From the IMG/VR virus record IMGVR_UViG_3300008262_000016: a stretch of DNA of 64,000 nt. One strand, 5' to 3'. Source of the DNA: a virus. Shown here in pieces: positions 1-64,000 of this stretch. Position 1 is the first letter of the stretch; every line of letters begins with the position of its first letter. The position numbers were made by a program, and so were the translations under genes. The notes beneath the pieces are model-generated. The model saw nothing but the letters and a program-made list of their open reading frames with translations, did not search any database and was not told the DNA's origin.

Positions 1-300
1 ATATTCTGCTCGTTGGGTTTCAGGGTGTACGCAAAGGCGTGAAAGTTCAAAGAGTCCTTCTTGCTCATTTCGTGCTAGTCCAAATGCTCCTTGTGCTACT
101 TCTGGGACAGGGAGACCTGTAAAGATACAGACTCCTTTAATACCACCAATATTCAGTGGGCTAAAATCATTGCTCTCATATAAACCGTAGTTATATCCGC
201 TCTTAAATCCTTTAGAAAAGTCCTTAAGATAATGAAACCGCAGAAGTAACTCTGCGGCTTCGGATTTACTTACACGGTCAATGTAATAATCTGTTTTCAC
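1..300 (-). CDS. Mom-like (GNAT-fold) DNA adenine modification protein; N-terminal part only, runs off the window
   Basis: Manual translation from GTG at 300: MKTDYYIDRVSKSEAAELLLRFHYLK...GVCIFTG.PVPEVAQGAFG....EGLFELSRLCVHP. The HYL and ELSRL motifs are typical of Mom-like proteins. Confidence 0.6.
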   Translation of the reverse strand, partial: MKTDYYIDRVSKSEAAELLLRFHYLKDFSKGFKSGYNYGLYESNDFSPLNIGGIKGVCIFTGLPVPEVAQGAFGLARNEQEGLFELSRLCVHPETQRAEY

Positions 301-361
301 TTGAACAGTAAATTAATGTATGCTGCTACAACTAAAAGTATTAGGCAGATTTGATTATACT

Positions 362-1291
362 TCACTCTTCAGCAAGTCGTGCAAAGTAAGAAAGAGTATC
401 ATCATCCTCATCTTCGTCAGCAGAAGATACAGTGCGAGTAGGTTGAAGAGAATTCAGTTCTCCACGAAGATCTTCCGTGAGTTCACGGGAAGAACCACGA
501 GTGTATTCTTCTTCTTCACCCTCATCAGGATCTTGATAGCGAGGAGTGCCCTTGTTACCAAGAACATAGTCAAGGCGCTTCTTCAGATCATCATAAGACT
601 TGAACTGATCAGCAGCAACAAGTTCAGCGAGAGAATACTGCTTCTTCCAGATTGCTTCCATCGCATCGTCATCTTCCAGAAGAGCATCGGGACGAGCAAA
701 CTCACTGGAGTCGTAGTTACGATAACCAGCAACGTTCTTTGCCTTCAGTTTGAAGTTAGCACCCTGCCAGAAATCGAACGGATCAATTGCTTCCTCATCC
801 TCAAACTCAGGTTGCATCGCAGCAGTGAGTTTGTCGAAGATCTTCTTACCGAACTTATACAGGAAGACTTTACCTTCGTTAGAGGGGTTAGCGGGATCCT
901 TGACCACATAGATGTTAGCAATGTAAGTCAGTTTACGCTTCTGTTTACGTGCCTGTTCTTTACCCACATCAGTGCCGTTGTTCCACAGCATCGTGTTGTG
1001 CTCAGACACAGGATCCTTCTGACCCAGAGTGGTCAGAGAGTTCTCAATATACCAACCACCAGGACCTTGGAATGCGTGACTGTAGAGTTTCACGAACGGA
1101 AGGTCCTCACCGTTCGGAGCAGGCAGGAAACGGATGACGGCATAACCATTGCCGCTCTTATCACATTCTAGTTTCCACAGGCGCTCATCGCCACTGGAAC
1201 CGCCATTGTTATTCATTTTTTCGACTTCCTTGACCAGTTTTGCGGTCAGGGAGCCAAGCTTAGATTGCTTCTTAAGGTCTGCGAAAGACAT
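362..1291 (-). CDS. gp32: T4-like single-stranded DNA-binding protein gp32
   Basis: DKSGNGYAVIRFLP, YSHAFQGPGGWYIENSLTT, NYDSSEF and acidic tail ending YFARLAEE. Confidence 0.97.
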   Translation of the reverse strand: MSFADLKKQSKLGSLTAKLVKEVEKMNNNGGSSGDERLWKLECDKSGNGYAVIRFLPAPNGEDLPFVKLYSHAFQGPGGWYIENSLTTLGQKDPVSEHNTMLWNNGTDVGKEQARKQKRKLTYIANIYVVKDPANPSNEGKVFLYKFGKKIFDKLTAAMQPEFEDEEAIDPFDFWQGANFKLKAKNVAGYRNYDSSEFARPDALLEDDDAMEAIWKKQYSLAELVAADQFKSYDDLKKRLDYVLGNKGTPRYQDPDEGEEEEYTRGSSRELTEDLRGELNSLQPTRTVSSADEDEDDDTLSYFARLAEE

Positions 1292-1334
1292 TTGGATTAC
1301 CTCGGATTAATTGGATTCGGGGGATTACTCGGAT

Positions 1335-1363
1335 AGTATAACAGGGATGCCCTCAGTCGTCAA
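1335..1363 (-). promoter_or_regulatory. sigma70-type promoter for gp32
   Basis: TTGACG-N17-TATACT on the minus strand, followed by an (A)ATCC-repeat leader. Confidence 0.7.
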
Positions 1364-1685
1364 GATATTGCTTGAGGGATTCGATTGTCTGATTCATACT
1401 GTCGAATAAAACTTGCATATCGGTCTCTGGTGGGAATCCCATCAGTGCTACCGATTTGCGAAGATTCTCTTTCATCTCAACCGCCTGTGGGTCATCTGAA
1501 AGAGACAATCTAGTATACATGATCCTTTGCTTTTCTAGCAAGGTCTGTAACTTTTCAACGTGTTCTTTCTTGGTTTCATTATCCATTACACCAAAGGTAA
1601 GGATACTTCCATAGATTTGTTCTTGAAGATTATTAATTTCTTCAAGTTCTTCTTGAATAATATCGGATTTAAAAAATTCACTCAT
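1353..1685 (-). CDS. conserved cyanophage protein (DUF1825-like)
   Basis: FFKSDIIQEEL...LLEKQRIMYTRLSLSDDP; probable start MSEFF at 1685. Confidence 0.75.
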   Translation of the reverse strand: MSEFFKSDIIQEELEEINNLQEQIYGSILTFGVMDNETKKEHVEKLQTLLEKQRIMYTRLSLSDDPQAVEMKENLRKSVALMGFPPETDMQVLFDSMNQTIESLKQYLDD

Positions 1686-2280
1686 TGATAATGGACCGCA
1701 AAATCTTTCGGTAGTTGAACACATCAATATTTAGGAATGGGGAATATTTTTTCAATTTCAAACTTACGGTTTCCCACACAGGGTCCAGAAGTTTCTTATC
1801 AAAATCGTTTGAGAAATGGAATATTTTTTCGTAGATTGTGAAAGTTTCTAGCGATAGTTGCCCGCTTAGAAACTTTTTGAGTATCGGAGGGTGACCTTTG
1901 GTACAGTTGAACAAACTCTCTAACTCGTTCTCCGATAACAATTCGTTGCTTTGCTCTTTGAATAAGTAGGTCAAACTCTGTTGACGCCTCATCCACTCTG
2001 CGTATGTTCTTTCGCCAGAATTGATAATTTCTCCAATCCATAAGTTTTGTGGGTTGTCTGCGGATACAAAATTTGCAAGTAGAAAGTCTTTGACTTCCTC
2101 ATCAGAATATTTACGGCTGGTCTTCTCAAACCAGTATTTGTCTTTACGTTTATTGAAAGAAGTCACAGTTGCCCGTGACTTTCCTCCATACTTAAAAAAG
2201 TCATATTTACTGTTCGTAAAATGACTTTTCATCGAAAGATAAGTTTGATAAGTTTCAAATGGTGACATAATAAACTTCAA
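1678..2280 (-). CDS. gp59: helicase loader gp59
   Basis: YLSMKSHF...YDFFKYGGK...FNKRKDKYWFEK; lies next to gp32 and gp33. Confidence 0.9.
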   Translation of the reverse strand: MKFIMSPFETYQTYLSMKSHFTNSKYDFFKYGGKSRATVTSFNKRKDKYWFEKTSRKYSDEEVKDFLLANFVSADNPQNLWIGEIINSGERTYAEWMRRQQSLTYLFKEQSNELLSENELESLFNCTKGHPPILKKFLSGQLSLETFTIYEKIFHFSNDFDKKLLDPVWETVSLKLKKYSPFLNIDVFNYRKILRSIINE

Positions 2281-2283
2281 AAA

Positions 2284-2799
2284 TTACTTTCCTCCCCAAG
2301 CAGTATATCTTGATTTTTCAGTATCACTCCATTGTCTAGCAACAAAGTCTTTACCAACACCAGTTCCCTCAACTCCCTTTAGTTTTGAAAGAACTTTTGG
2401 TGGGGTATAACCACCGCCATATACAGAAGAAATGCTAAATCCAGCTCTTGCTAAATCATTGCGAATTGAGGAACTCATTGCTCTTTCTCCAATCTTATCA
2501 TCAGAGAAACCTTTTTGTACCCCACCAGAAGGTCTATACATTGGGATATCAAATGCTCTATCAGAATAGTGCCTTGATCCTTTAGAGTGCTTTCCTCCAG
2601 AGGTGGAACCAATCTCCCAACCCTGTTTTTTCATCCATGCTATAGCAGCATCTCTAGTCTTTTTATCATCAAACTCCAAATGATCATGATAATTTTTACC
2701 ACCATGACTTGGATCATATCCTCCGTGAGTTTCGTCACCAGTGATATATCCAGCTTTCATTTCGTTTATTACAGATATAAACTGATTAAACGTTTTCAT
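2284..2799 (-). CDS. putative capsid-packaged protein with a Hedgehog/DD-peptidase (M15-like) Zn motif
   Basis: N-terminus MKTFNQFISVINE resembles the T4 capsid-targeting sequence; GSRHYSDRAFD motif; late-promoter-like CTAAATA upstream. Confidence 0.5.
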   Translation of the reverse strand: MKTFNQFISVINEMKAGYITGDETHGGYDPSHGGKNYHDHLEFDDKKTRDAAIAWMKKQGWEIGSTSGGKHSKGSRHYSDRAFDIPMYRPSGGVQKGFSDDKIGERAMSSSIRNDLARAGFSISSVYGGGYTPPKVLSKLKGVEGTGVGKDFVARQWSDTEKSRYTAWGGK

Positions 2800-2825
2800 T
2801 TGAAGTTGTCTTTTATGTATTTAGT

Positions 2826-3086
2826 TTACAGAGGAAGTTTTGCCTTCGAAGTCTTCTTCATAAAGTTGAGACGGATAGCATCCCACTTCAATCTCTCTTT
2901 TAATGGTTTTGAGATAAGCTTCGTGACTGATTCTACCTCAAGACTGTTAATTTCACAATAGTGACAGATAGCATCAATGTAGTTGAAGTTTTCTTCAATC
3001 ACAATCTTCTCAATTTCAAGAGCGAATTTAGAAGGAGTCAGAAACTTACTTTCTATTGCTTGTTCTAGTTCTTTGTTATTTTCCAT
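2826..3086 (-). CDS. gp33: late transcription co-activator gp33
   Basis: KFALEIEKIV...NYIDAICHYCE...KLISKPLKERLK; start taken at MENNKE. Confidence 0.88.
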   Translation of the reverse strand: MENNKELEQAIESKFLTPSKFALEIEKIVIEENFNYIDAICHYCEINSLEVESVTKLISKPLKERLKWDAIRLNFMKKTSKAKLPL

Positions 3087-3753
3087 AGAGTTCCAGTTTA
3101 TCTCTAACAAACTTTCTAATGTATTCGCTGAGAAGTTTGATGTACTTTGATTTGTCTCGTTCTTCATAGACGACGCATTCTCCATTTTCACAAGCCATGA
3201 TGATTACAAGTTTTTTAACTGAAATACCAGTCAGTTCGTACAGCATACATCCGTAAGCCATACATTGAACAAAATAGTGTTCGATCCACTCTCGTGGTTT
3301 TGGTTTTTTAGAAGTCTTAAAGTCGATTATAGCTAACTCACCGTCATATTCAGCGATGCAGTCAACTGTCCCAGCAATACCTAGTTGCTTACTATATAGG
3401 GACCCTTCAAGGGCGTAAATATTATTTATACGATTTAAGTCTGATTTTGAAATTTTAAAGAGGAAATCAGAAATTGGTTGTACTTTTGGTAGTTCTTCAT
3501 TCTTCAGATGATGTTCTACCAGAGTATGCATGTCTGTACCACGACTTGTTGCTGCCTTCGTGATACGATCTGCTTCTTCATCACCGACTTTCTTTCTCCA
3601 GTTGACGAAAATCTCCCTATTAAAATGACTGGTCACCGAAGTGATGGAGACCAGTCTAAGAAGTTCTTCTTCTGTAGGAACTCTGTAATACCTTACACCA
3701 TCAATAGTCTCCCTCTCAAGTTGAGGGAGATCAATATCAACATGACTGAACAT
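3076..3753 (-). CDS. PD-(D/E)XK exonuclease (Cas4/RecB-like, conserved in T4-like cyanophages)
   Basis: SITSVTS, RGTDMH, AGTVDCIAE, IIDFKTS, Q..AY motifs. Confidence 0.88.
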   Translation of the reverse strand: MFSHVDIDLPQLERETIDGVRYYRVPTEEELLRLVSITSVTSHFNREIFVNWRKKVGDEEADRITKAATSRGTDMHTLVEHHLKNEELPKVQPISDFLFKISKSDLNRINNIYALEGSLYSKQLGIAGTVDCIAEYDGELAIIDFKTSKKPKPREWIEHYFVQCMAYGCMLYELTGISVKKLVIIMACENGECVVYEERDKSKYIKLLSEYIRKFVRDKLELYGK

Positions 3754-4511
3754 TAAAAACCTGCTTCCATTTTTGCGAGAATGTATTCTTTAACAAGTCC
3801 AGAGCGGACAATATCATCAACCCCAAATTCAATTATATCAAAAGAAGGCATTTTACGCAATACACTCATAAAATCATGAATACCATTACGCTCATTTGAC
3901 TTCTGCAAATCAGACTGAACCGCATCACCACAGAAACAAATTCTAGTATTTTCACCAACACGAGTGATAATAGAGTCTAATTCATGGAAGTTTAGGTTCT
4001 GATATTCATCAACAATAATAATAGAGTTATCAAGTGTAGTTCCACGAAGGAACGAAGTACTCCAAAACTTGATTGTTTCTTGTGACTTGAGATTACCATA
4101 GAGCATCTCGAAATCAGCATCACTAGGCATCTGGAACATATATTTCACCATATTCTTATAAGGAATTTGGTAAATATCCGCCTTATCTTCATGAGAACCA
4201 GGAAGGAACCCAATCTCTCTGGTAGCAACTAGAGAACGAACAAGGTAAATGCGTTCATAAGGTGTATGTTCATTCAATACATCTTGAAGAGCATTATAAA
4301 GTGTGATAAAGGTTTTACCAGTACCAGCACAACCATATGCTACTAAATGTTTACCTTCTTGATAGGAATTAAATAATCTTTTTTGATTATCCGTAAGGGG
4401 ATCAATATCAATAAGGTAATCGGAACTTAGAGGTTTCTTCCTCTTCATCTGCTTTGCAGTGAGACCAACCCCGATAGGTTGCTCTGCAGACGATCTTTTT
4501 CTTCTTGCCAT
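3753..4511 (-). CDS. phoH: PhoH-family ATPase
   Basis: GCAGTGKT Walker A, REIGFLPG, FLRGTTLD, VDEYQN, GDAVQSDL, DIVRSGLV. Confidence 0.96.
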   Translation of the reverse strand: MARRKRSSAEQPIGVGLTAKQMKRKKPLSSDYLIDIDPLTDNQKRLFNSYQEGKHLVAYGCAGTGKTFITLYNALQDVLNEHTPYERIYLVRSLVATREIGFLPGSHEDKADIYQIPYKNMVKYMFQMPSDADFEMLYGNLKSQETIKFWSTSFLRGTTLDNSIIIVDEYQNLNFHELDSIITRVGENTRICFCGDAVQSDLQKSNERNGIHDFMSVLRKMPSFDIIEFGVDDIVRSGLVKEYILAKMEAGF

Positions 4512-4768
4512 TAGATTTTGTTTACTTTAGAACCAGGCATTTTCGCTGCACGGTGCAGCACATCGTTCCATCCAGGATTCTTCTTCCTGAGTTTGTCCTT
4601 CCACTCACCCACTTCACCAGGTTGTGGGCAGGTAGAAGGATCAGACCAGTCTCGAATCCATTCTGGATTTTCCACTTTCCACTGGTCCCATTCGTTGACG
4701 CTCATCGTCACTTCTTTTTGTTCACCAGTTTCTTTGTGGACTACAGGATATGTTGCCAAAATTTTCAC
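4511..4768 (-). CDS. conserved cyanophage hypothetical protein
   Basis: TYPVVHKETGEQKEV.MSV.EWDQW...GWNDVL; coupled to phoH. Confidence 0.65.
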   Translation of the reverse strand: MKILATYPVVHKETGEQKEVTMSVNEWDQWKVENPEWIRDWSDPSTCPQPGEVGEWKDKLRKKNPGWNDVLHRAAKMPGSKVNKI

Positions 4769-4785
4769 CTCCTAATGATATGAAC

Positions 4786-5364
4786 TTATTTATTGTTTAA
4801 ATGAGAAGATATTTTCATAATATGATTGGTAAAATCTTCCAAAGATAAATCCCACTTCATCACATTACAAATTTTACAGCAAGGGGTACAATTATCTTCT
4901 GTATAACCTTTAGTACTATCAATCCTATCAATTCCAGTATATAAAAAATCACCGCCAGTTTTTGATTGCGATTTTTTTACGGAAGATAATGAATCACCAC
5001 AATAAGAACAAGATTTTACTACATTTTCTGTAAAAAAATTTACATCAATGTCAAAGTTTAATCCTCTTCTATTAGCAGAAGTTCTATATGTGGAGTATAG
5101 GTCGTTTTTTGCGGCTTCACCATAAGATAATTTCCAAGGCATATTTTTTGCCCCTTTTGATTTCCAAGTAGATACATCTCTTTGAGAACATCCACAAGAA
5201 TATCTTCTTCTTATGTTAAAACTATACATTTCTTTAGTCCCACCACATATAGAACATTTTACTTTCCCTTTAACATGATGACCTGGACCTTTTGCTGGTA
5301 TTACATCCAATACGGTAAAGTTGCCTATGACATCTCCAACACTAATAGATGATTTTCTTCCCAT
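4786..5364 (-). CDS. free-standing HNH (His-Me) homing endonuclease
   Basis: CSYCG...GIDRIDSTKGYTEDNCTPCCKICNVMK; N-terminal Cys motifs; own TATAAATA late promoter at 5389-5396. Confidence 0.8.
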   Translation of the reverse strand: MGRKSSISVGDVIGNFTVLDVIPAKGPGHHVKGKVKCSICGGTKEMYSFNIRRRYSCGCSQRDVSTWKSKGAKNMPWKLSYGEAAKNDLYSTYRTSANRRGLNFDIDVNFFTENVVKSCSYCGDSLSSVKKSQSKTGGDFLYTGIDRIDSTKGYTEDNCTPCCKICNVMKWDLSLEDFTNHIMKISSHLNNK

Positions 5365-5407
5365 AGTAGTAATGTATCCAACTACTTATATTTATAATAT
5401 GGATACA

Positions 5408-6061
5408 TTACAGAACCCATTGATTTTCTACTCCCCCAAGTGCTTCTGTACAGATAGGAAATTGCTCGGCAAAGATTTTTTTACATTCTTTAGCAATATC
5501 CATATGCTCTTTTTGCGTTCCATTTTTTTCTCGGAGTGCAATATATGTGATCCAAGACCTGCAACTACCCGCCATATAAAGACGAGTAGGAGTCGCCAGA
5601 GGAAGCACAAAGCGAGCAGACTCTTTTGCTACTCCGTGAGCAAGAAGTTCCTTGTAGAGGCGCATACCCTCCGCAAAATGGTCTTGAATCTTACTTTGTA
5701 GCGTCAGTTTTTCATATTCGCCAATATCATCAATAGAGTTTTGACGATTCTTGGTATCCTGACGACGAAGATCGGGAACGGGAATATACTCTGAAATCAG
5801 TGAAGTATCAGCATAGCGTTGTGAGAACTCTTGATATGTGAAACTACGGTGACGCAAAATTTGAGCTGCGATACCACGATTGGTTTCAATCTCAAGAGTC
5901 ATAAAACTCTGCTCAAACACAGACCAATGGTTGTGCTTGATGCAATAAGCAAGCAACTTGGAATAGTTTTCGTTGTCTTGATTTGCAGGATTACTGACTC
6001 TTGCTACATACGCCATTGTCTTTTCGGCGTCTGGAGTTACACTAACCAGTTTTACAGTCAT
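5408..6061 (-). CDS. thyX: flavin-dependent thymidylate synthase
   Basis: HWSVFE, QILRHRSFTYQEFSQRY, KESARFVLP, TQKEH. Confidence 0.96.
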   Translation of the reverse strand: MTVKLVSVTPDAEKTMAYVARVSNPANQDNENYSKLLAYCIKHNHWSVFEQSFMTLEIETNRGIAAQILRHRSFTYQEFSQRYADTSLISEYIPVPDLRRQDTKNRQNSIDDIGEYEKLTLQSKIQDHFAEGMRLYKELLAHGVAKESARFVLPLATPTRLYMAGSCRSWITYIALREKNGTQKEHMDIAKECKKIFAEQFPICTEALGGVENQWVL

Positions 6062-6222
6062 TTACCAAATCCTTTTGATGTTTTCTTTTCTAAGTCTGCG
6101 AGTTGTTCTTTCAACTCACGAAGTTGCACTTTCATCTCACGAATCTTTTCATCGGTATAGAGATGGTCTTGCTTGATGAGACGCTCAAGCAACTTTACAA
6201 GTTTTTTAGATCTACTAGTCAT
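6058..6222 (-). CDS. small coiled-coil hypothetical protein (54 aa)
   Basis: Manual translation MTSRSKKLVKLLERLIKQDHLY...SKGFGK; ATGA overlap with thyX. Confidence 0.65.
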   Translation of the reverse strand: MTSRSKKLVKLLERLIKQDHLYTDEKIREMKVQLRELKEQLADLEKKTSKGFGK

Positions 6223-6410
6223 TAATCTGCATATCCATCATCATCGTCAAAAATTTCATCGTAGTCTTGTAGACCTACTTTTACTTCCTCATAGTTGAGA
6301 TAACTCTGAGTATCAGAGTATACTTCAGCTTTGAGAGAATCTACAAGTAATTCAAGATTACGGACGATGAGTTTAAGTTTTTCTTTGTCCATAAGATAGG
6401 GTTCTCTCAA
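6222..6410 (-). CDS. conserved cyanophage hypothetical protein
   Basis: MDKEKLKLIVRNLELLVDSLKAEVYSD; likely start at the second Met. Confidence 0.65.
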   Translation of the reverse strand: MREPYLMDKEKLKLIVRNLELLVDSLKAEVYSDTQSYLNYEEVKVGLQDYDEIFDDDDGYAD

Positions 6411-6457
6411 CTCATTTTACACAAAAAAAGGGAGGTCGTCAAGACCTCCCCATCTTA

Positions 6458-6649
6458 TTACTCACTCAGCATATTTCTACATACCCGTTTACAAGTTTGT
6501 TGGTCATCATCACATTCTATTAGACAGTTAAAATAATCATTGACTAACTCCATTTCATCATTACAACGGTCAACTGTTTGCTCAAAGTGTCGCCATTCTG
6601 CAAGTTGATTGTAAGAGACAAGGTTGTGCATAATGTCCTCCACGCACAA
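6458..6649 (-). CDS. small Cys-containing cyanophage protein
   Basis: MHNLVSYNQL...DYFNCLIECDDDQQTCKRVCR. Confidence 0.6.
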   Translation of the reverse strand: MCVEDIMHNLVSYNQLAEWRHFEQTVDRCNDEMELVNDYFNCLIECDDDQQTCKRVCRNMLSE

Positions 6650-6784
6650 GGATAATCATAACAAATAATTTTCGCTCATTTGTATGACCTCATTATTCTA
6701 CCATATGTATATTAGATATGTTACTTAGGATACAAAAATTTATGCCTATTAGAGAAACTTATAGACATAAAAAAAGAGGGAGAG

Positions 6785-6940
6785 TCAATCTCCCTCAAAC
6801 TTAAACATTTTTTCAAACCACTCATCTAGATGAATAGTATAACAGGACCAATAATTACAACCCCTGTATGTTAGTTGATAGCAAGCAGGAGGTCTATTGT
6901 CCTTATCCATATCATCATAATGATATTTGTAGTTGTCCAT
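6785..6940 (-). CDS. DUF4278-like small protein (51 aa)
   Basis: Manual translation MDNYKYHYDDMDKDNRPPACYQLTYRGCNYW... contains the LTYRG motif. Confidence 0.55.
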   Translation of the reverse strand: MDNYKYHYDDMDKDNRPPACYQLTYRGCNYWSCYTIHLDEWFEKMFKFEGD

Positions 6941-7026
6941 TATTTGTCCAACCACTGAACATACATTGATAAAAATACGGTTGTTAAAGCAATCGCAGCA
7001 GTAGTTGATACCATGAACTGTACCAT
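6940..7026 (-). CDS. 28-aa hydrophobic peptide
   Basis: MVQFMVSTTAAIALTTVFLSMYVQWLDK; TAATG overlaps on both sides. Confidence 0.45.
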   Translation of the reverse strand: MVQFMVSTTAAIALTTVFLSMYVQWLDK

Positions 7027-7124
7027 TACCTTGCTCCTACTAATTGTGCTAGTTGGGCTTGATGACGACGCTCTTCTTTTTGTTTTTGCTCTTTAATGAT
7101 TTGCAAGAAGTTTAGTTTCTTCAT
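7026..7124 (-). CDS. 32-aa basic helical peptide
   Basis: MKKLNFLQIIKEQKQKEERRHQAQLAQLVGAR; ATGA overlap with the DUF4278 gene and SD AGGAGG. Confidence 0.55.
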   Translation of the reverse strand: MKKLNFLQIIKEQKQKEERRHQAQLAQLVGAR

Positions 7125-7258
7125 TTGTGCCCCTCCTTTACATACTTAACACCACGATAGGTTTCGTTGTATTGTTGGGGTTGTTGCATCATCTGTTGTT
7201 GATATGCGATACGCTTTTCGGTATCGTATTCAGCACCACGATAAACTACTTTCGACAT
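7121..7258 (-). CDS. DUF4278 protein (45 aa)
   Basis: MSKVVYRGAEYD...TYRGVKY with two YRG motifs; SD AGGAG; directly downstream of the glutamine aptamer. Confidence 0.8.
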   Translation of the reverse strand: MSKVVYRGAEYDTEKRIAYQQQMMQQPQQYNETYRGVKYVKEGHK

Positions 7259-7290
7259 TGGTTTTCTCCTAAAGAAATGAGATGGTTAGT

Positions 7291-7466
7291 CCCGTTCCTT
7301 CAGTCGGCTTTTGCGTCTATGAAACAACCTTTCTTTGTGACTTGTTCAATTTCTAATATGAGACCAATTTTTTCATGGTCAGTGACGAAGTTACTAGCAT
7401 TAACTCTACTAATGAGAAGTTGTGCCTGTAAGCAAGATAAAAAGAGTTGCTCCATAGATGAACGAT
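7291..7466 (-). ncRNA. glutamine-II (Downstream-peptide) riboswitch aptamer 2, with an ORF in the P2 loop
   Basis: 5' half ATCGTTCATCTAT and 3' half ATAGACGCAAAAGCCGACTGAAGGAACGGG; lies upstream of DUF4278. Confidence 0.8.
7300..7455 (-). CDS. 51-aa protein nested in aptamer 2
   Basis: MEQLFLSCLQAQLLISRVNASNFVTDHEKIGLILEIEQVTKKGCFIDAKAD; paralogous to 7504..7710. Confidence 0.65.
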   Translation of the reverse strand: MEQLFLSCLQAQLLISRVNASNFVTDHEKIGLILEIEQVTKKGCFIDAKAD

Positions 7467-7721
7467 CCGTTCCGAGTCGGCTTACTTGCGTCCTATTCAG
7501 TTTTTAGCACCTTTGAACAACATCCTTTCGGAGTTCTAATAGCAATCGGTCTTCTCTTCTTTGGTCTACTACATCGTCGTTTTTAACGATGTCCATTAGT
7601 TCCCACGCTGCGTCACAACTTATAGTCACAGGATATGGATTCTGTATAAGTCGTGGCGTTGAAACAGAAAGAAGTGGAACCCATGCTAAAAGCAAAAGTG
7701 CTTTAGTCATAGGATGAACGT
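7467..7721 (-). ncRNA. glutamine riboswitch-like aptamer 1, with an ORF in the P2 loop
   Basis: 5' half ACGTTCATCCTAT and 3' half ATAGGACGCAAGTAAGCCGACTCGGAACGG; TATAAT at 7731-7736 just upstream. Confidence 0.7.
7504..7710 (-). CDS. 68-aa protein nested in aptamer 1
   Basis: Hydrophobic N-terminus, then ISCDAAWEL...LLLEL...RC, a pattern shared with 7300..7455. Confidence 0.65.
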   Translation of the reverse strand: MTKALLLLAWVPLLSVSTPRLIQNPYPVTISCDAAWELMDIVKNDDVVDQRREDRLLLELRKDVVQRC

Positions 7722-7776
7722 TAGGGGATTATTATACCCCTATTCATCCTATATAGGTCTTATATGTGTGAAAACA

Positions 7777-7790
7777 GTAACATAAGATAC
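7777..7790. promoter_or_regulatory. NtcA-consensus site
   Basis: GTAACATAAGATAC matches GTA-N8-TAC, upstream of the riboswitch promoter. Confidence 0.55.
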
Positions 7791-7885
7791 TAAATGGTAT
7801 CTATATTATACTAAAAAGCGTGAAGATTTGTGAAAACCCTCACGCAAGAAAATTTTGCCGGAAAAATTATTAGCGATATTGGAAA

Positions 7886-8197
7886 CTACTTTCGCTTTTT
7901 CTTTTCAGGCACATTATAACCCCATGACTTTGGATTGACTGTACCTTGAGTCCAATCCATTCGTCTTACATCACGATACTTATCCCAATAGTGGTCAAAG
8001 ATATCAGAGCGAAGACCTTGAACTACATCAAACTTTTCTTCATCATTATCACCATAAGATACTAGATAAGAATCTCTTGGAAGACTCTTATCGTCAGCAA
8101 AAGAAGGATCACAATTTATGTGAATAATATTGATACCCTTTCCCATATCAAGAACGATTGCCCCACTGAATATCGGGGAATGCTTCAGCAACATCAT
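7886..8197 (-). CDS. conserved cyanophage hypothetical protein
   Basis: NCDPSFADDKSLPRDSYLV...IFDHYWDKY...GTVNPKSWG; probable start MGKG at 8146. Confidence 0.65.
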   Translation of the reverse strand: MMLLKHSPIFSGAIVLDMGKGINIIHINCDPSFADDKSLPRDSYLVSYGDNDEEKFDVVQGLRSDIFDHYWDKYRDVRRMDWTQGTVNPKSWGYNVPEKKKRK

Positions 8198-8786
8198 CCT
8201 GAGTAAGATTGTATTTGTCGGTTAGTTTTTTATCTTTTACAAGACAAATAATCTCTGCTTCAAGTGGGTGTAAACCTTGGAGAAGATTGATAAACATACT
8301 TTCTCTACGAATGCTGTTCATACTATCATTACCACCTTTCACAAAGAAATAAAAGTTCTTCGCCTCTTTACGAATAGTAGTTCTAGCCTGCTGATCAGTC
8401 ACTCCCATTGAGAATGAACCAGTCTCATACATTCTACGTGTCTCTTGACTGATTTTGGTAGAAAGTGTACCAGAGTTTACAGTTTGTTCATCATAAGAGG
8501 AATATGGAACTTCCCCTGGTGGAAGAACACTTACAACACTCTCATCAAAGTTCCAAATGAGGATGATCTTAAGAGACATATCCTCATATTTTTTCAGAAC
8601 TTCGACTTTTTTTGCTTTGGTTTTTTGTTTCGATACTAGATCAAGAACCTCAAAAACCAGTGGATTATTAGGGAGTTCTAGTGAGGTAGAAACCTTAACA
8701 GTCCTTGGTTTTGTATTGGTAGTGTTACTCGTCGTCTTCTTCGTCGTTGATTTCGTAGTCATGATAGTTTTCAAAGTTAAATGCAA
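8148..8786 (-). CDS. conserved T4-like protein (DUF6433-like)
   Basis: LIWNFDESVVSVLPPGEVPY...RRESMFINLLQGLHPLEAE. Confidence 0.75.
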   Translation of the reverse strand: MHLTLKTIMTTKSTTKKTTSNTTNTKPRTVKVSTSLELPNNPLVFEVLDLVSKQKTKAKKVEVLKKYEDMSLKIILIWNFDESVVSVLPPGEVPYSSYDEQTVNSGTLSTKISQETRRMYETGSFSMGVTDQQARTTIRKEAKNFYFFVKGGNDSMNSIRRESMFINLLQGLHPLEAEIICLVKDKKLTDKYNLTQDDVAEAFPDIQWGNRS

Positions 8787-8955
8787 TCACCTCATCTGGA
8801 ATCAGGTTACCCTGGTTATCGAACATTTCGGGGTGAGGTCTTGGAATCTCCCGATAGTTCATCATATATTCTCTTGCTACCCAACCACCTATAAGTCCCA
8901 CAATAAGAAACAATACGGTCATGAATGAACCAAAAACTAGACTAACTGCTAACAT
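8725..8955 (-). CDS. small membrane protein
   Basis: N-terminal TM helix; HPEMFDNQGNLIPDE motif. Confidence 0.65.
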   Translation of the reverse strand: MLAVSLVFGSFMTVLFLIVGLIGGWVAREYMMNYREIPRPHPEMFDNQGNLIPDEVIAFNFENYHDYEINDEEDDE

Positions 8956-9193
8956 TTCTTTTGCCTCGGGAAACTACTATTCTTTTCCTTGACTTAAAGG
9001 AAAATTCAAAATAGATGGTAACTTCCCGATTCAGAAAGCAAACCATCTTTTCGAAGATGATATGGAATGGTTGCGTTTGCTTTCTCTTACCTCCATTAAG
9101 CAGTAAATCAACGCCACGGTTTACGTGACTCTTGTTTTTATTTATGTTATGACTTGATGACTTGTTGTTCTTTGAGGAATCTGATTGTGTCAA
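8942..9193 (-). CDS. hypothetical protein
   Basis: ORF track; NRGVDLLLNGG motif; coupled to neighbouring genes. Confidence 0.5.
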   Translation of the reverse strand: MTQSDSSKNNKSSSHNINKNKSHVNRGVDLLLNGGKRKQTQPFHIIFEKMVCFLNREVTIYFEFSFKSRKRIVVSRGKRNVSS

Positions 9194-9389
9194 CGGAACC
9201 TCCTAGCTTTTTATCATCACAAATAACCTGAGGGAAGGTAGAACCTTCACCAAATTCAGAATAGAATTCTTCTCTAGTAAAGTCCTCACTAAGAGTATAC
9301 ACGACAAACTGAGTGTTTGTCAACTCTAAGACTTTTTTTACTTTGTCGCAATATGGACAACCTTCTTTTGAGTAAACTGTAAAATTCAT
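9147..9389 (-). CDS. nrdC: glutaredoxin (NrdC-like)
   Basis: CPYC active site, TFPQV, LGG. Confidence 0.92.
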   Translation of the reverse strand: MNFTVYSKEGCPYCDKVKKVLELTNTQFVVYTLSEDFTREEFYSEFGEGSTFPQVICDDKKLGGSVDTIRFLKEQQVIKS

Positions 9390-9391
9390 TT

Positions 9392-10030
9392 TTAGTCGAA
9401 AAAGAAAATGTGAAAGAGTCGTGAATCTTCTTTGGTTTGACCAAAGTATTTTGATGCTGCGTGAATATTTTGAGCGTCAAAGATGAATAGTCTATTGAAG
9501 ACATTACCAATAGAGTCAACTAACTCAAACTTGGTTTCATCGTAAAAACCACCAGCAAATACATCATCCGTAAAGTTGGGGTCACCAGTTCTCCTAGCAC
9601 CATTCTTACTAGCGTAAAGAGAAGTTCCTGTACAATAAGGAGCATCTGGGTTGAGATATATCATAGCAGCCCAGGTTTGACCATCGTGATGATAGACAAG
9701 GGCATCTTGTGAGGTACAGTATTGAAAACGACCACACATTCCATGAGACTCCCATTCACGGATTTTGATACCCATGATTTTTTCAAATGCTTCTTTTGTT
9801 CCAGGAACGAAGTATTGTTCTTTTGAACGACTTCCTTTGAAATAATTTAAATCTTCAGAAAACTCTTGCTGAAGAGCAAATTCTCTTACAGCATATGGGT
9901 TAGCATAAAAATTATCAACAACCCATATAGTTTTCTGCGACTGTCTATTTATTGATGAGACTGGAAGGTATTTCATATCAATTGCATAAGTTTTCACATA
10001 CGATTTGATGAAGCGATTTTCCATAATCAC
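9392..10030 (-). CDS. DUF6445 / 2OG-Fe(II) oxygenase-like protein
   Basis: VVDNFY.NP..VR, HxD, WAAMIYLNP, GTSLY, N.FNRL.IF, H, RL...FF. Confidence 0.75.
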   Translation of the reverse strand: MIMENRFIKSYVKTYAIDMKYLPVSSINRQSQKTIWVVDNFYANPYAVREFALQQEFSEDLNYFKGSRSKEQYFVPGTKEAFEKIMGIKIREWESHGMCGRFQYCTSQDALVYHHDGQTWAAMIYLNPDAPYCTGTSLYASKNGARRTGDPNFTDDVFAGGFYDETKFELVDSIGNVFNRLFIFDAQNIHAASKYFGQTKEDSRLFHIFFFD

Positions 10031-11093
10031 CGGTATCTATATAATAGTTACTATTGACAAGGAAGTGATATGTGGGAAAAGGATTAACTCTGCTCGGATC
10101 AATCAATCTTTCCGTCTGCATCTTCATCATCTGATAATCACCTAAAGTTCTGTAGCACTCAGATAATCCCACAAGATGTTCATTTCTTGGTGGACACCAT
10201 TCTTCTGCACGAATATAGCAGTCAATTGCTTTTTCAAAATTATTGCAAGTTCGATTCAAGTCTCCCATAGCACATAAAGTAAAATATGCCATCTCATCAA
10301 TACCAGTTACATATCCAAGTTGATGATAATTAAATCGATAATTCAGATACTCTTCATAATAAAATAAAGCACGACGTGCCATCTCCTGATTATGCGTTTC
10401 ACCTAAAGGATAAGTACCATAAGCAGCATCATTATAACTTTTAGCAATATACCAGAAGTGATAAACATCCTCTAGCATTGTGTTGTTGGAAATGTGTTGG
10501 TTCTCAAGTTCAACAGCATCAGTAAAGAACTTAGTTGGATTTACCCAAGTCCGACCATCGTTAATAATGATGTGTCTAAATCCTCTTGCCAGACTTATTC
10601 TTGGAAACTCTTCTCCCGTTGGAACACATCCAGGTTTCAGAATACACTCGTGCCTCTTGTCGTGCCTAAACCTCCAGGGAATTTTTGTATTCCATAGACG
10701 GCAACGATACCAAATACAATTATCAGACTGTGCCGTAACATCCCAGGCATCAATTGAAGTATCTTCTAAAACACTCCAATCAAAGTCATCATCAACGTGT
10801 AGTTGTTCATCAGCATCAATTCTGAATAACCAGTCACAACCGTGGTCAGTCTCTGTACATTTCTGAACCAAGTCATCACTATTCCAACCAGGATAGTGCC
10901 ATTCTACATTGTAGGTAAATCCAGGAATACCTTTTTGTTGAAAAAAGTCTTCAACCATCTGTTGAGTGCGGTCGTTACCATTACACTGGATAATCCAATA
11001 GTCAATGTGCTTATAACAAGAATTAAGCATTCTCTCAACGACGTGCTCCTCATTTCCAAGCATTACATTGAGACATAGTTTAGTTTTCTTCAT
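9978..11093 (-). CDS. GT2-like glycosyltransferase with TPR-like C-terminus
   Basis: NEEHVVERML.S, IDADE (DxD), HE motif, helical C-terminus. Confidence 0.75.
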   Translation of the reverse strand: MKKTKLCLNVMLGNEEHVVERMLNSCYKHIDYWIIQCNGNDRTQQMVEDFFQQKGIPGFTYNVEWHYPGWNSDDLVQKCTETDHGCDWLFRIDADEQLHVDDDFDWSVLEDTSIDAWDVTAQSDNCIWYRCRLWNTKIPWRFRHDKRHECILKPGCVPTGEEFPRISLARGFRHIIINDGRTWVNPTKFFTDAVELENQHISNNTMLEDVYHFWYIAKSYNDAAYGTYPLGETHNQEMARRALFYYEEYLNYRFNYHQLGYVTGIDEMAYFTLCAMGDLNRTCNNFEKAIDCYIRAEEWCPPRNEHLVGLSECYRTLGDYQMMKMQTERLIDPSRVNPFPTYHFLVNSNYYIDTGDYGKSLHQIVCENLCN

Positions 11094-12115
11094 GGCGTTA
11101 AAATAGAATCAGATAGTCCAAGTTTCTTCAGTTTTTTAGCAGTCTTGATGATGGTTTCATCAATCGTCAGATATTCATAAGTAGCAGTTCTTCCAGTGAA
11201 TACTGTGTTCTTTTCTGCCTGCATCAGAGGTTCATACAGTCTGAACTGACTGAGATACTCACCAAATATCATTGGATAATATGGATTGTTCACACCATCA
11301 ACGTGAGGAACAGGATACTCTCTTGTGACAATTGTTGTTTCTACATCCTGTTTATACCAGTAGGAATGGTCAATTGCACGGTTCCATCCATTCTCTTTAT
11401 TACATTCATTCAGTTGAATATAAAGAGTTTTAGGGCAATAGACGTGTTCAAAATTCAAAGAGCGATAAGTTAATTCGCCAAACTGATAATCAAAGTAATT
11501 ATCAACCTTACCAGTATAAACCAACAGGTCACACTTGTCTTTCAGTTTTCTCCACTCATCTCTGGGTGTATCCAAATGAACGGGGATACCATCCAGAATG
11601 TTTTCAAACATCCGAACAAATCCATACTTAGGAAGACCCTGATACTTGTTATTCACAAAGTAAGTTTCTTCACCAGGATTTCTTACTGCTAGTCGTGCAA
11701 GAATACTCTGAGGAAGTTCCTCAAAGGGAGTATTCCACATCTTTTCAGAATAATCCCTGAAGACTAAATCAATAATTTCTTCATCAGAAAGTCGTCGTCC
11801 AATAATTCTATCAGACGTATCATTATAAGGAATGGGGATTTTACCCAGTTTAGTATTTGCCCAGACCTTGACTGAGAAATCATTAAACTCCGAAAACTGA
11901 TGCAACCAGTTCCAGACTTTCTCACTATTAGTATGAATTGCGTGTGGACCATGTGCATGGACAATACAACGGGTCTTTTCATCAATATAGTCGTAGCAAT
12001 TACCAGAAATATAAGATCTAGTTTCAAATACTTCTACATCCCACCCATTATCTTTTAAAATTCTAGCGGCAGTTGAACCTGCTGTTCCTGCGCCGATTAC
12101 ATATGCAAGTGCCAT
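11090..12115 (-). CDS. glf: UDP-galactopyranose mutase
   Basis: GAGTAG FAD motif, GNCYD, HAHGPHAIHT, YSEKMW, YQGLPK.G, L.YRSL, REYP, PYYP, GR.ATY.Y. Confidence 0.92.
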   Translation of the reverse strand: MALAYVIGAGTAGSTAARILKDNGWDVEVFETRSYISGNCYDYIDEKTRCIVHAHGPHAIHTNSEKVWNWLHQFSEFNDFSVKVWANTKLGKIPIPYNDTSDRIIGRRLSDEEIIDLVFRDYSEKMWNTPFEELPQSILARLAVRNPGEETYFVNNKYQGLPKYGFVRMFENILDGIPVHLDTPRDEWRKLKDKCDLLVYTGKVDNYFDYQFGELTYRSLNFEHVYCPKTLYIQLNECNKENGWNRAIDHSYWYKQDVETTIVTREYPVPHVDGVNNPYYPMIFGEYLSQFRLYEPLMQAEKNTVFTGRTATYEYLTIDETIIKTAKKLKKLGLSDSILTP

Positions 12116-12120
12116 AAAAA

Positions 12121-13353
12121 TTAAATTGCAAGAATTCCAGGGAAACGTTCTTCATCCTTAATTGCTGTCAACCAAGCAGTGACAACAGGAATATGTGGTG
12201 CCATTTCCCAAGTATTTAACCGATACGTTTGAAAGCGAATATCATAGTTTCTAATGAAGTTTGCTAGCTGTTTGTTGGTATAATACCAGAAACTATGTTC
12301 ATTCCAGAAGCTAACGTGAGTTGGGTCTTGGAATGCACCCCTACCATCAGTAGAAGGAACCTCAATCATTGCCCAACCACCGTGTGCAAGGACCCGATGA
12401 ATTTCTCTCATTGACTTAACAGGGTCTCTCAGGTGCTCTAGAACATGACTTGCATTCAAAACACCAACACTATTATCAGGAAGTGGGATGCCATCATTCA
12501 GGTCACAAGTAATATCAGCACCCTCCTGGTCAATGGTTACATAACCAGGACGAGGATAAAGTCCACCACCAATATCAACTTTCAGAAGTCCACGGTCTTC
12601 TGCATCTTTCTCTGCAAGTTGATATCCATACTCATAATAAAGGTCTACGGTCTTAGTTTGAATTTGAGCATTTCTTTCTAGGTAAGTATTGTCACCATAA
12701 ACCCTATAGATGTAAAGAGGTTTTTGAATATGATACATCTTCGTATTCAGATAGGTTCTTATCATCAACTCGTGGTCATCACATATACTTAATTGAACAT
12801 TATGCCCACCGATTGATTGATAAACACTCCTTCTCCAAGATCTAACATGGTCAGGAGAATACCAGATGAATGATAATGCCTGACTAGTTGGACGCCAAGA
12901 GTTCATCACATAACGGTCTTTACCACGAAAATTGTAGAAGTAGTAAGACCAACCATGCTGCTCATTATAAGGAACAAAGTTATCATCATACACAGCAACA
13001 TCACTGTACACAAAACCAACACTCTCGTCTTGGTATGCCTTGTTAAGTTCTTCCAGACAGTCTGGTGTGATCATATCATCATGGTCAACTTCCACAAGGA
13101 CATCACCAGAACCAAGATGGAATGCCTTGCTCTTGTGAAACCCAACGTTAGGATTATTTTCATTACACTCGTAGATCTTTACCCTCCCATCATTCTCAAT
13201 TTCTGGAGAGAGTTTGCTACGGTTAAACTTACCATTCAACCACAAAATCCACTCCCAGTTCTCATAAGTCTGAGCACACAGACTTTCGTAGAGTTCTTGA
13301 AGGTAGGGAGTGTTCTTGTGGGATGGCGAAATAATGCTGAACTTATAATCCAT
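12121..13353 (-). CDS. GT2 glycosyltransferase fused to a SAM-dependent methyltransferase
   Basis: EVDHDD and CDDHEL in the GT part; VDIGGG, SHVLEHL, AFQDPTH in the MTase part. Confidence 0.85.
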   Translation of the reverse strand: MDYKFSIISPSHKNTPYLQELYESLCAQTYENWEWILWLNGKFNRSKLSPEIENDGRVKIYECNENNPNVGFHKSKAFHLGSGDVLVEVDHDDMITPDCLEELNKAYQDESVGFVYSDVAVYDDNFVPYNEQHGWSYYFYNFRGKDRYVMNSWRPTSQALSFIWYSPDHVRSWRRSVYQSIGGHNVQLSICDDHELMIRTYLNTKMYHIQKPLYIYRVYGDNTYLERNAQIQTKTVDLYYEYGYQLAEKDAEDRGLLKVDIGGGLYPRPGYVTIDQEGADITCDLNDGIPLPDNSVGVLNASHVLEHLRDPVKSMREIHRVLAHGGWAMIEVPSTDGRGAFQDPTHVSFWNEHSFWYYTNKQLANFIRNYDIRFQTYRLNTWEMAPHIPVVTAWLTAIKDEERFPGILAI

Positions 13354-13376
13354 TCAAGTAAAGGTGATATAGAAGT

Positions 13377-13405
13377 ATTATACCTTATGTAGTTGGTTCA
13401 GTCAA
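13377..13405 (-). promoter_or_regulatory. sigma70-type promoter of the GT/glf block
   Basis: TTGACT-N17-TATAAT. Confidence 0.7.
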
Positions 13406-13702
13406 ACTATTTTTTGAAATTTTTGAAACTACTTTTTTTAACTGATCATTCACTAGATATGGTAGTTCAGTTCCCCTCATGTTCTGAATATAAATTTTTC
13501 TACCATCAATATATTTTTTACCATTATCTGGTTTGTAAAGACCACCCACTAAAGTTATAGGTAGTTTTTCTATCTCACAATTAACCGCATCTAAATCACA
13601 ATAAAAATTATCAAGTATACTAATATCAGTCAAACCATAATTTATGGTTGTGACATTCAACTTCTCACTTAACTTAAAAACATCATTATCAAAAAATATC
13701 AT
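13385..13702 (-). pseudogene. probably truncated DUF6445/2OG-oxygenase-like gene
   Basis: N-terminal ISILDNFY.D motif like 9392..10030; ends at 105 aa before any HxD, running into the next promoter. Confidence 0.45.
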
Positions 13703-13703
13703 A

Positions 13704-14219
13704 TTAATCTGGTTTAGTTGGCCAATTCTCGTGATTTAAATCATTAACCATTGGTTTTGGATCACTAATAATAACTGGGAGATCTCGCAATATCTGACGA
13801 TATGTTGCCCACTCATCTTTCTTTTCTTCTGTTAGTGGGGAATCTGGAGATTGAGTCCAATCACATCTAGATAAAAGACTATCTCTTATATTTCTAAATT
13901 CTTTCCAGTAATTTCTTGCTGCTTCCAATGCCAATTCTTCTAAAATTTTTTTCTCCTCATTCTCTTTATTTAATGCCTCAAGTTCAGTATCAATTCTTTC
14001 CTTTTCATTATTAAAATCCAAAACTGCCTGTTCAAAAATACCCAACTCCTCAATTCTTTTATTGGGAGATCCATCAATATACTCAATCTCACCCCAGGTA
14101 TCATACCATTGAACAGCATGAATATTTGACGGAATCCAAGAAAAATCCTGTTCAATATTACGATAAAACTCATTATCAATTCCAATTGTTTTATCACTTG
14201 GAATAAGTGTAATTCTCAT
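13704..14219 (-). CDS. tail fibre assembly chaperone
   Basis: R.IRDSLLSRCDWTQSPDSPL...W.TYRQILRDLP...WP.KP. Confidence 0.8.
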   Translation of the reverse strand: MRITLIPSDKTIGIDNEFYRNIEQDFSWIPSNIHAVQWYDTWGEIEYIDGSPNKRIEELGIFEQAVLDFNNEKERIDTELEALNKENEEKKILEELALEAARNYWKEFRNIRDSLLSRCDWTQSPDSPLTEEKKDEWATYRQILRDLPVIISDPKPMVNDLNHENWPTKPD

Positions 14220-14560
14220 TCTTCTTTACCTTCTTCTAAGATATTTATAGGTTGATTGAGTGGTGTAATTTGTGCAGGAATAATTTGTTGCTTAAGTGCT
14301 TCTTTATAAAGTTCTTGGTTTTGATAGTTTGCTCGCACAACTTCATTCCTAAAACTCTCTACTGCTGCTCCAGTCTGATTTGATTTTTGTGCTATTTCAA
14401 CTGCCATAAAAGGCATCCAAGTTACTGCACACCCCCACTCATCAACTGGTTCTCCTGTGTTTGGATTAGTACCTCTCATCTGAGTGTACCATGAACACTT
14501 AAGACCAATGCAGTCTTTCTTAATAAGTGGACAAAAGTTTCCTGGTTTAATTTTAGCCAT
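14216..14560 (-). CDS. Cys-rich tail-fibre-associated protein
   Basis: CPLIKKDCIGLKCSW...G.NPNTG..VDEWGCA...TGAAVESFRNE. Confidence 0.65.
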   Translation of the reverse strand: MAKIKPGNFCPLIKKDCIGLKCSWYTQMRGTNPNTGEPVDEWGCAVTWMPFMAVEIAQKSNQTGAAVESFRNEVVRANYQNQELYKEALKQQIIPAQITPLNQPINILEEGKEE

Positions 14561-14585
14561 ATCTAAAAATTATATTATATCAGTA

Positions 14586-15947
14586 TTAGTCTTTAGAAGC
14601 AATAATTAAGTCAACATATTGGACAGCAAAGTCCATTGCTGTACCTGTAAAAGATGCTGAACCAGACCAAGATGGATTAGTAAATCCGTGTCCGTGAGAG
14701 TTTCCACCACCAGTTGATGTGGTATTTGGGCTGAGACCAACAATTGTACCACCACCGGCAAATCCTTGAGAACCACCTCCACCATTATCAAGCAAAAATT
14801 GCCCAGATGTTGATGAGTGGTTGTGGGATGGCATCTCTGAAGTGGTTAGTGTAGTATTACTTACAGAACCGCCAGAGTTAGATCCAGAAACCGAAACAGA
14901 ACCAGATGGTGTCCTAGAAGCAAATACACTTGTAAATGCGGTCGTACCACCAGAACTTGCAGATCCACTTACTACTCTAAGTGCTTTATTATTATGAGTT
15001 GTTTGTTTGGTCCAACCAGTAGGTGCTGCTGTCTGTTGGAATAACATCAAAGTGCCTGATGCAAAAGTTATAGCGCCAGAAGTACCTTGAGATCCAACAG
15101 CACCCTGTGCACCTACAGCACCTTGAGCACCTGTAGATCCTTGAGCACCTTGAGTACCTGTAGATCCTTGAGCACCTTGAGCACCTATAGTACCTTGAGA
15201 TCCTGATGTACCTGCGGTTCCTTGAGCACCTTGAGCACCTGTGGAACCTTGAGCACCTTGAGCACCTGTGGAACCTTGAGCACCTTGAGCACCTGTAGAT
15301 CCTTGTGCTCCTACTGAACCTTGAGCACCAGTAGCACCTTGAGCACCAGTAGCACCTTGAGCACCTGTGGAACCTTGAGCACCAACTGTGCCTTGTACAC
15401 CTGTAGATCCTTGAGCACCTACATCACCTTGAGCACCTTGAGCACCTACATCACCTTGAGCACCTGTGGAACCTTGAGATCCTGATGCACCTGCGGTTCC
15501 TTGAGCACCAGTAGCACCTTGAGCACCTTGAGCACCTATAGTACCTTGAGATCCTGATGTACCTGCGGTTCCTTGAGCACCTTGAGCACCTTGAGCACCT
15601 TGAGCACCTTGAGCACCTTGAGCACCTGTAGATCCTTGTGCTCCTACTGAACCTTGAGCACCAACTGTGCCTTGTACACCTGTAGATCCTTGTGCTCCTA
15701 CTGAACCTTGAGCACCTTGAGCACCTTCAGCACCTGTAGATCCTTGAGCACCTTGATCCCCTACAGCACCTTGAGCACCTTGAGCACCTGTAGATCCTTG
15801 AGCACCTTGAGCACCTGTAGATCCTTGAGCACCTTGAGTTCCAGGTGTTCCCTGCCTAACCCAAGATGTTCCATTCCATATCCATCTGGAGTTACTAGAT
15901 GTAAAAATATCATTTACTGATGGACTATCTGGAAAGTTTAGAGCCAT
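14586..15947 (-). CDS. short collagen-like tail fibre with tail-collar-like domain
   Basis: [10 protein letters not shown]-terminus, long G-X-Y (GAQ) tract, [12 protein letters not shown] collar, HxH motifs. Confidence 0.85.
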
Positions 15948-16003
15948 TATCTAACCACTATATTCCTTTCAAGTTATTTATCTTTTCTTTGAATTCTTAA
16001 AGG

Positions 16004-16032
16004 ATTATAACCAATATCATACATAAAGTCAA
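16004..16032 (-). promoter_or_regulatory. sigma70-type promoter
   Basis: TTGACT-N17-TATAAT immediately after a terminator. Confidence 0.7.
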
Positions 16033-16034
16033 AT

Positions 16035-16065
16035 AAAAAAAGAGAGTATAAAACTCTCCTTTTTT
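16035..16065 (-). terminator. intrinsic terminator, possibly bidirectional
   Basis: GAGAG-TTTTATA-CTCTC hairpin with T/A tracts on both sides. Confidence 0.6.
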
Positions 16066-16158
16066 AACCACCAACTCACCTCTCCCACCACAGAGAGGGT
16101 CTTCATTCCCAAAGATACAAGGAATCTTGAAGACCTTAAAGAGAACGTACACCCATCA

Positions 16159-16428
16159 TCAAAGATTAGTTAACCAAATGTTTTCAGCAAGTTTTGCTTC
16201 GCCAGTTATAATTGCAGATTCTAGATCTGAAATATCTTCTCCAGAATCTACAATTTCTTGGTCAGTAACAACAAGTTTAAGGTGTCCAACATTACGATCA
16301 ATATTAGATTTTAAGTCTTTGGAGGGCGTTTCTCCACCATCTAATTTTTCAATAGCATCTTCAATCACCCAAACACTATCTTTAGCTACAGTAATTGTTT
16401 GCAAAATTTGTTCTTGAGTTCTTGCCAT
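16159..16428 (-). CDS. hypothetical protein
   Basis: ORF track; RNVGHLKLV motif; SD GGAG. Confidence 0.55.
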   Translation of the reverse strand: MARTQEQILQTITVAKDSVWVIEDAIEKLDGGETPSKDLKSNIDRNVGHLKLVVTDQEIVDSGEDISDLESAIITGEAKLAENIWLTNL

Positions 16429-16431
16429 TTT

Positions 16432-17346
16432 TTAAGCTCCTATAAAGTTTTTTGAATCTTCAAAGACCTGATTATTTGCATTTATATTCAATTCAATATC
16501 TTCATAATCAATTGATTCAAGATCTCTCCAAAATTCAAGTCCTTTACATCTTGATAAGATTTCATCGGAAAGAATTTCTTTTGGAGATAAAGAAGTTTTT
16601 TTCAACTCCTTTCTAACATAATGCATATCACTTAAACCATAAGTAGAGGCATCATTTTCCTCATTAATGTTAATAAGATTATCAAATTCGTGTTCATAAT
16701 ATTCTTCATCAAGAAACTCATAAATTTTCTTCATTGTTTTTTCTGGAAAACTAACAAGATCATCATATTCAACAAAATGCAAATATTTTTCCTGCCCTTT
16801 CGTTAGTACATCACGAATTCCCAAATAACTTTGTCCAAGAATTCCAGATTCACTTACAAGAAATTCACAACGATTATCATCCGTTAATAAAATATTAGAT
16901 TTAACTAACATATCATCAATAAAGTTTATTTTTCCATTTACTTCATATGGATTACGACGATGCATCGAAATAAAAGATGCTAAAATTTCATCAATGTTTC
17001 TAACAGGACAAATAATTTTTGGTGTAATTCCCAAGTAACCTTCAATGTAATGAATTCGATTTACCCAAGATCTATTCTTGTCAAAAATTACTGGTTTTTT
17101 TACATCAAAATAATATTGATGAATAATATTGGAAATAATCATTGATGCTTGTTCTGGTTTTGGATATGCCAAAAACAACTCGTCCTGAGACAATTGTTGT
17201 TCTAACATAATCATCAACCCAGTCACAGGAGAACTAGGACCAGAATAAAACCTTGGATTTTGATTTAAAATGCTAGATAAAATTGTACTTCCAGAGCGAG
17301 GAAGTCCCGCCATAAAATAATAAGTTTTTTGCACTGGTTCTACCAT
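16432..17346 (-). CDS. sulfotransferase
   Basis: GLPRSGSTIL PAPS loop, DKNRSW, VR....ILASF, VEYDDLV..P. Confidence 0.85.
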   Translation of the reverse strand: MVEPVQKTYYFMAGLPRSGSTILSSILNQNPRFYSGPSSPVTGLMIMLEQQLSQDELFLAYPKPEQASMIISNIIHQYYFDVKKPVIFDKNRSWVNRIHYIEGYLGITPKIICPVRNIDEILASFISMHRRNPYEVNGKINFIDDMLVKSNILLTDDNRCEFLVSESGILGQSYLGIRDVLTKGQEKYLHFVEYDDLVSFPEKTMKKIYEFLDEEYYEHEFDNLININEENDASTYGLSDMHYVRKELKKTSLSPKEILSDEILSRCKGLEFWRDLESIDYEDIELNINANNQVFEDSKNFIGA

Positions 17347-17355
17347 AGACTTAAT

Positions 17356-18258
17356 TTACTGAGCATCAACGGATTTAACAATTTCATTAAAATCAAACAG
17401 TTCGGTTCCCTCTTCATAAGGATACTCAACTTCATTACCATCAAAGTCAAAATCAAAAAGATAACTCCCCGGTAATTTAAAATCATATGGAACTGTTGTG
17501 GAGATATTATCATGCAGATCATATCCAAATACTTTTGGACTAGTCCCATTCCAAAGAACTGTTGATTTTTTATTTAGTGCGGCAGCAGCATGTTGAACAC
17601 AAGAATCAATTAAGATTCTTTTTTTAGCATGAAGAACAATACTAAAGTATTCCATCAAAGATAAAGATTTTTCTGGTGTTGCAAAAATGTGCTCGACACC
17701 TTCTAGTTTTGGCGAATTAACTTTTGTAAGTTGAATAATATGATATTCAGATTTATAATAATCTACAAGTTTTTCTGCAAGATCAAATGGCATATCTCTT
17801 GTCCAAGAATATGGTTTCGAATCAGTGGTCATAACTCCACCGTTAGTATGAATAATCATAACTGGTTTTTTTCGTTTCCAAACTTCTCTGGATATATTTT
17901 GTTGAAGTTTATTAAATCTTATTTCTGGTCTTTCTCTAGAATATTTAATACCATACATATCACACCAATTCTCAATTAAACGTTTACGTTTATGAATATG
18001 ATTAGTTGTATAATATGGTTCATTATGAAATAGAATAGAATCTTTATCTTGAATATATTCTTGATAAAAATACTGCGTTGTTCCTATGGTATAAACTCTA
18101 TGAACATAAGGAAGATTTATAAAAATATCTGCATATGCACAGACTATAACTAATTTACGATCTGGGTGATTTGCTTTAATTGCTTTTGCTACTGCGGTGG
18201 CCGCAATATGTTTTCCAATACCACCCTGCACATGAAAAATACTATATTTTGATTTCAT
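17356..18258 (-). CDS. GT-B glycosyltransferase (GT9-like)
   Basis: GGIGKHI, IDSCVQHAAAAL...TVLW. Confidence 0.7.
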   Translation of the reverse strand: MKSKYSIFHVQGGIGKHIAATAVAKAIKANHPDRKLVIVCAYADIFINLPYVHRVYTIGTTQYFYQEYIQDKDSILFHNEPYYTTNHIHKRKRLIENWCDMYGIKYSRERPEIRFNKLQQNISREVWKRKKPVMIIHTNGGVMTTDSKPYSWTRDMPFDLAEKLVDYYKSEYHIIQLTKVNSPKLEGVEHIFATPEKSLSLMEYFSIVLHAKKRILIDSCVQHAAAALNKKSTVLWNGTSPKVFGYDLHDNISTTVPYDFKLPGSYLFDFDFDGNEVEYPYEEGTELFDFNEIVKSVDAQ

Positions 18259-18318
18259 AAATGAATGATTAACTTGAATGGGTCTACTTATAAAATATTA
18301 TTATCAATTTATGGTGCA

Positions 18319-19617
18319 TTATATTATATCATCTCTTTTTAAAACTGTCAATCCATTATTGTTTGTTTTATACTTATAAAATTTCCAGTGTGGATTCTTC
18401 ATTACAAACTCAATAACCGCAGATAACAATCCTTTATCATCTTTTCCATCTTCTCCTTTAAGACCAAATGTATATGTGTCATGAAATACAATATATTTTT
18501 GTGCCTTGTTTCCGTGAAGATTTAATTCCCGTTTAAGTTGATCATATATGTGAAAAGTATCAATAAACAATAAATCAGTCTCTTCAATTTCTATATCGAG
18601 AACATCTGCTTGAATATATTCCGCAGATTTTCCTTGTCGTTTAGCAAGATCAAAAAGTTTTTGAACATTTGAATCTAATATGATATCAAAGGAAAAAAGT
18701 TTAGCATTAGTGTTTAAAAATGCTCTAGTACTAACTCCTGTTCTAACTCCCATTTCCACTACGGTCTTACATTCTTTTGCTAATTCATAAAGTTCATGAA
18801 CATTTTCGTTGATATCACTTGGTATTTTCCTTGCTCTTTGATACTCTAAATCAAATACACCTGATTTTATATTTTTATCTTTACGTTGATGTTCATAAAG
18901 TTTTATCATATTGTGTGGGATTTCCCAATTTTTTCCATTGATAAAATGATCATATGATATCAAGTTTTTTGAATCTAATTCAATTCTTTTTGAAATATCA
19001 CTGTCGGGGTCTTCAAACTTTGTAAGTGTTTCCGAAATAGTTCCTTTAATTTTATTTGAATTAATCGCGTAAATGTTTTTTGCATATTGTACAAAAAAAT
19101 CATCACCATACCAAACTTGATATAGAGATGGTATAACTTTATATGATTCTCTTAACATAAACATACAGATTCCGAATGCCCACGACTGACCTCCAATAGG
19201 TTTTGTGGGATCATAATTTAATTTTACAATCTCTTCTTTTGTATCAATATAATCATCAATTTTATAATTATTTTGCCTTCCCTGTAAATTTACACCAATC
19301 AAATCTCCATTTGAAAGATTAAAATCAATAATCATATCAAATATTTCTGATGACACTTTAATATCATCATTTAATATTCCAATAATTTTAGATTTTGATC
19401 GAAAATATCCCTCATTCCAAGCAGGATTTACAAAAATATTTTTACCATATGAAATAATTTCAATTTTTGAGTGATTTAAAATCTCATAAGATGGTCTTTT
19501 TAATTTATTATTGTCAACGATAATAATTTTGTTAATTGAGTTATGACTTACATAAGTTTGCAAAGATTCTTCAAATTTATTTGCAAACCACATTGTTGGA
19601 ATAATGAGATCGATCAT
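18319..19617 (-). CDS. GT2-like glycosyltransferase fused to a class I methyltransferase
   Basis: IIPTMW, NPAWN, LNDD, WYGDD; VEMGVRTGVST, LFIDTFH, FHDT. Confidence 0.8.
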   Translation of the reverse strand: MIDLIIPTMWFANKFEESLQTYVSHNSINKIIIVDNNKLKRPSYEILNHSKIEIISYGKNIFVNPAWNEGYFRSKSKIIGILNDDIKVSSEIFDMIIDFNLSNGDLIGVNLQGRQNNYKIDDYIDTKEEIVKLNYDPTKPIGGQSWAFGICMFMLRESYKVIPSLYQVWYGDDFFVQYAKNIYAINSNKIKGTISETLTKFEDPDSDISKRIELDSKNLISYDHFINGKNWEIPHNMIKLYEHQRKDKNIKSGVFDLEYQRARKIPSDINENVHELYELAKECKTVVEMGVRTGVSTRAFLNTNAKLFSFDIILDSNVQKLFDLAKRQGKSAEYIQADVLDIEIEETDLLFIDTFHIYDQLKRELNLHGNKAQKYIVFHDTYTFGLKGEDGKDDKGLLSAVIEFVMKNPHWKFYKYKTNNNGLTVLKRDDII

Positions 19618-20255
19618 AAATTATAACTCTTTTCAAAATTTCCTTTATATATTTTATTTCCAATATGTGATACTGTGTGTTTTGGATTTAACCAAATATC
19701 ATATCCCAATTCCTTTATTTTTCTAGTTAATGCGACATCCTCTCCGATAAAACTTCCATTTTCAAAGGTATATTCACAAATATTTTTTAAAGGACTGTTA
19801 CGAAATAGTAATTCTGTGTTTGTATTCCACAAATCAATAATAACCTTACGAGTCAATTTAAGAAATCCTGTCCCACATTTTTCAATTTTAATATATCCAT
19901 CGGTATCTTTTTGAATGTCATTATTTAACCATACATTATATTTAATTTTTTTATCTTCCTTATTCACAACAGGTATTGTTATAACATCCTTTTCAGATTG
20001 AATAATTTCAATTAATGCTTTTTCATCCCAATATTCATCATCATCAATAAACACCATTACATCATAATTATCAGTATAAGATAATTTAAATAACTCATTT
20101 CTAGCCATTGGAAGAATACTTTCATTAGCTAAAAAAACACATCTAATATCTAAGTCATTTTTGATTCCTAATTTAATAGATTCACATAAACTGTGAACAA
20201 AATAAGCATCAACTTTTTGATCAAGGCATGGTGTAGCAATTAAAACTTTTTTCAT
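19614..20255 (-). CDS. GT-A glycosyltransferase-like protein
   Basis: LIATP, ARNEL, FIDDD, GTGFL, GEDV, HIG. Confidence 0.75.
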   Translation of the reverse strand: MKKVLIATPCLDQKVDAYFVHSLCESIKLGIKNDLDIRCVFLANESILPMARNELFKLSYTDNYDVMVFIDDDEYWDEKALIEIIQSEKDVITIPVVNKEDKKIKYNVWLNNDIQKDTDGYIKIEKCGTGFLKLTRKVIIDLWNTNTELLFRNSPLKNICEYTFENGSFIGEDVALTRKIKELGYDIWLNPKHTVSHIGNKIYKGNFEKSYNL

Positions 20256-20295
20256 ATATTCTCACGTATCATACAGTATGTATGAGACTATTATA

Positions 20296-23200
20296 TCACG
20301 AATTTTCCAATATATCCAATCTTGATTTTAATACATCAACTTCCTCTGATAATTCCTTCACTGCATTTACAAGAACTGGAATCATATGATCTGATGTCAG
20401 TTTGAGATGCTCTGGATCATTTGAGTCTACAATAACAGGATTTTCTCCTTCTGCTTCAAGGACATTCTGGGCACTGAATCCATACCTACGCTTTCCTTCT
20501 ATGTCCTTTAATTCATCAGTATCACGGTCCTTAAAGGCATATTCAATTGGAGTAATATTATGAAGGAAACCTCTACCATGAGGAACAGGTCCAAAAATGC
20601 ACTTGTCACGGCAATCAGAAACTGCTGTCCAAGCAACCTGGATAAGAGCACATGCATGACTGTTGTTACCCATAATGATGTAATTGGATTCTGTTGTAAC
20701 ATTACAAAGTCCTGTAGAACCCGTTCCAGCATTTTGTCCGAAGAAAAGATTATTAGTTCCAGTGGTGTTGCAGTAACCAGCATTACGTCCAATAAAGGTG
20801 TTGTTGCATCCACTGGTGTTGCAGATACCAGTATAAGCTCCAATGAAGATGTTAAAGGTTCCACTGGTGTTGCGGAATCCAGCACATTGTCCAATGAAGT
20901 TGTTAAAGGCTCCAGTGGTGTTGCATTGACCGGCACTAAATCCAATAAAGTTGTTATTGGATCCAGTGGTGTTGCTGAAACCAGCACATCGTCCAGCAAA
21001 GAAGTTAAAGGATCCACCGGTGTTGCAGTAACCAGCACTAAATCCAATAAAGTTGTTATTGGATCCAGTGGTGTTGCCGAAACCAGCATAAGCTCCAATG
21101 AAGGTGTTATTGGATCCAGTGGTGTTGTTGGATCCAGCAAGTCGTCCAATGAAGTTGTTGCAGGTTCCAATGGTGTTGGATTGACCAGCATTAGATCCAA
21201 AGAAGTTGTTGTTGGCTCCACTGGTGTTGCATCGACCAGCAAATCGTCCAAAGAAGTTGTTGTAGGATCCACTGGTGTTGCTGAAACCAGCACATTGTCC
21301 AGCAAAGAAGTTATGAGTTCCACTGGTGTTGCATCGACCAGCATTAGATCCAAAGAAGTTGTTGTTGGCTCCACCGATGTTGGATTGACCAGTATAAGCT
21401 CCAATGAAGTTGTTATTGGATCCAGTGGTGTTGCTGAAACCAGCACATCGTCCAATGAAGTTGTTGCAGGTTCCAGTGGTGTTGCTATAACCAGCACTAA
21501 ATCCAATGAAGTTGTTGTTAGTTCCAGTGCTGTTGTATCGACCAGCATAATTTCCAATGAAGTTGTTGTAGTTTCCAATGGTGTTGCGGAATCCAGCAAA
21601 TCGTCCAAAGAAGTTGTTGTTAGTTCCAGTGCTGTTGCATCGACCAGCACATTGTCCAATGAAGTTGTTGAAGGATCCAGTGGTGTTACAGGCACCAGCA
21701 CCTTGTCCAATAAAGTTGTTATTGGATCCAGTGGTGTTACAGGCACCAGCACATTGTCCAGCAAAGAAGTTAAAGGATCCAGTGGTGTTACAGGCACCAG
21801 CACCTTGTCCAATAAAGTTGTTATTGGATCCAGTGGTGTTACAGGCACCAGCACATTGTCCAGCAAAGAAGTTAAAGGATCCACTGGTGTTGGATTGACC
21901 AGCACAATAACCAGCAAAGAAATTATTGAGTCCAGTGCCACCAGTTCCTGCTTCTGAACTGTAAATGGTCCCACAAGAACCACTTAAAATGAATTCTCCA
22001 CCGCCACCGACACCCCCTCCTGCAGGTCCTTGAGCACCTTGAGCACCAGTAGCACCAGCGGTTCCTTGAGCACCTTGAGCACCAGATCCAGTGGCACCTT
22101 GAGCACCTGTAGATCCTTGAGCACCTGTAGATCCTTGAGCACCTTGAGTACCTGTAGATCCTTGAGCACCTGTAGATCCTTGAGCACCTTGAGCACCTTG
22201 AGCACCTTGAGCACCAGATCCACTGCCACCCTCTCCTGCAGGTCCTTGAGCACCTTGAGCACCAGTAGCACCTGTAGATCCTTGAGCACCAGTAGCACCT
22301 GTAGATCCTTGAGCACCAGATCCAGTGGCACCTTGAGCACCTGTAGATCCTTGAGCACCTGTAGATCCTTGAGCACCTTGAGCACCTGTAGATCCTTGTG
22401 CTCCTACTAAACCTTGAGCACCAGTAGCACCTTGAGCACCTTGAGCACCAGATCCACTGCCACCCTCTCCTGCAGGTCCTTGAGCACCTTGAGCACCTTC
22501 AGCACCAGCGGTTCCTTGAGCACCTTGAGCACCAGATCCAGTGGCACCTTGAGCACCTGTAGATCCTTGAGCACCTTGAGTACCTGTAGATCCTTGAGCA
22601 CCTATAGATCCTTGAGCACCTGTAGATCCCTGAGCACCTTGAGCACCAGATCCAGTGGCACCTTGAGCACCTGTAGATCCTTGAGCACCTTGAGCACCTT
22701 CAGCACCAGCGGTTCCTTGAGCACCTTGAGCACCAGATCCAGTGGCACCTTGAGCACCTATAGATCCTTGAGCACCTGTAGATCCCTGAGCACCTTGAGC
22801 ACCAGATCCAGTGGCACCTTGAGCACCTTGAGCACCTTCAGCACCAGCGGTTCCTTGAGCACCTTGAGCACCTGTAGATCCTTGAGCACCTACATCACCT
22901 TTATCACCAGTCCTAGCAAAGGTGATGATAACGTCTTCACTATCACTGAATGAAGAAGCACTACCAGATACATATCCACAACTGACTGTGAAGTATCCAG
23001 TGTTCTCAGTCACACTAGAGATAGTGAACAGAGCAAAGTCGTCAGCATTCAGTCTATTAGAAATTCTAAAGTGACCCTTAATAGTAGAAGTAGAGTCATC
23101 AATAGTTCTTAAGAATGACTGAATATCTGTAGAGTTATCGTCAACATCATCAATGTATAGAACCGTAGCAGATGAAACTGTAGCGTTATTGAGCTTTAGT

Positions 23201-26200
23201 ATTCCAGTTCCTGGGTCACTAGCAGTAATGTTTGTAGAGAAAGTATAGTCAAATGTAGCGCCACCGAAGTTACCATCAGCTCCTTGTGCTCCAACAGCAC
23301 CCTGTGCACCTTGAGCACCAGCAGTTCCTTGAGCACCAGCGGTTCCTTGAGCACCTTCAGCACCAGTAGCACCTGTGGAACCTTGAGCACCTTCAGCACC
23401 AGTAGCACCTGTGGAACCTTGAGCACCAGCAGTTCCTTGAGCACCAGCGGTTCCTTGAGCACCTTCAGCACCAGTAGCACCTGTGGAACCTTGAGCACCA
23501 GCAGTTCCTTGAGCACCAGCGGTTCCTTGAGCACCTTCAGCACCTGTAGATCCTTGAGCACCTTCAGCACCTGTAGATCCTTGAGCACCAGCAGTTCCTT
23601 GAGCACCAGCGGTTCCTTGAGCACCTTCAGCACCCTGAGCACCTTCAGCACCTTGAGCACCTGTGGAACCTTGAGCACCAGCGGTTCCTTGAGCACCTTC
23701 AGCACCCTGAGCACCTTCAGCACCTTCAGCACCTTGAGCACCAGTAGAACCTTGAGCACCAGTGACACCAGTAGAACCTTGAGCACCGGTGGCACCTATT
23801 GAACCTTGTGCTCCATCAGCACCTTGAGCACCTGTGGCACCTGTGGAACCTTGAGCACCAGTGGCACCTGTGGAACCTTGAGCACCGGTGACACCAGTAG
23901 AACCTTGAGATCCATCAGCACCTTGAGCACCAGCAGTTCCTTGTGCTCCAGTGGAACCTGTAGATCCTTGTGCTCCAGTGGAACCTGTAGATCCTTGTGC
24001 TCCAGTGGAACCGGTAGAACCTTGTGCACCTGTATCTCCTTTATCACCAGTTCTAGCAAATGTGATAATTACATCAAGGTTATTGGTAAATGATGTCGTA
24101 ATACCAGAAACATAAGAAATAGGAACTGCAAAGTAATTTGTATATTCAGTATGAAGACCTACAATTGAAAATAATCCAAAATATGCAGTATTTCCTTTTT
24201 GTGCAATTGTGAAATGTCCCTTAATATTAGAAGTTGAATCATCAATTGTTTGTAAATAACTTGTAATATCTACATTATTATCATCATCATTATGAATATA
24301 AAGATAACTTGCTGTTGTTATTCCAACTTGATTTAATCTTAATTTACCTTGTGTTGGATCGCTATCTACTGTTGAACTATCAAATGTGTAATCAAAAGCA
24401 GCACCACCAAAGTTTCCATCAGCACCTTGAGCACCTGTAGAACCTGTAGATCCTTGTGCTCCTGCCGTACCTTGTGCACCAGCAGTTCCTTGAGATCCTT
24501 GTGCTCCTGCTGTACCTTGAGCACCTGTAGAGCCTGTAGATCCTTGTGCTCCATCAGCACCTTGAGCACCTGTGGAACCTGTGGAACCTTGAGCACCTAT
24601 AGAACCAGTAGAACCTTGGGCACCAGCATTACCTTGTGCTCCAGTGACACCTGTGGAACCTTGTGCTCCAGTGGCACCTGTGGAACCTTGTGCTCCATCA
24701 GCACCTTGAGCACCTGTGGAACCTGTGGAACCTTGAGCACCTATAGAACCTTGTGCACCGGTAGCACCTGTGGAACCTTGGGCACCAGCATTACCTTGTG
24801 CTCCAGTGACACCTGTGGAACCTTGAGCACCAGTAGAACCTTGAGCACCAGTGACACCAGTAGAACCTTGAGCACCGGTGGCACCTATTGAACCTTGTGC
24901 TCCATCAGCACCTTGAGCACCAGATCCAGTGGCGCCTTGAGCACCTTGAGCACCTTCAGCACCAGCGGTTCCTTGAGGACCTTGAGCACCAGCGGTTCCT
25001 TGAGCACCAGCGGTTCCTTGAGCACCAGCGGTTCCTTGAGCACCTTGATCCCCTACAGCACCTTGAGCACCAGCGGTTCCTTGAGCACCTTCAGCACCAG
25101 CGGTTCCTTGAGCACCTTGAGCACCTTCAGCACCAGCGGTTCCTTGAGCACCTTGAGCACCTTCAGCACCAGCGGTTCCTTGAGGACCTTGAGCACCAGT
25201 AGCACCTGTGGAACCTTGAGCACCAGCGGTTCCTTGTGCTCCAGTATCACCCTTATCACCAGTTCTAGCAAAAGTAATAATAACGTCTTCACCATTGGAG
25301 AATGATGTAGCACTTCCTGAAACGTATGAAGAACTTACATCAAAATATCCAGTGTTCTCTGTTACTGAAGAAATAGTAAACAGAGCAAAGTCTGAGGCAT
25401 CAAGTCGGTTTGAAATTCTAAAGTGACCCTTAATAGTAGAGGTAGAGTCATCAATAGTTCTCAAGAACGACTGAATATCAGTTCCATTGTCGTCAGTATA
25501 ATCAATATAAAGGTTTAGTGCTCCAGAGAAAGGAGACTCACTAAACTTCAGAGTTCCTGTTCCTGGGTCGCTATCGGTAGTATTTGTAGAAAATGTATAG
25601 TCGAAGGTAGCACCACCAAAGTTTCCATCAGCACCCTGAACTCCTTGAGCACCAGTAGCACCTGTGGAACCTTGAGCACCTTCAGCACCTTGAGCACCAG
25701 CGGTTCCTTGAGCACCTTGAGCACCTTCAGCACCTTGAGCACCAGCGGTTCCTTGAGCACCTTGAGCACCTGTAGATCCTTGAGCACCTTGATCCCCTAC
25801 AGCACCTTGAGCACCTTCAGCACCTGTAGATCCTTGAGCACCTTGAGCACCTGTAGATCCTTGAGCACCTTGAGCACCTGTAGATCCTTGAGCACCTTGA
25901 GCACCTGTAGATCCTTGAGCACCTTGAGCACCTTCAGCACCTGTAGTTCCTTGAGCACCAGCGGTTCCTTGAGCACCTTGAGCACCTTGATCCCCTACAG
26001 CACCTTGAGCACCTTCAGCACCTGTAGATCCTTGAGCACCAGCGGTTCCTTGAGCACCAGCGGTTCCTTGAGCACCAGCGGTTCCTTGAGCACCAGCGGT
26101 TCCTTGAGCACCTTCAGCACCTGTAGATCCTTGAGCACCTTGAGCACCTGTAGATCCTTGAGCACCTTGAGCACCTTGATCCCCTACAGCACCTTGAGCA

Positions 26201-27567
26201 CCTTCAGCACCTGTAGTTCCTTGAGCACCTTCAGCACCTTGTAAAGCCGCAGTTTCAATTGATTCCCATTTAATTCCAGACCCCGTTGAAATTAAAACAG
26301 AAGAAGCTGCACCAACATTACCAAAATAATCTTTTAAAGTTGAATTAAATTTAACACTATCAACAAATGTAGAGACACCTGTTATATTAATCCCGCCATT
26401 AGATACACTAATCCCACTATCCGAAGTAATAATACCGGATGAATTAATATTTCTAACAGAAATTAAATCTCTTTCAGTAAATTGGACTGCTCCAGCAGCA
26501 AGTCTAACACCATTAGGAACTTGCGTAGAACCAATACCAACGGCATAGTTTGATAACCAAGCATCAGTTCCAAGTCCAGAAAATTCACCCGCCTTGAACC
26601 ACATAATCTTTTTATATGTGGTAGGCGTAGTTTCAATACCAGCAATAAAAAGATTAACTAGTGGAGAACCTTCAGTTGATGCAACAGCAATACCACCATG
26701 ATTTGCAGTATTATCATTAGAAGCATCATTACCAAATGCATCAGTTCTAAAACCAAGAACAATATCTGGATCATAAATTTTTAATTCACTTGTAAGTAAT
26801 GTCGCTGTTGTTCCACCAATAGTAATGTTTCCGTTAACATTTAAATTACGATTGACTTGAAGATCTCTTGTAACTTCTATATCCTGTGGTACTGTGAATT
26901 GATTTGGAATACTTAATGTTGGTGTCGAACCTTCACCAGTGCCACCAGTTATGGTAATTTGATTTGCAGTTCCTGTAATATCTCTTACATAATCTCCAGT
27001 CGTATCGGTTCCCAATCCAACTGAATTTGGTTGAATAGTTGCCGCTAATGAAACATTTCCAGTTCCATCAAAACTGATCGCTGATGCAACAACGTCTCCT
27101 GTAATTTCAAATGTTCTTGAGTTCTGAAGTGCTGTTGCAATACCCGCAGTAGTTGCATAAGTTGCTATACCTGCTGATGTGGAATATGTAGAAATACCCG
27201 ATACATCAGCATAATCTGCAGTTGCAGCATTGCCACTTATATCAATATCATAAGATCCAGATAATCTAGAGGCATTAATAGTTCCAGTAGTAATATTTGC
27301 AGCATCAGAAAGATTTGTTGCTGTTGTTGCAGTTCCAGTTAAATTACCTACAAAACCACCTGCTGAAGTGGTTACTCCTGAAACATTAACTTGCTGAAAT
27401 TCAGCATTTCTATTTGTTCCTATTCCTAGCGATACAACACTACTACTAGATGTCCATTCTACAGAAGATCCTGTAGAAACTAAAACGGATCCAGCTACTC
27501 CAACCTGATTATTATAATCGTAAACCTTACCACGAAGTCTTTCTGGTTTCTTACCGAAATATGCCAT
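20296..27567 (-). CDS. giant collagen-like tail fibre (2423 aa) with C-terminal S74 intramolecular chaperone
   Basis: Four G-X-Y tracts separated by three homologous ~120-aa domains, 14-aa NNFIGxxAG repeats, SDCRDK cleavage motif, [13 protein letters not shown]. Confidence 0.9.
20740..21930 (-). repeat. 42-bp (14-aa) tandem repeats NNF(I/F)GxxAGxCNT(T/S)G
   Basis: Visible periodicity in both protein and DNA. Confidence 0.85.
22020..26245 (-). repeat. 9-bp-based collagen repeats (mainly GGTGCTCAA)
   Basis: ttgagcacc repeated throughout, interrupted by three unique modules. Confidence 0.95.
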
Positions 27568-27578
27568 CTATCTTACCC

Positions 27579-27908
27579 CTAAGTTTGTTCTAGAATACTC
27601 AACATTACATCAATACTGGAAGATATATTGGAAAATACCTGCAATTTATCACCGGTCTCTAAAATGATTTTATTGCCACCATTAAACTCATAAAGAGATC
27701 CATCTGAAAGTTCTAAACTTTTAGCAAGATAAACTGTATCAGAAGCACCTGCCTTGTCTACAAGAACATTAGCATTTATAGGATATTCTACTGTGTTTAC
27801 CAAACACAGTCCCACAATTACGGATGTAGTCGCGCCGGGAACAGTGTAAATATCACTTGCAGCAGTTCCTACATTTGCTTTAGTATAACTTTTAAATAAA
27901 TTTGCCAT
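27579..27908 (-). CDS. small virion/fibre-associated beta protein
   Basis: MANLFKSY...YTVP..TTSVIVGL...KIILETGDKL...SILEQT. Confidence 0.65.
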   Translation of the reverse strand: MANLFKSYTKANVGTAASDIYTVPGATTSVIVGLCLVNTVEYPINANVLVDKAGASDTVYLAKSLELSDGSLYEFNGGNKIILETGDKLQVFSNISSSIDVMLSILEQT

Positions 27909-27913
27909 TTTTA

Positions 27914-28615
27914 TTATCCTAGTGCGATTGCAAGTGCAAGTGCATCATTACTTGCTGTGGTAAGAACACTAATTCCATCAATTTTAAGATCTGTCGAACT
28001 ATTTATATCTCCACCAACATCTAATTTATATGTAGGTACAGTGGAATTTATTCCAACTTCACCACCAATAGATGTGGTAATAACTGTCCCAGCTGCTCCA
28101 ACATTTAAAGTCCCTTCAATAGTACCAATACCACTATAGGAAACATTAGTACCAGATAAGTAATCAATAGTACCAGTTGTTACATCTAAAGTGCTTATGG
28201 TTACAATACCAGAAACACTTAACTGGTTGAGAGTACCAACAGATGTAAGTGAAGAATTAACTATACCAGAACCAAGTGTATTTGATGAAAGAACATCTGT
28301 TCCATTGATTTTAATAGTGCTAGTATTAATTCCTATTCCACTGACTCCACCAATTTTAAGATCCGAAGTGTTTTTATCGAATGTGAAGTTAGAAGATGCT
28401 CCAAGAGTTAAATTATCATTGAAAATAACTTCAGTATTAGATCCAGCAGATGCAGTACCGTACCGATAATCAAGATAATTCCATGATGTGGTTCCTAAAC
28501 CAACTTTAATTCTTCCAGTATCTAATTCTAAACCCAACTCACCTTCAGCAAGCACTGGATTGGCATTTGTCCAGTCTGCAGAACTTCCTCTTCTAATTTG
28601 AATTCTAGTTGCCAT
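27914..28615 (-). CDS. tail protein with Mtd/hyaluronidase-type N-terminal domain
   Basis: IQIRRGSSADWTNANPVLAEGELGLELDTGRIKVG; C-terminal ALAIALG. Confidence 0.75.
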   Translation of the reverse strand: MATRIQIRRGSSADWTNANPVLAEGELGLELDTGRIKVGLGTTSWNYLDYRYGTASAGSNTEVIFNDNLTLGASSNFTFDKNTSDLKIGGVSGIGINTSTIKINGTDVLSSNTLGSGIVNSSLTSVGTLNQLSVSGIVTISTLDVTTGTIDYLSGTNVSYSGIGTIEGTLNVGAAGTVITTSIGGEVGINSTVPTYKLDVGGDINSSTDLKIDGISVLTTASNDALALAIALG

Positions 28616-28620
28616 TTTTT

Positions 28621-29394
28621 TTAAATGCCTCCTCCATTAACATTTTCTATTCCACCATAATTTGATGATGGCGATCCACCATCAAGATTTCCTTGCAAAT
28701 CTATAACAACTTCTGTTATATTACCTACAATAAACGCAGAAACACCAGTTCCAACAAAATTAAGAGTCGTACTTGCAGATCCAACTTGTATTCCTTCATC
28801 TTGAATTGCAATACCAGACCCAACAGCAACAATCCCAGTTAGTCCAGATCCATCACCGACAAATGCACTAGCTGTTACTACTCCACTTACATTTACATCA
28901 CCAGAAACAGTCAGTTTTGATGTTGGAATTTCAGTTCCTATACCAACATTAGAAAGAGTATGTATTCCTAATACGGTAGATGACCAATAGGATTCACTAC
29001 TTCCACCAGAACCAGCAGAAGGTGTAGTCCAACTAACTCCAATTCCAGTTGAAGTAAGGATTGATCCGGCAGCACCTACAACATTATTACTATCATATAA
29101 TGCACCACGAATTCTTATTCCCCCATCAATGTCCAATCTTTGTGTTGGATTTGTTAATCCAAGACCGACATTACCTGAGGTAAAATAAGTATTATATGCA
29201 GTGCTGCCAATCCCAACACTCCAAGGATTAACTGCTATTACGGTGACACCTAATCCTGTTGATGTCTGATCCTGCTCAAGATAAAGTTTACCGTCATATG
29301 TGTTAATAGCTAACTCACCAAGAGATAGCTGACTTTCAGTAGGAACTTTACCAGGCGTAGCACTACGCCTAATTATAATCTTAGGATCTGCCAT
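28621..29394 (-). CDS. tail fibre-like structural protein
   Basis: IRRSATPGKVP....LGELAINTYDGKLY; NVGIGT repeats. Confidence 0.75.
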   Translation of the reverse strand: MADPKIIIRRSATPGKVPTESQLSLGELAINTYDGKLYLEQDQTSTGLGVTVIAVNPWSVGIGSTAYNTYFTSGNVGLGLTNPTQRLDIDGGIRIRGALYDSNNVVGAAGSILTSTGIGVSWTTPSAGSGGSSESYWSSTVLGIHTLSNVGIGTEIPTSKLTVSGDVNVSGVVTASAFVGDGSGLTGIVAVGSGIAIQDEGIQVGSASTTLNFVGTGVSAFIVGNITEVVIDLQGNLDGGSPSSNYGGIENVNGGGI

Positions 29395-29446
29395 TACTAG
29401 ATTCGGTATTTACCTTAATAGCAGTATATACTGCTCCTTATATTTA

Positions 29447-29818
29447 TTAAGAAAAATTATTTCTTCTCGGACGATATTTAAATAGGTTTACTGGTGGATC
29501 TGGTTTCATCCACTCTTCTATTTTATTGATCCTTTCTTCACTATAAAATTCTTGCTGAACATACCACAGTTTCCAATGCTCGTACCCCTTATCTTGATTA
29601 CAGGAGTGACAGCAGCAAACTACATTCTTTGTGAAGTCCATTCCACCTTTGGACTGTGGAACAATGTGGTCTATTGTGAGATTTTCTCCTGATCCACAAT
29701 AAGCACATTGATGATTCCATTGCTCTTTTATATGTTTCTTCCACATTCGTTTTGCCTCTCCAGAACTTGTTGTGTATAGATTAAACAAGTATTCTTTTGG
29801 AGAGTGTAGAGGTCCCAT
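29447..29818 (-). CDS. HNH endonuclease
   Basis: CAYCG....TIDHIVPQSKGG....NVVCCCHSCNQDK. Confidence 0.9.
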   Translation of the reverse strand: MGPLHSPKEYLFNLYTTSSGEAKRMWKKHIKEQWNHQCAYCGSGENLTIDHIVPQSKGGMDFTKNVVCCCHSCNQDKGYEHWKLWYVQQEFYSEERINKIEEWMKPDPPVNLFKYRPRRNNFS

Positions 29819-29948
29819 AAATTACTGCGACTTATCTATATTTATTCTCTTACATGCTCCTCGTGCCCATGCCCGTGCCATACTATCTACATGAGAGCAA
29901 AGTTTACCAGACTCACCACAATAAGGACACTTGGAATCCTTTGGGTCA

Positions 29949-30272
29949 TTAGGGTACGAAAACTTTGGCATCGCTCTGGTTTAATTGTTTTTGATTTTCA
30001 ACACCAAACGCATCATCAAATTCTTCATATATTTCCTTCCAAGAACCACCAACACCACCATCCATATTGACGACAATCTCATTGGTTGGAAGTGCCTTTG
30101 GAGTTTCAATATCTATTACCTGGTCCATCAGCACCTTGTTTTTTACAATCTCACGATTTGGTCCGTCCAGACTCATCATCATTCTTGCATCTTCAAAACT
30201 ACCACAGTCACAAATTTTTTTATGAGTTCTTCTTTCTCTTACTGTAAAGTGCTCGTCATTATACTTTTTCAT
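29949..30272 (-). CDS. hypothetical protein
   Basis: ORF track; overlaps the upstream gene. Confidence 0.55.
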   Translation of the reverse strand: MKKYNDEHFTVRERRTHKKICDCGSFEDARMMMSLDGPNREIVKNKVLMDQVIDIETPKALPTNEIVVNMDGGVGGSWKEIYEEFDDAFGVENQKQLNQSDAKVFVP

Positions 30273-30540
30273 TATTAGGTTGCGAAGGAACTACTGGACT
30301 TCTACTTTTATTTTTAATTACAATGAAGGCATCATTCTGATAGGAAATTGTTCCGTATGGTTTTGACCACTTTGGATTTGCACTTTCGGTTTGCTTAATA
30401 CCACTGAAAGCAACTCCACCGATTTCAACAGCAATATCATCATCAGCAGTCCATTTCAATTTTTGAAGAGCACTATTAAGATGTTCTACCCAATCAGCAC
30501 TTCTCATTACATTTTCCTCAGGTTCAAGGTTTCCGATCAT
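30259..30540 (-). CDS. conserved cyanophage hypothetical protein
   Basis: VEIGG...SGI......NPKWSKPYGT..YQNDAFIVIKN. Confidence 0.6.
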   Translation of the reverse strand: MIGNLEPEENVMRSADWVEHLNSALQKLKWTADDDIAVEIGGVAFSGIKQTESANPKWSKPYGTISYQNDAFIVIKNKSRSPVVPSQPNNEKV

Positions 30541-30563
30541 CTGGTTTTTCTAGTCTCTCTTCA

Positions 30564-30818
30564 TTATACTTCTTTTTTGGCGGTCTGTAAAGATTTGGCC
30601 AAGTATCCCGTATTATCTCTGCGAGTTTGTATGGTGTTTCCGTTGTTATCATTCCAGTGTCTTATTGCGTTTGCTACGATTGCGATATTTGTAATCAGGT
30701 ATGTGATAAAAATAAGGGTGCGTATAATAGCAATAGTATCAGACTCTCTATCGTTTTTACCTGACTTCTCGCCAAGTGCTTTTGCCCACAAACGCCAGAG
30801 TGTTTTTTGTTTCTTCAT
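30564..30818 (-). CDS. small membrane protein
   Basis: WRLWAKALGEK...D.IAIIRT.IF..Y..TN..IVA..IRHW. Confidence 0.65.
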   Translation of the reverse strand: MKKQKTLWRLWAKALGEKSGKNDRESDTIAIIRTLIFITYLITNIAIVANAIRHWNDNNGNTIQTRRDNTGYLAKSLQTAKKEV

Positions 30819-30869
30819 AGAGTTAAAAAAAGACCCCTTTGAGGGGGGGTCTTGTATTATACGACATAT

Positions 30870-31931
30870 TTAGAGAGCATTCCCTCTTGGGAGAACCTCA
30901 TCTGGAAATACAAAATTTTCATGAATCTGATCCACAGGAGCCATCCAAGCACGCAAGCCCTCGTTTAATAATATATTCTTCGTGTAGAAAGTTTCAAACT
31001 CTGGATCTTCTGCCGCTCTAACTTCCTGAGATACAAAATCATAAGCTCTTAGGTTAAGAGCAAGACCAATGATGCCGATAGAAGAAGTCCAAAGGCCCAT
31101 AACGGGTACAAAAAGCATAAAGAAATGCAGCCAACGTTTATTAGAAAAAGCAATACCAAAGATCTGGGACCAAAATCTGTTGGCAGTAACCATTGAATAA
31201 GTTTCTTCTTCTTGGGTAGGCTCAAACGCTTTGAAAGTATTTGATTGATCACTGTCTTCATAAAGTGTGTTCTCAACTGTTGCACCGTGAATAGCACAGA
31301 GTAGTGCTCCTCCTAGTATACCAGCAACTCCCATCATATGGAAGGGGTTTAGCGTCCAATTGTGGAAACCCTGAAGGAACAGAAGGAACCTGAAGATAGC
31401 AGCAACACCAAAGGAAGGTGCGAAGAACCAACTGGATTGACCCAGAGGATACATCAGGAATACGCTGACGAACACAGCAATAGGACCTGAGAATGCGATT
31501 GCGTTATAAGGTCTGATACCAACCAGGCGAGCAATCTCAAACTGGCGAAGCATGAAACCTATAAGGGCAAAGGCTCCGTGGAGCGCCACAAAAGTCCAGA
31601 GTCCCCCAAGTTGGAACCAACGGACGATATCTCCCTGAGACTCTGGACCCCAAAGTAAAAGAAGAGAATGACCCATAGAATCTGCAGGCGACGACACAGC
31701 AGCTGTAAGGAAATTAGCGCCCTCAAGGTAACTAGACGCCAACCCGTGGGTGTACCAGCTTGTAACAAACGTCGTGCCAGTAAGCCAGCCACCAAGGGCA
31801 AGATAAGCAGTGGGAAAAAGTAGTAGTCCAGACCAACCCACAAATATGAAGCGATCGCGTTTAAGCCAGTCATCAAGGACATCGAACCAACCTCTCTGTG
31901 AAATGGGCGGTGAAAGAGTTGAAGAAGTCAT
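30870..31931 (-). CDS. psbD: photosystem II D2 protein
   Basis: Full-length D2, [16 protein letters not shown]...EVLPRGNAL. Confidence 0.99.
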
Positions 31932-31957
31932 AACCTCCTGTATCGTTTCTCATATTT

Positions 31958-31986
31958 ATCTTAACATTCCTTAACAAAGAAGTCAA
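31958..31986 (-). promoter_or_regulatory. psbD sigma70-type promoter
   Basis: TTGACT-N17-TAAGAT, overlapping TTAACA direct repeats. Confidence 0.55.
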
Positions 31987-31999
31987 TGGGTGTTTGTGC

Positions 32000-32122
32000 T
32001 CATCCCCAATAAATGACGCTAAGAGTGAACGCAACGAAAATAATAACTGTGAATATCATCATACCTACACCTGCCCAGATGACCCAGTTAGGCATAGGTT
32101 CGTTTTCGGTATTATGAGACAT
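32000..32122 (-). CDS. 40-aa membrane peptide
   Basis: MSHNTENEPMPNWVIWAGVGMMIFTVIIFVAFTLSVIYWG. Confidence 0.5.
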   Translation of the reverse strand: MSHNTENEPMPNWVIWAGVGMMIFTVIIFVAFTLSVIYWG

Positions 32123-32130
32123 TAGTTTTA

Positions 32131-32709
32131 TTACAAACAACTATTAGCATATTCTATGATTTCTTGTATTGGAAGTTCTTTTACAAAATGCTCTGACCCT
32201 CCTATTATACCATCAATCTTTTTTTGATACTGCTTATAAGTATCCAAGATATATCTTTCACACTCAAATACTTTTTTGTGGGACGCTTTCCATTCGCCAA
32301 GTTCTTTTACAGTTTCAGTAAAGCGATATTTTATTCCGTGAAAAGACCTACCTATTTTATAAGTTCCGTATATGGTTTCAATAAAATATAAGTAATCTTC
32401 TCTATCAGACCATTCCTCCTTAAAACCGAAAAATCCATAACTTTTTGATATACCAACCGTTCCAGCATTCCAAGTTGGTTTCCCAAATGCTGGATTATTT
32501 TTACCAAGTTTTGATTTTCTTTTGCAACAAAATGCTTCTCCACCTTTTTCATAGGTGAAAATAAAGTTTCTTATACTCATATTTCTCTGTCCTGTGCAAG
32601 GGCATTTAACCACTACATCGGTTGAGCGACGCACAAGTCTTTCAGGAAGGTAGATAAGTTCTAAACCCCGTCTTTCACATTCAGATATTACTAATTCGTG
32701 GAGGTCCAT
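32131..32709 (-). CDS. putative free-standing endonuclease (GIY-YIG/T5orf172-like) downstream of psbA
   Basis: YLYFIE...YKIGRS...R, E..I, G.SEHF; NUMOD-like GKNNPAFGK; TATAAATA at 32736-32743. Confidence 0.6.
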   Translation of the reverse strand: MDLHELVISECERRGLELIYLPERLVRRSTDVVVKCPCTGQRNMSIRNFIFTYEKGGEAFCCKRKSKLGKNNPAFGKPTWNAGTVGISKSYGFFGFKEEWSDREDYLYFIETIYGTYKIGRSFHGIKYRFTETVKELGEWKASHKKVFECERYILDTYKQYQKKIDGIIGGSEHFVKELPIQEIIEYANSCL

Positions 32710-32795
32710 AAAGGTTGCTCATAACTTTCCAAAACTATTTATAAAAAAAGGACCCTTTTGGGGTCCCTTAATTATATCATATATTTGGTTTTATA

Positions 32796-32867
32796 TCAAC
32801 CAATTGCAGGTGCGGTGAGTGCAACAGGAGTTGACTCGGCAGCAGCAAGATCAAGTGGGAAATTGTG
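32796..32867 (-). CDS. psbA: psbA 3' exon (His337 to stop)
   Basis: [23 protein letters not shown], preceded by a terminal G. Confidence 0.93.
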
Positions 32868-33013
32868 CAAATGTGTTATCGTAAAGACTCTTTATTCTTT
32901 ACTTCTTACTGTCGCCAGTAAGTTCAGACTATCTCTTCATCCTTATGTTTATTAAGGAGTCGGGCATTCGTGGGTAGATTATTGTTGGGACTCACTACCT
33001 AGTCGTTAGACCT
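32868..33013 (-). mobile_element. 3' half of a phage-type group I intron
   Basis: AAGGTCTAACGACTA (R-like), P8 TCCTTA/TAAGGA, GAAGAGATAGTCT (S-like), P9 CTTACTG-GCGA-CAGTAAG, terminal G; no P1-P5 visible. Confidence 0.8.
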
Positions 33014-34003
33014 TACCTCCATGCCCAGTCCAGCACGGTTGAGAACATCAGCCCAAGTGTTAATAACTTTTCCTTGACTATCAACAATAGACTGGTTGAA
33101 ATTAAAGCCGTTGAGGTTGAAAGCCATCGTGGAAACACCAAGAGCGGTGAACCAGATGCCTACAACAGGCCAGGCAGCAAGGAAGAAGTGCAGCGAACGG
33201 GAGTTATTAAAGGAAGCATATTGAAAAATAAGGCGACCGAAATAACCGTGAGCGGCTACAATGTTGTAGGTCTCTTCTTCTTGTCCGAACTTGTATCCAT
33301 AGTTCTGTGACTCATTCTCTGTCGTCTCGCGGACAAGAGAAGAGGTGACAAGAGATCCATGCATAGCAGAGAAAAGAGAACCACCGAAGACCCCAGCAAC
33401 TCCCAGCATGTGGAAAGGATGCATAAGAATGTTGTGTTCTGCCTGGAAAACAAGCATGTAGTTGAAAGTGCCTGAAATCCCCAGAGGCATCGCATCAGAG
33501 AAGGATCCTTGACCGAAGGGATAGACCAGGAACACTGCGCTAGCAGCAGCAACGGGTGCAGAGTAGGCAACACAAATCCAAGGACGCATACCGAGTCGGT
33601 AAGAAAGTTCCCATTCGCGTCCCATGTAAGCATAGATGCCGATCAGAAAGTGGAAGACGACCAGTTGGAAAGGTCCTCCATTATATAGCCACTCATCTAG
33701 GGAAGAAGCTTCCCAGATGGGGTAAAAGTGCAGTCCAATAGCATTGGACGAAGGAATAACAGCACCAGAGATGATGTTGTTTCCGTACATGAGTGAACCA
33801 GCAACGGGTTCACGGATTCCATCAATGTCCACAGGGGGAGCACCGATGAAGGCGATGATGAAACAAGTCGTAGCAGCAAGCAGGCAAGGAATCATCAGGA
33901 CTCCGAACCAACCGACATAAAGACGATTATCGGTTGAGGTGACCCAGTTGCAGAATTGTTCCCAAGTATTCGATTGTCGTTGTTGTGCAATAGAAGCAGC
34001 CAT
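33014..34003 (-). CDS. psbA: photosystem II D1 protein, 5' exon (residues 1-330)
   Basis: Unmistakable D1 sequence up to RAGLGMEV. Confidence 0.98.
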
Positions 34004-34014
34004 TTTTTTAAAAA

Positions 34015-34125
34015 GATAGTAAGACCATCAGGGAAATGGTGGAGATACTATGCTCCCCGCACCCTTAGCGGGGATATGAGAGACGGATTGGTAACCCTGC
34101 CTAGTCTCGGTCAAGCGGCAGGAGT
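34015..34125 (-). ncRNA. PhotoRC-II RNA motif (psbA 5' UTR)
   Basis: CCTGCCGCTTGACCGAGACTAGGCAGG...CCGTCTCTCATATCC...CACCATTTCCCTGATGGTC directly upstream of psbA. Confidence 0.8.
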
Positions 34126-34175
34126 GTTACAACTTGTTTCGGAAAGTTACATTCCGTAACGTTGTTGATGTATTT

Positions 34176-34204
34176 ATCATACTACGGTTTTGGAGTGGCG
34201 TCAA
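34176..34204 (-). promoter_or_regulatory. psbA promoter
   Basis: TTGACG-N17-TATGAT. Confidence 0.65.
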
Positions 34205-34365
34205 GCCCTATATTCCTCTATCTTGTCCAGGACCTTATTGAGATACTCGTGAGCAAGATACTTGGGATCATGGCAAGGTTTATTCATCCACTCATTATCC
34301 AAGTCTCTTTTGATTTTGAGGACCTCACATTTTATGGTCTCCTTTGTAAGTTGTCCTCTAGGCAT
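34201..34365 (-). CDS. conserved small cyanophage protein (54 aa)
   Basis: MPRGQLTKETIKCEVLKIK...LAHEYLNKVLDKIEEYRA. Confidence 0.6.
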   Translation of the reverse strand: MPRGQLTKETIKCEVLKIKRDLDNEWMNKPCHDPKYLAHEYLNKVLDKIEEYRA

Positions 34366-34423
34366 ATACAAAAAAACTCTGCTGCTTATTTAGCAACAGA
34401 GTTAAGTATTATTACTTATTCTA

Positions 34424-34951
34424 TCAAACTGGTGCGGTTTCCCTCACAGTTGTCTTTACATACTCAAGAACGTTTTCTGGTGTCGATACTTCGTATGGAT
34501 CGGTGTCTGCGTTGTCACGGAAACCGTCTTCAAGGAATAGTTTTTCGATGATTCCGTTATCCACAACCGCAGCATAACGCCAAGAACGCTGACCGAAACC
34601 AAGGTTAGACTTGTTGACCAGATAACCCATGCTTCTGGTGAAATAGGCATTTCCATCGGGGATAAGTTTTACTTTTTCAATATTTTGATCTTGTGCCCAG
34701 GCATTCATAACAAAGCCGTCATTAACAGCCAAGCAGTAAATAGCGTCGATGCCAAGAGCAGCAAATTCATCGTAGTTTTCCTCGAATCCTGGGAGTTGAT
34801 AAGCACTACAAGTAGGAGTGAATGCACCAGGCAGACTGAAAATAACGACTCGCTTGTTATCAAACAGTTCTGAAGTAGTGCGGGTTACAAACTCACCGTT
34901 CTCACGGAAAACAAATTGGACTTGTGGGACTTGAAAATCTTCTTTACGCAT
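34424..34951 (-). CDS. peroxiredoxin (type II/Prx5-like)
   Basis: FSLPGAFTPTCS, VNDGFVMNAW, PDGN..FT, RSWRYA. Confidence 0.93.
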   Translation of the reverse strand: MRKEDFQVPQVQFVFRENGEFVTRTTSELFDNKRVVIFSLPGAFTPTCSAYQLPGFEENYDEFAALGIDAIYCLAVNDGFVMNAWAQDQNIEKVKLIPDGNAYFTRSMGYLVNKSNLGFGQRSWRYAAVVDNGIIEKLFLEDGFRDNADTDPYEVSTPENVLEYVKTTVRETAPV

Positions 34952-34964
34952 CTTTACCTCCATC

Positions 34965-35072
34965 TCACCACACACCCGGAATCACTTGACCAGTCAGGGC
35001 ATAGGACCCCATTGCGGCAACGATTCCGATCATTGCGAACCAACCGTTAATGCGTTCTGCTCTTTCGTTCAT
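34965..35072 (-). CDS. hli: high-light-inducible protein
   Basis: MNERAERINGWFAMIGIVAAMGSYALTGQVIPGVW (ExxNG motif). Confidence 0.9.
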   Translation of the reverse strand: MNERAERINGWFAMIGIVAAMGSYALTGQVIPGVW

Positions 35073-35089
35073 TGTTTTACTCCTAAAAA

Positions 35090-35380
35090 TTAAAGGTTTT
35101 CTTCTTGCTCGGTAAGAATCACACAGTCGCTAGTAGGATAAGCGGTACAGGTGAGAATCCAACCGTCTGCTACTTGATCGTCATCCAGGAATGACTGCTC
35201 TTCATTATCTACGGTTCCTTCTACGAGTTTACCAGCACAGGCGGAACAAGCGCCAGCACGGCACGATGCAGGAAGGTCAATACCTGCCTCTTCTGCCGCT
35301 TCAAGAATATACTGATCGCTCGCACACTGAATGGTGGTTTCGGAGCCGTCGGGAGAGCGGAGAGTAACATTGTAAGTCAT
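35090..35380 (-). CDS. petF: plant-type [2Fe-2S] ferredoxin
   Basis: CRAGACSAC...LTC. Confidence 0.96.
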
Positions 35381-35392
35381 AGGTAGAAATAC

Positions 35393-35587
35393 TTAGAAAA
35401 TACCAAAGAACAGTTTACCAGTAGTTGCGTAAGAAATCAAGCCTGCTACGATACCCATCATTGCCCAGCGACCATTGGTGCGCTCCTTGACCATGTTAGG
35501 GGTAATCTGCCCGTAGTTTTCATAATACATTACAGGTTCTTTGGCAAACATGTTCTGCTGCCCATACTCATTAGTTGTTACAGTCAT
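35393..35587 (-). CDS. hli: high-light-inducible protein
   Basis: MTVTTNEYGQQNMFAKEP...ERTNGRWAMMG. Confidence 0.9.
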   Translation of the reverse strand: MTVTTNEYGQQNMFAKEPVMYYENYGQITPNMVKERTNGRWAMMGIVAGLISYATTGKLFFGIF

Positions 35588-35685
35588 TGTAGTTTTGTGA
35601 AGAACTGTTACAACATTATATAGCAAAAATAAAGGGGACGCAATCCCCCTGTGTTACGGTTTCCCGATATATTGAGTATAAATGC

Positions 35686-36483
35686 TTACTTTCCTTCAAA
35701 TCCTGGAGGTAATGTTCCAAAATAAGGATCATAGTCAAATATAACATTCCAATCTGGAATATCAATAGCTTGAGTTTTCCAGAAGTTCCAAAGACCATCA
35801 TGACTACTTCTATGAAAAATATCTACATGAATGTCATGAATATCAGAACCAAGTTCTACCTTGTAAAGGAACAGGGGAATAGCAAAAGTATTTCCAGAAT
35901 TATAGATTAAGTCATCAGCTACTGCTCTGGGTTTAACACCTTGATCTAACTTATACTTGTCTTCACGACAATGCAAATCGATAAGTTTCTGGGCATGATG
36001 TCTTGTAATCATATAGCAGGCAGTAGAAAAGTCATTTACGAACCTCCGATGGAGTTTCATATGAACTTGTGCTGGGTTGATAATAGCGAGTTGAATAACA
36101 TCATAGTCATAAGGAACCTTAGAGTAAAAGTCCCTCCATTTAAATGGCCAATGCGATGCTGTAGAAATATCACAGTCATCTTCCATCACCAAAGCACATG
36201 GTGCATCTGATGTTTCTAGAAAATGCTTCATTGCCTTAAGATGAGATGTTACACATCCAACCTCACCAGAAGTCATGTTATCAGGATACCTACCCTTGAT
36301 AATATCACTCAGGTCATCTTCTCTACCATCATATGCTGAGATACGAGTGTAGTCTTCTATCTCCCAGTATTTGAACTGGTCTTCCATATACTTCCACCTA
36401 TCAGGTTTTCCATCAAGGTTGATACAATAAATGGGAGGAAGTCCTTTAAGTTTGAATGCTGCCTTATTCTTGTCCATCAACAC
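35686..36483 (-). CDS. glycosyltransferase family 25
   Basis: YCINLD...R, RISAYDG, GEVGCVTSH, MEDD. Confidence 0.88.
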   Translation of the reverse strand: MLMDKNKAAFKLKGLPPIYCINLDGKPDRWKYMEDQFKYWEIEDYTRISAYDGREDDLSDIIKGRYPDNMTSGEVGCVTSHLKAMKHFLETSDAPCALVMEDDCDISTASHWPFKWRDFYSKVPYDYDVIQLAIINPAQVHMKLHRRFVNDFSTACYMITRHHAQKLIDLHCREDKYKLDQGVKPRAVADDLIYNSGNTFAIPLFLYKVELGSDIHDIHVDIFHRSSHDGLWNFWKTQAIDIPDWNVIFDYDPYFGTLPPGFEGK

Positions 36484-37427
36484 TATCGTCCAATAATTTC
36501 TCTTACAGCAGGAATATAGTATTTCCCAATAACTGAAGTCCAGTCAAATTCTTTGGAATATTCTATAATATCATTTCTATGAGAAATAGAGTATTCTCTA
36601 TTCTTTATTATAGCATCTTCAACATATTGAATGTCGTTTATCTTTGACTCAGGAATAACTGTAATGAACTCCTTGTTGATATCAAGGTTTGCTTTACCCC
36701 ACTCACAGACAACCACACCAAGTCCAGCAGCAAGTGCTTCCATACAAACTAGAGGATGTGCCTCACCATCAGACAGAAGAACCAGGTTTCCATACTCAGT
36801 TAGTTCATTAAATAATTTACTCTTTGTCCACTCACCTAAGTAATTTTTACCTGTATCAAATCGTGGATCTGCATTGTTACCAGCAAACCACAAACTGCTG
36901 ATAGACTGAAACAAATGCTGCCTCTTACGATAATCAATCTTTGCTAGGTAGATGCTACGGTCAGGATACTTTGGTTCTTGCACTACTCTAAACTTAGAGG
37001 TATCGACACCGTTAGGGGTCACAAACAACCTTTCACTAGGAATACCAGACATAACCTTATAAACGTTCTTAATGCCCTCAGAGAGGCAGAAAACGTTTGG
37101 TTTAATCTGAGTAAAGGCATTCAGGATATTGATGTATCCATTGAACATCTCTGGGCGTTCAAGATATCCAAAATGACTAGTAATAGCATTTGGATATTGA
37201 ATATAAGGAACGATGGGAATGAACTCATCGTAATGAACATGAACAAAATCAGGTCTAAAGGTGTTTATCTCATCAATGATCTGCCTACCGTCTTTGGTAT
37301 TCACAATATGAACTTCATGTCCAAGTTGCTCTAATGCGTTCTTAGTATCCCATATCAGGATCTCAACAGCACCCCACCCTGTTGGTGGGATAGGCATAAT
37401 ACCAGGTCCTATTAATACAATTCTCAT
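36483..37427 (-). CDS. GT-B (GT4-like) glycosyltransferase
   Basis: PIPPTGWGAVE, PNGVD, EAHPLVCMEALAAG. Confidence 0.85.
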   Translation of the reverse strand: MRIVLIGPGIMPIPPTGWGAVEILIWDTKNALEQLGHEVHIVNTKDGRQIIDEINTFRPDFVHVHYDEFIPIVPYIQYPNAITSHFGYLERPEMFNGYINILNAFTQIKPNVFCLSEGIKNVYKVMSGIPSERLFVTPNGVDTSKFRVVQEPKYPDRSIYLAKIDYRKRQHLFQSISSLWFAGNNADPRFDTGKNYLGEWTKSKLFNELTEYGNLVLLSDGEAHPLVCMEALAAGLGVVVCEWGKANLDINKEFITVIPESKINDIQYVEDAIIKNREYSISHRNDIIEYSKEFDWTSVIGKYYIPAVREIIGR

Positions 37428-38230
37428 TGCTTACCAAGTTCAGTGAACAGTTCCATATGCTTACCATTATACCTCTCAAACACAGAAAAGTCATCAGGAT
37501 ATTTCTTAACCAAATATCCAAAGGCAATTTGTTCGTTATTTACATAACCATTACCTATCATTTCATCAACAAAGATCTCATCCATATACTTAGAAACTTT
37601 CTTGATAGATTCTGGACCACCACCAAACATGGAACCCAGAACGTAAGAGCGATTATCTAACAGATATTCTTTTGGAAGTTCATCGGCACCAGCGAGATCT
37701 TTATAATACTCCATATTCATCTGAATAAGGAAACTATCACCCATCTCATTCAGAGACTCAATAGCACTAGCACTTGGATAGTCATTGGATAGATCATATC
37801 CATCAAAGAAGCGAGAACCACCAGCATCTAACCAGAAGAAATGCTTACTACCATGTGGGTTTTCTTCAATTGCCTGCTCTAACCACTTGAACTTAGAATA
37901 CTGAACAATAGAGTAAAGTGAATGCTTACATTCAATTCTATCTGGATCAGAAATCTTATTAATATATTCCTCAGACTCGATAATAGTATCAATCTTATCT
38001 TTCAGATAATAATAAGGAATCTCTTCTACAGTTTGAACGTTAATAGAAGTTGGTACAGAAAGCCGCCGCTCTTCAATAAACTCTCGAACATCTTCAGTCA
38101 CAAAAAGAACCATAGGGCACTTGAGTTTGAGCATAATATCAAACCACTCTAAGTACTCTTCCCAATTTCTACCATCCATACCCTCACGCGCAATATTGAA
38201 AAGGGCAGATACAATAGTTACGTCTTTCAT
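37424..38230 (-). CDS. HtrL/YibB-family glycosyltransferase-like protein
   Basis: TIVSALFNI.R, SKF.W...AI..NP, FWLDAG, FGG, NEQ. Confidence 0.75.
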   Translation of the reverse strand: MKDVTIVSALFNIAREGMDGRNWEEYLEWFDIMLKLKCPMVLFVTEDVREFIEERRLSVPTSINVQTVEEIPYYYLKDKIDTIIESEEYINKISDPDRIECKHSLYSIVQYSKFKWLEQAIEENPHGSKHFFWLDAGGSRFFDGYDLSNDYPSASAIESLNEMGDSFLIQMNMEYYKDLAGADELPKEYLLDNRSYVLGSMFGGGPESIKKVSKYMDEIFVDEMIGNGYVNNEQIAFGYLVKKYPDDFSVFERYNGKHMELFTELGKQ

Positions 38231-39189
38231 AGCAAACTCATAATAGATTTAATTCTGTTAACGTATGTATGGTTTTCTTGAACATACATCATAGCATTTT
38301 TAATGTACTCATAATCCGTTCTTTTTTCCATAGAATCATAGAACAGTTGTGCAGTATCTTCTTGAAGAATACAATTACCATCAAGTTCTGCATAAACTTC
38401 TGGAGAATTTGTAGTCCCAAGATGACCCCAACTAATAGACTTGAATACCCTACAAGGAACATATCCATTACGAAGATGTTCTGGTCCACGAATATCAACA
38501 CCGATAATTGACTTCTTGGTTCTCGATATAACCTCATCCTCACTTAGAGGATTTGAAAATGGGTCGTTATGAATAAAATCTATTCCATTCTTCTCACATT
38601 CCAAGATAAAAGGTTTGAATGTACTGAAGTTTTCACATCTACCATGAGCAGAAATATTTCCACTGAAATAGATTTTATTTTCTCTAGGGTGGATAATATC
38701 CTCAAAGTTAAATTCGTGTGGAAGAATATTAGTTGCCCAAGTCACATAAAACTTATCATAGTCTTCAATCCAGTACTGATGATAGTTGTTTAAAACTTGA
38801 ACTCGATGATTTTTCTTTGGTTGAAGATAGCAACAAGGTCCAACTTTTTCAACTTTAGTTTTATCTAAAGTATAATCATAGTTGTGATCTTTGTGCCACA
38901 AATGATTATAGCGAACGTCAATAAACTTCTTCACTCCAGCATTGATATACTTTGATGGATCTGGACAGACATGAACAAAGTAGGTACTGGTTTTGTTTAG
39001 CGGAATATTTTTATCAGCAAATCCTTCCGTCCAAAATACACAGTCATCCCAATTAAAGTTATCGGGATATTCACCATCATGGAACCAATATGTTTCATAT
39101 CCCATATAAGTAAATGCTTTATAAAAAGCAGCATGGATATATGAATGTGTATGAGAATGGAGCGGATATCCCCAAATAATAATTTTCAT
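38227..39189 (-). CDS. putative GT-B glycosyltransferase
   Basis: HSHTHSYIH, GYVPCRVFK.ISWG, HTYVNR. Confidence 0.65.
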   Translation of the reverse strand: MKIIIWGYPLHSHTHSYIHAAFYKAFTYMGYETYWFHDGEYPDNFNWDDCVFWTEGFADKNIPLNKTSTYFVHVCPDPSKYINAGVKKFIDVRYNHLWHKDHNYDYTLDKTKVEKVGPCCYLQPKKNHRVQVLNNYHQYWIEDYDKFYVTWATNILPHEFNFEDIIHPRENKIYFSGNISAHGRCENFSTFKPFILECEKNGIDFIHNDPFSNPLSEDEVISRTKKSIIGVDIRGPEHLRNGYVPCRVFKSISWGHLGTTNSPEVYAELDGNCILQEDTAQLFYDSMEKRTDYEYIKNAMMYVQENHTYVNRIKSIMSLL

Positions 39190-39201
39190 TCTTGTTTAAT
39201 T

Positions 39202-39951
39202 TTAAAATCTAGGTACTGATAAAGCAATAGGGTGTCTCTCAATATTCACCATCATTTGATCTAAGAGTTGAACATGAAGTGTTTCATTATCCCATGCGCC
39301 ATCACGATGATGCTTAGTCAAATCAAAAACTCTTTGGAAGACGGGAAAAACTCCCATACACACATCCATTATATCAGATCCACCGAAACAAATCCAGTCA
39401 TTAATATGTGGTGGTTGCTGCATTAAGGATGTGCAGTTGAGAGAACTTTGGTTATAGGTAGACAAATTTATTTTTGTATGGACATTTACATCTGTTCTTA
39501 TTTTAAATACCCAATCATACTTAAATCTATTTTTATATTCATGCTTTAGTTTGAGTCTATTAACTTCACTCATACTATAAAAGTTAGACAAAGTATTTTT
39601 AATTTGCCTTTCCTTATAGTTTGGTTCATTTAATGATCCTTTCCAATATCTGTTTTGAGATATTTCAAAGTCTTCTTCCATATATGGATCATAAAAATCA
39701 CAACTCTCTTCAACTATCATTTTAACAGGGTTGTATATTCTTTTAAAATCATCAATCGCGGTTTCAGAAATTCTCTGGTCTTTCCATCCACCAGATCCAC
39801 CATACTTATATGGTTTTGTTAAAAGATTTTCATCAAACCACAGATGCCCAAAAACATCAACAGAATAATTCCCAAATACATTTTCCAGGATACTAGGAGA
39901 ACACTCATTTACAAAACGAGGTTGCCCAGAAAAGCAAACCGCAACTTTCAT
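39202..39951 (-). CDS. putative glycosyltransferase
   Basis: MKVAVCFSGQPR, VDVF.H.W, YDWV.K.R.D, ND. Confidence 0.65.
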   Translation of the reverse strand: MKVAVCFSGQPRFVNECSPSILENVFGNYSVDVFGHLWFDENLLTKPYKYGGSGGWKDQRISETAIDDFKRIYNPVKMIVEESCDFYDPYMEEDFEISQNRYWKGSLNEPNYKERQIKNTLSNFYSMSEVNRLKLKHEYKNRFKYDWVFKIRTDVNVHTKINLSTYNQSSLNCTSLMQQPPHINDWICFGGSDIMDVCMGVFPVFQRVFDLTKHHRDGAWDNETLHVQLLDQMMVNIERHPIALSVPRF

Positions 39952-40754
39952 CGTATAAACTTTGGATAAGTTTCTCTATCTATACTATCTCTCGTAATGA
40001 GATAACTGGTTGATAATTTATTGATATAAAAATTATTGACTTCAAAGTGCTTACCCAATACTATCTCTTGAATGAAGTCAACTCCATAGATAAAGTAATA
40101 GGTGGATAAGAATAAGAAGCATTCTCCATACAAATCAAGGAGTTTTGATGATGAACAAGCAAAGTGATCATTAACAGTTAAATTAGTTCCTTTATGATAT
40201 GGTGCATCGAATATATTCATATAGGACATATTCAATGAGTTCAAATCTATTTGTTCGTTCAGATAAACATCAGGTCGTATTCGAATAACACAGTCATATT
40301 CAAATCCGTTGTTCTGTTCATATATCTTCTTCAGGTCAATCGCTTTATAAAAGGAGTAGAACTGAGATAAAAAGTTATAAGGAAAACTACTATAATATCC
40401 AAACTTTACAACTTCAAGATCTTTGTTAAAGTCAAAATTATTTTCCTTAGATGGTTTCTCAAAAAATTTTTTATCTTCTCCAGAAGACTTAAGATCATTT
40501 AGATACTGCTCTGGAGTTGTGTTGCAGTTTATAAATCCATAAGGATTTTTTTCAAATGCTTTCTGCTCTTCAACCAAGATTAACTTGGGACATATTGTGC
40601 TTTTTGAATAAAAGATTTCTTCAGAATATTCTGGAACGTTCCATGTATGAATGAAAAAGTCAACGTCATGACCCTTTAGCATTTGCTGTGATATGTTTGG
40701 GAATGTTTTTTGTATATTCCTCAGAAACCCACTATAACAAACTGCTACTCTCAT
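39948..40754 (-). CDS. putative glycosyltransferase, same family as 39202..39951
   Basis: MRVAVCYSG.LR, DFFIHTW, YDCVIRIRPD, NDHFA. Confidence 0.65.
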   Translation of the reverse strand: MRVAVCYSGFLRNIQKTFPNISQQMLKGHDVDFFIHTWNVPEYSEEIFYSKSTICPKLILVEEQKAFEKNPYGFINCNTTPEQYLNDLKSSGEDKKFFEKPSKENNFDFNKDLEVVKFGYYSSFPYNFLSQFYSFYKAIDLKKIYEQNNGFEYDCVIRIRPDVYLNEQIDLNSLNMSYMNIFDAPYHKGTNLTVNDHFACSSSKLLDLYGECFLFLSTYYFIYGVDFIQEIVLGKHFEVNNFYINKLSTSYLITRDSIDRETYPKFIR

Positions 40755-41207
40755 TTACCCCATTCTCCCAACATAGTCACTGCATATTCCATAACAGTCA
40801 TACTCACTAGCAGAAAATTTGAACGTTTCTGTATTTTCTGGTAAAACTACAATAGAGTTAGAACTGTGTGGTTGTCCAGGATAACTCCAGATATACCCCT
40901 TACTGGTAAGAGTATGATCATCTGTATCATGCCAGAAATAGTTGAAATCAGTATCACACTTTGAAAGAAATTCAAGAGAAGCAAAGTCTTTGCAATGTAT
41001 CCAAAGATTATTTTTTCTTTCTACCAACCATTCCATGAAGACATGGTACTGAGATTCGTCATGTCCAAGATAAAAATCATTAGATTCACATCTAAGATCA
41101 ATCTCAACATCGTAACCAAGATTTATAGCAGTATCAATATAATCTAGACTATTTTCTACTGAAGGATCTGGTCCATTCACATTTCCTCTATGTGCTATCA
41201 GTCTCAT
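40755..41207 (-). CDS. short glycerophosphodiester-phosphodiesterase-like protein
   Basis: LIAHRGN, EN, DVEID, GHD, WIHCK, GICSD. Confidence 0.75.
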   Translation of the reverse strand: MRLIAHRGNVNGPDPSVENSLDYIDTAINLGYDVEIDLRCESNDFYLGHDESQYHVFMEWLVERKNNLWIHCKDFASLEFLSKCDTDFNYFWHDTDDHTLTSKGYIWSYPGQPHSSNSIVVLPENTETFKFSASEYDCYGICSDYVGRMG

Positions 41208-42574
41208 GGATTGTAATGCTCCAAGAAGTAGTTAAGGTCTTCTGGAGTTCCAATACCCCACATCCTTTCAATCTCCTTAACTCTCACCTTCTTATTATCA
41301 AGAATAGCCTCATTAAATGCTGGGCAGATATAAAACTCATTATTAGTTCTAATATCTTTCTCAATCATCTGCTCTGCGTACTTAACATAATCAGAACCTT
41401 TCTTCCAGAAGTAGACGCCAACAGTAGCATCATTACTGATAGGTTTCTTCTCAGCAACTTCAGATACGAAACCATCTTCACCAACTTTTGCATAAGACCA
41501 CTTTGGATGAGTTGCCTTAAAGGTTAGAATTCCAGCATCAATACCATCTGCATTAAATGCATACAAACATTCATTACTGTTCCACTCCATGAATTGGTCG
41601 GAGTTTGCTAGTAGCAGCGGATGGTCGTTATCAATATATTCTTTTGCTAAAAGTGTCGTGCAAGCAGAACCTTCTGTAAGACCATCTACCTGAACAATGT
41701 TACATCCAGGTACAATCAGCGTCAGTAGATACTGTAGACTATACTTCTCATAGTGCTCTTTACGAACAACGAAAGTATAGTTTGCATCAATATTCAAGTT
41801 TTCAATAACAACCTGAATCATTGGTTTCCCATTGACCTCAATCAAAGGTTTGGGGAATGTATATCCAGCAGAAGAGAATCTATTGCCTGCACCAGCCATG
41901 GGAATAAGAACATTCATTTTTTCAGACTTCCAAGGAATATGTGATACTTTTTGAGATGAGAATATTTTAAATACTTTATCAATTTTACTCTGGTTAAGGT
42001 CATACCTATTTTCAATAGGTACAAGGTGTGAACCACTATCTAAAGCACCTTGTCTACCAATATGACTATCTTCGAAGATTACTGTATCCTTAGGAAGGGC
42101 ATTACATGCAGTCATACACTTCCAGTACATTTCTGGAAATGGTTTGTTCTTGACTACATCTTCATTACTCACATAGTAATCAATGAACTCTAGAAGTCCA
42201 AGTTTAAGGAGAACTAGTTTAACAGTATTGCGAATACTATTACTAGCAACAGCAACTTGATAGTCTTTACTTTTGAGTTGTTGGAAGTAGTGCATCAACT
42301 CATAATCATGCTCAAGATGTGAGAAGATTTCAAGAGTTGCTTTTTGCTTATCTTCCCAAACCTGCTGATGCTTTTCTACAGGAAGATCTTTACTTTCAGT
42401 CAACATCGCCAACTTTCTAGAAGTTGGAAGTCCATCATAGGAACTTAGATGCTCATCTTTACTTATTTTATATTTTGGATCTACTTTTTCGAGAGCACAA
42501 TTAAGTGCTTCGTAATGCATATCTCTACTATCAATCAATACACCATCAAGATCAAAAATTACAAGTTTATTCAT
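41204..42574 (-). CDS. HAD phosphatase fused to a nucleotidyltransferase
   Basis: FDLDGVLIDS, KP.P, FEDS; IPMAGAG.RF...PKPLI. Confidence 0.88.
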   Translation of the reverse strand: MNKLVIFDLDGVLIDSRDMHYEALNCALEKVDPKYKISKDEHLSSYDGLPTSRKLAMLTESKDLPVEKHQQVWEDKQKATLEIFSHLEHDYELMHYFQQLKSKDYQVAVASNSIRNTVKLVLLKLGLLEFIDYYVSNEDVVKNKPFPEMYWKCMTACNALPKDTVIFEDSHIGRQGALDSGSHLVPIENRYDLNQSKIDKVFKIFSSQKVSHIPWKSEKMNVLIPMAGAGNRFSSAGYTFPKPLIEVNGKPMIQVVIENLNIDANYTFVVRKEHYEKYSLQYLLTLIVPGCNIVQVDGLTEGSACTTLLAKEYIDNDHPLLLANSDQFMEWNSNECLYAFNADGIDAGILTFKATHPKWSYAKVGEDGFVSEVAEKKPISNDATVGVYFWKKGSDYVKYAEQMIEKDIRTNNEFYICPAFNEAILDNKKVRVKEIERMWGIGTPEDLNYFLEHYNP

Positions 42575-43269
42575 GGCTTAACAACATATGCAGATGGGGC
42601 AAAAAAGTTTAATGAATTAATTTTAACATCATGATCGGAGAAAAACTTATCAACTCCTTTCGACTCAGACCAGTTATGATAAGCGTATTCATCAAAGACT
42701 ACTATTCCACCACTACTTACTCTATCCCATAAAGAAACTAAAGTATTGTATGTTGGTACTTCCAAATCCAAATCAAGGTATAGCAATGAAATTTTTGCAC
42801 CTGGTCTATTCTCTACATATTCTACTACAGTTTTAGAAATATCACCAGGTATTAACTCATATTCATGATCCTGAAAACCAGAAGAACGAATACTGAGATC
42901 TAGTTTTTGTTTAAAGTCTGAGTCATGCTCAAAATTTCTACCATCAAACAAAGTCTTCATGGCAGTTTGATCTTGATTCTTTAGAGTAGATGTAAGTTCA
43001 TCAGAATTAAAAAAGTCAAATCCAATTACCTTTTTATAAGTATTTGGACAAAAATATCTTTTCAATTTAAGAAAAGTAAAAAGACCAGTTCCTTTAAAAA
43101 CACCACACTCTACAATATCTCCAGGAACATCCTTGACTTTTTCAAATAATTGTGTTCTAGCTAAAAGTTTTCCAAACACTTTCAAGTCAGAACTAATCAT
43201 GAAAGTATTAAAACTATCATAAAAGTTTTGGTCAAGTGCAGTAACAAGTTCTAAATCTTTAAGGTTCAT
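42571..43269 (-). CDS. TylF/MycF-family sugar O-methyltransferase
   Basis: PGDIVECGVFKG, GFD.F, LYLD.DL, GGIVVFDEY. Confidence 0.85.
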   Translation of the reverse strand: MNLKDLELVTALDQNFYDSFNTFMISSDLKVFGKLLARTQLFEKVKDVPGDIVECGVFKGTGLFTFLKLKRYFCPNTYKKVIGFDFFNSDELTSTLKNQDQTAMKTLFDGRNFEHDSDFKQKLDLSIRSSGFQDHEYELIPGDISKTVVEYVENRPGAKISLLYLDLDLEVPTYNTLVSLWDRVSSGGIVVFDEYAYHNWSESKGVDKFFSDHDVKINSLNFFAPSAYVVKP

Positions 43270-43275
43270 TTTATA

Positions 43276-44001
43276 CTATTGGTGATACTTAGAGTTTTCT
43301 TTTGCAAGGTGAACTATTTTTGGTTCAAAATTACAATATTCTGAAAATAGTTCTGGGTAAGCAAATGATGGACTAAGGATATGGACATCATCTACTCTTT
43401 CGGAATAAAATTTATTGAGATGACTCTCATCGTGCCAGACTGCTATTACATTCCTTAAAAGATCATCTTCAGTTCTTTTTTGAAGTTCTTTCATCATATC
43501 TATCACATCTGGAACTCTGCCTCCCCACAAACATCCTTGAAAATAAGTAGTTGTATCATCTTCATCTGTAATACATGCCGATGAATCTGAATTAGTTTCA
43601 AATGCTCCTGGAAACTTTGTATGTGGATTCATTCCCAGAAAATGACAAGGGTGATGAACACCAATATAAGGTTTATCAGTTAATATCTCTTCTGGTTTTA
43701 CAGTGTCCACCAAACGCATATCGGCATCAAGGAATAGAAGATAATCATACTTACAAATGTCCTCATACGCTTTCAGAATAGTAGAAAATCTGTAGAGTGT
43801 AATATATGGCCAAGGAAGGTGCTCCTGATGATAAAGTGAAATATTATCAGGAAGTTCATCTAACTCACCATCCGTAAAAACAAAGTATTGCTTCTTATGT
43901 CCTGGTAGAAGATACTCTTCACAAGATTCATACCATGATGGGAGAAAGTTTAGATACTTGTTAGTCCCAATAAAAACAACTGCTAAGTCTGCAAGTTTCA
44001 T
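43276..44001 (-). CDS. glycosyltransferase family 6 (ABO-like)
   Basis: FIGTNKY, YFVFTD, WPYITL.RF, FLDAD, HP, WHDESHLNK, K...Y. Confidence 0.88.
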   Translation of the reverse strand: MKLADLAVVFIGTNKYLNFLPSWYESCEEYLLPGHKKQYFVFTDGELDELPDNISLYHQEHLPWPYITLYRFSTILKAYEDICKYDYLLFLDADMRLVDTVKPEEILTDKPYIGVHHPCHFLGMNPHTKFPGAFETNSDSSACITDEDDTTTYFQGCLWGGRVPDVIDMMKELQKRTEDDLLRNVIAVWHDESHLNKFYSERVDDVHILSPSFAYPELFSEYCNFEPKIVHLAKENSKYHQ

Positions 44002-44798
44002 TAAATTACCTCCCAAGTTTCGGGATATAGATCTTTAGTGTCCTTATCATTTGAAGGAAACCATTTCTTTGGTGCAATAACTTTTCCCCTATTTCCCAAC
44101 CACGCTGCCCACCAAGAGAATGAAGAGTTAGCAATAATATATCCACTACACATACTCATTAAACACATATCAATATATCCATTCTCATTCTCAGAAACCA
44201 TAAAACGGTCATCTGCAAATATTTCTTGTTCCATACACCATTGTGGTTCATCCGAAAACACAATGACCTGAGCATCATCAGGGAACTTCATCAATGCCTT
44301 TTTATAATATTCAATATCAAGAGCACAATGGTTTGGGTTGGTCAGATAGTCTTTTCTACGGATATGGAGACCAACTGCCTGCCCAATGCCTTCCATCATA
44401 TCTGCACAAGGTTCAAGTATTTCACTCTTAAATGTGAAGTCCTTGCGAATAGTATCTTCTACATTCTTAAAATACTTTTCAGACTGAAAGAACCCATATA
44501 AACTAATCCAGTCAAAAGAGTTAGAGAATAGTTCTTGGTTGAAGTTGAATGTATTTTCACCAATAATAGGTCTATCAATATCAATCATTTGAATATTCAA
44601 TGGAGTTACCGTCTCCATTGTGAAGCAGTCAAATAGTTCTGTTCTGTTTGGATTTCCCAGACCATCATCAACTGCTTCTTTATAAAGTGGAAGGCAATAG
44701 TTGACTTCCTGCTTAGCAGCAATACCGCGTAGAGCAGCATATTGAAACATTTGGTTTCCCAAGCGTCCAAGTCTTCCTAAGTGATTAAAACCAATCAT
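44001..44798 (-). CDS. glycosyltransferase family 11 (alpha-1,2-fucosyltransferase-like)
   Basis: GRLGNQMFQYA, GFFQSEKYF, HIRR.DY, FSD, IIANSSFSWWAAWL. Confidence 0.92.
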   Translation of the reverse strand: MIGFNHLGRLGRLGNQMFQYAALRGIAAKQEVNYCLPLYKEAVDDGLGNPNRTELFDCFTMETVTPLNIQMIDIDRPIIGENTFNFNQELFSNSFDWISLYGFFQSEKYFKNVEDTIRKDFTFKSEILEPCADMMEGIGQAVGLHIRRKDYLTNPNHCALDIEYYKKALMKFPDDAQVIVFSDEPQWCMEQEIFADDRFMVSENENGYIDMCLMSMCSGYIIANSSFSWWAAWLGNRGKVIAPKKWFPSNDKDTKDLYPETWEVI

Positions 44799-44822
44799 TA
44801 TACCTTTTTTTATTATTATACT

Positions 44823-44851
44823 AAAAAAGGACGACTCGCGCAAGCCGTCCT
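44823..44851 (-). terminator. intrinsic terminator after the wcaG RNA
   Basis: GGACGGCTTGCGCGAGTCGTCC followed by T6. Confidence 0.7.
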
Positions 44852-44854
44852 CAT

Positions 44855-44935
44855 TAGGTCTTTACATGCACGCCACTTGCTCTTTGTCCAGAAGCAAGAA
44901 ACTGGGCGGGGTATACCCCATCCGCACCAGGGTTT
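44855..44935 (-). ncRNA. wcaG RNA motif
   Basis: CTGGTGCGGA, hairpin, CCAGTTTCTTGCTTCTGG..AGCAAGTGGCG; upstream of the glycosyltransferase island. Confidence 0.75.
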
Positions 44936-44980
44936 TTATCGTGTCTCCATCACGGGCATATTGGGGATTGACTCCACCAC

Positions 44981-45214
44981 CTAGTTTGAATTAACTAGGA
45001 AAAGTTGGACTAGTTTTGGTATCTCAATAGCGGCATAAAAACCACACAAGAAAAGAATATCCCAGAACTTATATTTGATAGCAAAGGGAACGACAAAGAC
45101 ATTCCCAATACATTTTACAAATAGTCCGATTTTCATATCTCCCCATAACAGGAAAAAATAACCAGATAAGAGGAGGATATTACCAATGTATCTGAATACA
45201 TTAGACTTAGACAT
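44981..45214 (-). CDS. 77-aa multi-TM membrane protein
   Basis: MSKSNVFRYIGNILLLSGYFFLLWGD...; start taken at 45214. Confidence 0.6.
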   Translation of the reverse strand: MSKSNVFRYIGNILLLSGYFFLLWGDMKIGLFVKCIGNVFVVPFAIKYKFWDILFLCGFYAAIEIPKLVQLFLVNSN

Positions 45215-45240
45215 AAGGGGTTTGCTCCCGACCAGTACTT

Positions 45241-45504
45241 TTAAAGACTCTCCGTGTCTTCGTCGTCTTTCACATATGCAGGAACCATATCTGGGTCTAA
45301 CCAACAAGTATAATCGTGGTCATCCATAGCGGTCATAAGTTGCATTTCATTGTCGCAAAGATACATATCACGGTAACGACCAGTATATGCGTCTACTTTT
45401 TGAATGCGACAATCAGGTTTTCCATTGATTTCCAAAGTACCGACCTGAACATAACGATAAGGAAACCGCTCAAGAAGAACAGTAGGTTTTTTGACGACTT
45501 TCAT
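45241..45504 (-). CDS. conserved cyanophage protein
   Basis: LLERFPYRYVQVG....NGKPDCRIQK...YLCDNEMQ. Confidence 0.7.
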   Translation of the reverse strand: MKVVKKPTVLLERFPYRYVQVGTLEINGKPDCRIQKVDAYTGRYRDMYLCDNEMQLMTAMDDHDYTCWLDPDMVPAYVKDDEDTESL

Positions 45505-45719
45505 CAGGCAACCTCAATCGTTTCAAGATCCTGATAGAGATAATCCATCAGCATTTCATAGTCATCAAGGGGATCTCCAGAAAACACGACACCATTATTT
45601 TCATAATAGCGGCGAACTTTCTTATAAAGTTTCGGACTCTTTACATCAAGGTAGATATCCCCGTTAGCAGCAGAACGCAAAGTGCTAACATCTTTCTTGA
45701 ATTTTTCGATCAGAGACAT
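45504..45719 (-). CDS. conserved cyanophage protein
   Basis: LDVKSPKLYKKVRRYY...GVVFSGDPLDDY; upstream TTGACT-N17-TATAAT (45743-45771). Confidence 0.7.
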   Translation of the reverse strand: MSLIEKFKKDVSTLRSAANGDIYLDVKSPKLYKKVRRYYENNGVVFSGDPLDDYEMLMDYLYQDLETIEVA

Positions 45720-45794
45720 TGTTGTGTAATGAATACCTGAGTATTATAAGTGTTTGACTTTATATAGTCAAGGTGCCAGTGTTTAAACTGGCTA

Positions 45795-45868
45795 TCCGAG
45801 ATGCAGGATTCGAACCTGCGACCCCTTCAGCCCAAGTGAAGTGCGCTACCAAACTGCGCTAATCCCGG
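45795..45868 (-). tRNA. tRNA-Pro(UGG)
   Basis: Cloverleaf; anticodon stem CTTCA/TGAAG, loop CTTGGGC; GGTTCGAATCC; promoter TTGACA-N17-TATAAT upstream. Confidence 0.92.
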
Positions 45869-46062
45869 TTGCGTTGAGTGGTCTTGCCTCTCAACAGAAG
45901 TAATTATACTACTTCTTGTGCCCTTTGTCAAATGGAGCCCAGTGTTGCCAGTCGTATTTGTGGACTGCCCAGATGCCCAAGATAGGCACAAAGACCATTA
46001 TGTAACAAATGAATCCAAGAAATAAATCATTGTTGAGTGCTGCTGCTGCGAAATGTCCCATA

Positions 46063-46338
46063 TTAATCCCATTCCTCGTAATATCTTCTAAAGTAAGAAT
46101 CTACTTTTTTTAAATCATCTAGGTGGATATTACATGTATAGTTATTATCATCACACCATTGTAGAGCCATCCAATGAAAGTTTTCCTCTCTCATCACTCT
46201 TTCCACACCATAACTTCTAGCAAAAGAAGACATAACGAAGTTCCAACACTGACTAGTGTGCTGTTCCATTTCCTTTATAATCCTCTGAGTCGTAATAACT
46301 CCCTTTCTTTGATCCAACATATAAAGTAGCAACCACAA
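46063..46338 (-). CDS. hypothetical protein
   Basis: ORF track; likely start MEQHTSQ. Confidence 0.45.
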   Translation of the reverse strand: MWLLLYMLDQRKGVITTQRIIKEMEQHTSQCWNFVMSSFARSYGVERVMREENFHWMALQWCDDNNYTCNIHLDDLKKVDSYFRRYYEEWD

Positions 46339-46495
46339 AAGGGATTGCTAATACAACAAGAAACCTTCCTAATAAATGGGGCATTACATTCCTCCGTTTC
46401 TAAATCCAACTAGGTATCCAATAATAAGTCCACACATAAATGCTACAAACATATAGAGCATATGTGAGAAAAAGTCAATGAAAATAAACCACTCT

Positions 46496-46681
46496 TCAGT
46501 CGTCATCTTGGTTCATTAACTCCTCTATTCGTTTTCTCATATTGGTCATTTTTTGTTTCTCGTGGTCCATATGAGTATATCCACGATGCCCTTTCATTAT
46601 CATTGTGCCTTGATAGAACATCGTGGCAGCAAAGATAAGAAGCAGAACTATACCTATTATTTCAGGGTAATGTTGAGCCAT
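46496..46681 (-). CDS. small membrane protein
   Basis: TM helix then GHRGY.H. Confidence 0.55.
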   Translation of the reverse strand: MAQHYPEIIGIVLLLIFAATMFYQGTMIMKGHRGYTHMDHEKQKMTNMRKRIEELMNQDDD

Positions 46682-46860
46682 GGTAGTAAGGGTGGAATGA
46701 CGCCTATAAGCCTTAGCAGTCCTTCAGCAAATAAAGCAAGGACAACCCAACCAACGCACATAGAAATAATGGAAGCATTTCGATTGTGCCTTCGTATAGC
46801 AGCATCAATCATCTCCTGGCATTCAGAGCGAGTGATTAACTCTTCTTGTTCGTGTATCAT
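46657..46860 (-). CDS. small membrane protein
   Basis: ECQEMIDAAIRRHNRNASIISMCVGWVVLALFAEGLLRL. Confidence 0.6.
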   Translation of the reverse strand: MIHEQEELITRSECQEMIDAAIRRHNRNASIISMCVGWVVLALFAEGLLRLIGVIPPLLPWLNITLK

Positions 46861-47054
46861 TTTTCATCACCAAGAAACTTCGCCAGAGGGTCTCTTCTGG
46901 TCTTTACAATTTCTACTGCTCTCTTGTAGAACATATTGTCTGTGTTACCAGACTCTTCGAAGGTCGCCTTGATCTTCACCCAATTCTCGTAGGTGTGCTG
47001 ATCCATACGGGTTTTAAATTGAATACTACTAGCTATAATAGCAAGTAGTTTCAA
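46857..47054 (-). CDS. small conserved cyanophage protein
   Basis: MDQHTYENWVKIKATFEESGNTDNMFYKRA; likely start at the second Met. Confidence 0.6.
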   Translation of the reverse strand: MKLLAIIASSIQFKTRMDQHTYENWVKIKATFEESGNTDNMFYKRAVEIVKTRRDPLAKFLGDEK

Positions 47055-47115
47055 CCCGTCAACTTTGTGTTGATTTCAAAAAAGTGTTGAAGAAATTATT
47101 AAATCTTAAATAAAA

Positions 47116-47200
47116 CGGAGAGAGTAGGATTCGAACCAACGGAAGCTTTCACTTCGGCAGTTTTCAAGACTGCTGCCTTAAACCACTCGGCCATCTCTCC
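47116..47200 (-). tRNA. tRNA-Ser(UGA)
   Basis: GGAGAGATGGCCGAGTGG..., loop CTTGAAA, long variable arm. Confidence 0.95.
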
Positions 47201-47206
47201 AAATTT

Positions 47207-47464
47207 TCAGCGAACTTCAAAGTCCAGTTTACGAACCTTGCGTTGCTTTCTTTGTTCTTGCCACAGGATATCTTCTTGTGTAAGAACACCCTTTTTATTT
47301 TTGGGTTGATAAGAGTTTAGCATAATAACATTAGATAAGTCAAGTGCTGAAATCTTATCACCACGAATAGTCGCCATATTAGGGCAACCACAAGTCACCG
47401 TTTTATTCTGATGCCCCTCTAACTCCTTACCACAGGAGCGGCATCTTATCTTAATGTTATCCAT
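47207..47464 (-). CDS. small Zn-ribbon protein
   Basis: CRSCG...CGCPN; C-terminal RKVRKLDFEVR. Confidence 0.65.
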   Translation of the reverse strand: MDNIKIRCRSCGKELEGHQNKTVTCGCPNMATIRGDKISALDLSNVIMLNSYQPKNKKGVLTQEDILWQEQRKQRKVRKLDFEVR

Positions 47465-47487
47465 TATAAGTTAACTGTATTCAGTTT

Positions 47488-48024
47488 TCAGTTATTTATA
47501 TGAAACTTCGGATGTTGCTTGTCCTTACTATAACGCCCACCTTTACTCTTCTGGGGCGGTAAAGTTTTTTGTGCGTGACAATTAGGACAGACCACTTGTA
47601 GGTTTTCAGGAGAATGGTTAAAAGGGTCGTCGTCTATGTGGTCCACCTCAAGGCAGATTCGTCCTGTATGGATGTTTGTGCCAGACCAACCACAAAGAGA
47701 ACACTTACCCCCGCTCGCTTCCAGTAGATAGTTTCTTATGTATCCTGGCGTATCCCCCCTATCAGTTGATAATGCGTTGCCCGCCAACCAGTTCTCTACT
47801 TTTAGTTTCTTCCTACCAGCGGCACTACACTCATTGGAGCAAAACTTACCAGTGCTCTTCTTGGTCTGGTAGTCAAACTCCACACCACAGTGTTGGCAAG
47901 TGGCAGTCTTCCAGGCGGTTCTCTTACGCTTGGGCGTATTTTTGTTATTATAAATGGCGGCACAGGATCGGGAGCAGAACTTAGGTTTATCGTGCTCGCA
48001 TCCGCAGTTTAGACAACTATTCAT
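47488..48024 (-). CDS. HNH homing endonuclease with N-terminal Zn modules, within the tRNA region
   Basis: KFCS..C repeats; CSLCG...LEVDHID....N...ENLQVVCPNCH; TATAAATA at 48047-48054. Confidence 0.88.
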   Translation of the reverse strand: MNSCLNCGCEHDKPKFCSRSCAAIYNNKNTPKRKRTAWKTATCQHCGVEFDYQTKKSTGKFCSNECSAAGRKKLKVENWLAGNALSTDRGDTPGYIRNYLLEASGGKCSLCGWSGTNIHTGRICLEVDHIDDDPFNHSPENLQVVCPNCHAQKTLPPQKSKGGRYSKDKQHPKFHINN

Positions 48025-48098
48025 AATAGAAACAAAGACCTATTATTATTTATAACATAAGTCTCCGTTTCTATTAAGTTGTCAGTAAACTCTAATAA

Positions 48099-48171
48099 TG
48101 CCCGATACAGGTAACGCTCCCGTCAATGTCTGAGTGTAAATCAGGTCCCTTCACTTGCTGGGTCATCGGGC
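48099..48171 (-). tRNA. tRNA-Val(UAC) with atypical D- and T-loops
   Basis: Acceptor GCCCGAT/ATCGGGC, anticodon loop TTTACAC, T-loop AGCGTTA. Confidence 0.7.
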
Positions 48172-48193
48172 AGGTCTATTACACCTGAGTGTA

Positions 48194-48355
48194 TCAACAT
48201 TGTAGCATATACTCTACAGTTTTGGCAACATCTTCCATAGCCAGTCTCAAATCTTCCCTCTGCCCAGATTCTTGTCTGCAGATAGGGCGTCGGTCATCAA
48301 CAAGAGTCCAACGCCATTGATTCATATCAGCACAATACCACAGATTAATTTTCAT
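48194..48355 (-). CDS. small conserved cyanophage protein (53 aa)
   Basis: MKINLWYCADMNQWRWTL...QESGQ..DLR.AM.DVA.TVEY. Confidence 0.6.
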   Translation of the reverse strand: MKINLWYCADMNQWRWTLVDDRRPICRQESGQREDLRLAMEDVAKTVEYMLQC

Positions 48356-48548
48356 TCTTCTGATATTCTAGTTTGATCCAGTTTAAAAGAGCATAAGTTT
48401 CTGATAGTTCTAACTTATGATCTTGGTAGTCAGTATCTTCCAACATACCCTCTCTTTCATAAAACTCAATCTCACTAGAAAGATAATCAATATAATGATT
48501 GATGGCGGTGATAGTAAGTTGCCTATCCCGTTGTGAAATAAGAGACAT
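48345..48548 (-). CDS. hypothetical protein
   Basis: MSLISQRDRQL...LLNWIKLE. Confidence 0.55.
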   Translation of the reverse strand: MSLISQRDRQLTITAINHYIDYLSSEIEFYEREGMLEDTDYQDHKLELSETYALLNWIKLEYQKNEN

Positions 48549-48761
48549 AAGACTTCTCAGTATACTACTATCTATTCAGGCAAGTATCTCCCACTTGCCC
48601 ATCAAGTTTTTTATGTTCTGCTGTATGAATTCCTTGTATCAACACAAAAGTGACTAAAAGAACTGTAGGCACTGCCCACATTTCATTTCCAATTGCTCTA
48701 AGGATCTTTAAAAGTTTAATCATAAAAAAGGGGTCCGAAGACCCCAGTATTATAGCATAAA

Positions 48762-49145
48762 TCAGAAGCTATAACGAACTTTAACTTCACCACCAAGATC
48801 AAGGACCTCAGAACTCATACCATACTCACCAGCAACTTTCCCTTTGAGGGAAACTTTCTTAGCAAGAGGATAAGAGAAACCTACTTCACCAACGGCAACA
48901 CCTTCACTCTTAGTTTTACCAGTGTTGAACTCATAACCAGGACCGATTTCGCCATAGACTTTCAGACCAGACTTACCAACCTTTTCATCATAACCAACAC
49001 GAAGTTCGGTTTGAGAACCTTTGTAGGTGCTCTTATCACTGGTAACAGAGATACCAGAGGTGGTCTTACTTTCTACATATGGACCAGCAAGGGCAGGTGC
49101 CGCAATCATCGGAAGTGCCATTGCGGCAAGAGCGATTGCTTTCAT
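48762..49145 (-). CDS. small outer-membrane beta-barrel-like protein
   Basis: Signal peptide ...ALAGPYVE, alternating beta pattern, C-terminal Y-x-F. Confidence 0.7.
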   Translation of the reverse strand: MKAIALAAMALPMIAAPALAGPYVESKTTSGISVTSDKSTYKGSQTELRVGYDEKVGKSGLKVYGEIGPGYEFNTGKTKSEGVAVGEVGFSYPLAKKVSLKGKVAGEYGMSSEVLDLGGEVKVRYSF

Positions 49146-49278
49146 AAAAATCTCCTTTTATAAACATTAAATGTCTTCAATAAAAAAGACCCCTATATTC
49201 TAACAGGGGTCTTTAAGTTTGTCGTTAAGGTTTAGTTAACAATCAATGTGGACAGTTAGGTTCCACAAACCTTCTATT

Positions 49279-49638
49279 TCAGAAGGTGTACTTCACACCA
49301 GCCTTGATGTTGCTGGTCAGGTCATCACCAGTCAGGAACCAGTACTCACCATAGACGCTCAGGTTGTCGGTAGCGGCAACAGAAGCACCTGCCTTACCAG
49401 AAACCTTAACGGTTGCGTCACCACCTTCAGGAGTGGACAGTGCAGGACCAACCTGAACATAACCGTTAACGGTAGGAGACAGAGCACCTTCATAACCAAG
49501 ATGTGCTTCGGTCAGAGTACCGATGTAGTCAGAACCAACGACACCAGCGTTAGATTCTACATTAACATAAGGGCCAGCGAACGCAGCCGAAGCAAGGAAA
49601 GGAGCAGCAGCAACAGCTGCGATTGCGGATTTAAACAT
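49279..49638 (-). CDS. small outer-membrane beta-barrel-like protein (paralog)
   Basis: Signal peptide ...AFAGPYVNVE, C-terminal KAGVKYTF. Confidence 0.72.
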   Translation of the reverse strand: MFKSAIAAVAAAPFLASAAFAGPYVNVESNAGVVGSDYIGTLTEAHLGYEGALSPTVNGYVQVGPALSTPEGGDATVKVSGKAGASVAATDNLSVYGEYWFLTGDDLTSNIKAGVKYTF

Positions 49639-49807
49639 AATAGTACCTCTAAGTTTCTCGCAGAATTATACCTGCGGATGTAAGGAGAATCGACTTTCTC
49701 CGTTTCAGTGACTCAACGAGTATTTGAGGTTTTATCACTTGAACATATTTATTTTAACATTCGCTTAACCTTTTTGTCAAGGGGGTGGTTAACCGAATCT
49801 TTTAAAA

Positions 49808-49879
49808 AGCGGAGTATCGGATTCGAACCGACGACGAACTGCTTGGAAGGCAGCCATTCTACCACTGAATTAACTCCGC
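49808..49879 (-). tRNA. tRNA-Gly(UCC)
   Basis: GCGGAGT acceptor, loop CTTCCAA, GGTTCGAATCC. Confidence 0.93.
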
Positions 49880-49953
49880 AGGCGGTGGGAGATTGCTCTC
49901 CCAAACACTTGCCCACACGGAAGGGATTATAAGACGGAGTTTTATTTCCGTCA

Positions 49954-50026
49954 AGCCCCCGCTCGGAATCGAACCGAGAATCTTCCGCTTACAAGGCGGA
50001 TGCAGTAACCGTTATGCTACAAGGGC
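49954..50026 (-). tRNA. tRNA-Thr(UGU)
   Basis: Loop CTTGTAA, GGTTCGATTCC. Confidence 0.93.
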
Positions 50027-50029
50027 AGG

Positions 50030-50103
50030 CTCCTGCTGCTGGGCTCGAACCAGCGACATCCGGATTAACAGTCCAGCGCAACTACCAACTGTGCTAAGCA
50101 GGA
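50030..50103 (-). tRNA. tRNA-Asn(GUU)
   Basis: TCCTGCT acceptor, loop CTGTTAA. Confidence 0.93.
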
Positions 50104-50271
50104 TTACAGGGGTTTAACACCCTGTTCCTTACAAAGTTTGAAGTAGAGTTTATAATACCTCTGCTTCATCTCAGCAAGGATTTTATTGTCCTCTTCAAAA
50201 CCCAATTTCTTGGTATGGGCATAACACCCCTCAAGTTCTCCAATTAATATTAGAATTTTTATTGGGTCCAT
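50104..50271 (-). CDS. 55-aa hypothetical protein between tRNAs
   Basis: MDPIKILILIGELEGCYAHTKKLGFEED... Confidence 0.5.
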   Translation of the reverse strand: MDPIKILILIGELEGCYAHTKKLGFEEDNKILAEMKQRYYKLYFKLCKEQGVKPL

Positions 50272-50287
50272 AATGAAGAAAGGACAA

Positions 50288-50360
50288 CAGGCACGGCTGG
50301 ACTCGAACCAGCAATCGGCAACTTAGAAGGTTGATGCATTATCCATTATGCTACGTGCCC
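50288..50360 (-). tRNA. tRNA-Arg(UCU)
   Basis: Loop CTTCTAA, GGTTCGAGTCC; promoter TTGACA-N17-TATACT upstream. Confidence 0.93.
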
Positions 50361-50399
50361 ATAAGAGTAGTATACACTACTCAGTTTTGTTTGTCAAGA

Positions 50400-50789
50400 T
50401 CAGTCCCAAGAAACATTTTGAACAAGGAAACCAGGCATTACATAAGTCCAAGCACCCAAGTCATTATGACCACCAACCTTGTAGTCCCACTTGTATTCAA
50501 ACTTATTGTGACTATCCCAAGTCATATATCCCTGCTCCTTATCAAAGCGACCCTTGATAGTGAGAGAGTGCTTATTAGAGAAGATGTTACGAGTGCGAAG
50601 TGCTCCACCCTTTTCACGGGTTTCAACTACTACACAAGTATCAGGATAGGTTTGAATACCTTGCTCCAACAAACAAGGAGTTTCATAACGAAATGGGCGA
50701 TAAGTTTGCTCTGGTGTTGCAAGTGCAGGAGCACCAGAAAGAATCAGAGCAAGAGCAATGAGTTTTTTCATCCTACAACCCTCCAGCAT
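50400..50789 (-). CDS. exported hypothetical protein
   Basis: Signal peptide MKKLIALALILSGAPALA; likely start at that Met. Confidence 0.6.
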   Translation of the reverse strand: MLEGCRMKKLIALALILSGAPALATPEQTYRPFRYETPCLLEQGIQTYPDTCVVVETREKGGALRTRNIFSNKHSLTIKGRFDKEQGYMTWDSHNKFEYKWDYKVGGHNDLGAWTYVMPGFLVQNVSWD

Positions 50790-51082
50790 ACAGTAGCGTT
50801 TCCTTTTCTTGTAGATTCGATGTGAGCAAAAGCAGAATAAGAAAGGTCTAAATCTGCGTGGGAGTAAGGACCACGATCATTCACTCTTACAATCACTTGT
50901 TTGAGATTGTCTTGATTCGTCACCCGAATTTTTGTACCCATAGGTAGATAAGGATGAGCTGCAGTCCAACGATAAGCATCAAACCTTTCGCCGTTTGCAG
51001 TAGTTTGACCATGAAATCCATCTCCTAAACCATAGAAAGTAGCAATACCACAGGTAAGACCAGCAATTACAGTTTCAATCAT
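50768..51082 (-). CDS. RlpA-like (DPBB) lytic transglycosylase
   Basis: ATFYG...FHG..TANGERFD....TAAH..LP.GT..RVTN...VRVNDRGPY...DLS..AF. Confidence 0.9.
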   Translation of the reverse strand: MIETVIAGLTCGIATFYGLGDGFHGQTTANGERFDAYRWTAAHPYLPMGTKIRVTNQDNLKQVIVRVNDRGPYSHADLDLSYSAFAHIESTRKGNATVCWRVVG

Positions 51083-51467
51083 TAAGGCAATTTTCAGTCC
51101 AAGGAGCACAAAGGCGCATCTCACCACCAAGCAGTTTCTGCGCCTCACTACCGTCAGGTGGTCTCTCAACCAACTTCGGTCTAGGTATTATAGGGTCTTC
51201 TGGGTTTTCCGTCAAGTACTTCTCAATGGCGACGTCAACGTCCATGGTGACCCGCCTCTCGGTCTTCTCAGGGTCTCTGATGATAAGTTCATTGAGAATA
51301 CCAAGTGGAAGATATTTTCTCTGTAACTCATCCAACATATCCCAGAGTTTGGTTTCACTTATCCCAGTAAATGTTGAGAGTGCTGCGATAAGAAGTGATA
51401 CGATAATACTTACTTTTATTATCTCTCGTTTATCTGGTTTTTTATTTCCAAACTGAAAGTTAATCAT
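51075..51467 (-). CDS. membrane-anchored hypothetical protein
   Basis: Single TM helix; LGGEMRLCAPW C-terminus. Confidence 0.55.
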   Translation of the reverse strand: MINFQFGNKKPDKREIIKVSIIVSLLIAALSTFTGISETKLWDMLDELQRKYLPLGILNELIIRDPEKTERRVTMDVDVAIEKYLTENPEDPIIPRPKLVERPPDGSEAQKLLGGEMRLCAPWTENCLND

Positions 51468-51498
51468 AAGGGAGAGTAAGCAGCACTCCCCTTATATA

Positions 51499-51699
51499 TC
51501 ACTCTTCAGTCACTTCTTCAGTCACTTCTTCAGTCACTTCTGGTTCTGGAAGGGTTACGCCGATTTGAGCCAAATACTCAATTGCTCCCTGAATTTTCCA
51601 AAGCAGTTCCCGATTTGTAGTCATTTGTTGGTCTAGATTATTTCTTTGCTCTAAAAGATTTGCTAGATGTTGTTGTTGTTCGGTCATTTCTGTTCCCAA
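51499..51699 (-). CDS. small coiled-coil protein with EVTE repeats
   Basis: KIQGAIEYL; 12-bp repeat at the 3' end. Confidence 0.55.
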   Translation of the reverse strand: MGTEMTEQQQHLANLLEQRNNLDQQMTTNRELLWKIQGAIEYLAQIGVTLPEPEVTEEVTEEVTEE

Positions 51700-51756
51700 T
51701 CTATAGAATAAAAAGTAAAGGGGAAGTAAATCCCTCCCCCTATATATTCAGTTTTT

Positions 51757-52395
51757 TTAAACCTCTACCGTGATCAGTCGGTTAGCATAATCATGTGCAT
51801 AATGTGTGCGAGCACCATGATGCCCCCAACCAATCCAACTATACGCATAGTCCATGTAACGATTGATAGACTTACCAGGAGTTTTCATCCTGTCCTCAAT
51901 TCGTTGCCATTGAACCTCAGTCGTTAGATAACGAAGTTGCGTGTGTAAGTCTGATGGTTTCCCACCATACTTATTAGCAAAAGCACCCAATCCATAATAA
52001 CGGTTGGCAGATGTCCATTGAATCAGTCCGTAACCGCGTCCGCAGTTACTCCAACTGGTTCTGCTACCACCTTCGCAGATATTAGGCACGAATGTTGATT
52101 CCTGTCTAATATTGCCCATGATAGTAGCAAGGGCGTTTCTGTCTGTAATACCACGCTCCTGGAAGTATGCCAGGGTAGCATTCTCATTTTCATTACACCC
52201 TTTACAAATTAGCCTTATCTCTTTTGGCTTTTCGGGAGCAACCTCTTTGGTCGCTGTCTTCTCATCTACAAGATTCAATACATCAGTAATAAATGGGGGA
52301 GGACCCTGCATCTTGTAGTTTACGAATGGCAGTGTTGCCGCATTGGTTGTAACCGTTGCCAGAAGGGGCAGGGCTACAGTAAAGAAGTTTTGCAC
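51757..52395 (-). CDS. phage tail-type lysozyme (Phage_lysozyme2-like) with hydrophobic N-terminus
   Basis: ATIMGNIRQES.F.P, GYGLIQWT...R, QLRY; start uncertain (GTG 52395 chosen). Confidence 0.8.
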   Translation of the reverse strand: MQNFFTVALPLLATVTTNAATLPFVNYKMQGPPPFITDVLNLVDEKTATKEVAPEKPKEIRLICKGCNENENATLAYFQERGITDRNALATIMGNIRQESTFVPNICEGGSRTSWSNCGRGYGLIQWTSANRYYGLGAFANKYGGKPSDLHTQLRYLTTEVQWQRIEDRMKTPGKSINRYMDYAYSWIGWGHHGARTHYAHDYANRLITVEV

Positions 52396-52593
52396 TAAAT
52401 TTAATTGAACTCTACATCCGAATAGAAGGGGGGTATACCACAACCATCTCTGGGGGCACCTTCCTCGGCTCTAATGTCACTTCAATGACTCATAATAAAA
52501 AACCCAACCAGAAGTTGGGTCTACACATAATAAGTGATTATTTATCTTTTGTCAAGAATTTGATTTTAAAGGCAGTTTCACTAAATACTTTTA

Positions 52594-53106
52594 GTGTTTA
52601 TCGCAACTCAAATGAAAAGACTATTTCTAGCCTTTTCGTTATTCTTAACAACTCCAGTCTTTGCAGGGGAAATCACCCATAAGATTGTTGATTCGGTACA
52701 ACTGACTGTTGATGGTGCTGCTTCTGCCGCAACCAGAATCGGTTCTTCATATGCTGTAACTGGAAGCAACATTTCCGCTACAACTTTCGGTGGTCTTACC
52801 GCTCCAGCAAGCACCACTGCTGCTGCTACCCAGATTCAGGGTTCTTATGATGTAAACACCGCTGGTCAAGCATTCAGTTTCTCTGAATCCTTTACTGCTG
52901 GTGATGCTATTCCAAGTGGTACAACAGTAACCTCTGGTGTTGTTGGTTCTCTTCCTTCTTTCGGAAGCGTTACCACTTCTTCTGGTGGTGTTGCTGGTTC
53001 CCTTGCTGGTTCTCTTTCTGGTACTGGTGTTCCTACGGTTACTGCTGGTGGTGCTGGTACTCAAGCAGTCGGTCAAAGATCCATTGAGTTAAGCGTATTT
53101 AAATGA
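52594..53106 (+). CDS. exported Ser/Thr/Gly-rich beta protein
   Basis: Signal peptide; SVQLTVD, GQAFSFSESF; CTAAATA upstream. Confidence 0.7.
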   Translation: MFIATQMKRLFLAFSLFLTTPVFAGEITHKIVDSVQLTVDGAASAATRIGSSYAVTGSNISATTFGGLTAPASTTAAATQIQGSYDVNTAGQAFSFSESFTAGDAIPSGTTVTSGVVGSLPSFGSVTTSSGGVAGSLAGSLSGTGVPTVTAGGAGTQAVGQRSIELSVFK

Positions 53107-53465
53107 GACTTATAAATCCCGTCTTGCTAGTAGCGACGGGATTTATATCCCCCGCTCTAGCAGTGCCCGTTACGCCTAACTTCACCAGCGGCACAATGAC
53201 TTCACACACGGAGTCCACAACAACTGTAAATGAAACTATTCGCCAAATTGATTATCAGACAGGATGGAGTTACACAGTTACAGGGACAAACATCAATATT
53301 CCCGCAACACCAAAAGTAGGAACACCCTATACCATTATGGAAAATGGTGCTCCATTCCAGTTCACGGAAACTTATTCGGGACCAGGAATGATCAAAGACA
53401 CAACTGTGAATCGCAGCACAACCATAATGTCGGTTACAGATACAACAAGTGTCTTCACACAATAG
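53103..53465 (+). CDS. exported Thr-rich protein
   Basis: Signal peptide then AVPVTPNFTSG; GAPFQFTETY.GPG. Confidence 0.7.
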   Translation: MRLINPVLLVATGFISPALAVPVTPNFTSGTMTSHTESTTTVNETIRQIDYQTGWSYTVTGTNINIPATPKVGTPYTIMENGAPFQFTETYSGPGMIKDTTVNRSTTIMSVTDTTSVFTQ

Positions 53466-54118
53466 CATCCGCCCTTGTTCTCACTGCCTTTGCGACCCCT
53501 GTATATGCGGAAGGGGATACTCCAATCACTGCGGTTGCAAATCCACAGGCAACCTCAACAGGAAGTGTAACAAACCAGGCGGTTCAGGTCTTACAAGGTC
53601 CATACGTTACCAACTCATACGGTGGTGGCGTAAGTTGTCAAGGACCAACCTTTAACCTGACACCATTTCTTACTACTACAAATAGTGGTCAAAGACCATT
53701 TGAGGAACTTGCGAATATTGATAATGATCCTACCACTCCTTTAGAAAGAACTGGACAGAAGGACAACTGGGCAAAGAACTTTGGAATCTCTGGGACCATC
53801 TCCATTCCTTTGGATGGTGGTCTACAAGCACGCTGTAAGGAAGCAGCAGAGACTTGGACTAATCGCCAGAAGGCGGAGACTGATAAGGCTCGTTTGGACT
53901 TTGAGCTCGTCCGCCTCTTAAAATGCATATGTGCTGATGTTGTTGTTGTGTCCAATGGAGGTATTGTTCCTTCTTCTGCTGCTTTAGTTCCTTCTGGAAT
54001 GTCTTCAAAACCTTCTTCTTCAGTTCCAGTTGGGCAGCGAAGTCAACCTGTAACTCATAAGGCGTCAGGTCTCGGTGGAGCCGTTTCTTTGCCTGAACGT
54101 ACACCTGCTGGACGATAG
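53264..54118 (+). CDS. exported protein, true start unclear
   Basis: ANP.ATSTGSVTNQAVQVLQGPY..NSYGGGVSCQGPT, IPLD..LQ..CK. Confidence 0.65.
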   Translation: MELHSYRDKHQYSRNTKSRNTLYHYGKWCSIPVHGNLFGTRNDQRHNCESQHNHNVGYRYNKCLHTIASALVLTAFATPVYAEGDTPITAVANPQATSTGSVTNQAVQVLQGPYVTNSYGGGVSCQGPTFNLTPFLTTTNSGQRPFEELANIDNDPTTPLERTGQKDNWAKNFGISGTISIPLDGGLQARCKEAAETWTNRQKAETDKARLDFELVRLLKCICADVVVVSNGGIVPSSAALVPSGMSSKPSSSVPVGQRSQPVTHKASGLGGAVSLPERTPAGR

Positions 54119-54599
54119 GTTTCATTTTACCTACCATCCATTCCACCAGAGATTTGCCAACAAGAGCCGCAGCAACAGAAGCAGTAGCAGTGGTGCCAGC
54201 AAGAATAACCTGCTCTTTAGGTGGGATGGGAACTTGTCCGATGAGGGGTACTTCAATGACGGGTACTCCTAAGTTTGTTGTTGGTGGTGGTGTAACTACC
54301 TGTGTTTCTTGTGGAACCTGAACGGCAGGAGGAACAACAGGAGCGGCAGGTGGTAGTTGCCTAGACTTCTCTTCTTGGGTTTCTTCCTTTTCTTTTTGCG
54401 AATTCTGTCCCTCCACTATCTGTTTCCATTGTTCCGTTGTTGGAACATCAATGGGTTCATAATAAGGAATTTCAGCAGTAGGAACTTGGACTACTGGTTT
54501 TTGTAAAGATCTTATGGATGGTGTTAAGACAACAGGTGGTTCCAATCTACGAACAACTGGAACCTCAACTTGGTGAACTTGTATCTCTGGGATTTCCAT
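53859..54599 (-). CDS. Pro-rich membrane-anchored protein
   Basis: Pro/Val-rich N-terminal half; AGTTATASVAAAL hydrophobic segment. Confidence 0.6.
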   Translation of the reverse strand: MEIPEIQVHQVEVPVVRRLEPPVVLTPSIRSLQKPVVQVPTAEIPYYEPIDVPTTEQWKQIVEGQNSQKEKEETQEEKSRQLPPAAPVVPPAVQVPQETQVVTPPPTTNLGVPVIEVPLIGQVPIPPKEQVILAGTTATASVAAALVGKSLVEWMVGKMKPIVQQVYVQAKKRLHRDLTPYELQVDFAAQLELKKKVLKTFQKELKQQKKEQYLHWTQQQHQHICILRGGRAQSPNEPYQSPPSGD

Positions 54600-54602
54600 T
54601 CC

Positions 54603-55034
54603 CTACTCAATCAATGTGCCCTTTGCTCTACGAATTTCTCTGAGTGGTTCCCAGTCCTTATCTTTTGTTCCACCATCATAAGGAAGAGCATAACCCTCAG
54701 TAATCATTTGGTTATTCAAAGATTCATCTTGTCCGTTAATAAAAAGATGTCCGATAATGCGCCCATATTTCTCAGTAGAATCTGGTTTTTCTGTGCGGAT
54801 AACAACATCAAAAGCATCTTCTAACTGATGCTTCAACCAGTTCTTCGCATCTAATCCAAGTTCTTTTTCTTTGAGATCTCTCGTGCGACTTTCTGGGGTA
54901 TCAATACCCGCCAGACGAATTCGTTTAGTGAGAGAAATATCAAACCCCAAATCAATGTCAGCATCAATGGTGTCGCCATCTACAACTCTTCCAACTGACT
55001 TAATTCTGTAAATATACGGATCTTTTTCTGACAT
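54603..55034 (-). CDS. thermonuclease (SNase-like)
   Basis: VVDGDTID, RIRLAGIDTPESRT, KYGRI, EGYA..Y.GG. Confidence 0.9.
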   Translation of the reverse strand: MSEKDPYIYRIKSVGRVVDGDTIDADIDLGFDISLTKRIRLAGIDTPESRTRDLKEKELGLDAKNWLKHQLEDAFDVVIRTEKPDSTEKYGRIIGHLFINGQDESLNNQMITEGYALPYDGGTKDKDWEPLREIRRAKGTLIE

Positions 55035-55246
55035 TAGAAAGGAAGTTTAAACTCTTTCGTATTTAGTTTAGGCAGAGGAAGTTTCTCAAATGCCTTGTTG
55101 ACCTGCTTCTCTACAACAGCACCAACAAACTCTTCTGGGTTGTCTAAAATCTTCTGTGCTTTTTGATAGGTGATATATGCTCCTACACCAATCGCAGCAC
55201 TAATGCTTAGACTTGTCAGGGACAGAATCAGACTTATGTGTTTCAT
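55034..55246 (-). CDS. small membrane protein
   Basis: N-terminal TM helix. Confidence 0.55.
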   Translation of the reverse strand: MKHISLILSLTSLSISAAIGVGAYITYQKAQKILDNPEEFVGAVVEKQVNKAFEKLPLPKLNTKEFKLPF

Positions 55247-55347
55247 CTTTCATCTCCAAGTGGGCTAACCTAAGTATATAGAAAACACAATATCCTGTGA
55301 ACGCAAGTCCACAGGATAAGATGATGAATACTCCCCAGTTAAACTCA

Positions 55348-55548
55348 CTATTCATTCCACCAACCCTCTTCTTTGTGTATCCATACTTTCAGGTCTTTTA
55401 TATATTTCCTTAGTATATCTGCTTGCTCTTGATGCCAAAAATCACCCGTCTCTAAAAAAAGACGGGTGTGATTATCTATTGCTTGGAGTATTTTATGGAT
55501 GGGAGCATTCCAACACTCCCTTTTTGGAGTGTTCCATTCTCGTGGCAC
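55348..55548 (-). CDS. small conserved cyanophage protein
   Basis: MPREWNTPKRECWNAPIH..L.AIDNH. Confidence 0.6.
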   Translation of the reverse strand: MPREWNTPKRECWNAPIHKILQAIDNHTRLFLETGDFWHQEQADILRKYIKDLKVWIHKEEGWWNE

Positions 55549-55758
55549 GGGATTACGAGCGAGTGTATTTCATTGTATCTAAAATATTCCAACTGGCAAC
55601 TACCAGGACTAATTTCGGCATAACCAACTATTAAAAAAGCAATGAGTTCCATTACTTCTTTTTGCCGCCATTCTTCGCCTTCTTAGCGGTTGCGTTGCCT
55701 TGATTCTGCTTCTTATTACCAGCGGAACCTTTCTTACCTTTGTTTGGTGACTTGGACA

Positions 55759-56133
55759 TTATGCTCCTGTGCGGGGTGTGACGAACCCTTCACCTTCTTC
55801 ACCTTCTACTTTAGTCTCAAGTGCTTCTACTCTTTCCTCAAGGGATACAGGAGTTTCTGCTACAACTAACTCAGGTGCTGGTGGTTCTGGTGGAGCAACA
55901 ACCAATTCTCTTCTTGGTTCAGGTGCTGGATGATCATGGTCATCGTCGTCACCACCTTTCTTCATTGTATTGATACCAAAAGTCGCAGCAGAAGCTGTGA
56001 AGACGGTAGCAATGAAGGTGGGGTCCATCTTAGATAGAGCCCCAGCATAACTTGCGGTGAGGAGTGCAGCAGACCAACTCAAAATCAAAATACGAATCAA
56101 TGTCCCCATACGGTTTTCCTTTTTCTTGTCCAT
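55759..56133 (-). CDS. two-TM membrane protein (holin-like candidate)
   Basis: ILSWSAALLTASY...DPTFIATVFT...ATFGI; located near lysins. Confidence 0.5.
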   Translation of the reverse strand: MDKKKENRMGTLIRILILSWSAALLTASYAGALSKMDPTFIATVFTASAATFGINTMKKGGDDDDHDHPAPEPRRELVVAPPEPPAPELVVAETPVSLEERVEALETKVEGEEGEGFVTPRTGA

Positions 56134-56168
56134 CAGTTCCGTGTGATGAATTCTATGTATTTAGGTTT

Positions 56169-57749
56169 TTAGAATCTAAATTTGACCTTTGCTGCTACTT
56201 GAGTGTTGTTAATACCATCAGCAATCTGGTGAAGTCCTTCAATGAAAATAGTTTGGTTATAGTCAACAGAGGCAATAACTTCCACATCAGTATTAGTATT
56301 CACGGATGCTTCTAAAGCAACACCAAACTTATCTTTCTTCTTACCACCAAAGCGGTGAGAAACATTTACACCAACTTCACCGACATTCTCTGTCTTGTTG
56401 TAGTCACCAACACTTCTAGCAGACTGAACTGAACCATTCTCACTAAAGGCATCTCTACAAACATTACTTACAGTGTGTCCTACGAATGGAGTGATATTCT
56501 TATGAGCATTCCAATAGAGTCTGTTGTTGACCCACCACTCTTGCCCATTAGAAGCACTATCATTATTGAATACACCAGCAACATTTCTGGAAACAGAATA
56601 CTTGTTGAGAGCATATCCAGCATTGGTGCGAAGTGATAATGTATTACCACGCATCATACTGAATACACCAAAGTGTTCTTTAGAAAGACTCGAAGTGCTG
56701 TCGGCACCAGTTAAATCAACACTTACATTATTATACTGACCACCAATAGTCCAAGTTGGTTTTACATCAATCTCTACACCAGTTCCAAGAATGGTAGAAG
56801 TGCCGTAGTATCCATAGTCTCCGTGTGCCCATCCAAGATAGTTTTTGGAAAAGACTCTAACTTTCTCTTTGGTTTGAGAAGGAGTATGGTTAAGGGCACC
56901 ACGAAGAGTATTACCGACCTTATCAAGCATTTGATACTGGTCAATGCGTCCAGTAAACTTATCTGCTGCGTTTGTAGTTACAGTAGAACTTGAGTATGCG
57001 GTTGTTGTAGAGTTATCACTATAAGTATCTACAGTCGCATATGTTGTGGTTGTATCAGTTCTGGTGTTTCTATCAACAGTCTGAACACCATCTGCTTCTG
57101 ATGGGGTTTCGGTTATTGTAGTAACAACAGACTGAGAATATGGATTGGTTACAGAACTTACCAGAGTTGGTGTTGATGGTTGTTGTACTGTTCCAAACTC
57201 ATAGATATCCAGGATTCCATTCTGGTTAGCATCACCAGAAAGAAGTGTTGCTGAAAGAGTTACAGTAGCACTACGAATAATATTATCCATAGGCATCCAG
57301 TCTGCCGTTGGAGAACAGGTAGTACAGTAGGACTCAACATCACCTAAAGGAATATATGTGAAGGTATAGTCACCAGCAGAAAGTCCAGTGAAGTTTAGAC
57401 CCTGCCATGTGTAAGAATCTCCACCACCATTAGGATCACCATAAGGAACTAACTGGGTTCCATCAGATGTGAAGTAGTTTGTTCCAGGAATCAAACCAGC
57501 AGGAGTTGAACTCTCAAGTAGATTAAATTGATTGATTGTGGTTGTATAACTGGTTCCATTGGCACCTTCTAACTTAATTTCTGCTTCATTAAAGTTAGTT
57601 CCACCGTGCCAAGATCCATACCAGAAAGTAATACCACCTTGCCCATCCCCAACATAACCAATAGAGTTTGTATGCGCCAATGCTGCTGTAGGCAATGTGC
57701 CCATTAATAATGCAGACGCTGCAGCCAACGCCTTCTTAGTGTAAGACAT
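56169..57749 (-). CDS. autotransporter-like outer-membrane protein
   Basis: Signal peptide, passenger starting HTNSIGY, Thr-rich linker, C-terminal beta-barrel pattern ending in F. Confidence 0.7.
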   Translation of the reverse strand: MSYTKKALAAASALLMGTLPTAALAHTNSIGYVGDGQGGITFWYGSWHGGTNFNEAEIKLEGANGTSYTTTINQFNLLESSTPAGLIPGTNYFTSDGTQLVPYGDPNGGGDSYTWQGLNFTGLSAGDYTFTYIPLGDVESYCTTCSPTADWMPMDNIIRSATVTLSATLLSGDANQNGILDIYEFGTVQQPSTPTLVSSVTNPYSQSVVTTITETPSEADGVQTVDRNTRTDTTTTYATVDTYSDNSTTTAYSSSTVTTNAADKFTGRIDQYQMLDKVGNTLRGALNHTPSQTKEKVRVFSKNYLGWAHGDYGYYGTSTILGTGVEIDVKPTWTIGGQYNNVSVDLTGADSTSSLSKEHFGVFSMMRGNTLSLRTNAGYALNKYSVSRNVAGVFNNDSASNGQEWWVNNRLYWNAHKNITPFVGHTVSNVCRDAFSENGSVQSARSVGDYNKTENVGEVGVNVSHRFGGKKKDKFGVALEASVNTNTDVEVIASVDYNQTIFIEGLHQIADGINNTQVAAKVKFRF

Positions 57750-57888
57750 AAAAATCCTCTGTGAGTTCAGTGTGTACTAAACGAAACAAACCGAAGTATG
57801 AAAAGTAAAGTATTCACCGAATCACAGAGGACTCGGACTATGTAGATTCAGACCATTAAGATCAAAATCAGTTATGACTGTATCTTAT

Positions 57889-58554
57889 TTATCCTTTCTT
57901 CCACGCTTCGCCTTCTGCCTTGCGGCGTCTTGCGAGTCCTGCCTCTACATTTGAACCAGGATTACGATAGAGATAAAGAGCATCAGGGACTAAATCCCAC
58001 TCCTTATTTTTAAGTCGCTTAGTAATGGTATTAAAATTATCGCCACCGTAAAACCCAGCACCAAGATTGTAAGCGAAAGATAATAGAGCGCCTCTTTTAC
58101 CATCTGACATTTCATTCCAATGAGGAATCTTTTGAAGTGCTGGAATAAACTGACTCTTACACTGACTAATCAGTAGGTCATCAGCTTCCTGTTGAGTGAT
58201 TGATTCACCAAGTTTGAAAGGAGAACCATCTTTCTTACGGGTAGAACCCCAACCAATAGTGATTGGAAGTCCACCAGAAAGAGGGTCAGGGTATGCATTT
58301 AAATGACATCCCTCAAACTCTTTGATCAACTTGATGCCCATCATAGGGACATCACCACTCGCAGTTACAGGAGCTGCAGCAGCAGGGGCTGGTGCAGCAC
58401 TAGACTTTTTTCCTCTATAGATTTCTGCCCAGTCAATATTATCTTCCAAATATTTGACGGGAAGATTATCTTCTAACCACTGAACTGCTTTCACATGGTT
58501 AGGGTTTCTTTCGTCGTAGAACTTAAAAAAGTTATGAAGGTCGATTCGTGCCAT
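57889..58554 (-). CDS. endolysin, GH24 lysozyme
   Basis: IKEFEG..L.AY.DP.....TIGWGST, ALLSFAYNLG, GL.RRR.AE. Confidence 0.92.
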   Translation of the reverse strand: MARIDLHNFFKFYDERNPNHVKAVQWLEDNLPVKYLEDNIDWAEIYRGKKSSAAPAPAAAAPVTASGDVPMMGIKLIKEFEGCHLNAYPDPLSGGLPITIGWGSTRKKDGSPFKLGESITQQEADDLLISQCKSQFIPALQKIPHWNEMSDGKRGALLSFAYNLGAGFYGGDNFNTITKRLKNKEWDLVPDALYLYRNPGSNVEAGLARRRKAEGEAWKKG

Positions 58555-58652
58555 TGTTGTCTCCGAAATACTTTTGATACAGTTGACTTGCTTCTACATG
58601 CTTTCCATTATTTGTGAGGTCTTTAATCACCTTGAGCATCTTTCTTTTAAAA

Positions 58653-59324
58653 TTAATCGAAGATTCTGCCCCATCCATCGTTCCCTCCTGGACACCAGCG
58701 GTGCTTAAGAACTGCTTTGGTATAAATGGTCTTCTTACCATTCGTCACAGGTCCAGTGTAGTTGTCGTTGAGAGAACCGTATGGATCGTTTATGTAATAT
58801 CCCTTTCCATCTGGGGTTTTACCAATGACGACACACATATGCCCACCAGTAGGTGCAGAAAGAGAACCCCTATGAAGGATGCCAATAACAACTGGCTTCC
58901 CAGCGTCCAAACTTTTATCAATATCAGCAAAAGATAGATTGTAACTAAAGTGTGACTTAACTCCATAAGCCGCCAAAACTTTCGTCTGAACGGCGTGGTC
59001 CGTTGTATCACCAATCTCAAATACTTTCTTAACATACTCATCGTCGCCTTTAATGCTTCCTGGCTTGAGGAAAGATAAACACATAGCGCACGATGAAGAG
59101 TTGCAAGTTCTATGTGCATCTCTGTAGTTGTCTACTTGGTTATAGTATGGAACTGCAAGAACTTCTGGAGTTGGTGGTTTCGTTCTAAAGATACCAATCC
59201 AGTCAGTCTCTGAATCATCCATGAAGTTAGCAGGTAGGTTATCTTCTAACCACTGAACTGCCGCAACATGATTTGAATTGTTTTCGTCGTAATACTTGAA
59301 AAAGTTATGAAGGTCAAGTGTCAT
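58653..59324 (-). CDS. C39-like peptidase
   Basis: VPYYNQ.D....RTCNSSSCAM, GGH, NDPYG. Confidence 0.88.
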   Translation of the reverse strand: MTLDLHNFFKYYDENNSNHVAAVQWLEDNLPANFMDDSETDWIGIFRTKPPTPEVLAVPYYNQVDNYRDAHRTCNSSSCAMCLSFLKPGSIKGDDEYVKKVFEIGDTTDHAVQTKVLAAYGVKSHFSYNLSFADIDKSLDAGKPVVIGILHRGSLSAPTGGHMCVVIGKTPDGKGYYINDPYGSLNDNYTGPVTNGKKTIYTKAVLKHRWCPGGNDGWGRIFD

Positions 59325-59502
59325 CTTTGTCTCCTATAAACTCTAATGAGAAAATATCATGATCTAAAATATCTGGATCCAACCACTCACTGAATTCTGA
59401 TTGAATCGCATGGGCATTCTCAATATTTTCCTCACAAAGAGTATGAATGCGGTCAACTGCCCAATCATGTGTTGTTTGTAGAGTCTGCTCCAAAGTTACC
59501 AT
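59314..59502 (-). CDS. small conserved cyanophage protein
   Basis: HDWAVDRIHTL...AHAIQSEFSEWLDP. Confidence 0.6.
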   Translation of the reverse strand: MVTLEQTLQTTHDWAVDRIHTLCEENIENAHAIQSEFSEWLDPDILDHDIFSLEFIGDKDDT

Positions 59503-59914
59503 AATCTTTTCGCATGTAGCGTCCTAGAATATTGCTATTATAGAATGCTGGACTTCCATCGTCAAGAGACTCCTTCAACACATTATTTAGAAAAAGTTGT
59601 TTCGTTTCTTCATAATTACAGTCACCCTTTGCCTTATGAAGACTCAATATTTCTCTATTGAAATTCTCTTTGTTATACTTTTTGATATCTTCCTTTAACT
59701 CAGGACAAGAACCATAATACTTCTTCCAGTCTGATTCTTGTTTTACTCTTCTCTTCTTTCCTGGAGGAGTTCTGAATGCCCAGAAGTATTTTCTACCGAT
59801 GTATCTTCTACCGGTGGTCTTATTGGTAATACAGTAAACAAAACCAAAGTAGTCCCCAATATCATCACTGTTAAAAATTTCCCCACTATATCTCCAGGGA
59901 TTCCCATAACTCAT
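59465..59914 (-). CDS. GIY-YIG nuclease-domain protein
   Basis: GFVYCITN...YIGRK, ESDWKKYYGS, F.REIL, E...LF, YN.NI. Confidence 0.85.
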   Translation of the reverse strand: MSYGNPWRYSGEIFNSDDIGDYFGFVYCITNKTTGRRYIGRKYFWAFRTPPGKKRRVKQESDWKKYYGSCPELKEDIKKYNKENFNREILSLHKAKGDCNYEETKQLFLNNVLKESLDDGSPAFYNSNILGRYMRKDYGNFGADSTNNT

Positions 59915-60021
59915 ACTATAGAATTCTATGAGCTATTATTTATCTTTAACCGGGACAAACCTAGTCTAGCAATAAAAAAGCACCCTGTCAAGAGGGTGCT
60001 TTATGTGTTATGATAGTTGCA

Positions 60022-61257
60022 TCAGACTGGGGGAAGACTTATTCCAGAACCACCAAGTCTTTTAACAGCAGCACCAGCAGCATCAGATTCGGCACCAGAA
60101 GTGCCTTTCTTCAGTTGAGTTGCTTTTTCAATGCGTTGATTTTTTCTATGAGCCTCAGGATTAATAGGTTCTGGCATTACACCTTCGATAACTTCACCTT
60201 CTGGTTCAATTGGAAACCCTTCAACAATGCTCTGGATATATTCAGCATCCATCTGCATCATAACGTAATGCGCTTCTTCTACGGTGTCTGCGTGCCCCTC
60301 AGAGAGGAGATACTCAAGAACTAAGTCATAGGCGTCATATCCTTCTTTAACATTATATCTTGCATTATTTGCCCAACCTGGATCCCCCTTTGTCTTGAGT
60401 TTTGGTGTTTGTGCCTGTATGCTAGATGCAGGTTCTAAGGATGTATTCGATACACTAATGTTCTTCAGATCTTCAAGATCTTGTTTGATTGACTGAACTC
60501 TTGGAACATTGTATTTTTTCTCAGCAGCCTTGAACAGCTCTTTTTGGGGAGCAGTTGACACATCAATTCTGGATCCACCCTTCTCAACGCTAGGGACAGT
60601 AAACTTACCAGCATACTTTTTAGCCCATATTTCCTTACCAACTGCTTCTGCTTCTTTTGTGTTACCTTGTTTGATTAGATCGCGGTAACGTTGAGAAGGT
60701 GATACCTGTGGAGCGGGTTTTGTTTTTGTTGCTTCAGGTTTTGCTTCTGCTGCAGGCTTTACTTCTGCTGCAGGCTTTGCTTCTGCTGCAGGCTTTGCTT
60801 CTGCTGCAGGCTTTGCTTCTGCTGCAGGTTTTGCTGGTTCTGATGTTGGTAATGGGAAAAGTTTATTAAGTTCCGCTCTCAATTCATCATGAGTTTTTGG
60901 TTTTTGATCTGGTTTTTGATCTGGTTTTTGATCTTGCTTTGGATCCTGTTTTGGATCCTGTTTTGGAGGTGTTGCCCCTGGTTCATCCCATCCCTGTACA
61001 GGAACATTACGTGGTCCAGCAGGATTAATACCAAAAGTTTCAAATTCTGCTCTAGTATATGGACTCTGACCACTAGACTGTCTGAGTTTGTTAATCTGTT
61101 GAGGAGTCATAAATGCACTGGTTGGTTCACCAGCAGCTCTTTTAAGAGCATCTTCCATACCACTCATCCATCCAGGAAGTTTTCCTGGAATAGGATATCT
61201 AAATCTGGTTACTCCACCAGTTGTTAGTCTGTCGTATTTTTCGTTAAAGTTTTCCAT
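60022..61257 (-). CDS. low-complexity putative virion protein with PAAEAK and QDPK/DQKP repeats
   Basis: Tandem 18-bp and 12-bp repeats; EGYDAYDLVLEYLLSEGHADTVEEA module. Confidence 0.65.
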   Translation of the reverse strand: MENFNEKYDRLTTGGVTRFRYPIPGKLPGWMSGMEDALKRAAGEPTSAFMTPQQINKLRQSSGQSPYTRAEFETFGINPAGPRNVPVQGWDEPGATPPKQDPKQDPKQDQKPDQKPDQKPKTHDELRAELNKLFPLPTSEPAKPAAEAKPAAEAKPAAEAKPAAEVKPAAEAKPEATKTKPAPQVSPSQRYRDLIKQGNTKEAEAVGKEIWAKKYAGKFTVPSVEKGGSRIDVSTAPQKELFKAAEKKYNVPRVQSIKQDLEDLKNISVSNTSLEPASSIQAQTPKLKTKGDPGWANNARYNVKEGYDAYDLVLEYLLSEGHADTVEEAHYVMMQMDAEYIQSIVEGFPIEPEGEVIEGVMPEPINPEAHRKNQRIEKATQLKKGTSGAESDAAGAAVKRLGGSGISLPPV

Positions 61258-61258
61258 T

Positions 61259-63358
61259 TCAGCGTCCTTTTTTGAATGTTGATGGATACATGGAACCAGG
61301 TGGAATTAACTCCATCTTAGTTTTTGATAGTGTGTCTGCTGCTCTTACTTCAGTATCTCTTACTTCTCTACCTTTTTTGTTAATCCATTTTTCTGCTTCA
61401 TGACCGATTTTTTCTGGATCTATTCTACCTCCAGTAGCACCTTTAACAATACCAGATGCAAGAGAACCTCCAAAATCAGTTACTCTACCAATGCCTTTTC
61501 CTGCAAGATTAGCAAGATAATCAGACCCTCTCAAAAATTTTTCTGTTGCACGCTGAGACCATTGAGATGGTCCGCTCTGTTGATACGCTTGTTCCATAAA
61601 CTGTGAATAAGTCTTCATTGGTTTCCTCCTGTTAACAGACTCTGGTAATCCTTGAATTTTTTTAATTTCACGAACTTTTTTCCTCATGTTTTCCTCATCA
61701 CTCTTGGTATAAGCATCTGGAAAGAGAGTTCTTCCAATCCTTTCAAAAGGATTAGATGATGTACGTGCTCTAGCAGCATTAGAAGTGTCTGCCGCCTTAT
61801 ATCCTGTATATTCCTGACCCTGATAACTTTGTTTTGTAAGATAACCTACAGTATCTTTACCAGTTCTTGGATCTTTAACAACTGTTTGAAGTGATCTGGT
61901 GCCGAAAGAACCAGGTTCAACAGATGGTTTCCTCATCTGTTGAGTGTCTAGATTTTGTTGTCTAGCAAGTTTTTTCTCGGTTGGAGTTTGACCTGCTAAG
62001 GTTTCAAAAGCACCACCAGCACCGGCATAACCAAGACCACCACCAATGAGTCCACCAGCAATTCTTCCCCAAGGACCAACTAGACCGCCAATGTTTGCTC
62101 CTAGTTTAGCTCCCTGAGAAGCTGCATATAGTTGAGAACCTTTTTTAGCAGCAGTTCTTCCAATTGATGCTTGTTTTTCTGGTGCTGTTATATCATATAC
62201 ACCTTCAATACCAGCGGTAACAGGAAGAGTTAGCCTACCACCAATGGATTTTGTTTTTGATGCTAGATTAGATAATCTTCCTGAAGGGGTGGATAATCTT
62301 CTAGCAGTATCAATTTTCTGAACTGCTTGTGATGTAGGACCAGTAGACCCTGGTTTTGCTGCTTGAACTGATGCCTGCTGACTAAATGCTTTAAAGGTAT
62401 TGGCTGGAGGTGTTCCACCTCTACCATAGGTTACCCTAGAAGCACCAGTTGGTTTAGATGGTTTAGATACATCTGGTAGTTTAGGACCACTACCTCTAGT
62501 GGTTGTAGAACCAGAACCCTGTCCTCCTCTTACCTTGGGTGTTGGAGAGGATTTTGCTGGTTTTGTATCTACATCTTGAACTGCCTTGCCGAGGTCCTTC
62601 AGACCCTGCTGACTATATCCTGACGATTGTTGTGGTCCTTTCTTACCCATCAAATCGTCTGCCTGCTGATGAATAGCAGCATCGATTTTAGCAGTAGTTC
62701 TTTTTACTGGGTCTGGTTCTAAACCTTTGAAAAACTTGGTGTCCTTTGCAGACATCTCTGGTGTTGAAATATTTGCTCTACCAGTTTTTAAATCCGTTGT
62801 GGTAGTAGATGCTCTTCTACTAAATTCACCAAATCCAGTCTGTTTAGCAGTTGATGGTGATGGATAATTTTTTTCAATCTTAGCAATATCTATCTTAATT
62901 CCTCTTCTTGCCGCTCTTCTTTCGGCACCTACACCCTGAGAAGCAGTTCTACTTCTTTCCCTAGCATCTGCTGCTGCTTGTCTTGGGTCTATACCATACT
63001 TTGATGGGTCCTTTCCTGGATCACCATATCCAAGTGATCCTCTACGGGTAGCATAAGTTTCAACACCACGCTGAGTAATGTTACCTTCTGGCGATCTATA
63101 TCCTTTTGCTTGCGCCTGCTGCTCTTTGGCAGATAAGGCAGTATCAGCAACTCTCTGAGCAGAAGGTGTTGTTGCTGCTTGTTGAACAGCAATTTTTGCT
63201 GCTCGTCTAGCAGCTCTACCTTGATATGATGGTTGAGAAGAAGGTTGTCTATCTATTCTAATCTCAATGTTTTTGTTTCTAAGAGGATCTTTGAATTCCT
63301 TCTTACTTCTACCCTGTTCATGTAATATTTCCTTAAAGGACTTCATCTCTATCGACAC
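61259..63358 (-). CDS. large basic putative internal virion protein
   Basis: MKSFKEILHE and internal MKTYSQFME motifs, glycine zipper, TATAAATA at 63368-63375. Confidence 0.65.
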   Translation of the reverse strand: MSIEMKSFKEILHEQGRSKKEFKDPLRNKNIEIRIDRQPSSQPSYQGRAARRAAKIAVQQAATTPSAQRVADTALSAKEQQAQAKGYRSPEGNITQRGVETYATRRGSLGYGDPGKDPSKYGIDPRQAAADARERSRTASQGVGAERRAARRGIKIDIAKIEKNYPSPSTAKQTGFGEFSRRASTTTTDLKTGRANISTPEMSAKDTKFFKGLEPDPVKRTTAKIDAAIHQQADDLMGKKGPQQSSGYSQQGLKDLGKAVQDVDTKPAKSSPTPKVRGGQGSGSTTTRGSGPKLPDVSKPSKPTGASRVTYGRGGTPPANTFKAFSQQASVQAAKPGSTGPTSQAVQKIDTARRLSTPSGRLSNLASKTKSIGGRLTLPVTAGIEGVYDITAPEKQASIGRTAAKKGSQLYAASQGAKLGANIGGLVGPWGRIAGGLIGGGLGYAGAGGAFETLAGQTPTEKKLARQQNLDTQQMRKPSVEPGSFGTRSLQTVVKDPRTGKDTVGYLTKQSYQGQEYTGYKAADTSNAARARTSSNPFERIGRTLFPDAYTKSDEENMRKKVREIKKIQGLPESVNRRKPMKTYSQFMEQAYQQSGPSQWSQRATEKFLRGSDYLANLAGKGIGRVTDFGGSLASGIVKGATGGRIDPEKIGHEAEKWINKKGREVRDTEVRAADTLSKTKMELIPPGSMYPSTFKKGR

Positions 63359-63504
63359 TTTTTTTAGTATTTATAAAAAAAGGAGGGTATTACCCCTCCG
63401 TTTCCTTCAACCATTCTTTGCAATAATCATAGTCTCCGAACAAGAATTCATCACATTCTGCTGCTTCTTGATAAGCATTTATAATTTCTTGTTCGACCCA
63501 CTCA

Positions 63505-64000
63505 TCATAATTGGAATCCTGTAAAAGAGTCTTTGGTAACATCTTGCTTAATTCCTCCAACAATATATGATTCGACCTCAGTTTCTTGTGGTGCAACTTG
63601 AAGACCCTTTGAAGAAATCCAGTGCTCTGTCCAAGGAAGAGGATTATTCTTTGCGGAAATATCATAAAGTGGTTTGAATCCAATTGCCTTCATTCTACGG
63701 TTCGCAATCCATTCAACATACTGCTGTAACAGTTTGTCATTCAGACCAATCATAGATCCATCCTTGAACAGATACTCTGCCCAAAGTTTTTCCTGGTTTA
63801 CAGCGTTCTCAAAGGTCTTGTAGATCCACTGTTCTTCTTCTTTGGCGATACGCGCCATTTCTGGATCATCTCCATTCATCCAGTTCTTAAGGATGTTCTG
63901 GGTGATGACTAGGTGCTGGTTTTCATCTCTAGCAATTAGTGAGATGATTTTTGCACTTCCTTCCATAAGTTTGAGTTCGCCAAATGCAAAACTGCAAGCA
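63505..64000 (-). CDS. nrdB: ribonucleotide reductase class Ia beta subunit, 3' part
   Basis: KIISLIARDENQHL, EKLWAEYLF, NPLPW, QVAPQETEVESY. Confidence 0.96.
   Translation of the reverse strand, partial: ACSFAFGELKLMEGSAKIISLIARDENQHLVITQNILKNWMNGDDPEMARIAKEEEQWIYKTFENAVNQEKLWAEYLFKDGSMIGLNDKLLQQYVEWIANRRMKAIGFKPLYDISAKNNPLPWTEHWISSKGLQVAPQETEVESYIVGGIKQDVTKDSFTGFQL

What the first reader, a model, noticed from the sequence alone, without database searches (positions are those of the whole stretch)
7291..7736. Tandem glutamine riboswitch aptamers, each with a protein-coding gene looped out of its P2 stem
Seen (minus strand): TATAAT, then unit 1 = CGTTCA-TCCTAT[G, 68-aa ORF]...ATAGGA-CGCAAGTAAGCCGACTCGGAACGG. 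Unit 2 follows immediately = ATCGTTCA-TCTAT[G, 51-aa ORF]...ATAGA-CGCAAAAGCCGACTGAAGGAACGGG, then AGGAG and DUF4278. P1 (CGTTC/GAACG) is intact in both. In both units the start codon overlaps the 5' strand of P2, and the start of the ORF pairs with its end. Unit 2: TCTATGGAGCAAC/GTTGTTTCATAGA, 13 bp with 2 G-U. Unit 1: TCCTAT/ATAGGA plus AGCACTTTTG/CAAAGGTGCT. The last codons of ORF2 (IDAKAD-stop) are the aptamer's 3' half. The two ORFs are paralogous ((I/L)SC..A..L...V...L(I/L)LE(I/L)...C), so [half-aptamer + ORF + half-aptamer] appears to have been duplicated as a unit. Known: glutamine-II/Downstream-peptide aptamers normally have a short variable P2 and precede DUF4278 genes. Inference: a 'gene inside a riboswitch' design. 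Glutamine-bound folding would bury the nested start codons while switching the downstream gene, and ribosomes on the nested ORFs would unfold the aptamers. The long inserts could hide such elements from standard covariance searches.
Basis: partly seen in the sequence, partly recalled or inferred. Interest (0 to 1): 0.85.

Follow-up and report, generated by a model that had tools for sequence, protein, structure and literature searches.

The report
Two genes nested inside glutamine riboswitch
In this freshwater cyanophage, a glutamine-sensing RNA switch ahead of a nitrogen-control gene closes two of its hairpins around complete small protein genes, so sensing nitrogen status and translating those genes probably compete on one RNA; I found no paper describing this layout.

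Summary
On the minus strand, 7720..7293, two glutamine-I-type half-aptamer pairs each enclose a real ORF of 68 and 51 codons. Each start codon lies in the 5' strand of P2, and ORF2's stop lies in the conserved core. Rfam finds nothing here.

The layout is common. Of 193 related units in IMG/VR, the P2 insert is either 8-29 nt or 130-229 nt. 83 of 84 long inserts hold such an ORF.

The ORFs are under purifying selection (dN/dS about 0.25). They have two invariant cysteines and are distant paralogues. They survive in phages where the aptamer has decayed. The ORF ends co-evolve to pair.

The "tandem" reading needs correcting. Covariation shows the two units share one helix: the strand after AAGUA in unit 1 pairs with the strand before GAAGG in unit 2. 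Only together do they form the E-loop. This gives one interlocked double sensor, not two independent aptamers.

The operon also has an NtcA-like box and a 5' hairpin, both conserved.

The mechanism is inferred, not shown: the glutamine-bound fold hides both nested start codons and turns on the IF17-like gene, while ribosomes on the nested genes unfold the sensor.

Earlier agents of this scan reported the same architecture on other DNA. I tested it independently here.

The parts
7777..7790 (-). NtcA-like box GTATCTTATGTTAC (GTA-N8-TAC). It lies 21 nt upstream of TATATA (7755-7750).
   Evidence: Sequence verified. GTAN8TAC occurs within 130 nt upstream of the first half-aptamer in 120 of 135 unique related loci, against 4.8% of background windows. 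Positions cluster at 58-62 and 70 nt. NtcA binding itself was not tested.
7722..7742 (-). 5' hairpin UAGGGG-UAUAAUAAU-CCCCUA, ending next to the first half-aptamer.
   Evidence: 93% of 126 unique upstream regions fold here (mean -6.3 against -1.2 kcal/mol for shuffles). The stems differ between loci but stay complementary: UAGAGG/CCUCUA, AGGUC/GACCU, UGUGUUA/UAACACA, GGGUAUG/CAUACC. RNA contigs of run X15 reach bin 7716-7749.
7715..7720 (-). CGUUC + A: the 5' strand of the outer P1 plus the junction A. This is the 5' half of the outer sensor core.
   Evidence: Invariant in all related units. The MFE fold of 7726-7288 closes this end of the RNA on the far 3' half, though in a register shifted by one (UUCA 7718-7715 with UGAA 7302-7299, and C7720 with G7297). 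The single-aptamer relative L200 joins this half to a GAAGGAACG-type 3' half.
7504..7710 (-). Nested gene 1. It encodes 68 aa: a signal-peptide-like N-terminus, then a two-helix hairpin bracketed by Cys32 and Cys68.
   Evidence: ORF listed. 233 relatives in IMG/VR. dN/dS median 0.23, with third codon positions the most variable. Alignments A1/A5 have invariant C32, L56 and C68. AF2 gives the core pLDDT 80-88 and the N-terminus under 60. Covered deeply by RNA contigs in 4 metatranscriptome studies.
7491..7714 (-). P2 of the outer core, closed around gene 1. UCCUAU (7714-7709, holding the first two nucleotides (AU) of the AUG at 7710-7708) pairs with AUAGGA (7496-7491). AGCACUUUUG (7702-7693) pairs with CAAAGGUGCU (7515-7506).
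   Evidence: Duplexfold gives -17.4 kcal/mol. Basal pairs 1-5 are paired in 76-82 of 82 ORF-bearing units, with covariation at pairs 3-5. Both helices appear in the MFE of the whole RNA.
7474..7490 (-). CGCAAGUA (J2/3 with the AGUA half of the E-loop), then AGCCGACU (strand A of the shared P3), then C.
   Evidence: Covariation with strand B is shown. The E-loop is defined as GAAGUAA/UGAAGC in the solved aptamer (PMC5393176).
7460..7473 (-). GGAACG-GAU-CGUUC: the inner P1, a 5-bp hairpin with a 3-nt loop.
   Evidence: Predicted as a hairpin in the MFE. The spacing is 3-4 nt in 73 of 77 doubles. A 43-nt insertion is tolerated in L149. The P1 sequences never vary, so covariation cannot tell the two topologies apart.
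7300..7455 (-). Nested gene 2. It encodes 51 aa: a two-helix hairpin with Cys8 and Cys44. The tail DAKAD and the UGA stop are encoded by the sensor core.
   Evidence: ORF listed. 653 protein clusters are related at E<=1e-3. Alignments A2/A4 have invariant C8 and C44. dN/dS is 0.26. AF2 pLDDT is 88, falling to about 50 in the tail.
7316..7458 (-). P2 of the inner core, closed around gene 2. UCUAUGGAGCAAC (7458-7446, holding the AUG) pairs with GUUGUUUCAUAGA (7328-7316).
   Evidence: 13 bp with 2 G-U. Duplexfold gives -21.5 kcal/mol. Predicted in the MFE.
7293..7315 (-). CGCAAA (inner J2/3), AGCCGACU (strand B of the shared P3), GAAG (the other half of the E-loop) and GAACG (3' strand of the outer P1). 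The UGA stop of gene 2 is at 7302-7300.
   Evidence: Inter-unit pairs are shown.
7121..7270 (-). SD AGGAG (7270-7266) and the regulated gene, a 45-aa DUF4278/IF17-like protein with YRG repeats.
   Evidence: Pfam PF14105 scores 19.4 bits (cut-off 25.3), with phrog_5049 at E 8e-10. The P-HM2 orthologue scores 28.8 bits. DUF4278 is the domain of the glutamine synthetase inactivating factor IF17 (PMC6212724).
6940..7124 (-). Two translationally coupled tiny ORFs (32 aa and 28 aa), with ATGA and TAATG overlaps, completing the small operon.
   Evidence: The 32-aa ORF hits phrog_545 at E 6e-4.

Best explanation
The stretch 7790..6940 (minus strand) is a small nitrogen-status operon of a freshwater T4-like cyanophage.

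Its leader is one interlocked double glutamine-I-type sensor.
- The outer core is CGUUC (7720-7716) paired with GAACG (7297-7293), P2 closed around gene 1, and an E-loop made of AGUA from the first unit and GAAG from the second.
- Its P3 is a duplex of the two AGCCGACU strands.
- At the far end of P3 sits a second, circularly permuted core: the GGAACG-GAU-CGUUC hairpin, with P2 closed around gene 2.
- Both nested genes encode real small proteins, each a two-helix hairpin bracketed by two cysteines.

What is shown: the anatomy, the coding status, the helix covariation, and the presence of this stretch in RNA libraries.

What is inferred: the working logic.
- When glutamine is high, the fold is stabilised. 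Both nested start codons are held in the basal P2 helices. As in the cyanobacterial gifB leader, the downstream IF17-like gene then becomes translatable.
- When glutamine is low, the P2 helices breathe and ribosomes load on the nested genes. Their passage through the P2 3' strands, the shared P3 strand B and the stop at 7302-7300 keeps the sensor unfolded and the IF17-like gene off.
- The result would be reciprocal expression from one transcript. That transcript is probably made from an NtcA-type promoter.
For: Anatomy and recurrence:
- The window sequence and coordinates are verified.
- Loop-less orthologues in S-PM2, S-CREM1 and DSL-LC02 hit RF01739 at 24-35.6 bits. They are identical to the window outside P2.
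- P2 insert length is bimodal, and 83 of 84 long inserts hold an ORF with a fixed start and stop.
- All four hairpin/ORF combinations exist: 24, 25, 12 and 14 loci.

P2:
- Basal pairs 1-5 are paired in 76-82 of 82 units and covary.
- Native ORF ends pair at -15.9 kcal/mol against -9.6 for cross-cluster pairs, in 11 of 11 clusters.
- At least one AUG nucleotide is paired in 82 of 82 units, and at least two in 72 of 82.

Shared P3:
- Pair col40-col86 is G-C 11, U-A 9, A-U 4. Hairpin-type closing pairs fail in 15 of 24.
- Redesigned strand pairs remain complementary only between units.
- The single-aptamer relative L200 carries gene 1 in P2, both AGUA and GAAG, and the same helix as a hairpin.
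- The MFE of the 439-nt window RNA gives the nested topology: -115.2 kcal/mol, z -2.9.
- The interlocked model R1 scores 110-117 bits on loop-less doubles.

Coding:
- The genes persist without the aptamer in L178 and L192.

Expression:
- RNA contigs of 4 studies cover 7036-7749 and none covers 7784-7900.

Logic:
- Glutamine switches of both types turn on DUF4278 genes (PMC6212724; PMC6698751).
- The ligand-contacting C1:G59 pair and G22 have counterparts in both cores.
- The NtcA-like box is present in 120 of 135 loci.
Against: - No ligand binding, structure probing or translation data exist for any ORF-bearing version. RNA contigs cannot show transcript ends or strand, and DNA carry-over cannot be excluded.
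- In this window both inter-unit closing pairs are the default A-U. The interlocked fold is therefore inferred from relatives, not from this sequence alone.
- P1 never varies. A pseudoknotted form, with tandem P1s and a swapped P3, cannot be excluded.
- The shared P3 has two A.C mismatches and is not in the MFE.
- The window has no clear SD-sequestering helix. Relatives such as S-SRM01 and S-CREM1 have CUCUUUAA/UUAAGGAG. The ON direction is therefore borrowed from Synechocystis and Prochlorococcus leaders.
- The nested genes and the sensor can each exist without the other, which weakens the case for obligatory coupling.
- The nested genes lack an SD.
Confidence: 0.55

Rival explanations
1. Passenger genes. 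The P2 loops of this riboswitch tolerate any insert as long as the stem base closes, and a compact phage genome has parked two small genes there. The sensor controls only the IF17-like gene. The nested genes are translated regardless of glutamine, and their overlap with the stems reflects genome compaction.
For: - Sensor and genes occur independently: hairpin-only doubles in 24 loci, and genes without aptamer halves in L178 and L192.
- End-to-end pairing would be needed just to keep P2 closed.
- Overlapping signals are common in this operon, such as the ATGA and TAATG overlaps.
Against: - The AUG lies in the basal P2 helix in 82 of 82 units. This includes window-type gene 1, whose 3' stem strand is non-coding, so a non-coding 5' strand would have been equally possible.
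- The stop is fixed inside the core in 67 of 84 units.
- No inserts of intermediate length and no non-coding inserts were seen.
Confidence: 0.27
2. One reading: two independent tandem aptamers in series, each with its own P1, P2 and small P3 hairpin, giving a steeper (pseudo-cooperative) response.
For: - Rfam aligns each loop-less unit separately to RF01739.
- The literature counts such phage RNAs among 157 glutamine doublets (PMC9481103).
- In this window both AG-CCGA-CU mini-hairpins are possible.
Against: - The intra-unit closing pairs fail in 15 of 24 relatives, while the inter-unit pair holds in 24 of 24 with three pair types.
- Variants such as AGUCGC / ACGACU cannot form hairpins at all.
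- Neither unit alone has both halves of the E-loop.
- Single units score at or below the Rfam cut-off, while the interlocked model scores 110-117 bits.
Confidence: 0.08
3. Relic sensor. In ORF-bearing versions the aptamer no longer works. The conserved halves persist because they now serve as coding sequence, translation signals or RNase sites.
For: - Decay does happen: L178 and L192 have lost the 3' halves, and L192 has CAGUUCA.
- The DAKAD tail shows the core is also read as protein.
Against: - In loci found through protein 1 alone, 66 of 67 keep CGUUCA and 65 of 67 keep a complete 3' half with all core nucleotides.
- The non-coding parts of the halves are as invariant as the coding ones.
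- P2 and P3 covariation holds in ORF-bearing units.
- AF2 places the DAKAD tail at low confidence, so it is unlikely to be conserved for the protein's sake.
Confidence: 0.06
4. The inserts are structured non-coding RNA domains, and the ORFs are accidental.
For: The whole RNA folds better than shuffles (z -2.9).
Against: - dN/dS is 0.23-0.27, with third codon positions the most variable.
- The frame is kept across many length variants, and both cysteines are invariant.
- The AF2 fold is confident.
- 653 protein clusters are related.
Confidence: 0.02

Closest known systems
Glutamine-I riboswitch (glnA RNA, Rfam RF01739), e.g. the Synechocystis gifB/IF17 leader (Klahn et al. 2018, PMC6212724) and the structure of Ren et al. 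2015
   Same: - CGUUC/GAACG P1 and junction A.
- P2 opening with U-A and C-G.
- CG(G/C)AAGUA and GAAG strands forming an E-loop at the base of P3.
- Position in the leader of a DUF4278 (IF17-like) gene.
- Loop-less phage orthologues hit the model.
   Different: - P3 is not a hairpin. It is a duplex between two units, with a second permuted core at its far end.
- Both P2 hairpins enclose complete genes (223 and 142 nt between CGUUCA and the 3' core).
- The window gets no Rfam hit.
Tandem 'pseudo-cooperative' glutamine riboswitch doublets (Weinberg 2010, PMC2864571; Sherlock et al. 2022, PMC9481103)
   Same: Two glutamine-aptamer-like units, 3-4 nt apart, ahead of one gene. Phage examples such as S-CREM1 are annotated this way.
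   Different: Covariation shows the two units are not self-contained but share P3 and the E-loop. The papers I could read do not mention this, nor any ORF inside the units.
Group I introns of phages and organelles with homing-endonuclease ORFs looped out of peripheral stems
   Same: A functional RNA fold whose peripheral hairpin carries a whole protein gene. The ORF sometimes runs into core-forming sequence, so translation and RNA folding compete. This comparison rests on general knowledge.
   Different: - Here the RNA is a metabolite sensor in an mRNA leader, not a ribozyme.
- The nested genes are not endonucleases, and nothing points to mobility.
- The start codon is systematically inside the stem.
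Leader ORFs inside the Mg2+-sensing mgtA and mgtCBR leaders (mgtL, mgtM, mgtP) of Salmonella
   Same: An ORF lies within a ligand-sensing leader, and its translation decides which RNA structure forms. This comparison rests on general knowledge.
   Different: Those are short sensor peptides without a protein function of their own, and they lie between alternative stems. Here the ORFs are conserved 50-68-aa folded proteins, placed inside the aptamer's own P2 hairpins.

Membership tests
Glutamine-I riboswitch (RF01739) | P1 CGUUC/GAACG with junction A | tested here: met
   Two copies of each strand, at 7720-7715, 7473-7468, 7464-7459 and 7297-7293. They are invariant in relatives, so which 5' strand pairs with which 3' strand cannot be read from covariation.
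Glutamine-I riboswitch (RF01739) | P2 helix opening with U-A and C-G, with a variable distal part | tested here: met
   Pairs 1-2 are invariant U-A and C-G. Pairs 3-5 covary in 82 ORF-bearing units. The same holds in hairpin versions. The distal part is a whole gene.
Glutamine-I riboswitch (RF01739) | E-loop from J2/3 (G)AAGUA and J3/1 (U)GAAG | tested here: met
   Met only across units. AAGUA is at 7487-7483 in unit 1, and GAAG is at 7301-7298 in unit 2. Unit 1 lacks GAAG and unit 2 lacks GUA in all doubles. The motif definition comes from PMC5393176.
Glutamine-I riboswitch (RF01739) | P3 as a local hairpin | tested here: not met
   Hairpin closing pairs fail in 15 of 24 relatives. The helix forms between the units instead.
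Glutamine-I riboswitch (RF01739) | Score at or above Rfam's gathering cut-off (35 bits) | tested here: not met
   The window has no hit even at E<=10. Loop-less orthologues score 24.4-35.6 bits. I could not run the model on an in-silico loop-deleted window sequence.
Glutamine-I riboswitch (RF01739) | Selective binding of L-glutamine | not testable with these tools
   Counterparts of the ligand-contacting C1:G59 pair and G22 (PMC6698751) are present in both cores. This is inference only.
Glutamine-II riboswitch / Downstream-peptide (RF01704) | Pseudoknot architecture matching the model | tested here: not met
   The only hit is sub-threshold: 24.6 bits against a cut-off of 33, on S-PM2 unit 1. 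There is none in the window.
Independent tandem riboswitch doublet | Each aptamer folds on its own | tested here: not met
   P3 and the E-loop are shared between the units.
DUF4278 / IF17-like (PF14105), for the downstream gene | Pfam score at or above 25.3 bits | tested here: inconclusive
   The window protein scores 19.4 bits, E 0.0014. Orthologues in the same position score 20-21 bits, and the P-HM2 orthologue scores 28.8 bits. phrog_5049 matches at E 8e-10.
NtcA-activated promoter | GTA-N8-TAC about 22 nt upstream of a TAN3T -10 box | tested here: inconclusive
   The window has the box at 7790-7777, then 21 nt, then TATATA. The box is conserved in 120 of 135 loci, but its distance varies: 58-62 or 70 nt from CGUUCA. 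No binding or TSS data exist.

The most novel reading that the evidence does not exclude
One phage RNA is at once a two-site glutamine sensor and the mRNA of two proteins encoded inside its own helices. It works as a ribosome-gated toggle. With low glutamine, the nested cysteine-stapled mini-proteins are made and the sensor is kept unfolded. With high glutamine, their start codons are locked away and the IF17-like glutamine synthetase inhibitor is made. The phage would thus read host nitrogen status through transcription (NtcA, sensing 2-oxoglutarate) and translation (glutamine) on one molecule.
Probability: 0.35. Interest if true: 0.9.

Novelty: new variant of a known kind. Interest (0 to 1): 0.8.

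Why it matters
Riboswitch aptamers are treated as compact non-coding domains. Searches, including Rfam, assume short variable loops. Here a validated class appears in a form where two hairpins each hold a complete, selected protein gene. What is catalogued as a "tandem" doublet is better explained as one interlocked fold.

Three things follow if this holds:
- Many riboswitches with long inserts may be invisible to current scans. The window scores nothing in Rfam and only 20 bits with a dedicated model.
- It offers a natural, experimentally tractable case of direct competition between ribosomes and a metabolite-sensing fold on one RNA. A culturable system exists: P-HM2 on Prochlorococcus MED4 has the same double-nested layout.
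- It points to a phage strategy for reading and manipulating host nitrogen status, combining the NtcA box, a glutamine sensor and an IF17-like inhibitor of glutamine synthetase. It also adds two unknown small proteins whose expression would be tied to that status.

Tried and rejected
- **Rfam on the window** at gathering and at E<=10 gave no glutamine hit. The tools search only held sources, so I could not run Rfam on a loop-deleted sequence. I used natural loop-less orthologues instead and a model of my own.
I used the single protein instead.
- **The genome-contig scan with the 3'-half pattern** returned mostly chance matches in high-GC genomes. Only three were low-GC true hits, on short contigs that are probably phage DNA in MAGs or SAGs. 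This says nothing about hosts.
- **Model R1** found nothing in 151 genomes of the family of a Prochlorococcus SAG. The result is "not found in those searched", and R1 cannot see ORF-bearing forms.
- **Pfam, PHROGs, Foldseek-PDB and the ESM Atlas** gave no function for the nested proteins. Results were phrog_504 of unknown function, only generic helical hairpins, and only viral hypothetical clusters.
- **An SD-sequestering helix in the window** was not clear. The MFE pairs AAGGAA with UUUCUU next to the SD, with z +0.7.
- **Ames & Breaker 2011** could not be read.
- **Literature searches** for nested ORFs, or for a shared helix in glutamine riboswitches, found nothing.
- **RNA depth within ORF2** (7342-7409) is low. 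The RNA contigs there come from relatives that carry the hairpin form (table 5c), so it is not evidence about ORF2 expression.
Full report
**What is there**

The window is a T4-like cyanophage. Rfam finds wcaG RNA, PhotoRC-II and six tRNAs. The nearest isolates are freshwater and estuarine Kyanoviridae at about 70% identity. DNA runs holding the stretch are mostly freshwater metagenomes.

- Unit 1: CGTTCA at 7720-7715, and TCCTAT at 7714-7709, holding the first two bases of the ATG (7710-7708). A 68-codon ORF runs to 7504. Then come ATAGGA 7496-7491 and a 3' half ending in GGAACG at 7468.
- Three bases later comes unit 2: CGTTCA at 7464-7459, and TCTATGGAGCAAC with its ATG at 7455. A 51-codon ORF follows, whose last codons and TGA (7302-7300) are the 3' half. 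Then come GAAG and GAACG at 7301-7293.
- Downstream are AGGAG and a 45-codon ORF.
- The two long-range stems are as described: 6 + 10 bp around ORF1 and 13 bp around ORF2.

Rfam reports no glutamine-family match here, even at E<=10.

**It is a glutamine-I leader**

Isolated phages give a natural deletion series.
- S-PM2 and S-CREM1 have the same two units with short P2 hairpins.
- DSL-LC02 and S-SRM01 have a hairpin in unit 1 and an annotated CDS in unit 2.
- P-HM2 has annotated CDSs in both units.

Outside P2 the window is identical to S-PM2, which is why BLAST aligns them in two pieces. The loop-less units hit RF01739 at 24.4-35.6 bits against a cut-off of 35. S-CREM1's unit is annotated glnA in its record. 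RF01704 gives only one sub-threshold hit. The family is therefore Glutamine-I, not Glutamine-II.

The downstream protein is a weak DUF4278 match (19.4 bits). Its P-HM2 orthologue passes the cut-off. DUF4278 is the domain of IF17, the glutamine synthetase inactivating factor. In cyanobacteria its genes are switched on by glutamine riboswitches (PMC6212724).

**The nesting is a rule, not an accident**

A pattern for the 3' half recovered 201 units from IMG/VR, and 193 of them had a CGTTCA partner. The distance between the halves is either 8-29 nt (109 units) or 130-229 nt (83 units). There was one outlier at 366 nt and nothing in between.

In 83 of the 84 long inserts, an ATG 9-13 nt after the C of CGTTCA opens an ORF that fills the insert. 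It ends at a fixed place:
- the TGA of GACUGAAGG (52 units);
- the TAA of AAGUAAGCC (15 units);
- or a few bases before the 3' half.

Hairpin|hairpin, hairpin|ORF, ORF|hairpin and ORF|ORF doubles occur in 24, 25, 12 and 14 loci. The window belongs to the last class.

**The ORFs are genes**

- Pairwise dN/dS medians are 0.23-0.27, and third codon positions vary most.
- Lengths differ among relatives, yet the frame is always kept. Each family has two invariant cysteines.
- A profile of the unit-2 family finds 653 protein clusters. The unit-1 protein finds 233 loci.
- The two families are distant paralogues: hhalign probability 88.7%, E 2.5e-6, aligned over both cysteines.
- AlphaFold predicts a two-helix hairpin bracketed by the cysteines. 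ORF2 has pLDDT 88, and the ORF1 core has 80-88.
- The aptamer-encoded tail DAKAD has low confidence. ORF1's first 25 residues look like a signal peptide, though this is inference only.
- No family, fold or atlas search gives a function.

In loci found through protein 1 alone, 66 of 67 keep CGTTCA and 65 of 67 keep a full 3' half. In two loci the aptamer has decayed while the genes remain.
- L178 keeps both genes but has no 3' halves and no DUF4278 gene.
- L192 keeps gene 1 followed by a terminator.

So the genes have a function of their own.

**The stems are selected**

In 82 unique ORF-bearing units, basal P2 pairs 1-5 are paired in 82, 82, 82, 76 and 80 cases. Pairs 3-5 covary through C-G, U-A, A-U and U-G.

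Beyond the base, the first and last 28 nt of each insert pair at -15.9 kcal/mol on average. Ends taken from different protein clusters pair at only -9.6. The difference holds in all 11 clusters.

At least one nucleotide of the AUG is paired in every unit, and at least two are paired in 72 of 82.

**The two units are one fold**

Earlier notes of this scan, on other DNA, called this RNA "interlocked". I tested that independently.

- Unit 1 always has AAGUA but not GAAG, and unit 2 the reverse. In the solved aptamer these two strands together form the E-loop at the base of P3 (PMC5393176).
- On 24 hairpin|hairpin doubles, the base after GCCGAC in unit 1 pairs with the base before GCCGAC in unit 2 in 24 of 24 cases (G-C 11, U-A 9, A-U 4). 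The pairs that would close a small hairpin within each unit fail in 15 of 24.
- Loci found through protein 1 add whole redesigns that are complementary only between units: AGUCG/CGACU, GGACGG/CCGCCC and GGACGACG/CGCCGCCC.
- L200 is a single aptamer that carries gene 1 in P2. It has both AGUA and GAAG, and the same helix closed as a hairpin.

The simplest topology has these parts:
- an outer P1, formed by the first CGUUC and the last GAACG;
- a shared P3;
- a permuted inner core whose P1 is the GGAACG-GAU-CGUUC hairpin.

The MFE of the 439-nt window RNA has this topology, including both gene-spanning P2 stems (-115.2 kcal/mol, z -2.9). It does not include the mismatched P3.

A covariance model of this fold scores 117 and 111 bits on S-PM2 and S-CREM1 but only 20 bits on the window. 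P1 never varies, so a pseudoknotted alternative cannot be excluded. In this window both inter-unit closing pairs are the default A-U, so the reading rests on relatives.

**Surroundings**

- A GTA-N8-TAC box (7790-7777) lies 21 nt before TATATA. Such a box is present upstream of 120 of 135 related leaders, against 4.8% of background windows.
- A hairpin abuts the first CGUUCA in 93% of 126 leaders. Its stems covary and its loop resembles a -10 box.
- Contigs from four metatranscriptome studies cover 7036-7749 and none covers 7784-7900. This fits a transcript that starts just before the hairpin. However, contigs cannot show ends or strand.
- Some RNA contigs carry the hairpin form of unit 2, so relatives are expressed too.

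**How it probably works (inferred)**

Glutamine stabilises the interlocked fold. Both nested AUGs are then held in P2, and the IF17-like gene becomes translatable, as in gifB leaders.

At low glutamine, ribosomes enter the nested genes. Their transit through the P2 3' strands, P3 strand B and the stop inside the core keeps the sensor open.

The main rival is that the genes are mere passengers in tolerant loops. The fact that sensor and genes each occur without the other favours that view. The universal placement of the AUG inside the stem and of the stop inside the core argues against it.

**Novelty**

The papers I could read describe glutamine doublets as tandem, pseudo-cooperative units. They mention neither a shared helix nor ORFs within aptamers. 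Ames & Breaker 2011 could not be read. I file this as a new variant of a known kind.

Noticed in passing
window 7777-7790 (minus): A perfect NtcA-type box, GTATCTTATGTTAC, lies 21 nt upstream of TATATA (7755-7750). A GTAN8TAC box is conserved upstream of 120 of 135 related leaders, at 58-62 or 70 nt from CGUUCA.
   Followed up: partly
window 7722-7742 (minus): A conserved 5' hairpin abuts the sensor, with covarying stems across phages and a -10-like loop (UAUAAU). It may be a 5'-terminal stabilising stem-loop or an extra helix of the sensor.
   Followed up: partly
proteins P0038, P0045, P0059, P0068: These are natural in-frame fusions of 108-114 aa. The UGA in the core reads UGG, and the nested protein runs through the linker and SD into the DUF4278 protein. 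All are on short ENA contigs. They may be real variants or sequencing errors.
   Followed up: no
L178:1440-2100, L192:1440-1800, L200:1455-1830: Three informative natural variants. L178 has both nested genes without 3' halves or a DUF4278 gene. L192 has gene 1 followed by a terminator. L200 is a single complete aptamer with gene 1 in P2 and an anti-SD CUCUUUAA after P1.
   Followed up: partly
alignment A3 columns 35/92 and 38/89; window 7480 with 7304, and 7477 with 7307: The shared P3 keeps two A.C mismatches. C.A is present in 24 of 24, and A.C in 20 of 24 (the rest are A-U). In L155 the first one is inverted to A.C rather than repaired. This suggests a protonated wobble or a tertiary contact.
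   Followed up: no
window 6785-7124 (minus): A chain of tiny ORFs follows the DUF4278 gene, with overlapping stop/start signals (ATGA, TAATG). The sizes are 32 aa (phrog_545), 28 aa (hydrophobic) and about 50 aa.
   Followed up: no
window 7271-7300 (minus): GAAGGAA of the last P1 strand can instead pair with UUUCUU just before the SD. This may be part of the expression platform in this lineage. It is not better than shuffles.
   Followed up: partly
L149:1700-1830: A 43-nt insertion sits between GGAACG and the next CGUUCA, where other loci have 3-4 nt. It is tolerated in the loop of the inner P1 (46 bits).
   Followed up: no
window 44862-44955, 34040-34135, 45795-50360: wcaG RNA (70 bits), PhotoRC-II (56 bits) and six tRNA genes, as usual for T4-like cyanophages.
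   Followed up: no
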